Assembly (NCBI GenBank): GCA_048634225.1
Contig: JAIWAT010000001.1
Span: forward strand, 1 to 29,034
Origin: Anaerolineales bacterium
GTDB taxonomy: Archaea; Halobacteriota; Methanosarcinia; Methanosarcinales; Methanocomedenaceae
DNA length: 29,034 bases
Direction: 5' to 3'
Part shown: positions 1 to 29,034 of the stretch, one piece after another
Numbering within the stretch: the stretch's first letter is position 1
How the letters are laid out: every line of letters begins with the position of its first letter
Notes under the pieces: generated by a model
Databases searched by the model: none
Seen by the model: only the letters and a program-made list of their open reading frames with translations
Told to the model about the DNA's origin: nothing
Position numbers and translations under genes: made by a program

Positions 1-1
1 G

Positions 2-253
2 TCATTACCCGAGTTTTCCAACAAAGACAGGAATGTAGTTTATTTTTACCTCAGTCATATTTACAATTTAAAGGAATATCCTGTTGAGATAAAAAGGGAC
101 AGTGCAACACTTAGGTACTATGATGAACAATTCAGCCAGGGGGAAAAAATGAATGAAGAAGAATATCAGAGATTGATAATTGGTGATATTAAAATGTCAG
201 TAACAAATAAGTGCAGATTATTAGGTTATCACTTCAAGAACAGAATTGTATGA
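2..253 (+). CDS. 5'-truncated hypothetical protein (runs off the window edge)
   Basis: Frame 2 is open from base 2 to TGA 251-253 (SLPEFSNKDRNVVYFY...HFKNRIV*). Its stop overlaps the ATG at 250 (ATGA coupling). Not in the ORF track. Confidence 0.4.
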   Translation, partial: SLPEFSNKDRNVVYFYLSHIYNLKEYPVEIKRDSATLRYYDEQFSQGEKMNEEEYQRLIIGDIKMSVTNKCRLLGYHFKNRIV

Positions 254-393
254 TTACTGATACTGAAACCAATTTGCTGTATTTATCAAATAAATTGGAA
301 CAGGACTATTATGAATTTTACATTCGTCTTATTCCACTACTGGATAAGTTGGATATAAAATATGATTTTCTGCCATACATTCAAGTAAATTAA
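250..393 (+). pseudogene. Truncated N-terminus resembling agmatine deiminase / PPAD-like family proteins
   Basis: MITDTETNLLYLSNKL...LDKLDIKYDFLP resembles the recalled MITDxxTNxxYxSxxL...FLP start of that family. The ORF stops after 47 aa where it meets the glnE fragment. Confidence 0.3.
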
Positions 394-628
394 CAGTATT
401 TTGTATTCGTAATGATTTAATTTCACCGCCGTGCAGAAGTTGCAGGTATTGAGTAATGAATTCTACATCAACCATCCCGCCACGACCAGTCTTGATATTG
501 AACCGATCATCACGCTCCCGGGCATTTTCCTGTTCCATTCTCTGCCGCAAGCGATAAATTTCTGACTGTAAATTTTCTGGAACCGGACGCTCAAAAGTCA
601 GCCTGGAGATAACCTGCTGCAGCTGATC
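350..628 (-). pseudogene. glnE: Internal fragment of bacterial glutamine synthetase adenylyltransferase (GlnE); left boundary approximate
   Basis: EIYRLRQRMEQE...FNIKTGRGGMVDVEFITQYLQLLHG matches the recalled GlnE signature (K.G.GG..D.EF..QYLQL). The segment is visibly more GC-rich than its flanks. Confidence 0.7.
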
Positions 629-751
629 AGTAAATTCAGTTGGTCCATTTAATAAGGGCAAACCCAGTCCTTTGTCATTGCATTCCTCTCCTTTTGGAGA
701 CTGCCCCATCATAATTTCTGCAATATCATTAATGGTTGCGTTAAATATCAT
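629..751 (-). pseudogene. hsdS: N-terminal 41 codons of a type I R-M specificity subunit, fused in frame to the glnE fragment
   Basis: DIAEIMMGQSPKGEECN...GLPLLNGPTEF is a typical HsdS TRD start. It lies downstream of hsdM on the same strand and is coupled to the upstream ORF by an ATGA overlap at 748-751. Confidence 0.7.
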
Positions 752-1371
752 AACCCAACCCCGCCAGTTTTATAAATATAAAATTCACCATTTCTTTTGT
801 TCCAACAATTAAAAACAGGAAGGTCATCAAAATTCGGATAACTTTCGCGAGAGCCCCATTCAATTACATAATTATCTTCAAGCTTATATTTCCGTAAAAA
901 TCCAAGAAGCGGATTATACTGTATTGTCAGAATCAAATCAATTTTTAGTGTCTTTTTCGGAATTCTCTTTGTAGTATTCCCCTCTTTTATCTCTTCAAAT
1001 ATATCTGGATATATTTTCAATATCTCTCCGCTTTTTAAGAGAATTTTTGTTGCTTCTTTAGGATTTAGATGACTCAACATCTTCTCTTTTTTTGGTACAG
1101 AATTACCATTGAAATTAAATTTGCACTCTATGCTTATGTCTCTAGCAATATTATTAGAATCGTTGGTTATAGCAAGGTAAAGAGTGCCTGCTTCCAAAAC
1201 ATCTGGTCGATCTGTAACCTCTTTATCTCTTGGAATTATTTTTGTGATAATTAATGGTTTTCTAGAATCCCTTAACTGAAAAAAAATAAAGGAAATTAAG
1301 ATTACATTGAAAACAGCCATTATCACACTTGAATAACTTACAAGCAAATTTAATATATACATTATAGTCAC
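748..1371 (-). CDS. Hypothetical protein with an N-terminal transmembrane helix
   Basis: 207-aa ORF with a hydrophobic stretch (VIMAVFNVILISFIFFQL); co-oriented with and coupled to hsdS. Confidence 0.7.
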   Translation of the reverse strand: MTIMYILNLLVSYSSVIMAVFNVILISFIFFQLRDSRKPLIITKIIPRDKEVTDRPDVLEAGTLYLAITNDSNNIARDISIECKFNFNGNSVPKKEKMLSHLNPKEATKILLKSGEILKIYPDIFEEIKEGNTTKRIPKKTLKIDLILTIQYNPLLGFLRKYKLEDNYVIEWGSRESYPNFDDLPVFNCWNKRNGEFYIYKTGGVGL

Positions 1372-1426
1372 TATAAGTTGCCCTCCAAGCCTTCAAATGC
1401 TTTTTTAATATATTTCGTATTCATTG

Positions 1427-1882
1427 TCATCCCTCAACCACTTCCCAGTAGCCGCCCCTATCAGCACCGACACGTCGTAGCACACCTTTTCTTTTTAATA
1501 AAGTTATATTATATTCCACGGATTTTTTTGTTAACTCTCCTTTTGTTGACATCTCCTGTTTACTTATCTTTGGATCATCTTTAATCAACCTCAAGATGAT
1601 GTTTTCTTTTTCAGAAAGTTTTTCTACCCCCTTTTCTCCGACCTTTTCCATAGTTTTCTCCGAAGCTTTGGTGATCTTAACCAACGGTGACGCAATCTTG
1701 TAGAAATCAACCACGTTCAAGCTTACCGGCTCATTTTCATAATAAGCCTTCCAGCCATTTGTATTCGAAAATGCACTGACCGTTTCAAAACTGCTTTTTG
1801 GAATAGAAGTCTTTGCCTCTTTCACCTCAAAATCTTCCAACTCAAGTTCTTCCAACCTTTCAAACAATTCCTTCTGATCCAT
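1427..1882 (-). CDS. Internally deleted paralog of the Schlafen/AlbA_2 protein (N-terminal 43 aa joined to linker and wHTH)
   Basis: First 43 aa are nearly identical to ORF 2023-3519, then the sequence jumps in frame to WKAYYE (W368 of the full copy). Both genes end WEVVEG. The AAGGAG RBS is retained. Confidence 0.8.
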   Translation of the reverse strand: MDQKELFERLEELELEDFEVKEAKTSIPKSSFETVSAFSNTNGWKAYYENEPVSLNVVDFYKIASPLVKITKASEKTMEKVGEKGVEKLSEKENIILRLIKDDPKISKQEMSTKGELTKKSVEYNITLLKRKGVLRRVGADRGGYWEVVEG

Positions 1883-1969
1883 TTTTAGAATTACTCCTTC
1901 TTAGACGACCTATTTGAATCAAGCATCAAATCCCAATCCCGCCAGATTCTGTTTAATCTGCGCTTCCAG
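1883..1969 (-). repeat. Diverged duplicate of the hsdM 3' end plus downstream spacer (homologous to 3520-3607)
   Basis: 1919-1969 encodes LEAQIKQNLAGLGFDA* versus hsdM LEVQIRQNLAGLGFDV*. The spacer motif AATTACTCCTT.TTAGACGACC is present in both copies. Confidence 0.9.
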
Positions 1970-2022
1970 CCCGTTCACCCCTTATCCAAATACACAATCA
2001 GCAAAATGTTTTGTCTGCTCCT

Positions 2023-3519
2023 TCATCCCTCAACCACTTCCCATGTGCCTGCTTTTGTCGAACCGATCCTTTTCAACAAACCTTCATCCTTCAATTTTTT
2101 GATGTGCCATTCAACGCCTTTGGCTGTTATACCTGTCAATTCAGCCAGTTCACCAGTTGTTATATGAGGAGTTTGTGATATAATAACAATTATTTTCTCC
2201 CTAGTTTTCTCCCTAGTTTTCTCCCTGGTTTCTTCCCTAGTTTCTTCCCTAGTTTCTTCCCTAGTTTTCTCTGATTTGGTGTCCTTTATAGTGTCCCTTT
2301 CACCGACCTTCTCCCTAGTTTCCCCCGAAGCTTCACCGATCTTAACCAACGGAAACGTAATCTTATAGAAATCAATTCCACCGGAAACCACTGGTTCATC
2401 TTCATAATAAGCCTTCCAGCCATTGAACATCTTATCAAAACCGGAACCCGCATTCTCAGACAGCTTGATCACCCTGAAAATCCTTGTAATAATGGAGTTT
2501 CTTGGCATCGTGAAATCTTCTTTCATGATAGATTCAATATCCTTGGGCAGACTGCCCGGATTCAAAAACTCGATCCTGTCAAGGAACACCCTGATCCTTG
2601 GTTTCATTGGGCTGAAATAATCGGAATGCATCAAAAGATTCACAAGTGCTTCGCGTATCGCAATAAGCTGGGGCTGGTCATCAGTCGCAAACCCGTCCGC
2701 CCTCAATGTAAAAGGCAGATCGATCTTCTTCATCAGGCGTTCAAATATGCTGAAATAGAACCTGAATAGATTCTCTTCCTCATAAAGCCTGTAATTATAA
2801 CGGGTCGGTGCATCAGAATAAGACGTACCCATAATCTCCAGGTAATCAACCCTGAAATCAGTAAGCAGGCGATTAATATTATCCTCATTTCCAAAAACCA
2901 GAAGACCTCCGATCGTAACCCTGCCATCAACCACAACCTGCAACTTTTCAAGTAGCTGCTCGGTTGACAATTTATTATACCTATGCCCCGGATTCATATT
3001 CTCCATATAGGTTCTGTAATCAGTGATCGTTTTCTCGTCCAGATCATCAACCGTAAAATCCGTCAGTTCCTTATCCTTAAAACCAAAAGCAGAATCCCTG
3101 TACAATGCATCAATCTCTGCATCCGTTGCCCGCTGGTCTCCGCTGCCGGTTCTTATAAAAGTGTTTTTTCTTGAATTGAAATAAACAGGTTTCTGCTCAG
3201 ATGCAGGAACATAAAAAGCAAGAACGATCTTTTCATCAAGATTGTACCTCAAACATCTAACCCTGATCTTTTGATTGAACTTATCCCCTCTAAGAACAGT
3301 TGTGAAATCCTGCTCGATCTTTTCAGCATCCTCAACACCACTGATCTTGAATGTCTTATCAACTTGACTCACACCAAAAACAAGCCAGCCACCATTTGTA
3401 TTTGAAAATGCACTGACCGTTTCAAAACTGCTTTTGGGAATGGAAGTCTTCGCCTTTTTCACCTCAAAATCTTCCCATTCAAGTTCTTCCAACCTGTCAA
3501 ACAGTTCCTTCAGATCCAT
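2023..3519 (-). CDS. Schlafen/AlbA_2 domain + RecG-C/HATPase_c_4-like domain + C-terminal winged HTH protein
   Basis: EWEDFEVK (ExxxxExK) and SAFSNTNGGWLVFGV mark AlbA_2. IREALVNLLMHSDY, IEFLNPGSL, RNSIITRIFR and ENAGSGFDKM mark the HATPase_c_4-like domain. The C-terminus is a wHTH. Confidence 0.85.
   Translation of the reverse strand: MDLKELFDRLEELEWEDFEVKKAKTSIPKSSFETVSAFSNTNGGWLVFGVSQVDKTFKISGVEDAEKIEQDFTTVLRGDKFNQKIRVRCLRYNLDEKIVLAFYVPASEQKPVYFNSRKNTFIRTGSGDQRATDAEIDALYRDSAFGFKDKELTDFTVDDLDEKTITDYRTYMENMNPGHRYNKLSTEQLLEKLQVVVDGRVTIGGLLVFGNEDNINRLLTDFRVDYLEIMGTSYSDAPTRYNYRLYEEENLFRFYFSIFERLMKKIDLPFTLRADGFATDDQPQLIAIREALVNLLMHSDYFSPMKPRIRVFLDRIEFLNPGSLPKDIESIMKEDFTMPRNSIITRIFRVIKLSENAGSGFDKMFNGWKAYYEDEPVVSGGIDFYKITFPLVKIGEASGETREKVGERDTIKDTKSEKTREETREETREETREKTREKTREKIIVIISQTPHITTGELAELTGITAKGVEWHIKKLKDEGLLKRIGSTKAGTWEVVEG
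2193..2264. repeat. In-frame 12-bp tandem repeat, 6 copies, encoding (K/E)TRE
   Basis: TTTTCTCCCTAG x2, TTTTCTCCCTGG, TTTCTTCCCTAG x3, then a partial 7th unit. Confidence 0.95.
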
Positions 3520-3556
3520 AATCTTAATTACTCCTTATTAGACGACCCAATCCGGA

Positions 3557-5287
3557 TCAAACATCAAATCCCAACCCCGCAAGATTCTGCCTAATCTGCA
3601 CTTCAAGTTTGTCACTTTCTTCAAACTGCGCTTTCAACTTGCTTGTGAATGTGGCCATTTTCTCAGCAAACGGAATACCATCATCAACTTCTGCTTCCAC
3701 GCCCACATAACGACCCGGGGTTAGCACGAAGTCGTGTTTTTGAATCGCCGCCAGATCAGCCGAAAAGCTAAAGCCTGCCTGATTATTCTCCTCTGACCAT
3801 TCCCGTTGCCAATCGTGGAAGGTATTTGTGATCTGCTGCGTATCTTCATCCTTAAAATCCCGCAGTACACGATCTTTCATATAACCCAAATTGCGCGCGT
3901 CGATAAACAACACTTCACCACGCCGGTCTCTTTTACCGTCCTTTGCACTCTTATCCTTGGTCAAAAACCAGATACAAGCAGGAATTTGGGTATTGGTGAA
4001 CAATTGCCCCGGTAGCGCCACCATACACTCTACCAAGTCCTCCTCGACCAGAGTTCTGCGAATCCCGCCTTCGTTGTTGGTATTACTGCTCATGGAACCG
4101 TTGGCCAATAACAGCGCCATACTGCCAGTAGGAGCAAGGTGGTGCAACATGTGCAACATCCAGGCAAAGTTGGCATTACCCTTTGGTGGGGTGAGGGTGC
4201 GTTTTTCGCCGTTGGTGTTAATCGTCCAGCGTACATCATCAGCCAGTTTTTCGTGCCACCACTCCTTCATATTAAAAGGTGGGTTTGCCATGACAAAATC
4301 GGCGCGCAGGTCGGGATGCTGGTCGTCTAAAAAACTATCTGCGTTCTTTTTGCCAAAGTTAAAATCGATACCGCGAATGGCCATGTTCATAGCAGCGAGC
4401 TTCCAGGTGGTGGGGTTGGATTCCTGCCCATATACGGAGATTTGTTTTTTCTGCTCGGCGGCGTCGTAGTGTTTAACCTTGGCATGTTCTTCAATGAACT
4501 TGTCACTGGAAACAAAAAAGCCACCGCTACCCATGGCAGGATCGTACACGCGGCCTTTGTATGGCTCCAGCATTTCTACTATCAAGGTAACAATGGATTT
4601 GGGCGTGTAATACTGGCCGCCCTGCTTACCTTCGGCAAGGGCAAATTGACCTAAGAAATATTCGTAAACATGGCCGAGAATGTCTTTGGATTTAAGATTG
4701 AGTTTTTCGCCCTTGTACTCTGGATTATGAAATCTGGTGGTGCTAAATTCATTGACCAGACCAATGAGTTTGTCGGCATCCAACTGGTATTGGCTGATGC
4801 GGTTGAGAATACCTTTGAGTTTTGGGTTGGCTTTTTCGATTTCGTCAAAAGCGTTATCCATCAGCCATGACACCGAGCGCAGTTTAACGTCTTCGCCATG
4901 TTCGTCTTGCCAGATCACGCTGTTGGTGGGAAGAGTAGCTTTTTCTTTCAGGGTGTTCCAACGGGCGGTTTTGGGTACCCAAAATACGTTTTTTTCGGCG
5001 TAGTAATCATTAATTTCCAGCTCGGCTGCTATGGCTTGTTGGTACTCCTCATCGCTGTCGTAATCCTCACGGGGCAGGTAATAGATGTTATCGTCATCAT
5101 CTTTTCGAAACAGCTCAATTAGCTCTTTCTGTCGCTCTTCGAAGGCATCGGACACGTATTTGAGGAAAATCAGCCCTAACACCACGTGTTTGTAGTTAGC
5201 AGCATCCAGGTTAGAGCGCAGTTTGTCGGCGGCCTTCCAGAGTTGGGCGTCGAGTTCGTTTAAGAATTGCTGTTCAATATTTTTCAT
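3557..5287 (-). CDS. hsdM: Type I restriction-modification N6-adenine methyltransferase subunit M
   Basis: LWKAADKLRSN N-terminus, GQYYTP, VYDPAMGSGGFF (SAM binding), ANPPFN (catalytic), and LTPGRYVG. Confidence 0.97.
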   Translation of the reverse strand: MKNIEQQFLNELDAQLWKAADKLRSNLDAANYKHVVLGLIFLKYVSDAFEERQKELIELFRKDDDDNIYYLPREDYDSDEEYQQAIAAELEINDYYAEKNVFWVPKTARWNTLKEKATLPTNSVIWQDEHGEDVKLRSVSWLMDNAFDEIEKANPKLKGILNRISQYQLDADKLIGLVNEFSTTRFHNPEYKGEKLNLKSKDILGHVYEYFLGQFALAEGKQGGQYYTPKSIVTLIVEMLEPYKGRVYDPAMGSGGFFVSSDKFIEEHAKVKHYDAAEQKKQISVYGQESNPTTWKLAAMNMAIRGIDFNFGKKNADSFLDDQHPDLRADFVMANPPFNMKEWWHEKLADDVRWTINTNGEKRTLTPPKGNANFAWMLHMLHHLAPTGSMALLLANGSMSSNTNNEGGIRRTLVEEDLVECMVALPGQLFTNTQIPACIWFLTKDKSAKDGKRDRRGEVLFIDARNLGYMKDRVLRDFKDEDTQQITNTFHDWQREWSEENNQAGFSFSADLAAIQKHDFVLTPGRYVGVEAEVDDGIPFAEKMATFTSKLKAQFEESDKLEVQIRQNLAGLGFDV

Positions 5288-5407
5288 TATTAGTGACTTC
5301 CATTATTCAATTTACTGCACTGATGCCTGTGCCCTTTCCATGCGATTCAGGTGTCCGGTTTTATGCACTGGGGATGTACCGCAGCTACATGAAATAATGC
5401 TAAAAAA

Positions 5408-6343
5408 TTATTTTAGTAGCTTATTAATATGTTGTCCAAAAACGGTTTGAAATTTTTCTGCGGTAATCATTAACCAATCAAAATATTGATCCCATTTTTC
5501 CTTTTGGTTAATATCTGCATCATTTGATAATTTAATTCTACTAGCTTTTTTCCCGTCAAGAGCCATCCATTCTAATTCTGCTTGTAATTCTTCCTCTATT
5601 TTATTTTTATTAGTTTCTAATTCGTAATAAAGGTCTTTGGAATCTGGAATATATATTTCACAGGCCATTAAATTTGTTTGACTATTAGTTGTTAATGAAA
5701 TATACGCCTTCGAGTTCCCAATACTAATATCATACCAATGTTGAGGATATGCTTTTCTTAATTTTAGTTGTGATGACTTATTTTGAGCATATTCTTTAAA
5801 TTGATTCCAAAAATCTAATTGCAAGACTTTGGTTTCTGTAAGATTTGATTGTCTAGTTGATTTCTTAACAGCTTTTGCCCAATCATTAGGTTTGGAAATA
5901 ATATTGAATTTTGGCGCACATGGGGAATTACCTATTTGCCATAATTCCATTTTTATTGCAAAAAAATTAACTTTTTCATCTGTATGTTCATTTAGCCAAT
6001 CAATTGCTTGTTTATGCTCATCTCTAACATCTTTTACAATCCAAATTATTATTTCAGCATCATAACCTGAAGCATAAGTAATCGTTTTACCTAAATGATC
6101 ATGATCAGTTACTTCCAGTTGATTTTCTATTACGATTTTTTTACCTGTATTCTCTTCTTCAGCTAATATATCTACATTAAATTTTCCTACACTTGCTTCA
6201 GTTTCTATTAATAAAATATCAATGCCAATTTCATCACTCAATAAAGCAAGATTTTCTTTTTCTGATAACCACGTTGTAAAATCAATTGCTTCATGATTCC
6301 ACACCTTTCTTAAGTCGACTTTTTTTAGTGTCTCTAATTGCAT
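5408..6343 (-). CDS. DUF4268-domain protein with an N-terminal PD-(D/E)xK (NucS/EndoMS-like) nuclease domain
   Basis: LRKVWNHEAIDFTTWL, VDILAEE...IVIENQL...DHDHLGKTITYA, and a C-terminal PQHWYDISIG...KASRI region. Confidence 0.8.
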   Translation of the reverse strand: MQLETLKKVDLRKVWNHEAIDFTTWLSEKENLALLSDEIGIDILLIETEASVGKFNVDILAEEENTGKKIVIENQLEVTDHDHLGKTITYASGYDAEIIIWIVKDVRDEHKQAIDWLNEHTDEKVNFFAIKMELWQIGNSPCAPKFNIISKPNDWAKAVKKSTRQSNLTETKVLQLDFWNQFKEYAQNKSSQLKLRKAYPQHWYDISIGNSKAYISLTTNSQTNLMACEIYIPDSKDLYYELETNKNKIEEELQAELEWMALDGKKASRIKLSNDADINQKEKWDQYFDWLMITAEKFQTVFGQHINKLLK

Positions 6344-6363
6344 GATTAAATTTTATGATTACA

Positions 6364-6381
6364 TTGTATAAATCTTTTTTG
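6364..6381 (-). promoter_or_regulatory. Putative BRE/TATA promoter of the DUF4268-hsd unit (leaderless mRNA)
   Basis: Minus strand reads AAAAAAGATTTATACAAT; TTTATA lies about 24 nt upstream of the ATG at 6343. Confidence 0.5.
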
Positions 6382-6449
6382 GATTTACTGTAATATTTCA
6401 AAACGGAAAAACTATGCAAATATTTTTAATATTCTAATAAATGGAAGCT

Positions 6450-6517
6450 AACTGCCGATGAACACAAATAAACGCAGATACAACCAAATCCGCATTCATC
6501 TGAGTGTATCTGCGGTT
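6450..6517. repeat. Hairpin A: imperfect inverted repeat, 30-nt arms built of three ~10-nt subrepeats, AAC...GTT termini
   Basis: AACTGCCGAT GAACACAAAT AAACGCAGAT [8-nt loop] ATCCGCATTC ATCTGAGTGT ATCTGCGGTT. Confidence 0.8.
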
Positions 6518-6524
6518 AACATTG

Positions 6525-6620
6525 AAATGCTTCCAGCCCCCCTCTCGCCTCCACTCTGCCCAGGTGCCCGTCCCGCTCAGCTCCGCCCGCCCTTGTGGTG
6601 TGGGGGCTGGCAGGCGCTTT
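6525..6620 (+). repeat. GC-rich direct repeat R1 (copy 1)
   Basis: Aligns with 7312-7417 (shared CCCCCTCTCGCCT, GGTGCCCGTCCCGCTC, TGGTGTGGGGG.TGGCAGGCGCTTT). Has an internal inverted repeat CCAGCCCCC / GGGGGCTGG. Confidence 0.9.
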
Positions 6621-6760
6621 TTCGGTGTCTTATATATAAATACGAATTAGTGTCTGGACTTCTGCATGAATATAGTAAATGAATATTTCAATATATTTGA
6701 GAACCAAAAAGATAAATAATTTAAACTCTGTTATTTCATTGAAAATTGGAATTGATTTGA

Positions 6761-6895
6761 ATGGGTAAAATAGAATCTCGTGAAAACGAGCCAAAAGACA
6801 AGAAAGCCGGTGTTTTGACAAATGAAGAGAAAAGACACCTCGAAGATAGCATGCACCATAATGACAAGCTTATGAGACAATTAGCACACATGTAG
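6761..6895 (+). CDS. Unannotated 44-aa peptide, candidate Doc antitoxin
   Basis: MGKIESRENEPKDKKAGVLTNEEKRHLEDSMHHNDKLMRQLAHM*. The C-terminal amphipathic helix ending in L..LA resembles Doc-neutralising antitoxin tails. It overlaps the doc 3' end by 15 nt. Below the ORF-track cutoff. Confidence 0.55.
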   Translation: MGKIESRENEPKDKKAGVLTNEEKRHLEDSMHHNDKLMRQLAHM

Positions 6896-7252
6896 TGGAC
6901 GGACTTTTTCTCTCAACCATTTTTCAATTTCTTCAACTGAACATTTATATTCAGCAATTTTAATAAGTGCTTGAAGTATTTCTTTATCATTTGCATGGAT
7001 ATGCATTCCTTCTTGCCTAAGTAGAATATCTGCAACTTGGAAACCAGTTCTCTTATTCCCATCCATAAATGGGTGACCAATGATTATGCTATGCATTACT
7101 AACGATGCTTTTTTAAGTACATCATTTTCTTTTATAAACAAATAAATAAGATATTCAATACTTCCTAAATTTAGGATTCCATTAAGGCCTCCATATTTTT
7201 CTATGACTTCATTATGAATCTCTATAATTTTCTGTGCAGTTAATTCACTCAT
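6881..7252 (-). CDS. doc: Death-on-curing (Doc/Fic) family toxin
   Basis: HPFMDGNKRTG Doc motif; IIEIHNEVIEKYGG N-terminus; 123 aa. Confidence 0.9.
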   Translation of the reverse strand: MSELTAQKIIEIHNEVIEKYGGLNGILNLGSIEYLIYLFIKENDVLKKASLVMHSIIIGHPFMDGNKRTGFQVADILLRQEGMHIHANDKEILQALIKIAEYKCSVEEIEKWLREKVRPLHVC

Positions 7253-7311
7253 TCAAATAACAAATACTCTTAAATGGAATTATAGGTTTTGTTAATGTTC
7301 CAAATTGTCTA

Positions 7312-7417
7312 AAATGCTCCACTCCTTCCGCCCCCTCTCGCCTTCACTCTACCCGGGTGCCCGTCCCGCTCTGCTCCACCCTGCCGCCCTTTTGGTGTGG
7401 GGGTTGGCAGGCGCTTT
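7312..7417 (+). repeat. GC-rich direct repeat R2 (copy 2)
   Basis: Second copy of R1 with small indels; both start AAATGCT and end GGCAGGCGCTTT. Confidence 0.9.
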
Positions 7418-7541
7418 AATAGTGCCACGTGGATGCATGGGTATCCGGTGGTTCGGGGGTGCGAAGTGGATGTTATGTTAGTTAGCTGCCGGTGACAGTT
7501 GAAATATATAATAAAAGATATGCATGTGGCTATCCCTACCC

Positions 7542-7576
7542 CTGCCACCGCAGCCCGTTAGGGCGGCAGGTGGCAG
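7542..7576. repeat. GC-rich hairpin with a bulge and a mismatch (REP-like)
   Basis: CTGCCACC GCAGCCC [GTTA] GGGCGGC A GGTGGCAG. Confidence 0.7.
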
Positions 7577-7604
7577 CCAACCTTGTGGATTTGTGTAAAC
7601 TTTG

Positions 7605-7674
7605 AACCGCAGAGGACGCGGAGTACGCAGAGCATTTTTCCTCTTCTCTGCGTACCTCTGCGAACTCAGCGGTT
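7605..7674. repeat. Hairpin B: imperfect inverted repeat with three 9-10-nt CGCAGAG subrepeats per arm, AAC...GTT termini
   Basis: AACCGCAGAG GACGCGGAG TACGCAGAG [loop] CTCTGCGTA CCTCTGCGAA CTCAGCGGTT. Confidence 0.85.
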
Positions 7675-7948
7675 GGTATTGAACTGATTCCAGGCCCGAG
7701 TGTATGAGTTTCTATGAGAGGCCGGGGTTTCAGGGTGGTGGAAAAGTACAGGCAGACCGATTTTCCTGACTCCGGATCATTCTGCTGTTTTACAGAAGCT
7801 ACAATATGCATTTTGAGGCAGCAGCATGTCCAATAACTAACAGTTTTCAACGAAAATTAGAGGTCAATTTGCTTTTCTTTGAAAGTCAAGTCAAACTCTG
7901 CCACATATCTGGAATAACATATTCCCTTAATAAGCAGGGTTGAGGTTT

Positions 7949-8236
7949 CTAAAACATACGCTCAAGGGCTTGCCTGGCAGGCATTCCCACTTCAATTCCC
8001 AGATCGTCCGCAGCCTTAGTGGCCTCAACCACACCGGCTGCCAGCACGTCCTCGAAATTCCTGACACCCGTCACCTTTACAGCCACGTCGTCCAGGCGTT
8101 CTGCCATGGATATATCCAGGTATCCGCACATTACAAAACCCCTGGGTGCCCTTATGACCAGCAGCGGCGCATGCTCCATATCAATTTTCAGGCCCAGTGC
8201 GGTGCCGTTTTCCAGTTCAATGGATTCGATTAGCAT
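7949..8236 (-). CDS. DUF1805 / YunC family protein
   Basis: PLLVIRAPRGFVMCGYLDI...AVKVTGVRNFEDVL family pattern; 95 aa. Confidence 0.85.
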   Translation of the reverse strand: MLIESIELENGTALGLKIDMEHAPLLVIRAPRGFVMCGYLDISMAERLDDVAVKVTGVRNFEDVLAAGVVEATKAADDLGIEVGMPARQALERMF

Positions 8237-8239
8237 ATC

Positions 8240-8339
8240 TTAATCCAGTATTTTTAGTTCTGATGACTGGCAGGCAGGACAGCTTACTTCCCATACCTTT
8301 GAATCTGTTACCACATGCACTGCATTCATATCTTGCCAT
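8240..8339 (-). pseudogene. Small zinc-ribbon protein gene with an apparent frameshift
   Basis: MARYECSACGNRFKGMGSK in one frame; CPACQSSELKILD* in a shifted frame, ending TAA-GAT-ATG at the DUF1805 start. The 100-nt span is not a multiple of 3. Confidence 0.6.
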
Positions 8340-8450
8340 GGCAGCAACGCTCAGGTCCACGCTATCGGCAGCGCTTGAATCAACAAAACACATATTATAC
8401 TGCACCTCATTAGATAGAAATCCATTATAGGTAATAAGATTTCTGCCGAA

Positions 8451-8479
8451 CCGGCAAACACTGGCAAACACTTATATAT
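8451..8479 (+). promoter_or_regulatory. Putative TATA promoter of the SPOUT/r-protein operon, with a tandem 10-bp repeat just upstream
   Basis: CCGGCAAACA CTGGCAAACA C TTATATAT; ATG follows at 8495 (leaderless-type spacing). Confidence 0.5.
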
Positions 8480-8494
8480 CTCTTACAATATCAT

Positions 8495-9409
8495 ATGCGG
8501 AAAGTACTTATGCCATCTTTAGCCCAGGACAGAAGAAGTCCAGACCTGACAATACTTATACCCTCATCCCTGACATCAGAAACAAGGGACAAGAGAATAA
8601 AGACGTACAAGGTCGGGCAGATTGCAAGAGCGGCATCAGTGTTCAGGGTCGGGAAGATAATCATCTACCGTGACCCGCAATTCGATGACAGTAGGTTTAT
8701 AGACCTGCTGCTGAGATATGCAGAGACACCACAGTACCTGCGAAAACACCTGTTCCCCCTCAGGGAGGAACTAAAGCATGCAGGGGTGTTACCGCCGCTA
8801 AGGACACTGCATCATCCCATCGAATCAAGATCATCGAACCTCAACGAAGGAGAATTCCGGGTTGGGGTAGTGGTCCCAGGACCACAAAAAAAGAAAAGCG
8901 AGAAAAAAGTCGGATCTGACAAGAGTGCATGGGTCGATATCGGAATCGATAGCCCGGTCCGCCTCGAAGCACCTTCAAGGAAAGTGCGGAATGGCGAGCG
9001 CATTAATGTCAGAATCTTTTCGCGAAGACCAATACAAGCAAAGCTGGTAACAAAGGACGAGATCCCCATGTATTGGGGATACCGTACAGCAGTAGAAGAC
9101 AGCCTGTCAGGGGCGCTGGAAAAGATTTCAGAAGAAGGTGCCCTGATAATCGCCACATCCCGCCAGGGTAAGTTGCTCGACAACACACTCCTGGCACAGA
9201 TCGGTGATCGGACAAAGCAGTCTAATAATACTGCTGTGGTATTTGGCTCACCCAGGCAAGGTATAGAGACCATACTGGCCGATGAGGGTTTCAAACTCCC
9301 GGACTTCCATTGTGAAGTGCTCAATACCATACCCGGACAGGGAACAGCCACAGTAAGGACAGAAGAGGCCGTATGGGCTACACTGTCTGCGTTGAACCTG
9401 GTCAGGTAA
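8495..9409 (+). CDS. SPOUT-family RNA methyltransferase (DUF171 / MTH1-like)
   Basis: KTYKVGQIARAASVFRV, YAETPQYLRK, VVFGSPRQG, NTIPGQGTATVRTEEA; conserved position upstream of rpl3 in archaea. Confidence 0.9.
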   Translation: MRKVLMPSLAQDRRSPDLTILIPSSLTSETRDKRIKTYKVGQIARAASVFRVGKIIIYRDPQFDDSRFIDLLLRYAETPQYLRKHLFPLREELKHAGVLPPLRTLHHPIESRSSNLNEGEFRVGVVVPGPQKKKSEKKVGSDKSAWVDIGIDSPVRLEAPSRKVRNGERINVRIFSRRPIQAKLVTKDEIPMYWGYRTAVEDSLSGALEKISEEGALIIATSRQGKLLDNTLLAQIGDRTKQSNNTAVVFGSPRQGIETILADEGFKLPDFHCEVLNTIPGQGTATVRTEEAVWATLSALNLVR

Positions 9410-9465
9410 GCTGACGACCGTCCCACCAGATGCGATAGGATAATCCTATAACCAGGAGGAAGAGA

Positions 9466-10482
9466 ATGGCAAATTTACACAGACCAAGGCGAGGATCACT
9501 GGCCTTCAGCCCGAGGAAAAGGGCAAAGAGCCAGATACCTACTATGAGATCATGGTCCGAAGGAAACAAAGAGCCCAAACTGGGCGGTTTTGCCGGATAT
9601 AAAGTGGGCATGACCCATGTGATCATGATGGACGATAAGCCCAAAAGTCTCACAGAAGGTACGGAAATTTCCGTTCCGGTGACAGTGCTCGAAGTACCTG
9701 CAATGAAAATTGCAGCGATCAGGGTATATGGAGAACCAGGACCCTACGGCACAAAAATACTGGGCGAAGCATGGTCCGGTGACCTTGACCCCACGTTAGA
9801 CAAAAAACTATTCACACCAAAGAAAGCCAATCCGCAAAAGGCACTTGAAAAGATAGGGAAACTAGTTGAAGAAGGAAAGGTAGCAAACATCCATTTGATC
9901 TCTTATACGCTCCCGTCCCTGATAGCAGGAATCCCAAAAAAGACGCCTGATGTGATGGAGAACAGGATAGTTGGCGGGGATATGGCCACCAGACTTGAGT
10001 ATGCAGCATCCTTGATAGGGAAATCAGTAGAAGTTTCTGAAATTTTCAATACCGGTGATATGATAGACGTATCGGCCATCACTATAGGTAAAGGTACACA
10101 GGGACCTGTGAAACGGTGGGGCATCAACCTGATGAAACATAAACACAGCAGACAGGGCAGTCTCAGGCAGATAGGCACCCTGGGACCATGGAACCCATCA
10201 AGAGTGAGCTGGCGGGTACCACAACTGGGCCAGACCGGTTATCAACAGAGGACAGAGTATAATAAACGTATCATCAAGATCGGTGAGAACGGTGAGGAAG
10301 TGACCCCCAGTAGCGGATTCTTAAACTATGGGGAAGTAAGCGGGAATTATATGCTGTTAAAGGGCAGTGTTCCTGGTCCAAAGAAGCGACTTATCAGGCT
10401 AAGACCGGCCATAAGGGGCGATAAACAGCAGATCAGTGCACCCCAGGTATCATATATCAGTGTGAAGTCAAAGCAGGGGTGA
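9466..10482 (+). CDS. rpl3: 50S ribosomal protein uL3
   Basis: [39 protein letters not shown]; GGAGG RBS. Confidence 0.98.
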
Positions 10483-10489
10483 ATAAGAT

Positions 10490-11245
10490 ATGAGTAAAGC
10501 AAAAATTATGGATATTACAGGAGCCTCTAAAGGCGATATCGAGCTCCCTGCTGTATTTGATGAGATGTACAGGCCAGACCTGATCAAGAAAGCTGTACTT
10601 GCAGCCCAGGCCAACAGGTTACAGGTCTACGGTCCCACACCCTATGCCGGTATGCAGACTTCGGCAGCTAACTGGGGTCCCGGCCGCGGTGCAGCCCGTG
10701 TACCCAGGATCAAGACAGGTAACCGTGTGGCCCGTATCACCCAGGCAAGGGGCGGCAGGAAAGCCCATCCACCCAAGGTTGAGAAAGATTATTCTGAGAA
10801 GATCAATAAGAAGGAACGTTACAGGGCCATCAATTCGGCCATTGCAGCCACTGCAAATCCCGAACTGGTCCGCAACAGGGGACACAAGTTCGATGCTGAG
10901 CTGCCCATTGTAGCTGATGACGGATTCCAGGATATCAAGACAACTAAAGAGGTTGTCGGGTTCATGGAAGCCATTAATGTGTACGATGATGTGATAAGGG
11001 CAAAGAACGGCAAGCACATCAGGGCAGGCGGAGGCAAGAGACGCGGACGCAAGTACAAGAAGCCCAAGAGCCTGCTTATTATAATAGGCGAAGATAACGG
11101 CATCGTACGTGCGGCAAGGAACCTATCAGGTGTGGACGTGATCAGTGTGAACAGGTTGAATACTGAACTGTTGGCACCAGGTACCCATGCAGGCAGGCTT
11201 GCCATATGGACTGAATCTGCCATCAAGGTATTAGGGGAGGAGTGA
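10490..11245 (+). CDS. rpl4: 50S ribosomal protein uL4
   Basis: [30 protein letters not shown]. Confidence 0.98.
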
Positions 11246-11248
11246 TCA

Positions 11249-11500
11249 ATGTCAGTAATATTACATCCATTTGTTACAGAGAAGGCCACATTCCATATCG
11301 AGGACGAGAACAAATTGCAGTTCGTGGTTGATATCAATGCCACCAAGGACCAGATCAAAAAAGAGATCGAGGAACTGTACGATATCCCGGTGCTTTCAGT
11401 GAGAACAATGATTACTATGAAAGGGAAGAAAAAGGCTATCGTATCCTTTGAAGGCGATAACACAGCCGGCGAACTTGCATCCAAACTTGGAATATTCTAG
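11249..11500 (+). CDS. rpl23: 50S ribosomal protein uL23
   Basis: PFVTEKA, NKLQFVVD, GKKKAIV. Confidence 0.97.
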   Translation: MSVILHPFVTEKATFHIEDENKLQFVVDINATKDQIKKEIEELYDIPVLSVRTMITMKGKKKAIVSFEGDNTAGELASKLGIF

Positions 11501-11515
11501 GGAAGGTGAAAAGAT

Positions 11516-12229
11516 ATGGGAAAAAGAATTATTTCACAGAACCGGGGTAAAGGAACACCCACCTATCGGGCACCCTCCCATAAGTTCAAGGCCAAGCTTA
11601 GACACATAAAAGTGGACAGGGACGAAACAGTCAAAGGCGAAGTCATTGAGATACTGCACGATACTGCCAGGTCTGCACCTATTGCCAGGGTCAGCCTGGA
11701 CAACGGGGAAGAACGCCTGATACTGATACCTGAAGGCATTGCAGTGGGGCAGGAGATCGCATGCGGTATTTCCGCGGAGATACTGCAAGGTAATACGCTG
11801 CCACTGCGAGAGATTCCTGAAGGCATACTGTTGTGCAATATAGAGAACAAACCCGGTGACGGCGGGCAGCTTGCCAGGTCAAGCGGTGTATATGCCGTAC
11901 TGATCGCCCATGATGTGGGCAAGACCGTGGTGCAGATGCCCAGTGGAGCATTGAAATGGCTGAATCCCGGGTGCAAAGCTACCATTGGCGTAGTGGCAGG
12001 CGGAGGCAGGGTCGATAAGCCCTTTGTGAAGGCCGGTAAGAAATATCATAAATTAAAGACAAGAGCAGCAAAGTATCCCAGGGTGTCCGGTGTGGCAATG
12101 AACGCCATAGATCACCCCTTCGGAGGCGGTGGATGGCAGCATCCGGGGAGACCCAAGACTGTAAGCCGAAGAGCACCACCAGGCAGGAAGGTCGGGTCCA
12201 TTGCGGCAAGAAGAACAGGAAAGAGGTGA
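11516..12229 (+). CDS. rpl2: 50S ribosomal protein uL2
   Basis: [41 protein letters not shown]. Confidence 0.98.
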
Positions 12230-12235
12230 TAAGGT

Positions 12236-12649
12236 ATGGCAAAGAAATCAACCACCAAACTGCCCAAGAGAAAGGGTGAGTTTACCTACCGGGGAAAGAC
12301 TCTCCAGGACCTGAAAAAGATGAGCCTGGAAGAGTTTGCTGAACTCTTACCTGCCAGACAGCGCAGGACCATCAGCCGCGGGCTTGGCGATGAACATAAG
12401 AAAATATTGAACAAGATCAATGACGGAGATACCACCATCAAGACACACCTGAGGGATATGATCATCCTTCCTGAGATGGTAGGCCTCAATCTGGAGATAC
12501 ACAACGGGAAGAGCTTCGAGAAGGTTGAGGTCATACCCGAGATGCTGGGACACTACTTTGGTGAATATTCCTTTACCCGTAGGCGGGTTTCACACGGTTC
12601 GGCCGGTGTAGGGGCTACCAAGTCCAGCAAGTTCGTACCGCTGAAGTGA
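12236..12649 (+). CDS. rps19: 30S ribosomal protein uS19
   Basis: [34 protein letters not shown]. Confidence 0.98.
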
Positions 12650-12663
12650 TGGAGGAAGATTAT

Positions 12664-13119
12664 ATGGCAAGAATTGCTTATTCAGCACAGGCAGACCCTG
12701 ATACTACATCAAGGGCCATGGGTCATGAACTCCATATTTCACCCAGGCATTCAAGGGAGATATGCAGGGCTATCAAAGGTATGAAGACCGACCAGGCAAT
12801 AAAGTACCTTGAGGATGTATCCGTCCTGAAACAGGCAGTCCCGTTCAAGCGTCATAACGACGGTATGGGACACCGCAGAGGTCACATGGCCGCAGGCAGG
12901 TATCCACAGAAGGCTGCAAAGGAGTTTATTAAGTTACTGGTGAATGCCGAAGCCAATGCCGAATATAAGGGACTGGATTCCGACAATATGAGGATAACAC
13001 ATATCGCTACCAAACAGGGCCGGGTCATCAGGGGCTACAGGCCGCGGGCAAGGGGCAGGTCATCTCCCAAGAACACAGAGACAGTGAATATAGAAATGAT
13101 AATCCAGGAGGTGCAGTGA
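12664..13119 (+). CDS. rpl22: 50S ribosomal protein uL22
   Basis: [24 protein letters not shown]; start placed after the GGAGG RBS. Confidence 0.97.
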
Positions 13120-13121
13120 AC

Positions 13122-14195
13122 ATGGGAATAGAAAGAAAGTTCGTGCAGGACGGGCTGACCAAGGCAAGGATCAATGAATATTTTACCAAACAGCTTGAAC
13201 GTGCCGGATACGGTGGAATGGTAATTAACCGTACGCCCATGGGCACCCAGATAACATTATTTGCAGAGAAACCTGGAATGGTCATCGGTAAAGGTGGCAA
13301 GACCATACACCGTCTTACCAATGATATGTCCTATGTTTATAGTATAGATAATCCCCAGATCGATGTACAGGAGATCAAGGTACCTGAACTCAATGCCCAG
13401 ATGATGGCAAATCGTCTGGCCAATGCACTTGAAAGGGGATGGTACTTCAGGAAAGCTGGTTATAACATGCTTCGCAGAATTATGGATTCGGGGGCATTGG
13501 GCTGTGAGATAGTCCTATCAGGAAAGTTCACAGGACCCAGGTCCAAGGTATCCAAGATGGTCGAAGGATATATCAAGCATGCAGGTAAACCGGCCGAAGA
13601 ACTGGTGGATACCGGTTTTGCCACTGCCGTGAAAAAGCTGGGTACTATCGGGTGCCGTGTACGTATTGTACAACCCGGCACTGAACTGCCAGGTAAGTTC
13701 TATATGCTAAAAGACGAAACTCCGGCCGCACCTGAGACCCCTGAACCTGAGGCAAAGGCAAAAGAAGGTATCAAAGAGGTACTGGAAAAGGCCCCGGAGG
13801 AGCCAGGGATGAAGAATATCAGGCAGGTAGGCAGTGTGTGGGAACACAAACACGATGACCTGGACTGGCATCCTATGTCCATACCCCATCCGGCTGCTGC
13901 AGCGGTCCCTGTGACCGAGGTCGCAGAAGAGGAAACGGTAACGGCTGTTGAAGTAGAACCCACTGTTGAAGCAAAAACCGCTGTTGAAGCAGAACCTACT
14001 GTTGAAGCAGAACCTACTGTTGAAGCAGAATCTACCACAAAGACAGTTGAAAAGCCTGTTCAATCGCCTGATATTGAATTGCCGGAAGGTGAACAGACAC
14101 GTATCAACGAAGGTGTGGAAGAACACAGACACGAAGGTTATGATTACTGGCACCCCAGTTCCAGGACACATAAAAACAAAGGAGATGAAGAGTAA
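13122..14195 (+). CDS. rps3: 30S ribosomal protein uS3 with a long C-terminal extension
   Basis: [13 protein letters not shown] (KH domain), [21 protein letters not shown]; start placed after GGAGGTG. Confidence 0.97.
13945..14034 (+). repeat. In-frame 18-bp tandem repeat x5 within rps3
   Basis: Units of CTGTTGAAG(C/T)A(G/A)AA.C.. at 13945, 13963, 13981, 13999 and 14017, encoding VE(A/V)EPT-like units. Confidence 0.95.
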
Positions 14196-14395
14196 TGGCG
14201 ATCCTGCGAGTGGACGAGATCCGTAACCTGAGCCGGGAAGAGAAACTGGACGAGCTGGAAAAACTTAATGCCGAACTCATAAGGGAACGTGCCATTGCAT
14301 CCTCAGGCGGTGCACCAGAGAACCCGGGCCGCATCGGTGAGCTGCGAAGGACCATTGCAAGGATCAAGACCATCCAGAAGGAGACCGGCGAATAA
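14195..14395 (+). CDS. rpl29: 50S ribosomal protein uL29
   Basis: [10 protein letters not shown]...[18 protein letters not shown]. Confidence 0.97.
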
Positions 14396-14405
14396 GAGGT
14401 AATAT

Positions 14406-14741
14406 ATGCAGATATCACCCCACAACCTCATCCATCACGAATTGATAGGTCTTGAGGTAGAGGTGGTTGACAGCACTAATCCATATCAAATAGGAATAAA
14501 AGGAACGGTGATCGACGAAACCAGGAATATATTGAAGATCGATGTGGACGGCGGGCATGTTAGAATGGTGTCCAAATCCCACACTGATTTCATATTCACA
14601 ATACCCGCGGGCAATGGCAGACGTTACCTGCCAGATACCCGAACGCGGGTTAAGGTAAAAGGAACTTTACTGCTCTCACAACCTGAAAACCGCATTCAGA
14701 CAAAGTTCAAGAAAAGCTTCAGACGAAGAAAGAATAAATAA
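14406..14741 (+). CDS. rnp1: Ribonuclease P protein component 1 (Rpp29/Pop4)
   Basis: NLIHHELIGLEVEV, GIKGTVIDETRN, PENRI; canonical position between rpl29 and rps17. Confidence 0.93.
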   Translation: MQISPHNLIHHELIGLEVEVVDSTNPYQIGIKGTVIDETRNILKIDVDGGHVRMVSKSHTDFIFTIPAGNGRRYLPDTRTRVKVKGTLLLSQPENRIQTKFKKSFRRRKNK

Positions 14742-14768
14742 ATATCATATAATAATGAGGAATATAAG

Positions 14769-15095
14769 ATGACACGAGACATAGGACTGGACATCAATGC
14801 TTCTCCTGATGAGGAGTGTAATGATATCAACTGTCCATTCCATGGGACGCTGCCAGTAAGAGGTCAGGTTTTTACCGGGTCAGTTGTCAGCAGTAAAATG
14901 GATAAGACAGTTGTTGTGAAGAGGACCTTTGAGAAACTGGTCACTAAGTATGAGCGATATGAGAAAAGGCAGTCAAAGTTGCATGCCCATAATCCCCCAT
15001 GTATCAATGCAAAAGAGGGGGACGTGGTAAAGATCGCTGAATGCAGGCCGCTCAGTAAAACCAAGAAATTCGTAGTGATCGAGGTGACCAAATGA
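14769..15095 (+). CDS. rps17: 30S ribosomal protein uS17
   Basis: [27 protein letters not shown]. Confidence 0.98.
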
Positions 15096-15490
15096 TCGGG
15101 ATGAAAGCCAAGATACCCCGTGCATTGAATGCCGGTGCCAGGCTGGACTGTGTAGACAATACAGGTGCCAGGCAGGTAGAGATCATTTCCGTGAAAAAAT
15201 ACAGGGGTGTCAAGAACAGGCATCCAAAAGGCGGAATAGGAGATATGCTGGTGGTCAGTGTAAAAAAAGGTACACCCGAGATGCGTAAGCAGATACTGAA
15301 TGCAGTGGTGATAAGGCAGAAAAAGGAATATAGGCGTCCGGACGGACTTCGTGTTTCCTTTGAGGATAATGCCGCAGTGATCACTGATCTGGACGGTATC
15401 CCAAAAGGTACCGAGATCAAGGGGCCGGTTGCCAGGGAAGCGGCTGAAAGATTCAGTAAGATAGCCACGGCAGCTTCAATTATAGTATGA
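15092..15490 (+). CDS. rpl14: 50S ribosomal protein uL14
   Basis: [27 protein letters not shown]. Confidence 0.98.
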
Positions 15491-15501
15491 GGTGCTTATC
15501 A

Positions 15502-15867
15502 ATGAAGATCGAATCCAAACAACCGAGAAAACAGCGCAAAGCACGCTATAATGCGTCGCTTCACCAGCGCCAGAAATTGATGAGTGTCCAGTTAAGTCAT
15601 GAACTCAGGGCCAAGTACAATAAGCGTAACATTCCTGTAAATGTGAATGACACTGTAATGGTCATGCGCGGTGACCATACCGGTACTGAAGGTAAGGTGG
15701 AACTGGTGGACTTAAAGAGAGGTACCATCGTAGTTGAAGGCGTTAGTGTGCCCAAGGCTGACGGTACTGAGGTACCCAGACCGGTACAACCGTCCAATGT
15801 AATGATAACCAAACTTGAACTCGATGACGACATAAGGAAACTTACCCTCAACAGAGGAGGCGAATAA
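15502..15867 (+). CDS. rpl24: 50S ribosomal protein uL24
   Basis: [27 protein letters not shown]; start placed after the GAGGTG RBS. Confidence 0.97.
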
Positions 15868-15869
15868 GA

Positions 15870-16586
15870 GTGAGCAGACATCAGAAGAGTGTGGCAGCAC
15901 CCAGGAGCTGGCCCATATCCAAGAAGGCTAATATCTGGGTGACCAAACCAAACCCGGGTCCCCACTCCCTTAAACAGGCCATCCCGTTGGGTGTGCTTAT
16001 CAGGGATATATTGAAATTAACAGATAATCTGCGTGAGACAAAGCGTGTCTTAAACGAGGGCAGCATACTGGTTGACGGTATTGTGAGAAGGGACCATAAG
16101 TTCCCTGTAGGCATCTTTGATGTTATCCAGGCCCCTAAGTTGGGAGTATCTTACAGGATGCTCCTGGACCCCAAGGGTCGATTAAGGCTCAACGAGCTGG
16201 ATGTGGATAAACCAAGGAAACCGTGCAGGATCCTCAACAAGACCACAGTCAAGGACGGCAAAGTACAGTTGAACCTTCATGACGGGACCAATATCCTTGC
16301 CGGTAATGACTATAAAACAAAGGACACGATCATTCTCGATATTCCTGAAAAAAGTGTACATAAACACATCAAGTACGAACCAGGGAACCTGGCTGTAGTC
16401 ATCGGCGGCACCCATTCAGGGCAGCTTGCCAAGATCAAGGAGATCAAGTCCGTACGCAGCAGCAGGCATAACATGGTGGTGCTGTCAAAGGATGATGGTA
16501 CAGAGTTTGAGACCATTGAGGATTACGTGTTCGTAGTTGGTACTGATAAACCGGAATTCAACCTGGGAGATGAGATCAATGAGTGA
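15870..16586 (+). CDS. rps4e: 30S ribosomal protein eS4
   Basis: GTG start; [32 protein letters not shown]. Confidence 0.97.
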
Positions 16587-17097
16587 GAATAATCTTATGA
16601 CAATACCCAGGGTAGATAAGGTCACAGTCCACATAGGCGTGGGCGAGAGTGGAGAGAGGCTCAATAAGGCAGAAGACATTCTTAGTGAGATCACCGGGCA
16701 GGGAGTTGTAAGGACAAAAGCCAAAAGAACACTGCAAACCTTTGCCATTAAGAAGAACGAACCTATCGGGTGTAAAGTGACACTAAGGAGTAAACTTGCA
16801 GAGAGTTTCCTTAAGACCAGTCTTGGCATTATCGAGAATTCACTTAGGGAATCCCAGTTCGATGATACAGGGAATTTCAGTTTCGGTATAGAGGAACATA
16901 CCGATTATGAAGGAATGAAGTATGACCCTAATATTGGTATTTATGGCATGGATGTGACTGTGGCACTGATCAAGCCGGGTTACAGGATAGGCAGGCGTAA
17001 GATTGGAAAACGAAAGATACCAAACAGTCACAGGATGACAAAGCAGGATGCCATGGCCTTTATAAATGAGTATTACGGTGTGGAGGTAGTGGCATGA
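16579..17097 (+). CDS. rpl5: 50S ribosomal protein uL5
   Basis: [41 protein letters not shown]. Confidence 0.97.
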
Positions 17098-17261
17098 ACA
17101 AAGAAACAGTCGCAGAGATAGAAAACAAGTTCGGCCGAGGAGCCAACGAGTGCCGCAGGTGCGGCCGGAAACAGGGTCTTGTAAGGAAATACGGAATATA
17201 CCTGTGCAGGCAGTGTTTCAGGGAAATTGCACCTGACATGGGATTTAACAAATATTCGTGA
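17094..17261 (+). CDS. rps14: 30S ribosomal protein uS14 (zinc-binding), missed by the ORF track
   Basis: 55 aa: [55 protein letters not shown]. Confidence 0.97.
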
Positions 17262-17271
17262 GGTGAATAAA

Positions 17272-17664
17272 ATGGTATTATTAGACCCACTGGCAGACGC
17301 ACTCTCAACCATAATCAATGCAGAGAGCACAGGTAAACCCGACTGCATCATACATCCAGCATCAAAACTGATAGGTAATGTATTGAAAGTAATGCAGGAT
17401 ATAGGGTACATTGGCAATTACGAGTTCATAGACGACGGCAAGTCGGGTATGATCAAAGTGGAACTTATTGGAAAGATCAACAAATGTGGAGTCATCAAAC
17501 CCAGGTCATCTGTGGGGTACCACGACTTTGAAAAATGGGAGAAACGCTACCTTCCGGCCCGTAATTTCGGTACCTTGGTACTGACCACGCCTGATGGGGT
17601 GCTGCCCCATAGTGAGGCCAGGTCCAGGTCAGTTGGCGGGCAATTGCTGGCATACGTGTACTGA
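17272..17664 (+). CDS. rps8: 30S ribosomal protein uS8
   Basis: [28 protein letters not shown]. Confidence 0.98.
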
Positions 17665-17674
17665 GGTGTGAAGA

Positions 17675-18211
17675 ATGCCAAAGGATTTGAAAAAGACACT
17701 GGACATTCCCGAGGGGGTCACTCTAGTACTGGAAGGTAACAGCATTTCAGTCACCGGTCCCAGGGGTTCATCTGTCCGTGAATTATGGTATCCGGGAATT
17801 GTCATAACGCTGGAGGAAAACCAGGTTATGGTGGACTCGTCCAACCAAAGGAAAAAACAGGTAGCTATGATGGGTACAATTGCGTCCCATATCAGTAATA
17901 TGATCAATGGTGTCACCGATGGATATACATACAGGATGAAGGTTGTATATTCCCACTTCCCGATCCAGTTGAAAGTGGTAGGGGATCACCTCAGTATCGG
18001 GAATTTCCTTGGCGAGAAGAAACCAAGGAAGGCAAAGATACAGGGTGACACAAAAGTGGAGACCAAAGGTGACGAAGTGATCGTTTCAGGTATAGCTATT
18101 GAAGATGTAGGCCAGACTGCAGCCAATATCCAGCAGGCGACCAAGATCAAAAGGTTTGACCCAAGGGTATTCCAGGACGGCATATACATGGTGGAGAAGA
18201 CGACAGCGTAG
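17675..18211 (+). CDS. rpl6: 50S ribosomal protein uL6
   Basis: YSHFPIQ, NFLGEKKPR, DPRVFQDGIY. Confidence 0.98.
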   Translation: MPKDLKKTLDIPEGVTLVLEGNSISVTGPRGSSVRELWYPGIVITLEENQVMVDSSNQRKKQVAMMGTIASHISNMINGVTDGYTYRMKVVYSHFPIQLKVVGDHLSIGNFLGEKKPRKAKIQGDTKVETKGDEVIVSGIAIEDVGQTAANIQQATKIKRFDPRVFQDGIYMVEKTTA

Positions 18212-18220
18212 GTGATAGTA

Positions 18221-19009
18221 ATGGAAGAAGAGATAATCAATGAATTCACTTCAATCAAAGGGATCGGCGAATCCAGGGCAAAGGCCCTGTATGAAGCAGG
18301 ATATGCTTCGGTCAAGGACTTGAACGATGCCACTGCAGAGGAATTATCCAGGGTTAAAGGTATAACCGACCAGTTAGCAGAGAGGATCAAGAACGAGATT
18401 TCCCTGATATATGAAGATATCGAGGCCGGTGAAGCAGTTGAAGAAACTGCACAAGAAGTAGTCGGGACTGCAAAAGTTGAAGTTGAGGCTGAAGAGGAAT
18501 TCGAAGATGAAGCTGGAGAAGAATTCAAAGAAGAGGCTGGAGAAGGGGACGAAGAAGACAAAGAGATCGAAGCCGTCCCAACAACAGAACTTGAAATGGA
18601 ATCTGAATTCCAGAGACTGCTGAAGGTCAGGAAGAGGCAGAAATCCAAAAAGCCAAATTTTATCCAGACCGATCAGCATAAGAAAAAGAGACTTAAAAAG
18701 TACTGGCGGCGGCCCAAAGGATTGCAAAACAAGAAACGGCGCTATATCCTTGGAAAAGGTGGGATGGCCAGGGTTGGATTCGGAAGTCCCGTTGCAGTTA
18801 AGGGCCTTCACCCCTCAGGTTTCCAGGATGTGCTGATGTCCAGGGTACAGGATCTTGATGAACTGGACCCAGGTACACAGGCAGTTCGCATTGCCAGGAC
18901 AGTAGGACAGCGTAAGCGTATGGAGATTGTCAATAAAGCCAGGAGCCTGGGACTGAAGATATTGAACCCTCCGGTAGAAACAGCTCCAATAGATGAGGAG
19001 GTGCAGTGA
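18221..19009 (+). CDS. rpl32e: 50S ribosomal protein eL32 with an N-terminal HhH domain and acidic linker
   Basis: C-terminal [10 protein letters not shown]...GFGSP...GLHPSG; N-terminal IKGIGESRA...[12 protein letters not shown] helix-hairpin-helix pattern. Confidence 0.95.
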
Positions 19010-19010
19010 A

Positions 19011-19463
19011 ATGTCTGATCTACGTAACCAACGCAACATCGCAGCCCATGTACTGGATGTAGGTGTCCACAGAGTATGGATGGACCCGGAAGCTGCCGGT
19101 GATATTGCAAATGCGATCACACGCCAGGATGTCAGGGAACTCATATCGGATGGCGTAATTAAAGCCAAACCAGTGAAAGGTGTATCCAGGGGCAGAGCCC
19201 GGAAACTTGATATTAAGCGGGCATACGGACACCGTAAGGGTCACGGTTCAAGAAAAGGAGCCAAAGGTGCACGCAATCCAAAGAAAAGGCAGTGGATAAA
19301 GAAAATACGCGCATTAAGAAGAAGGCTGCATGAAATGAAAGCCGATGGTACGCTGGATAAGTCCACATATAACAGGATGTACCGCAAGGCTAAAGGCGGC
19401 GTATACAGGAACGTAGCCCATATGGAAGCGCATATCGAATCCCACCAACACAAGGAGGACTGA
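19011..19463 (+). CDS. rpl19e: 50S ribosomal protein eL19
   Basis: [28 protein letters not shown]. Confidence 0.98.
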
Positions 19464-19465
19464 GA

Positions 19466-19990
19466 ATGGCAACAGGACCAAGATACAAAGTACCTTTCCG
19501 GCGCAGGAGAGAGGGTAAGACAGATTATCGTCAGCGTCTTCATCTATTGATCTCAAAACAGCCCAGGATAGTGGCACGCGGGAGCCTGCGCCACATGAAA
19601 CTCCAACTGGCTACACCAAAGCCAGAGGGGGATAATACCTGGGTTCATGCAGATTCCAGTGAACTAAAAAAATACGGCTATACTGGCAGCACAGGTAATA
19701 CACCTGCAGCATATCTTACAGGCCTGCTTTTCGGGTATAAGGCCCAGGCAGCGGGTTATGAGAACGCCATTTTGGATATGGGATTGCAGGTCTCATCCAA
19801 AGGCTGCCGGGTATATGCTGCATTAAAAGGCGTGGTGGATTCGGGTTTCGAAGTACCCCATGACCCAGGGATATTCCCAGGGGAATCAAGGATCAAGGGT
19901 GAAGAGATCATGGAATACACAGGTACGGATATACCTGCCCAGTTCGAGGAAGCTCTGGCAAAGATCAAGAATGAATTCGGGGAGGATTAA
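19466..19990 (+). CDS. rpl18: 50S ribosomal protein uL18
   Basis: [33 protein letters not shown]. Confidence 0.98.
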
Positions 19991-19993
19991 ACA

Positions 19994-20614
19994 ATGGCAT
20001 ACGATTATGAAACGGAATGGGTTCCAAAAACACGATTGGGACAACTGGTAAAGGAAGGCCAGGTAACATCAATGGAAGAGGCCCTGTCCTCGGGACTCCC
20101 TATAAAGGAACCCCAGTTGGTTGATGCGCTGCTTCCCGAACTTAAGGAAGAAGTACTGGACATAAATATGGTCCAGAGGATGACCGATTCGGGCAGGCGT
20201 GTCAAGTTCAGGGCAGTTGTGGTAGTAGGCAACGAGGATGGTTATTTAGGTCTGGGCCAGGGTAAGGACGTCCAGGTAGGACCTGCCATCAGGAAGGCCA
20301 TAGATTCTGCAAAGATCAATATCTCAGGTATCAGGCGAGGATGCGGTTCCTGGGAGTGCGGATGCAATACAGAACATACCGTGCCTTTTGAGGTCGTGGG
20401 TAAGATGGGCAGTGTAAAGGTCATATTGAAACCCGCACCCAGGGGTCTGGGCCTGGCAGCCGGAAAAACGGCAAAGACTGTTATGCAGATGGCAGGTATC
20501 AAGGACGTCTGGACCAGGACCGAAGGGCAGACCAGGACCACCCTGAACTTTGCCAAGGCCACTTTTGAAGCATTGAAAAGGACCGCAGTAGTCCGTACCG
20601 TGGGGGCAGAGTAA
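19994..20614 (+). CDS. rps5: 30S ribosomal protein uS5
   Basis: [34 protein letters not shown]. Confidence 0.98.
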
Positions 20615-21075
20615 TGTATACCGTAGTGCGGCTAAGAAGTACGGTCAATACCAGGCCGGAGATCAGGGATACCCTGAAGATGCTCAGGCTCAACAGGGTC
20701 AATCATTGTGTCGTCCTTGAAGAGAATCCCCATAACAAGGGTATGATCCGGAAAGTGAAGGACTATGTGGCATGGGGCAATATTTCCCCGGAAGCTTTAT
20801 CCCAGCTTATACGCAAGCGAGGCGAACTTGAGGGGAACGGCGCACTGGATGATGAGTATGTTAAGGAAAATATCTCCTTTGACAGTATCGATGCACTGGC
20901 ACAGGCCATCTGCTCGGGTGAAGTGTCTATCAAGGATATCCCAAAACTAAAGCCGGTATTCAGGCTCCATCCGCCCAGGAAGGGGCATAAAGGTATCAAG
21001 AAAACGGTGCCGGAAGGTGGAGTACTGGGTTATCACGGCGACGATATCAATGCGCTTCTCCACAAGATGAGGTAA
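20614..21075 (+). CDS. rpl30: 50S ribosomal protein uL30
   Basis: [29 protein letters not shown]. Confidence 0.98.
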
Positions 21076-21080
21076 TACTT

Positions 21081-21584
21081 ATGAAAAAGAACGTAACCAA
21101 ATTCAGAGGTTCCAGGACGTGCGGAGGCGGCACACATAAGAACCGCCGCGGTGGAGGAAGCCGTGGAGGCCGGGGCAACGCAGGTGGATGCAAACACCAT
21201 TTCGTGCGCAATTACATGAATGGCACGGCATATGGCAAGCATGGGTTCAAACGTCCACAAAAGGTCCTTTCAGATAAACCCATTGTGAATGTGGGTGAAC
21301 TGGATGAACTGGCTGAACAACTGGTGCAGTATGGTGAGGCGCATAAAGATGGCGATGTTTATCATATCAACCTGGCAGAACTGGAATACCCAATAGTAAA
21401 AGTGCTGGGTAATGGCAGGATCACCAAACCCATAGCTATCACAGTCTCTGAATGCAGCGTAAGGGCAAGGTCCAAGATCGAAGAAGCTGGCGGCAGTATA
21501 GAAGAATATGTCCCAGCGGTTAAAGAAGTAGACATTGAACCAGAGCCCGAAGAGACCGGGGAACCAGACGTTGAAGATATCTGA
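21081..21584 (+). CDS. rpl15: 50S ribosomal protein uL15
   Basis: [30 protein letters not shown]; acidic C-terminal tail. Confidence 0.98.
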
Positions 21585-21693
21585 TCATTAATTCAAGAAG
21601 GAATTCACGGAAAAAATTCATGCAAAGAGAACAATAATGTTAAATTATTGTATTTCCATTCCATATTTTTAATACCAAAATCGGGTGCATTTA

Positions 21694-23241
21694 ATGACTC
21701 TTAAGGATACCATCGAACCAATCTTACGAAGACTCCCGGCCGTGGCAAGGCCGGAGGGGCATGTCCATTTCAAGAAGAAACTGACCTGGACAGTGAGCAT
21801 ACTACTGATGTATTTCGCCCTGTCTAATGTTCCGCTTTTCGGCATGTCTCCTGAATCCATTGACCTGTTCGAACAATACAGGGCATTCTTTGCAGGGGCC
21901 TCGGGCTCACTCTTGCTACTGGGTATCGGCCCCATTGTTACTGCATCTATCGTGTTGCAGCTGCTGGTGGGAGCGGATGTGATCAAGATGGACCTGAGCA
22001 ACCCCCAGGACCAGGCTATCTTCCAGGGAGTCCAGAAACTGCTGGTGTTTGTGATGATCATATTGACAGCACTGCCCCAGATTTTAGGCGGGTACATCAA
22101 GCCCGATGCCGGCCTGGCAGCCATACTGGCTGCGGATTTTAACATCTCGGCCGCAGCCGGGTTGGACCTTGTGATGTTAATCATATTCATCCAGATATTC
22201 ATTGGCGGAACCCTGATATTGTTCATGGATGAGGTGGTATCCAAATGGGGTATAGGTTCCGGCGTGGGACTGTTCATTGTGGCAGGAGTGTCACAGGCGA
22301 TCGTTACGGGCCTGTTCAGTATAACGCGCCCGGGAGGACCTCTTAGTGCACCAGTTGGCCTTTTACCAAAATGGCTGTATTTCACCACAGATGTAGGACT
22401 TGGCAACCTGTTTTCAGATAATGTTTTCCAGAACGTTTTCATTGATGGCGGTATCCTGGCACTGATAAGTACGGTCATGATATTCCTTGTAGTGGTATAT
22501 GTGGAATCCACACGTATCGAGATACCTCTGGCCCATAGTGCGGTGCGGGGTGCAAGGGGCAGATTCCCTGTCAAGCTTATTTATGCCAGTGTGCTTCCCA
22601 TGATACTGGTCAGGGCACTGCAGGCAAATATCCAGATGGTGGGCATGCTGCTGTTCAATAAAGGGATTACGTTCCTGGGTGAGTTCAGGGGCAGTACTGC
22701 TACCAGCGGCCTGATGTATTATCTTTCACCGTTGCACGGTCCTGGTGATTGGATACCCAGTCTGGTGAAAAAGAATTTTGATGACATTAATATGCAGTAT
22801 GCTACTGAAGCTACCGGTTTCGCACCTGTAGATATACCGGCCACCTGGCAGATATTTTTACATGTGGGTGCGGATGCTACCATGTTGATCATTGGCGGTA
22901 TCATCTTTGCACTGTTCTGGATCGAGACTACAGGTATGAATGCAAAGAACACGGCCCAGAAGATACACAATTCAGGTATGCAAATACCTGGGTTCAGGCG
23001 CAACATTGACAGTATCGAGCGGGTCATGAACCGTTATATTCCCAGGGTTACTATTATCGGAGGTGCATTCATCGGACTGTTGACACTGGTAGCCAGTCTT
23101 ATGGGTACGCTGGGAGGTGCAGGCGGGACCGGTCTGCTGCTGGCTGTGAGTATTGTATATAGGTTGTACGAGGATCTGGCATCCGAACAGATGATGGAGA
23201 TGCATCCGATGATGAGACAATTCCTTGGAGGTACTTCATAG
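21694..23241 (+). CDS. secY: Preprotein translocase subunit SecY
   Basis: LGIGPIVTASIVLQLL, SKWGIGSGVGLFI, YASVLPMIL, QIPGFRR, GTGLLLAVSI. Confidence 0.98.
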   Translation: MTLKDTIEPILRRLPAVARPEGHVHFKKKLTWTVSILLMYFALSNVPLFGMSPESIDLFEQYRAFFAGASGSLLLLGIGPIVTASIVLQLLVGADVIKMDLSNPQDQAIFQGVQKLLVFVMIILTALPQILGGYIKPDAGLAAILAADFNISAAAGLDLVMLIIFIQIFIGGTLILFMDEVVSKWGIGSGVGLFIVAGVSQAIVTGLFSITRPGGPLSAPVGLLPKWLYFTTDVGLGNLFSDNVFQNVFIDGGILALISTVMIFLVVVYVESTRIEIPLAHSAVRGARGRFPVKLIYASVLPMILVRALQANIQMVGMLLFNKGITFLGEFRGSTATSGLMYYLSPLHGPGDWIPSLVKKNFDDINMQYATEATGFAPVDIPATWQIFLHVGADATMLIIGGIIFALFWIETTGMNAKNTAQKIHNSGMQIPGFRRNIDSIERVMNRYIPRVTIIGGAFIGLLTLVASLMGTLGGAGGTGLLLAVSIVYRLYEDLASEQMMEMHPMMRQFLGGTS

Positions 23242-23242
23242 T

Positions 23243-23896
23243 ATGGTCAATCTGGTATTACTTGGTGCGCCGGGTGCGGGTAAGGGCACCCAGGCCAAGA
23301 TGCTGGCCGGGAAGTACGGTATCCTTCATATATCCACAGGCGATATATTGCGGGAAAATGTGAGCAATAATACCGAACTGGGTAAAAAAGCAAAGGAATA
23401 CATGGACAAGGGCGAACTCGTCCCTGACACTGTACTGATAGATATTATCAAGGACAGGCTATCAAGGCCTGACACCGATAACGGATTCCTGCTGGACGGC
23501 TATCCCCGGACCATTCCCCAGGCAGAGGCACTGGATAATATCTTCGGCCAGTTGGGAAAGAGACTGGATGCAGTAATCGATATCAAGGTTCCGGACGATG
23601 AACTTGTGGCCAGGCTGGCAGGCAGGCGGATGTGTAAGTGCGGTGCCAGCTACCACGTAATTTTCAATCCTCCAAAGAAGGACGGGATATGCGATGTATG
23701 CAGCGGGGAACTGTACCAGCGTGACGATGATACCGAAAGCTCAGTGAAGACCAGGCTGGTCGCCTATTACAACCAGACCCACCCGCTTATTGATTATTAT
23801 ACAGATAAAAGACTGTTGCGTACTGTTAGTGGTACCGGGGATATTGAGGATATCTTCGGTGAGATCACAGTTGTTGTTGATAAGATATTGGAGTAG
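23243..23896 (+). CDS. adk: Adenylate kinase (bacterial-type, with Cys-containing LID)
   Basis: GAPGAGKGT P-loop, HISTGDILR, LDGYPRT, QRDDD. Confidence 0.97.
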   Translation: MVNLVLLGAPGAGKGTQAKMLAGKYGILHISTGDILRENVSNNTELGKKAKEYMDKGELVPDTVLIDIIKDRLSRPDTDNGFLLDGYPRTIPQAEALDNIFGQLGKRLDAVIDIKVPDDELVARLAGRRMCKCGASYHVIFNPPKKDGICDVCSGELYQRDDDTESSVKTRLVAYYNQTHPLIDYYTDKRLLRTVSGTGDIEDIFGEITVVVDKILE

Positions 23897-23899
23897 GAT

Positions 23900-24511
23900 A
23901 TGCCAAAAACTGACTTGAAGCAGACGGTAGAAAGGGCTGCACTTGCCCTTGGTTTCGGAATGATGTTCGGAATCATCCTGCTTGGTGAAACATTCAGGAT
24001 GCAGGTGGGTGAAGTAGTTGAGATATTACTCGGGCCGCTGCCCGAGATCCTGCCATTCCATATTATGCTGTTCGTCATGGCCGCTATTACCGGCCTGTAT
24101 GCATCGCTGATCCAGAAATATACAATGGATTGGGAACTGATGCGCCGGGTGCAGGACCAGATGAAGAACTTCCAGAAGGATTTCAGGGAGGCGCAGCTTG
24201 CAGATAACCAGTCCAAAGTGAAGAAAATGGAAGCAGAGCGTTCAGCCATGATGAATGACCAGATGCAAATGACCAAACAGCAGTTCAAACCCATGGCTTA
24301 TATCAGCATTATTTCGCTGCCCCTTTTCATGTGGGCGTACCTTTACATAGGCGAGCACCCAGACCCAACCCTTATATTCCCGTTTTGGGGTGAAAAGTCG
24401 CTGACCGGGTTTGTGCTGGGTCCTATCCAGTACTGGATATACTGGTATTTCATTTGCAGTCTGCCAATCAGCCAGATTATCAGGAAAAGCCTGAATATCG
24501 GCGGCGTGTGA
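23900..24511 (+). CDS. DUF106 / EMC3-TMCO1 (Oxa1 superfamily) membrane insertase
   Basis: TM helices flanking a coiled coil (MRRVQDQMKNFQKDFREA), FKPMAYI, WIYWYFICSL; conserved position after adk. Confidence 0.9.
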   Translation: MPKTDLKQTVERAALALGFGMMFGIILLGETFRMQVGEVVEILLGPLPEILPFHIMLFVMAAITGLYASLIQKYTMDWELMRRVQDQMKNFQKDFREAQLADNQSKVKKMEAERSAMMNDQMQMTKQQFKPMAYISIISLPLFMWAYLYIGEHPDPTLIFPFWGEKSLTGFVLGPIQYWIYWYFICSLPISQIIRKSLNIGGV

Positions 24512-24513
24512 AC

Positions 24514-25053
24514 ATGATAATTACAGTCAGCGGTCCACCAGGGAGCGGGAAGAGTACTCTTTCAGTGAAGATCGCTGAACATTTTGATCTGGAACTTGTG
24601 TCCTCAGGTGACGTTTTCAGGGCTATGGCAAAGGAAAAGGGAGTGGATCTTGAAAAGTTCGGGCATATGGCCGAAGCTGACCCTGCCATTGATAAGGAGA
24701 TCGACAGGCGGCAGGTGGAACTTTCAAAGACCAAAGGGGATATCCTGTTCGAGGGACGGCTTTCGGGCTGGCTGATAGATGCTGACCTGAAGATAATGCT
24801 AAAGACCGATGTGGGGGTCAGGGCAAGGCGGATCGCAGGCAGGGAGGATATTTCCCTTGAGCAGGCCATGCACGAGACCATGGTGCGCCAGGAGAGCGAG
24901 GCAAAGCGTTACAGGGAGTACTATGATATCGATATATCTGACCTGACCCTGTATGACCTGGTGATCGAGTCCAGTGTATGGGACCCGGAAGCCACGGCAA
25001 ATGTCGCTATTACAGCAATTGGATCTATGAAGGAAAAGGGGCAGAGGGGTTAG
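24514..25053 (+). CDS. cmk: Cytidylate kinase (archaeal type)
   Basis: ITVSGPPGSGKST, SSGDVFR, EIDRRQ, EGRLSGW. Confidence 0.96.
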   Translation: MIITVSGPPGSGKSTLSVKIAEHFDLELVSSGDVFRAMAKEKGVDLEKFGHMAEADPAIDKEIDRRQVELSKTKGDILFEGRLSGWLIDADLKIMLKTDVGVRARRIAGREDISLEQAMHETMVRQESEAKRYREYYDIDISDLTLYDLVIESSVWDPEATANVAITAIGSMKEKGQRG

Positions 25054-26073
25054 ATGGAGCATAAACTGCCTGCTGATGTCAAGCGGGAATTACAATGCAA
25101 AGTGGAGGATACCACTGACCCGGCTTATGGATATATTCCTAACAAGCGTCCTATAAGGGAGCTTATAACTCACGGTGTGCTCAATCTCGACAAACCAGCC
25201 GGACCCACCAGTCATGAGGTGGTGTCGTGGGTGAAGAAGATACTGGACCTTCCCAGGTCCGGACACGGTGGAACACTGGACCCTAAGGTTACTGGTCTTT
25301 TACCCATTATGCTGGGCGATGCAACCAAGTCGGTGGGGGCGCTTATGACTGCTGGGAAGGAATATATATGTTTAATGAAATTACATTCCACTGTAAAAAA
25401 GACCGTAGTTAAGGAGATTGCACAGGAGTTCACCGGACCTATCTACCAGAGACCTCCGGTAAAGTCGGCTGTGAAACGTGAGGTAAGGATACGTAATATC
25501 TATTACCTGGATATCCTTGAGATCAATGGTACCAAAGTGCTGATGCGCGTGGGCTGTGAGGCCGGTACGTATATCAGGAAGTTGTGCCATGATATGGGCG
25601 AAGCTCTTGGTTGTGGTGCGCATATGCAGGAGTTGCGGAGAACCCGCAGCGGGCCGTTCAGGGAGGATGACAGTCTGATAACGCTGTTCGACCTGAAGGA
25701 TGCTATGGTCATGTACCAGGAGTCGGATGACGAGAGCGAACTGCGCCGGGTGATACAGCCGATGGAGGCAGGTCTTGTGCATCTGCCCAGGATTATTATA
25801 AGGGACAGTGCTGTGGACGCTATATGTCACGGTGCCAGTCTGGCCGCACCTGGTGTGGTGAAGGTGGATTCTGGTATGAATTCGGGCGATATGGTGCTGG
25901 TCATGAGCCTGAAAGGTGAAGCGGTTGCCCTGGCATGGAGCCTTATGGACACGGATGCCGTGCTTGAAGCAGAAACTGGTATGGTGGCCGACACCAAGCG
26001 GGTGCTGATGCCTGAAGGTACTTATCCAAAGGGCTGGACAGCGAAGACGGAAAAAGGTGGCAAACCTGACTGA
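25054..26073 (+). CDS. cbf5: H/ACA RNA-guided pseudouridine synthase Cbf5 (TruB family with PUA domain)
   Basis: LDKPAGPTSHEV, GHGGTLDPKVTG, GTYIRKLCHD, LRRTRSG, DSAVDAICHGA. Confidence 0.97.
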   Translation: MEHKLPADVKRELQCKVEDTTDPAYGYIPNKRPIRELITHGVLNLDKPAGPTSHEVVSWVKKILDLPRSGHGGTLDPKVTGLLPIMLGDATKSVGALMTAGKEYICLMKLHSTVKKTVVKEIAQEFTGPIYQRPPVKSAVKREVRIRNIYYLDILEINGTKVLMRVGCEAGTYIRKLCHDMGEALGCGAHMQELRRTRSGPFREDDSLITLFDLKDAMVMYQESDDESELRRVIQPMEAGLVHLPRIIIRDSAVDAICHGASLAAPGVVKVDSGMNSGDMVLVMSLKGEAVALAWSLMDTDAVLEAETGMVADTKRVLMPEGTYPKGWTAKTEKGGKPD

Positions 26074-26110
26074 AAATTGTCAGTCGAACGCAAAATACGG
26101 ATACCTTGAT

Positions 26111-26195
26111 GCCGAGGTAGTCTAGCGGTATGGCGCAAGCCTGGAAAGCTTGTGGGGCTTGGTTCCCCTCGGGAGTTCGAATCTCCCCCTCGGCG
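26111..26195 (+). tRNA. tRNA-Ser(GGA), long variable arm, CCA not encoded
   Basis: Acceptor GCCGAGG/CCTCGGC + G; anticodon arm CAAGC-CTGGAAA-GCTTG; variable arm GGGG/CCCC; T arm GGGAG-TTCGAAT-CTCCC. Confidence 0.96.
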
Positions 26196-26420
26196 CTTGT
26201 TTTTACAGGATGAGAGTGGGAACAAGAGCGATCTTTGTAGTAATGGGTAGGGTTATTAAAATGGCAAATGATTTTTTTTAATTCAAAAGGCGTAAAAAGT
26301 ACTCATAGAATGAAAGATATTATTAAATAGATAGTTTTATTCCATGTATATGTTGGTTATAGGGGATAATTGAAAAGAAATATTTATTGTCTCATATGAT
26401 TATCTTCAGATGAGGATTCA

Positions 26421-26729
26421 ATGATGAAGAAAGTTATCCAGCATAAACCAAAAGGGCTTCGTATTGAGATAGAAAAACTCGAAGGTCAATTTGAAATCCC
26501 AAATGTTAAAAAAATGCAGGAAGAATTGTTACATATGTTTAATAATCCTAAAGATTATACATGTTTATCTCAAGATGATATTGACAAAATATTTGGTCCT
26601 TGGGTTAACCTATCCCCAAAAGATAAGGCTCATGCCACGGCCAAAAGAACTTTTATAAAAATAAAAGAAACGATGTTTGTAGATGATGATTCCAATTGTC
26701 CAGAGTTTGATAATGCAGAAGATTTTTAA
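26421..26729 (+). CDS. Hypothetical protein (island cargo)
   Basis: 102-aa ORF preceded by GAGG; no family recognised. Confidence 0.6.
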   Translation: MMKKVIQHKPKGLRIEIEKLEGQFEIPNVKKMQEELLHMFNNPKDYTCLSQDDIDKIFGPWVNLSPKDKAHATAKRTFIKIKETMFVDDDSNCPEFDNAEDF

Positions 26730-27070
26730 TTTCCTGAAATATTACTATCGGTAATATGGCGCCCTGAAAAATCCATAATTATTCATCTTTAAAAAATCAT
26801 CTTAGCTATACGTTTGTTAAGTTAATTATCCTATAAACTATAGAAATATACTATATGCCACCTACAAACCCATTATTCAGTGTAAAATAAGTATGGTAAA
26901 CACATATTTAGGGGTGCCTGATAACGATTTTTAACATATTCAGGTGATAGCGTTTTTTCTGGTTATGTTCAACCTTTGGATATTACCAATAGTTATATTA
27001 GGCTTTATCTAAATGGAGTGTTTTTTTAAAATGTAAACTATTATATATTATGCTGTATGAAATTCAATAG

Positions 27071-27406
27071 GTGTTTATTGTGCTAACTGATCAACAATTT
27101 GCTACACTTATTGAAGCTCTAAAAATAATCCATAAAACAGCAGATAAAGGGGTTATAGATGATTTAGAAGATTATAAAAAAGTTATAACAGTATTAGAGG
27201 ATGGTAAAACTAATAAACCTGACATCGATGCAATAATTCGTTGGATTAGAAAAAAGGATCCAAAAGGGGACAAATATAAAGTTGCTCGATGTTTAGTATG
27301 GTATATTGCAAAAAAGAAATTAGAAATACCTGAAATTCAATCCGCAGATTTCCCATTTTGCAAATGCCCTAATGAATACAGATATCATATAAAAAGATAT
27401 AAATAA
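27071..27406 (+). CDS. Hypothetical protein (island cargo)
   Basis: 111-aa ORF with a GTG start and an upstream TATA-like run; no family recognised. Confidence 0.55.
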   Translation: MFIVLTDQQFATLIEALKIIHKTADKGVIDDLEDYKKVITVLEDGKTNKPDIDAIIRWIRKKDPKGDKYKVARCLVWYIAKKKLEIPEIQSADFPFCKCPNEYRYHIKRYK

Positions 27407-27563
27407 AATACACATAATAAACATCTTTATTTTTGTTTAAAACACAATATTATATGGATCGTTATTATTCTAATTATAACAATATTGATATATTCTAAAT
27501 TATCAAAATAAGTTTGTTTGTTAATCACATTTATACTAATTTTATTATAGGTGGAATGATGAA

Positions 27564-28094
27564 ATGCTAAGGAAAGATAATAAACGTAAATTTGTGAAAA
27601 CAGGATGGTGGATATTTACTCAATATATATTTTCAAATGGGAATTCGACTGTCACATATTCTGACGATGATTATCAAATATGTGTAGAAGGTCAAAAGAA
27701 AGCACCCACTTTAGTTATGATTGATGAATCATCAAATAAAAGATGGTGGATGTATAAAAATGAATTTTATTGGGAGGACGAGAATTATTCCCAAAAAGAA
27801 GTAAATGCCCTCATATTTGAAAGGGAACATAAGAAAAAAAAGAAGATAAATAAAGCAATTTCTTTGATGAGTCGAGAAAAGATTCCAAATAAAAACAAAC
27901 GGGAAATGGTACCTGAAGATGTTAGACTTTATGTATGGAATCGAGATGGTGGAAGATGTGTTAAATGTGGCAGCCAGAAAAAAATTGAATATGATCACAT
28001 CATACCAGTATCAAAAGGAGGAAGCAATACAGCACGAAATATCCAAATTCTTTGTGAAGAATGTAATCGTTCTAAAGGAGATTCTTTAGTTTAA
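27564..28094 (+). CDS. HNH endonuclease (McrA-like, zinc-binding)
   Basis: VWNRDGGRCVKCG...EYDHIIPVSKGGSNTARNIQILCEECNRSKG; GGTGG RBS. Confidence 0.92.
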   Translation: MLRKDNKRKFVKTGWWIFTQYIFSNGNSTVTYSDDDYQICVEGQKKAPTLVMIDESSNKRWWMYKNEFYWEDENYSQKEVNALIFEREHKKKKKINKAISLMSREKIPNKNKREMVPEDVRLYVWNRDGGRCVKCGSQKKIEYDHIIPVSKGGSNTARNIQILCEECNRSKGDSLV

Positions 28095-28184
28095 CCATGA
28101 TACACTCAAATATATCTTTACACAGTGTTTTGAAACTCAATGTTTTAGACAGCTTTTTAAAGAACTTCATATTAATATATCATT

Positions 28185-28409
28185 ATGACAAAACCAGGAT
28201 ACACTCACGTATTTATACCAAAATCTTTTCACAGTCTTTTGAAAGAGAAAGCAGAATGTGAAAAAACCAGTATCTGGCGATACATTGAGAATTTAATGCA
28301 AACTGGCAATTTTAAGCCTGGAAAGCTTGTGGGGCCTGGTCCCCCTCAGGAGTTCGAATCTCCCCCTCGGTGCTTTATTATTCTATGGTTTTTGTTATAT
28401 TTTATATAA
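28185..28409 (+). CDS. Ribbon-helix-helix-like ORF reading through the att copy; candidate int(N) fragment of a split SSV-type integrase
   Basis: THVFIPKSFHSLLKEKAECEKTSIWRYIENLM fits a beta-alpha-alpha pattern; codon 44 begins exactly at the att repeat (28314). Confidence 0.65.
   Translation: MTKPGYTHVFIPKSFHSLLKEKAECEKTSIWRYIENLMQTGNFKPGKLVGPGPPQEFESPPRCFIILWFLLYFI
28314..28375 (+). repeat. att site: duplicate of the tRNA-Ser 3' portion
   Basis: AAGCCTGGAAAGCTTGTGGGGCCTGGTCCCCCTCAGGAGTTCGAATCTCCCCCTCGGTGCTT versus 26137-26198. Confidence 0.95.
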
Positions 28410-28434
28410 CGAAACGTTTTTAAATATATAACGA
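28394..28434. promoter_or_regulatory. Candidate operator/promoter of the HTH-MNT gene
   Basis: Palindrome GTTATAT-TTT-ATATAAC (28394-28410); TATATAACGA repeated at 28403 and 28425. Confidence 0.45.
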
Positions 28435-28448
28435 TATGTACAATTTAT

Positions 28449-29006
28449 ATGTACGATTTGAGCCATGTATTCACGAAATCAAATCTTAAGATTCTCAGAC
28501 TTTTGAAGAAGGAAGAGGGGTTATATATCAGGGAGATTGCAGAAAGACTTGCTATATCGCCTTTTTCTGTCCACAATTCGATCAAGTTATTTAAAAGATT
28601 GGGGTTTGCCGAGGTAAAGAAAGTCAAAAACAGGAAAACAATCTATCTGGTCAGGGATAATCCTATACTTAAAAAAATATTTTCGTTGATAAATATTTCA
28701 GACCTATCAGGGAATAAGAACTTTAAAAGGCTAATGAAATCAGGAAAGGTGGGGGTTTACGGTAGTTTTGCATCAGGCGAGGATACTAAACATAGCGACA
28801 TTGATCTATGGTGCTATAAGCAGGAAAAAGTTTCAAATATTGAACTAAGAGAAATCACCAGGGAGATTGAGAAGGACTTTGGGATGGAAGTAAAACTATT
28901 TGTTTTGAGTGACTCAAAGATAAAGGATATAATGGATAATGACCCTGAATTTTTTTACCGGTTGAAATTGAGTTCAATAGCTGTAAATGGTGATGTGTTT
29001 GGCTGA
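28449..29006 (+). CDS. Winged-HTH + minimal nucleotidyltransferase (MNT) antitoxin-like protein
   Basis: LYIREIAERLAISPFSVHNSI (HTH); VYGSFASGEDTKHSDIDL (GS...DxD nucleotidyltransferase motif). Confidence 0.9.
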   Translation: MYDLSHVFTKSNLKILRLLKKEEGLYIREIAERLAISPFSVHNSIKLFKRLGFAEVKKVKNRKTIYLVRDNPILKKIFSLINISDLSGNKNFKRLMKSGKVGVYGSFASGEDTKHSDIDLWCYKQEKVSNIELREITREIEKDFGMEVKLFVLSDSKIKDIMDNDPEFFYRLKLSSIAVNGDVFG

Positions 29007-29034
29007 AGTTGAAAGATGTTTCAATAAGGGGTTA
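28999..29034 (+). CDS. Start of a probable HEPN-domain partner gene (3'-truncated by the window)
   Basis: GGTGA RBS then TTG GCT GAA GTT GAA AGA TGT TTC AAT AAG GGG TTA = (M)AEVERCFNKGL, overlapping the MNT stop. This resembles recalled archaeal HEPN starts; only 12 codons are visible. Confidence 0.45.
   Translation, partial: MAEVERCFNKGL

Follow-up and report, generated by a model that had tools for sequence, protein, structure and literature searches.

The window (the whole stretch of DNA analyzed here, 29,034 nucleotides) carries, on the margin of a variable defence island with type I R-M genes and a DUF4268 gene and adjoining a ribosomal-protein operon, a gene for a Doc-family toxin and a short convergent reading frame for a 44-residue partner (Table 1). 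The pair lies between two direct repeats of 62-63% GC, R1 and R2, which are 87-94% identical: two matching blocks (6538-6588/7331-7381, 90% identical; 6587-6620/7384-7417, 94% identical) are separated by a 4-nt indel, and a search of the whole genome with R1 retrieved R2 at E = 8.8e-25. Binned GC content was 0.62-0.63 in the repeats and 0.24-0.40 in the module between them, confirming the initial annotation in that an AT-rich module is bounded by two GC-rich direct repeats. R1 has a 12-nt terminal inverted repeat (6530-6541/6602-6613) and a 5' leader shorter than that of the family consensus. Repetition of R throughout the source genome had also been envisaged; only R1 and R2 were found in this assembly, which is 57% complete. 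The window holds a minimal array with one cassette, consisting of Doc and its 44-residue partner. An exact-protein look-up of the DUF4268 protein matched no record, whereas the exact Doc protein was found on two short contigs. Only one of these two, L130, extends as far as the repeats, and it keeps the order of the window between R1 and the 'mid' element. Past H2, the array and the variable region end at the gene remnant, which was traced by tblastn with a 105-residue ORF of L040 in two frames (70-71% identity); synteny with sister genomes starts from ~7856-7896.

Table 1. Features of the array in the window (positions of the whole stretch).
Feature	Position	Strand	Description
H1	6455..6525	+	Hairpin with periodic arms; inverted repeat 6469-6489/6498-6518; fold z = -3.3 versus shuffles
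R1	6528..6621	+	C-rich repeat copy; ends with GCGC and a T-run
AT-rich junction	6622..6706		Particular to the R1 copy; absent from the Doc modules of G009, G012 and G011
Doc partner, 44 aa	6761..6895	+	Convergent with doc; 3' ends overlap by 15 nt
Doc-family toxin, 123 aa	6881..7252	-	Pfam PF02661 (Fic/DOC), 1.5e-11; motif HPFMDGNKR in the translation
R2	7322..7417	+	Second repeat copy, oriented as R1
Tail A	7418..7480	+	G-rich extension 3' of R
GC hairpin and A/T box	7485..7517	+	Short hairpin, then TATA-like box; after tail A in most copies
'Mid' element	7520..7595	+	GC hairpin module; repeated elsewhere
H2	7600..7676	+	Strong hairpin, dispersed family; fold z = -6.9 versus shuffles
Gene remnant	7683..7788	+	Frameshifted 3' end of a small gene, fused to a leader-like fragment

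The motif of the Doc fold is HxFx[D/N][A/G]NKR, and the toxin was assigned from its Pfam match and this motif. The 44-residue partner is likely the antitoxin of Doc: it is kept in two other genomes (G009 and G012) and on contig L131, with 16 substitutions at third codon positions versus 6-8 at positions 1 and 2, and the complex predicted for the two proteins had a model score of 0.89 versus 0.00 for the best control (when the tool was calibrated, 51 of 78 solved complexes and 2 of 108 mismatched pairs attained this mark). Pfam gave no Phd match for the partner and a weak DUF7667 match below the cut-off; no ORF was found upstream of doc in the same operon, i.e. in a Phd-like position, the partner being convergent instead. 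G009 and G012 have the same module, 80-81% identical, and G011 has a partial copy (78%), in each case with no R alongside, and the homology of contig G009:C3 to the window begins at 6707. The cargo can therefore also move or persist independently of R, and the module is not defined by R as had been proposed.

Additional small repeats surround R1 and R2. The initial annotation had described two hairpins enclosing the cassette: H1 and H2 are both real folds, and they do not form a nested unit around it. An H-type hairpin immediately 5' of the R leader is a recurrent composite in the relatives (~16 of 72 copies), and H2, whose family has 8 copies in the source genome, belongs with the repeat block 3' of R2 (R2, tail, TATA-like box, 'mid', H2). 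Tail A stands behind about one quarter of the R copies and was found in G005 and in the arrays of metagenome contigs L206 and L180. The A/T box that follows it, which corresponds to an A/T peak between +183 and +200 counted from the first nucleotide of R (72 copies), is a putative promoter. Contig depth over the 'mid' element was high in DNA and low in the RNA library.

The R consensus (47-72 copies) starts with CTCCTGCC and ends with GGCAGGCGC followed by a T-run; its interior of 60 nt is pyrimidine-rich on one strand, and its ends form a 12-13-nt imperfect inverted repeat, each position of which pairs in 50-69 of the 72 copies. AAC/GTT boxes (RYYYAAC and GTTRRRY ends) were not found in this consensus, as the initial annotation had noted from R1 and R2 in setting them apart from integron attC sites. 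R does not form a hairpin: six R folds on both strands gave z-scores of -1.0 to +1.6 versus shuffles (R1, -0.75; R2, -0.09), and among 72 copies the changes in the terminal stem mostly break pairs, with none compensatory. A conserved structure was also sought with RNAalifold and pair counting, which gave no consensus structure, and an Rfam scan of positions 5300-8600 at E ≤ 1 returned a chance-level match only. R as coding sequence was rejected: ORFs cross R, yet the lengths of the indels between copies are not divisible by three.

R is a ~95-120-nt C-rich, non-hairpin repeat family of marine ANME-2-type Methanosarcinales. It was present in 18 of the 19 genomes of the window's own family (f1), with up to 35 matches per genome, and elsewhere in the Methanosarcinales in genus g28 (6/6) and genus g17 (1/13) of family f4 and in genus g6 of family f3 (3/49). 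In scans of sequence collections R matched only Methanosarcinales or ANME-2 MAGs and 79 metagenome contigs, and none was found in IMG/VR. The repeat is hence not a local feature of the window but family-wide, occurring in co-oriented arrays at many unrelated loci (~9-12 per genome). Neighbouring copies had the same direction in 278 of 279 pairs (73:1 at genome loci and 205:0 at metagenome loci), and this co-orientation persisted even across 4-6 kb. Relative to the flanking genes, R pointed the same way in 101 cases and the opposite way in 98, and replication or gene strand was rejected as the cause of co-orientation. Cargo ORFs were likewise split with respect to the direction of R (44 same, 43 opposite), and for a given cassette the orientation of the cargo relative to R was constant across loci. 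Some rows of R were free of cargo, with units only 200-330 nt apart. In G011, R was on the plus strand in 8 of 9 contigs, a borderline bias that is probably due to chance.

Contigs assembled from metatranscriptome X16 indicate that R is transcribed. Their depth, a strandless total for every R copy and all organisms and not a reading of transcript ends or of R1 and R2 themselves, was 19,000-34,000 over R and 0 over the adjoining DUF4268 gene, and over doc it was 0-40 for the most part and 67 in the final bin; the DNA libraries covered the DUF4268 gene and doc evenly. The RNA contigs over R extended into tail A. Together with an A/T-rich box at ~-30 and the 3' T-run (72 copies) and with sequence blocks of R conserved across three families, this depth is what one would expect if R were primarily an RNA element, i.e. 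a multi-copy small-RNA gene or a terminator or insulator punctuating TA modules that are transcribed independently, the arrays being a reflection of this function and recombination a by-product of its repetition. We consider this quite improbable, since structural signal, compensatory changes in the terminal stem and an Rfam family match are all absent, the RNA contigs continue through the T-run into the tails, and a role as terminator leaves the strict co-orientation unexplained, with cargo pointing both ways.

The intervals bounded by R hold small accessory modules, mostly of TA and defence type, in either orientation. Tabulation of their contents gave HicA/HicB, ParE (three matches and one Gp49/ParE-like protein), PIN (three), TumE, GNAT and SnoaL, and further PLD, nitroreductase, MFS, RhuM and cupin proteins; the TA cargo first seen between R1 and R2 is consistent with what lies between adjacent R copies elsewhere. 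One two-gene cassette shows 94% DNA identity between genera g1 and g3, versus 74% for core DNA, and has unlike neighbours in three genomes. Other cassettes common to different genera are 86-95% identical. The R copies around the same cassette are only 70-85% alike and the DNA leading from R to the cargo (the 'tails') is variable, so that a precise crossover point is not definable. Identity between R copies was 77.5% within a genome, 77.2% between genomes and 74.7% between genera; the lack of any greater likeness within a genome fits a shared, mixed pool.

Variants of the locus itself indicate where cassettes may be exchanged. Metagenome contigs L206 and L180 match the HsdM-DUF4268 flank of the window (2990-6403) at 90-91% and have, past 6403, nitroreductase and TetR+ABC cassettes in place of Doc. 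They are 98.6% identical to each other and differ by an R-bounded indel of ~480 nt, the joint of which falls within the first ~57 nt of R. For 107 R copies, the DNA upstream was at least 90% identical in two loci; the alignment still held at the 5' edge of R for 97 of these copies, at the 3' end for 79 and immediately past R for only 39, and in the mirror case of downstream-matched R copies (n = 94) the number still aligning fell from 77 to 61 to 35. The ends of homologous blocks accumulate at the edges of R, and loss of homology between loci occurs mainly across R. The suspected variability of the cassette is seen as the same flank with different cassettes and as an indel joint inside R; that recombination produced it we infer. 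Circles or excision products of the Doc cassette, which had also been anticipated, were not seen among the contig joints aligned to the window. Candidate joints from 6621 to 7422 (skipping 800 nt) and ~794 nt back belonged to short contigs and were explained by other R copies, which either had tail A behind them or were chimeric.

A recombinase or a parent element was sought next to the arrays. No match to PF00589 (tyrosine recombinase) was found on the window's contig, in line with the earlier remark that no transposase or recombinase is nearby; the two matches of the genome lie on contigs C17 and C139. In five relatives, all PF00589 and PF00239 matches were located off the array contigs examined, a comparison limited by the fragmentation of the MAGs, and G011 (reported 100% complete, 23 R copies) had no PF00589 match above the Pfam cut-off. 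Clustering of 860 ORFs in and around arrays identified no recurrent enzyme, and no protein family was common to array ends, the three largest clusters being spurious and due to reading through repeats. Y1 (HUH) transposases occur in all five relatives tested, and the nine Y1 loci examined were devoid of R, H and tail sequence. The co-occurring tyrosine recombinase or Y1 transposase that the initial annotation had suggested looking for was thus not linked to any of the arrays examined.

The presence of Y1 transposases is compatible with R being a small non-autonomous insertion element (MITE/PATE-like) that inserts strand-specifically between defence-island genes, in which case the shuffling of cassettes would be secondary homologous recombination. 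Minimal R copies are indeed sharp-ended with their imperfect terminal inverted repeat, R combines modularly with H, tails and 'mid', and both the closely spaced cargo-free rows and the Doc modules devoid of R agree with independent insertion of the repeat. However, a target-site duplication was not evident at minimal R copies, a parent element with R ends is absent from the Y1 loci examined, and there are no genome-specific bursts, R identity within genomes equalling that between genomes. The co-orientation of 278:1, maintained over kilobases and independent of gene orientation, and the constant orientation of a cassette's cargo relative to R also argue against an insertion element, which we regard as unlikely. 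Far less probable still, and hardly tenable, is a reading of the array as what is left of an ordinary integron (a CALIN), its attC sites having diverged and its IntI being encoded elsewhere. The layout and the type of cargo resemble those of sedentary chromosomal integrons, and integrons, mostly CALINs, have been reported in Archaea (Ghaly et al., 2022; PMC9668308), in a paper that makes no mention of Methanosarcinales or ANME. Yet R forms no hairpin and has no RYYYAAC/GTTRRRY ends, the cargo genes do not share the direction of the sites, and tyrosine recombinases are absent near the arrays examined, with none above the cut-off in G011.

We propose, with a probability of about 60%, that R separates the gene cassettes of variable arrays, which are integron-like and are reshuffled by recombination at a transcribed repeat that is not an attC site. 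Conservative recombination between two R copies would release a segment with a single R, and running in reverse it would insert such an R-bearing segment at any other R. Under conservative recombination between R copies, all copies stay in one orientation and the orientation of the cargo relative to R is fixed. The reaction may be ordinary homologous recombination via the conserved blocks of R, or it may be carried out by a dedicated enzyme, and R could additionally act as a small transcription unit or terminator between cassettes. A more specific version, in which R is the site of a dedicated ANME-2-type gene-capture system with an integron-like function, a double-stranded, non-hairpin, transcribed site and a non-IntI enzyme, is tentative and in our view rather doubtful; the reaction might then involve the R RNA or the act of transcribing R, and TA and defence cassettes would be moved between co-habiting methane-oxidizing archaea of different families. 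As for the non-autonomous, repeat-bounded TA cassette system originally suggested, the arrays, the cargo and the attC-less repeat stand, and the nested hairpins and a Doc module defined by R do not.

ANME archaea control the release of methane from the sea floor. To our knowledge, no pure culture and no genetic tools exist for them, and we know of little that has been established about their gene exchange. By marking the joints of swappable TA and defence cassettes, R would provide a concrete, testable way into gene flow and the diversification of strains in ANME-2. The repeat is common to three cold-seep families of Methanosarcinales, and its identity between them is higher than that of their core genes. 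R arrays would add to the variable hotspots that a recent paper describes in ANME-1 and would extend the integron idea to a type of site invisible to current integron finders. A dedicated enzyme, if there is one, would represent a new system of site-specific recombination; should ordinary homologous recombination suffice, R would be a portable homology element maintained in a shared cassette pool.

Among known systems, sedentary chromosomal integrons and CALINs (such as the Vibrio VCR arrays) are alike in having co-oriented conserved sites of ~100 nt between small accessory cassettes, a cargo rich in TA modules and acetyltransferases, cassettes that are reshuffled and common to several taxa, and no adjacent integrase in most arrays. 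They differ in that R is not a hairpin, is without R'/R'' boxes, is C-rich on one strand and appears to be transcribed, and in that R arrays have cargo pointing both ways, no IntI or attI that could be found and imprecise boundaries between site and cargo. CIMEs and tycheposon-like or 'additive' islands, in which elements lacking an integrase accrete in tandem at a single att site, share with R arrays the direct repeats that bound successive small modules and the character of strain-variable hot spots; R, in contrast, does not duplicate a tRNA or a gene end, its arrays occupy many unrelated loci, and no integrase-bearing helper element was seen for them. MITEs, REP/BIME and IS200/IS605-derived PATEs are likewise small GC-rich intergenic repeats with terminal inverted repeats; they form composites with further repeats, and some bring a promoter or terminator with them. 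R, however, is near-absolutely co-oriented and has neither an evident target duplication nor a parent IS among the Y1 loci examined. Unlike REP/BIME, R itself is non-palindromic, and the REP-like parts are the neighbouring H hairpins. Our literature searches returned no description of the R repeat or of cassette arrays in ANME-2. In ANME-1, strain-variable hotspots and structural variants with hicAB, parE, doc and type I R-M genes have been described (PMC13385816), and a word search of that paper retrieved no mention of integrons, recombinases or a repeat separator. The hotspots of ANME-1 and the R arrays have in common that they are strain-variable TA/R-M islands in ANME archaea, and the R arrays are distinguished by their occurrence in ANME-2-type genomes and by a defined repeat.

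The two direct repeats, R1 and R2, which the initial annotation had placed around an AT-rich toxin module, are real: they align in two blocks of 90% and 94% identity separated by a 4-nt indel, and their GC content is 62-63% as compared to 24-40% for the module between them. The two hairpins enclosing them (H1 and H2) also proved genuine when compared with shuffled sequences (z = -3.3 and -6.9, respectively), and seven more copies of the H2 family are found in the same genome. The remark that no recombinase lies nearby holds for tyrosine recombinases, as no such gene was found on the contig. Across the whole assembly, R1 matched just one other sequence, R2 (E = 8.8e-25); the genome, a MAG of 140 contigs with 57% completeness, has only these two R copies.

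Positions of the repeats, the features around them and the loci compared
Feature	Sequence	Positions	Strand
HsdM and DUF4268 segment matched by L206 and L180	window	2990-6403	
Region used for depth mapping	window	5300-8600	
H1 hairpin	window	6455-6525	
R1	window	6528-6621	+
R1/R2, first block (90%)	window	6538-6588/7331-7381	
R1/R2, second block (94%)	window	6587-6620/7384-7417	
Segment colinear with the 1,051-nt contig	window	6570-7622	
Doc region	window	6761-7252	
R2	window	7322-7417	+
Tail A	window	7418-7480	
GC hairpin module (mid)	window	7520-7595	
H2 hairpin	window	7600-7676	
Leader-like fragment and gene remnant	window	7675-7788	
Start of synteny	window	about 7856-7896	
105-aa ORF	L040	15917-16234	
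239 + 226-aa cassette	L040	10526-11927	
239 + 226-aa cassette	L042	6538-7939	
239 + 226-aa cassette	L050	1376-2789	

Searches beyond this genome contradict the possibility that R occurs only here and reveal a lineage-wide repeat, present in 18 of the 19 other genomes of the family (up to 35 matches per genome), in another family in 6/6 genomes of one genus and 1/13 of a second genus, and in 3/49 genomes of one genus of a third family. In a scan of 185,579 species' genomes with an exact R pattern, matches were confined to records with the titles Methanosarcinales, Methanosarcinaceae, ANME-2 cluster or Methanococcoides MAGs, several of them with cold-seep isolate names; the same pattern matched 79 metagenome contigs and zero contigs in IMG/VR. 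Pairs of neighbouring R copies within 4 kb of each other share their orientation in 73 of 74 cases at genome loci and in all 205 at metagenome loci. Their spacing falls into two groups, ~100-300 nt (repeat units without cargo) and ~0.4-3 kb (with cargo), and some gaps of 4-6 kb contain operons. The orientation of R is independent of gene orientation, both for flanking genes of at least 150 aa (101 same, 98 opposite) and for cargo ORFs (44 same, 43 opposite). Of 9 contigs with R in the G011 assembly (70 contigs), 8 carry it on the plus strand, probably by chance or assembly convention.

Alignments of 47 and 72 distinct copies showed that the R core is conserved over ~95 nt, starting with CTCCTGCCGCCCC and ending with GGGGGCTGGCAGGCGC followed by a T-run. 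These ends form an imperfect terminal inverted repeat of 12-13 nt around ~60 nt that are C-rich on the given strand. Many copies carry a ~25-nt leader on the 5' side, preceded by an H-type hairpin in about 16 of 72. Downstream, tail A follows in ~1/4 of the copies, R2 included, and a different, G-rich tail B in 1/3, and the remaining copies end sharply past the T-run, as R1 does after ~12 nt. In most cases tail A leads into a short GC hairpin and then an A/T box, with an A/T peak at +183 to +200. Folding of R showed no gain over shuffled sequence on either strand (z -1.0 to +1.6), no compensatory changes were seen in the terminal stem, where variants mostly break pairs, and Rfam contained no family matching R. 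A coding role was rejected, as ORFs through R are not kept in frame. The hairpin families of the window and of other loci (L039, L041, L053 and others) have arms built of 9-10-nt sub-repeats (types GCAGAG, GCAAAG and CTGTGT); in relatives these REP-like hairpins precede R at a constant distance. Beyond H2, a leader-like fragment joins directly onto the frameshifted 3'-end remnant of a small gene akin to a 105-aa ORF in G004; the leader-like bases lie within the reading frame of the remnant, and the R leader might therefore derive from such a gene end.

Pfam assignment of 20 cargo proteins identified toxin-antitoxin components (HicA, HicB-like, ParE with three hits plus one Gp49/ParE-like, three PIN and TumE) and defence-like or accessory proteins (GNAT, SnoaL, PLD-like, nitroreductase, MFS, RhuM, DAG-kinase-like, PD-(D/E)XK and cupin). 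The same kind of cargo has been reported for chromosomal integrons, archaeal ones included (PMC9668308). A two-gene module encoding 239 and 226 aa matched no Pfam family and is a candidate toxin-antitoxin or defence pair of unknown type. Its copies in G004 (genus g1) and G011 (genus g3), two genera with a core DNA identity of ~74%, share 94% identity over 1.5 kb, and a third copy in G009 is 90-94% identical to both; in all three genomes it lies between R copies, always opposite to R, next to differing neighbour cassettes. Other modules share 86-95% identity across genomes and genera, and G004 and G007 have a HicAB and a ParE cassette in common with a different cassette in between. R copies themselves are not more similar within a genome (77.5% identity) than between genomes (77.2%) or between genera (74.7%). 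Among close homologues the orientation of cargo relative to R is nearly always constant, even if many of these loci may be non-independent. Insertion of R alone, in the manner of a MITE, leaves this constancy and the near-absolute co-orientation of R unaccounted for.

Synteny with five same-genus genomes begins only to the right of the array, and everything leftward is variable, G005 having a different R array in the equivalent position. To the right, all five share DUF1805, methyltransferase and ribosomal-protein genes; to the left, the genes differ per genome (ribosomal/RpoD, chaperone operon, transporter or another R array). The HsdM-DUF4268 flank is shared at 90-91% identity by two metagenome contigs, L206 and L180, which continue into R arrays with a nitroreductase cassette, in L180 also with a TetR and ABC transporter cassette; Doc is absent from both. 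They are 98.6% identical to each other, and L206 is longer by ~480 nt, corresponding to two more R units plus tail. At the joint, a duplicated overlap spans the leader and R up to nt ~57, which is the trace that recombination between two R copies leaves. In a different sample, a contig of 1,051 nt aligns colinearly with positions 6570-7622 of the window at 94% identity; in that lineage the R1-Doc-R2-tail arrangement is therefore stable. Among R copies with 90% identity or more between two loci in the 200 nt upstream (n = 107), 97 still aligned at the 5' edge of R, 79 at its 3' end and 39 just past it; among downstream-conserved copies (n = 94), 77 aligned at the 3' end, 61 at the first third and 35 immediately upstream of R. 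The ends of blocks with 88% identity or more cluster between R positions -20 and +20 and between +100 and +120. Given the mutual similarity of all R copies, these data place the homology switches in or at R without defining a single crossover point. Conservative recombination between R copies, homologous or enzyme-mediated, would account for co-orientation, R-bounded indels, cassette replacement and breakpoints at R.

Of the two enzymes suggested as search targets, the tyrosine recombinase did not accompany the arrays examined: matches in five relatives lie on other contigs, and in G011, reported to be 100% complete and containing 23 R matches, neither a resolvase nor a tyrosine recombinase above the Pfam cut-off was found. 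HUH (Y1) transposases, the other target, are encoded by each of the five relatives, but R, H and tail sequences are missing from the loci examined, and no protein family recurs at array ends. A ~2.8-kb element around Y1 transposase genes in L124, L125 and L126 (80-92% identity between genomes, no R/H sequences) is probably an IS200/IS605 element with tnpB.

For four runs, Logan contigs were mapped onto positions 5300-8600 of the window: X16, a metatranscriptome, two DNA libraries and X17, which is probably DNA.

Summed contig depth, with all R copies from all sampled organisms added together; contig data do not give strand, ends or the expression of R1 and R2 themselves
Region	X16 (RNA)	Other three libraries
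R1 bin	~34,000	~300-550
R2 bin	~19,000	~54-211
Tail A	~9,000	~61-79
DUF4268 gene	0 over most of length	~2-19, even
doc	0-40 over most, 67 in last bin	~6-17, even
DUF1805/methyltransferase genes	300-1,200	~14-79

The near-silent neighbour genes in X16 argue against DNA carry-over. X16 contigs continue past the T-run into the tails. An A/T-rich box ~30 nt upstream of the R start (72 copies) and the 3' T-run would fit a small transcription unit running along the C-rich strand. A purely RNA-level role of R would leave co-orientation and constant cargo orientation unaccounted for. That particular R blocks are conserved in three families and that R is transcribed suggests that, in recombination between its copies, R may be more than passive homology. 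The mid module is a separate abundant repeat family; its DNA contig depth in seep metagenomes matches R and its RNA-library depth is roughly ten-fold lower.

The cargo of the window itself encodes a 123-aa Doc on the minus strand (Pfam Fic/DOC, 1.5e-11; motif HPFMDGNKR) and, on the plus strand, a convergent 44-aa ORF overlapping the 3' end of doc by 15 nt. The module with its small ORF recurs at 80-81% identity in G009 and G012 and as a partial copy (78%) in G011, in all three without R beside it; the Doc module is therefore not defined by R. Three other genomes also have the 44-aa ORF in conserved form, and third positions are over-represented among its changes (16 vs 6-8). A complex model positions its product against Doc, residues near the catalytic loop among them (score 0.89, best control 0.00; a mark reached, in the calibration of the tool, by 51/78 solved complexes and 2/108 mismatched pairs), making it a plausible, putative antitoxin. 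No antitoxin gene is found upstream of doc. Compared to Phd/Doc-type pairs, the convergent arrangement is unusual.

In the literature searched, we found no account of the R repeat or of cassette arrays in ANME-2. Variable toxin-antitoxin and restriction-modification hotspots are described in ANME-1 in a 2026 paper (PMC13385816), the text of which yielded no integron, recombinase or repeat separator in word searches. Compared to integrons, the R arrays lack every defining molecular feature that could be tested, and the designation integron-like stands for the remainder: in layout, cargo and dynamics, these are integron-type cassette arrays.

Follow-up and report, generated by a model that had tools for sequence, protein, structure and literature searches.

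Introduction

The SSV1/SSV2-type (type I, 'suicidal') integrases carry attP inside the integrase ORF, and when the element inserts into a tRNA gene, within its 3' part, this ORF is split so that int(N) and int(C) stand at opposite ends of the integrated element. [quoted passage not shown] They are reportedly present, as the 'gene capture' relics of She et al. 2001, in Sulfolobales, Aeropyrum and Pyrococcus chromosomes.

In euryarchaea, the pT26-2 family of suicidal integrases shows variable tRNA specificity (Badel et al. 2020, PMC7253208; review PMC8371274). Five of its members come from Methanosarcinales, a given att can be translated in more than one frame, N and C parts make hybrids, and neither tandem nor multiple integrations were ever seen at a single site (PMC7253208). 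NitEve-E3, a cryptic integrated thaumarchaeal element, has an SSV1-like split integrase and no viral genes (PMC6563490). Mobile elements are poorly known in the uncultured methane-oxidising archaea of cold seeps.

Here, we describe a mini-island in a 29,034-nucleotide window (the whole stretch of DNA analysed) from a cold-seep methane-oxidising archaeon, ANME-2-like, whose genome assembly is 57% complete with a mean GC of 44.9%. Compared with the SSV1/SSV2-type systems, the locus has the same attP position and the same split at a tRNA 3' part, and the catalytic domain of its family members matches PF16795 and, weakly, the SSV integrases (26-28% identity). However, members of the present family occur in mesophilic or cold-seep Methanosarcinales and in other sediment archaea, a 43-aa ribbon-helix-helix (RHH) domain forms the N-terminal part, and the window has no catalytic half. 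As in the pT26-2 family, the att frame varies, att(Ser) being read differently in P0154 and P0153 than in P0014 and P0151; in contrast to what is reported for that family, one relative (L059) has three att copies, and the window has the remains of two int(N) copies. The island shares with NitEve-E3 a split integrase in a non-thermophilic archaeon, but both integrase halves are kept there. In contrast to the earlier gene-capture relics, the host is ANME-2-like and the cargo kept is an HNH gene under selection.

Results

Architecture of the island and its empty site

Table 1. Features of the island and its surroundings (window positions)
Feature	Position	Strand	Evidence
tRNA-Ser(GGA), intact, integration target	26111..26196	+	ARAGORN
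attL, proximal 62-nt repeat (tRNA 3' 60 nt + 2 nt)	26137..26198	+	direct-repeat search
Int(C) stub, 17 codons (LFLQDESGNKSDLCSNG) and stop, att frame	26199..26250	+	similarity to int(C) 5' ends
ORF1, 102 aa, orphan cargo	26421..26729	+	no family match
ORF2, 111 aa, cargo	27071..27406	+	no family match
ORF3, 176-aa stand-alone HNH endonuclease, McrA-like family	27564..28094	+	PF14279, PF01844 (~1e-12)
Second int(N) 5'-end fragment, degenerate, 10-bp deletion, right after HNH stop	28096..28150	+	alignment with int(N) genes
ORF4, Int(N), 74 aa: RHH domain (28185-28313), then attR and 11 flank codons	28185..28409	+	profile and model
attR, distal 62-nt repeat, 4 mismatches to attL	28314..28375	+	direct-repeat search
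Right flank, outside the island, with wHTH-nucleotidyltransferase gene (28449-29006)	28376..29034	+	comparison with relatives, Pfam

The 62-bp direct repeats, 2177 bp apart, that a preliminary description had noticed were reproduced by a direct-repeat search of the window, with 58 of 62 positions identical and a chance expectation of such a pair of ~1e-21. The 2115 bp between them are AT-rich (~28% GC overall, range 26-33%), and the upstream DNA has 48-55% GC. The att part of the tRNA is identical to that of genus relatives, and the contig ends 659 bp past attR, which cuts off any further part of the array; another tRNA-Ser copy ~0.4 kb beyond position 29034 is predicted from G002 and G014. 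Empty tRNA-Ser sites, which the same description had proposed looking for, are found in precise form in four relatives (G005, G002, G008 and G014): there the tRNA is fused directly to the sequence that in the window follows the distal repeat, which establishes the empty site. The right flank is 90-97% identical to the DNA immediately 3' of the tRNA in these four genomes, and its gene matches Polbeta/NTP_transf_2 and HTH in Pfam.

The four att mismatches had been taken as a sign of old age. We rejected dating the island in this way, since two of the four are also present in distal att copies of other genomes (G014 and L059); the mismatches are not a clean clock, and may instead derive from the attP of the element.

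The tRNA-Ser(GGA) locus adjoins cbf5 and is a hot spot of multiple insertion where att copies form arrays. The three att copies of L059 at this locus, for example, are accompanied by a contiguous int(N)'-att-int(C) junction, and the same relative carries another mini-island, in which a GIY-YIG nuclease stands immediately before att. The island described here was seen at the tRNA-Ser locus only.

Both the island and its distal junction were recovered in contigs of four independent cold-seep studies (for example X1 record 5, 26190-28161, and X1 record 6, 28242-28401), and the island is therefore not an assembly artefact. This bears on the simplest alternative, that no mobile element was involved and that a local partial tRNA duplication or an assembly chimera happened to place an ORF in frame with the repeat. 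An open frame over 62 GC-rich bases is not improbable alone, and the left junction falls in a repeat where short contigs break. However, the junctions recur in independent metagenomes, and coincidence would have to account for an Int(C) stub, a GC contrast and a link between Int(N), att sites and Int(C) that holds across the family; we consider this alternative extremely improbable. One contig has an odd joint of 26217 to 28315 (side 39).

The N-terminal integrase fragment

ORF4, the last ORF of the island, had been read as running in frame into the distal att, and its open frame does continue across the whole distal repeat. Its first 43 residues make up the RHH domain, and in the Int(N) family att begins 0-10 codons past this domain. 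In an AF2 model (pLDDT 87), residues 1-12 are extended and residues 13-25 and 30-40 are helical. RHH proteins (Arc, NikA, ORF56 and antitoxins) account for nearly all of the best Foldseek matches, at TM 0.5-0.74 but with E values of only 0.2-2; profile matches are AvtR (E 0.024) and Arc (E 0.15), and there is no match in Pfam. The model and fold matches thus back the earlier RHH assignment and support an N-terminus that fits a ribbon-helix-helix (MetJ/Arc/CopG) domain of ~45 aa, a strand followed by two helices.

The Int(N) profile retrieved 187 clusters from public data, nearly all of them short ORFs terminating in tRNA-derived sequence, from ANME-1, ANME-2, Methanoperedens, Bathyarchaeia, Nitrososphaeria and Methanocellaceae. 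A tRNA or tRNA fragment follows the RHH domain directly in 13 of 15 named archaeal genomes, and different homologues have att sequences from different tRNAs (Leu, Lys, Met, Thr or Ser). When 1.84 billion representatives were searched with the 43-aa N-terminus of ORF4, the best 150 matches were short ORFs or partial fusions, with no full-length integrase among them. A viral-contig scan gave two Int(N) loci, which head towards the end of the contig or a tRNA-Ser(GCT). No circular, free form with Int(N) was found in it, and the domain had no match in phage or plasmid collections.

The missing continuation is seen in relatives. [quoted passage not shown] In addition, metagenomes contain genes in which Int(N), att(Ser) and Int(C) are contiguous (P0014, P0154 and P0151/L059), and fused genes of this kind were found solely as copies truncated by a contig end or a stop. 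The two ends of the island match one such L059 junction with ~94% identity, circularly permuted, and in the window ORF4 through attR and the stub after attL share one att frame. The SSV1-type split geometry proposed earlier is thus borne out by G100 and by the contiguous genes. Since the ORF homologues are linked to integrases and att sites, all those examined running into tRNA-derived sequence and the frame in G100 continuing as Int(C), and since relatives have empty sites, the first reading of the locus is supported. The short MTKxGYTH... ORFs with tRNA-like ends are the severed RHH N-termini of suicidal integrases.

Between int(N) and its closest relative there are 12.8 non-synonymous and 1.2 synonymous changes. 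These are compatible with neutrality (P=0.24) and not with the usual constraint of the family (P=4e-4), which fits a recently neutral evolution of int(N).

The C-terminal stub and the absent catalytic half

Excision at the hypothetical joint would give the predicted product of 80 aa with its stop at 26248-26250, residue 66 being R or C depending on the crossover point. The codons after attL resemble the start of int(C) genes that are intact or longer (P0151, P0014, P0156 and L090), with an in-frame score of 59 compared with 24 +/- 4 for shuffles and another frame. A HMMER alignment to int(C) spans 26137-26430 across nine stops, and past ~26290 it is not significant. A decayed int(C) continuation with further stops may extend from 26250 to ~26290, although the evidence for it is weak. 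Similarity to L090 drops abruptly at 26246, which could equally be a recombination breakpoint.

The catalytic half was searched for with PF00589, PF16795 and tblastn with four int(C) queries in the window and the whole assembly. No PF00589 or PF16795 domain was found on the contig, in agreement with the earlier statement that no tyrosine-recombinase domain follows the tRNA, and the assembly yielded none of the int(C) subfamily. The 19 genomes of the family that were searched likewise gave no intact int(C) of this integrase subfamily, which is present in Methanoperedens. As the window and the assembly have no such domain, the island is classified as a remnant of an SSV-type element and not as a functional member. 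The only hits, integrases on C17 (435 aa, with a zinc-ribbon tail) and on C139 (a fragment), are unrelated and were rejected as the missing half.

Cargo genes and variants of the island

ORF1 and ORF2 had no match in Pfam, PHROG or PADLOC. Among the 284 genomes of the order, ORF1 has no homologue in the other 283, and ORF2 has a single clear one (G005:C13, 39% identity). The HNH endonuclease has 540 homologues, many of ~180 aa, and only domain-level matches in genomes of the order. Compared with a 95%-identical copy in L090, its dN/dS is 0.16: purifying selection acts on this cargo gene even as the parts of the integrase decay.

L090 is a shorter variant from another metagenome, in which a stub, HNH and int(N) lie between two att copies (~0.9 kb), and the counterpart of the second int(N) fragment runs on as a whole int(N) into att. 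Its right flank differs from that of the window; since its flank gene lies downstream on the tRNA-Ser contig of G014, L090 is probably the same locus and not a new insertion. The island is a mosaic: its second, broken int(N) fragment and the shorter variant indicate that integration, deletion and recombination happened repeatedly.

The HNH gene is the conserved core common to the window, L090 and a further variant, L089, and adjoins int(N)/att in them. This arrangement might suggest that the island is driven by the nuclease: a free-standing homing HNH would cut island-free tRNA-Ser alleles, repair would copy the island, and the integrase ends would be leftovers that hitch-hiked along. The purifying selection on HNH and the GIY-YIG nuclease just before att in L059 are in line with this idea. 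However, the HNH family carries a McrA-like annotation and is common among bacteria, where its contexts are unrelated; homing does not produce att duplications, the pattern consists of two cases, and the target site is putative. We consider nuclease-driven spread very unlikely as the explanation.

Discussion

The island is probably a trapped, decayed remnant ('gene capture') of one or more suicidal-integrase elements that has lost the catalytic half. This reading draws directly on the repeats, the empty site, the membership of ORF4 in the Int(N) family, the Int(C) stub, the absence of the catalytic domain and the mosaicism. We infer a full integrase in the original element and the following order of events. 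In the free circle, the integrase gene would have consisted of the RHH domain, an attP with the same sequence as the tRNA-Ser(GGA) 3' part, a core-binding domain and a catalytic domain. When the circle recombined with the tRNA on the chromosome, this gene would have been split, with Int(C) placed right after the restored tRNA and Int(N) at the far end, where it reads into the second att copy. Deletions, and exchanges with other elements that entered the hot spot, would later have reduced Int(C) to its 17-codon stub and left the second int(N) fragment, and the island would no longer be capable of excising itself. Selection would have preserved the HNH nuclease gene, which would thus be a gene captured by the host.

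The preliminary description had left two possibilities, a deletion-trapped relic or a non-autonomous satellite. The former is favoured because remains of Int(C), the stub behind the tRNA, can still be recognised. As a satellite, the island would consist of the Int(C) stub, cargo, Int(N) and two att copies, and would be moved in trans by related suicidal integrases. Streptococcal cis-mobilisable elements (CIMEs) work in this mode: they are att-flanked cargo without an integrase, mobilised by the integrase of a related element. CIMEs are bacterial, however, and depend on a classical non-split integrase, whereas mobilisation of the window island is hypothetical. Several features would suit a satellite. 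First, the island has its two att copies and an intact int(N) that has a start of its own. Second, an even smaller version with a different right flank occurs in another metagenome. Third, integrase genes with an att identical to the window tRNA-Ser occur in the same community type (L059 and L057), and trans-excision of split-integrase elements by related integrases is accepted (PMC8371274). However, the assembly yielded no helper integrase and the 19 family genomes no intact one, and the tRNA-Ser-type integrase genes in the retrieved contigs, those of L059 and L057 included, are themselves truncated. With no homologue of ORF1 and one of ORF2, no cargo-conserving satellite family is visible in 284 genomes. 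In addition, the smaller version is probably at the same locus, int(N) appears to have evolved neutrally of late, and no circle or excision joint appears in the Logan contigs of the four studies, although contigs drop rare forms. A satellite thus seems unlikely. Excision by a foreign integrase is nevertheless possible, given the intact int(N) ORF and the largely preserved att copies, and with a genome just 57% complete, the assembly could lack a helper integrase that the cell has. A bolder form of this idea is that the ~0.9-kb (L090) or 2.1-kb (window) unit is a real non-autonomous ANME-2 element that persists by trans-excision and re-integration, nuclease homing or both, with the severed RHH domain still acting on att; we regard this as more doubtful still.

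In conclusion, we describe a trapped remnant, as the island probably is, in which gene capture after the integrase split, a known fate of such elements, is found in a new lineage. The findings leave the known mechanism unchanged, and they provide a clean example of how split-gene integrases leave captured DNA in archaeal chromosomes. The att arrays at the tRNA-Ser(GGA) locus contrast with the 'never observed' for suicidal integrases (PMC7253208). We also propose that the MTKxGYTH... ORFs can serve as a simple marker for integrated elements and att sites in mesophilic archaea.

Results

The source assembly (1.29 Mb in 140 contigs, 57% complete) contains the window as the entire contig C1. A repeat search found a 62-nt direct repeat (attL and attR), identical at 58 of 62 positions and spaced by 2177 bp, and the chance expectation of such a pair is ~1e-21. 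The GC content between the repeats is 26-33% vs 48-55% upstream, where a ribosomal-protein, adk, cmk and cbf5 cluster is located. The island is nearly unchanged in contigs from four independent cold-seep metagenome studies, one piece of which covers int(N), attR and the flank. Because independent studies reproduce the structure, it is real, and an artefact or coincidence is hardly credible.

Features of the island (all of its ORFs on the + strand) and of compared loci (G, genomes of the host's order, G000 being the source assembly; C, contigs within them; L, compared contigs or contig segments)
Feature	Location	Strand	Remarks
tRNA-Ser(GGA)	26111-26196		sole tRNA in the window (ARAGORN)
attL	26137-26198		proximal repeat
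Int(C) stub	26199-26250		52-bp segment following the tRNA; att frame: LFLQDESGNKSDLCSNG*
ORF1		+	102 aa
ORF2		+	111 aa
ORF3	27564-28094	+	176 aa, HNH endonuclease (PF14279/PF01844, ~1e-12)
Second, damaged int(N) 5' fragment	28096-28150		10-bp deletion; directly after HNH stop
ORF4	28185-28409	+	74 aa; frame open through attR
attR	28314-28375		distal repeat
Flank module	28449-29034; L024:1360-2149; L025:1213-2483; L029		nucleotidyltransferase/HEPN
Complete split-integrase element	L051:10282-19631 (G100:C48, Methanoperedens-like)		9.3 kb in tRNA-Thr(CGT)
Array at tRNA-Ser	L059:4477-17826 (JGI 3300028385 contig)		relative's same locus; three att copies
HNH homologue	L089:6001-6528
G068 int(N)	G068:C42:42516 (L034)		no att or tRNA in 20 kb upstream
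G068 truncated int(C)	G068:C3:5713-6075 (L086)
Classical tyrosine recombinase	G000:C17:9713-11020 (L001:1042-2349)		435 aa; C-terminal double zinc ribbon
Classical tyrosine recombinase fragment	G000:C139:1512-2093		at contig end; lacks first half of catalytic domain

The window's family holds 19 species within an order that also contains Methanoperedens, and its habitat is cold seeps; the host is therefore an ANME-2-like archaeon. Empty tRNA-Ser sites, which the preliminary description proposed to seek in relatives, are present in G005, G002, G008 and G014, where the tRNA is joined precisely to the window's post-attR sequence, a wHTH-nucleotidyltransferase gene with 90-97% identity. These junctions show that the 2177 bp were inserted with target duplication. 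In G005, the nucleotidyltransferase gene is followed by a short HEPN-domain ORF (PF05168), matching the PADLOC candidate PDC-M05A, and in G002 and G014 two nearly full-length tRNA-Ser copies enclose a ~1.1-kb nucleotidyltransferase/HEPN module, which therefore looks like another integrase-less mini-island, of the MNT/HEPN toxin-antitoxin type. A second tRNA copy is predicted ~0.4 kb past the window's end and probably caused the assembly break.

The hypothetical 80-aa excision product of ORF4 and the proximal repeat, as proposed earlier, was reproduced. Elsewhere in the order, every homologue of the first 43 residues passes directly into sequence derived from a tRNA, which is not always the same one (Leu(CAA), Lys(CTT), Met, Thr(CGT) in antisense). 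A profile search with the N-terminus among 1.84 billion representatives gave 187 clusters, nearly all of 42-180 aa, whose tails are translated tRNA fragments; several members read further into the integrase core-binding domain, e.g. the metagenomic homologue P0014 (...PGKLVGLGSPREFESPPRRLFLQDESVNQSDFTNDCINIKDFEKFLLVQRNL...). A tRNA or tRNA fragment follows the domain in 13 of the 15 named genomes, which include Methanoperedens, Methanocellaceae, ANME-1, Methanomicrobiales, Bathyarchaeia, Hecatellales and Nitrososphaeria, and the other two copies are truncated. In G100, two identical 58-bp att copies bound a complete element; an ORF4 homologue runs into one copy, and from the other, in the identical frame, starts a 263-aa ORF with HxxR...Y motifs, matching PF16795 (SSV-type "archaeal phage integrase", 36 bits vs a cut-off of 27) and PF00589. 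The frames of int(N) and int(C) likewise agree in G103. Thus, the link of the ORF to att sites and integrases, on which the preliminary description depended, was borne out. The N-terminal domain of ORF4 has a predicted strand-helix-helix fold (pLDDT 87), and its best structural and profile matches, with weak E-values, are nearly all RHH proteins. Together with the tRNA-linked homologues and the G100 element, these matches identify ORF4 as the Int(N) part of a "suicidal" integrase whose gene is split and whose N-terminus is an RHH domain.

As side observations, the G100 cargo includes a NosD/beta-helix protein of 701 aa that carries a dockerin and a 750-aa protein, possibly for replication, that matches nothing in Pfam, together with an ArdC-N-like protein and a PDDEXK-like ORF. 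In G068, the same att, derived from tRNA-Leu(CAA), accompanies int(N) on one contig and a truncated int(C) on another, which may mean that the element is large or that elements have been rearranged with each other in the chromosome.

The stub corresponds to the start of Int(C) in contiguous tRNA-Ser-att genes (P0151, P0014, P0156 and L090) and in the stubs that follow this tRNA in G003, G007, G015 and G014, and its in-frame score past att is 59 vs 24 +/- 4 for shuffles. HMMER extends the alignment to 26430, crossing nine stops, but the match past ~26290 is not significant. In L059, whose flanking 4.2 kb are 93.7% identical to the window, the int(N) end, att and int(C) start are contiguous, and the two island ends match this junction at ~94% as a circular permutation, which is the prediction of integrating a circle with int(N)-attP-int(C). 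In agreement with the earlier reading, no catalytic tyrosine-recombinase domain was found after the tRNA, in the contig or in the 57%-complete assembly; no intact int(C) of this subfamily was found in the 19 family genomes, and intact copies are present in Methanoperedens genomes. The two recombinases on C17 and C139 of the same assembly are unrelated, of the classical type.

A shorter island version is found in L090, a 1.6-kb metagenome contig with the order att, Int(C) stub (intact over ~55 codons), HNH gene (protein 95% identical to the window's), int(N), perfect att and a different flank. Its int(N) is the copy fragmented in the window behind the HNH gene, and there it continues into the perfect att. 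This flank encodes a methyltransferase, and the 3' end of that gene is found downstream on the G014 tRNA-Ser contig as well; L090 is therefore probably the same locus rather than a new insertion. L089 has only the HNH segment in common with the island, within a larger AT-rich element. Besides a 1.8-kb mini-island (Int(C) stub, 347-aa ORF, GIY-YIG nuclease), the L059 array has a host-like PIN/MatE block, after which N-truncated int(N), att and C-truncated int(C) follow in one frame, adjoining a 2140-aa NosD/beta-helix protein. Loose ends in metagenomes show further Int(C) variants 3' of the tRNA. One metagenome contig joins window 26217 to 28315 (side 39, intervening letters not known) and may derive from another stub/att arrangement in a different strain.

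Across distinct elements, the dN/dS of int(N) is 0.05-0.68, mostly <0.3. Between the window's copy and its closest relative, L058, 12.8 non-synonymous and 1.2 synonymous changes fit neutrality (P=0.24) and not omega 0.2 (P=4e-4), vs a dN/dS of 0.16 for the HNH gene between the window and L090. By these rates, the integrase parts drift and the nuclease gene is maintained. That the nuclease itself drives a homing island is very improbable. The L089 and window HNH genes give a dN/dS of ~1.3 (73.5 non-synonymous, 13.5 synonymous), which suggests that in one lineage the protein is diverging fast or decaying.

Discussion

The island is probably what remains of a suicidal-integrase element that became trapped, its HNH gene having been captured. 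A circle with int(N)-attP-int(C) would have integrated at tRNA-Ser, splitting the integrase gene, and elements would then have accumulated at this locus, recombined and been trimmed. Degenerate trapped elements are a known outcome of such "gene capture". Of the two alternatives in the preliminary description, this deletion-trapped relic is favoured, and a satellite mobilised in trans is rather unlikely: int(N) and the two att copies are still present, there is a smaller variant (L090), and trans-excision is accepted for split-integrase elements (PMC8371274), but no helper integrase, second locus or circle was found in the contigs, from which rare forms could escape. The four att mismatches described earlier exist, but they do not date the event, because two of them, at positions 28 and 35, are also seen in the distal att of G014, and the one at position 35 in L059 too.

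Architecture and catalytic family (PF16795) agree with the SSV type (type I) of integrase. Methanosarcinales have already yielded five cases of this type (PMC7253208), and it is also on record for a thaumarchaeon (PMC6563490). Tandem or multiple integrations at one site were stated never to have been observed for suicidal integrases (PMC7253208); in contrast, the L059 array and the other variants at the tRNA-Ser locus show it to be a hot spot where elements accumulated, recombined and were trimmed. Modestly new aspects are that Int(N) has an RHH domain and belongs to a family spread broadly among sediment archaea, that att arrays occur at a single locus, and that the nuclease cargo is retained.
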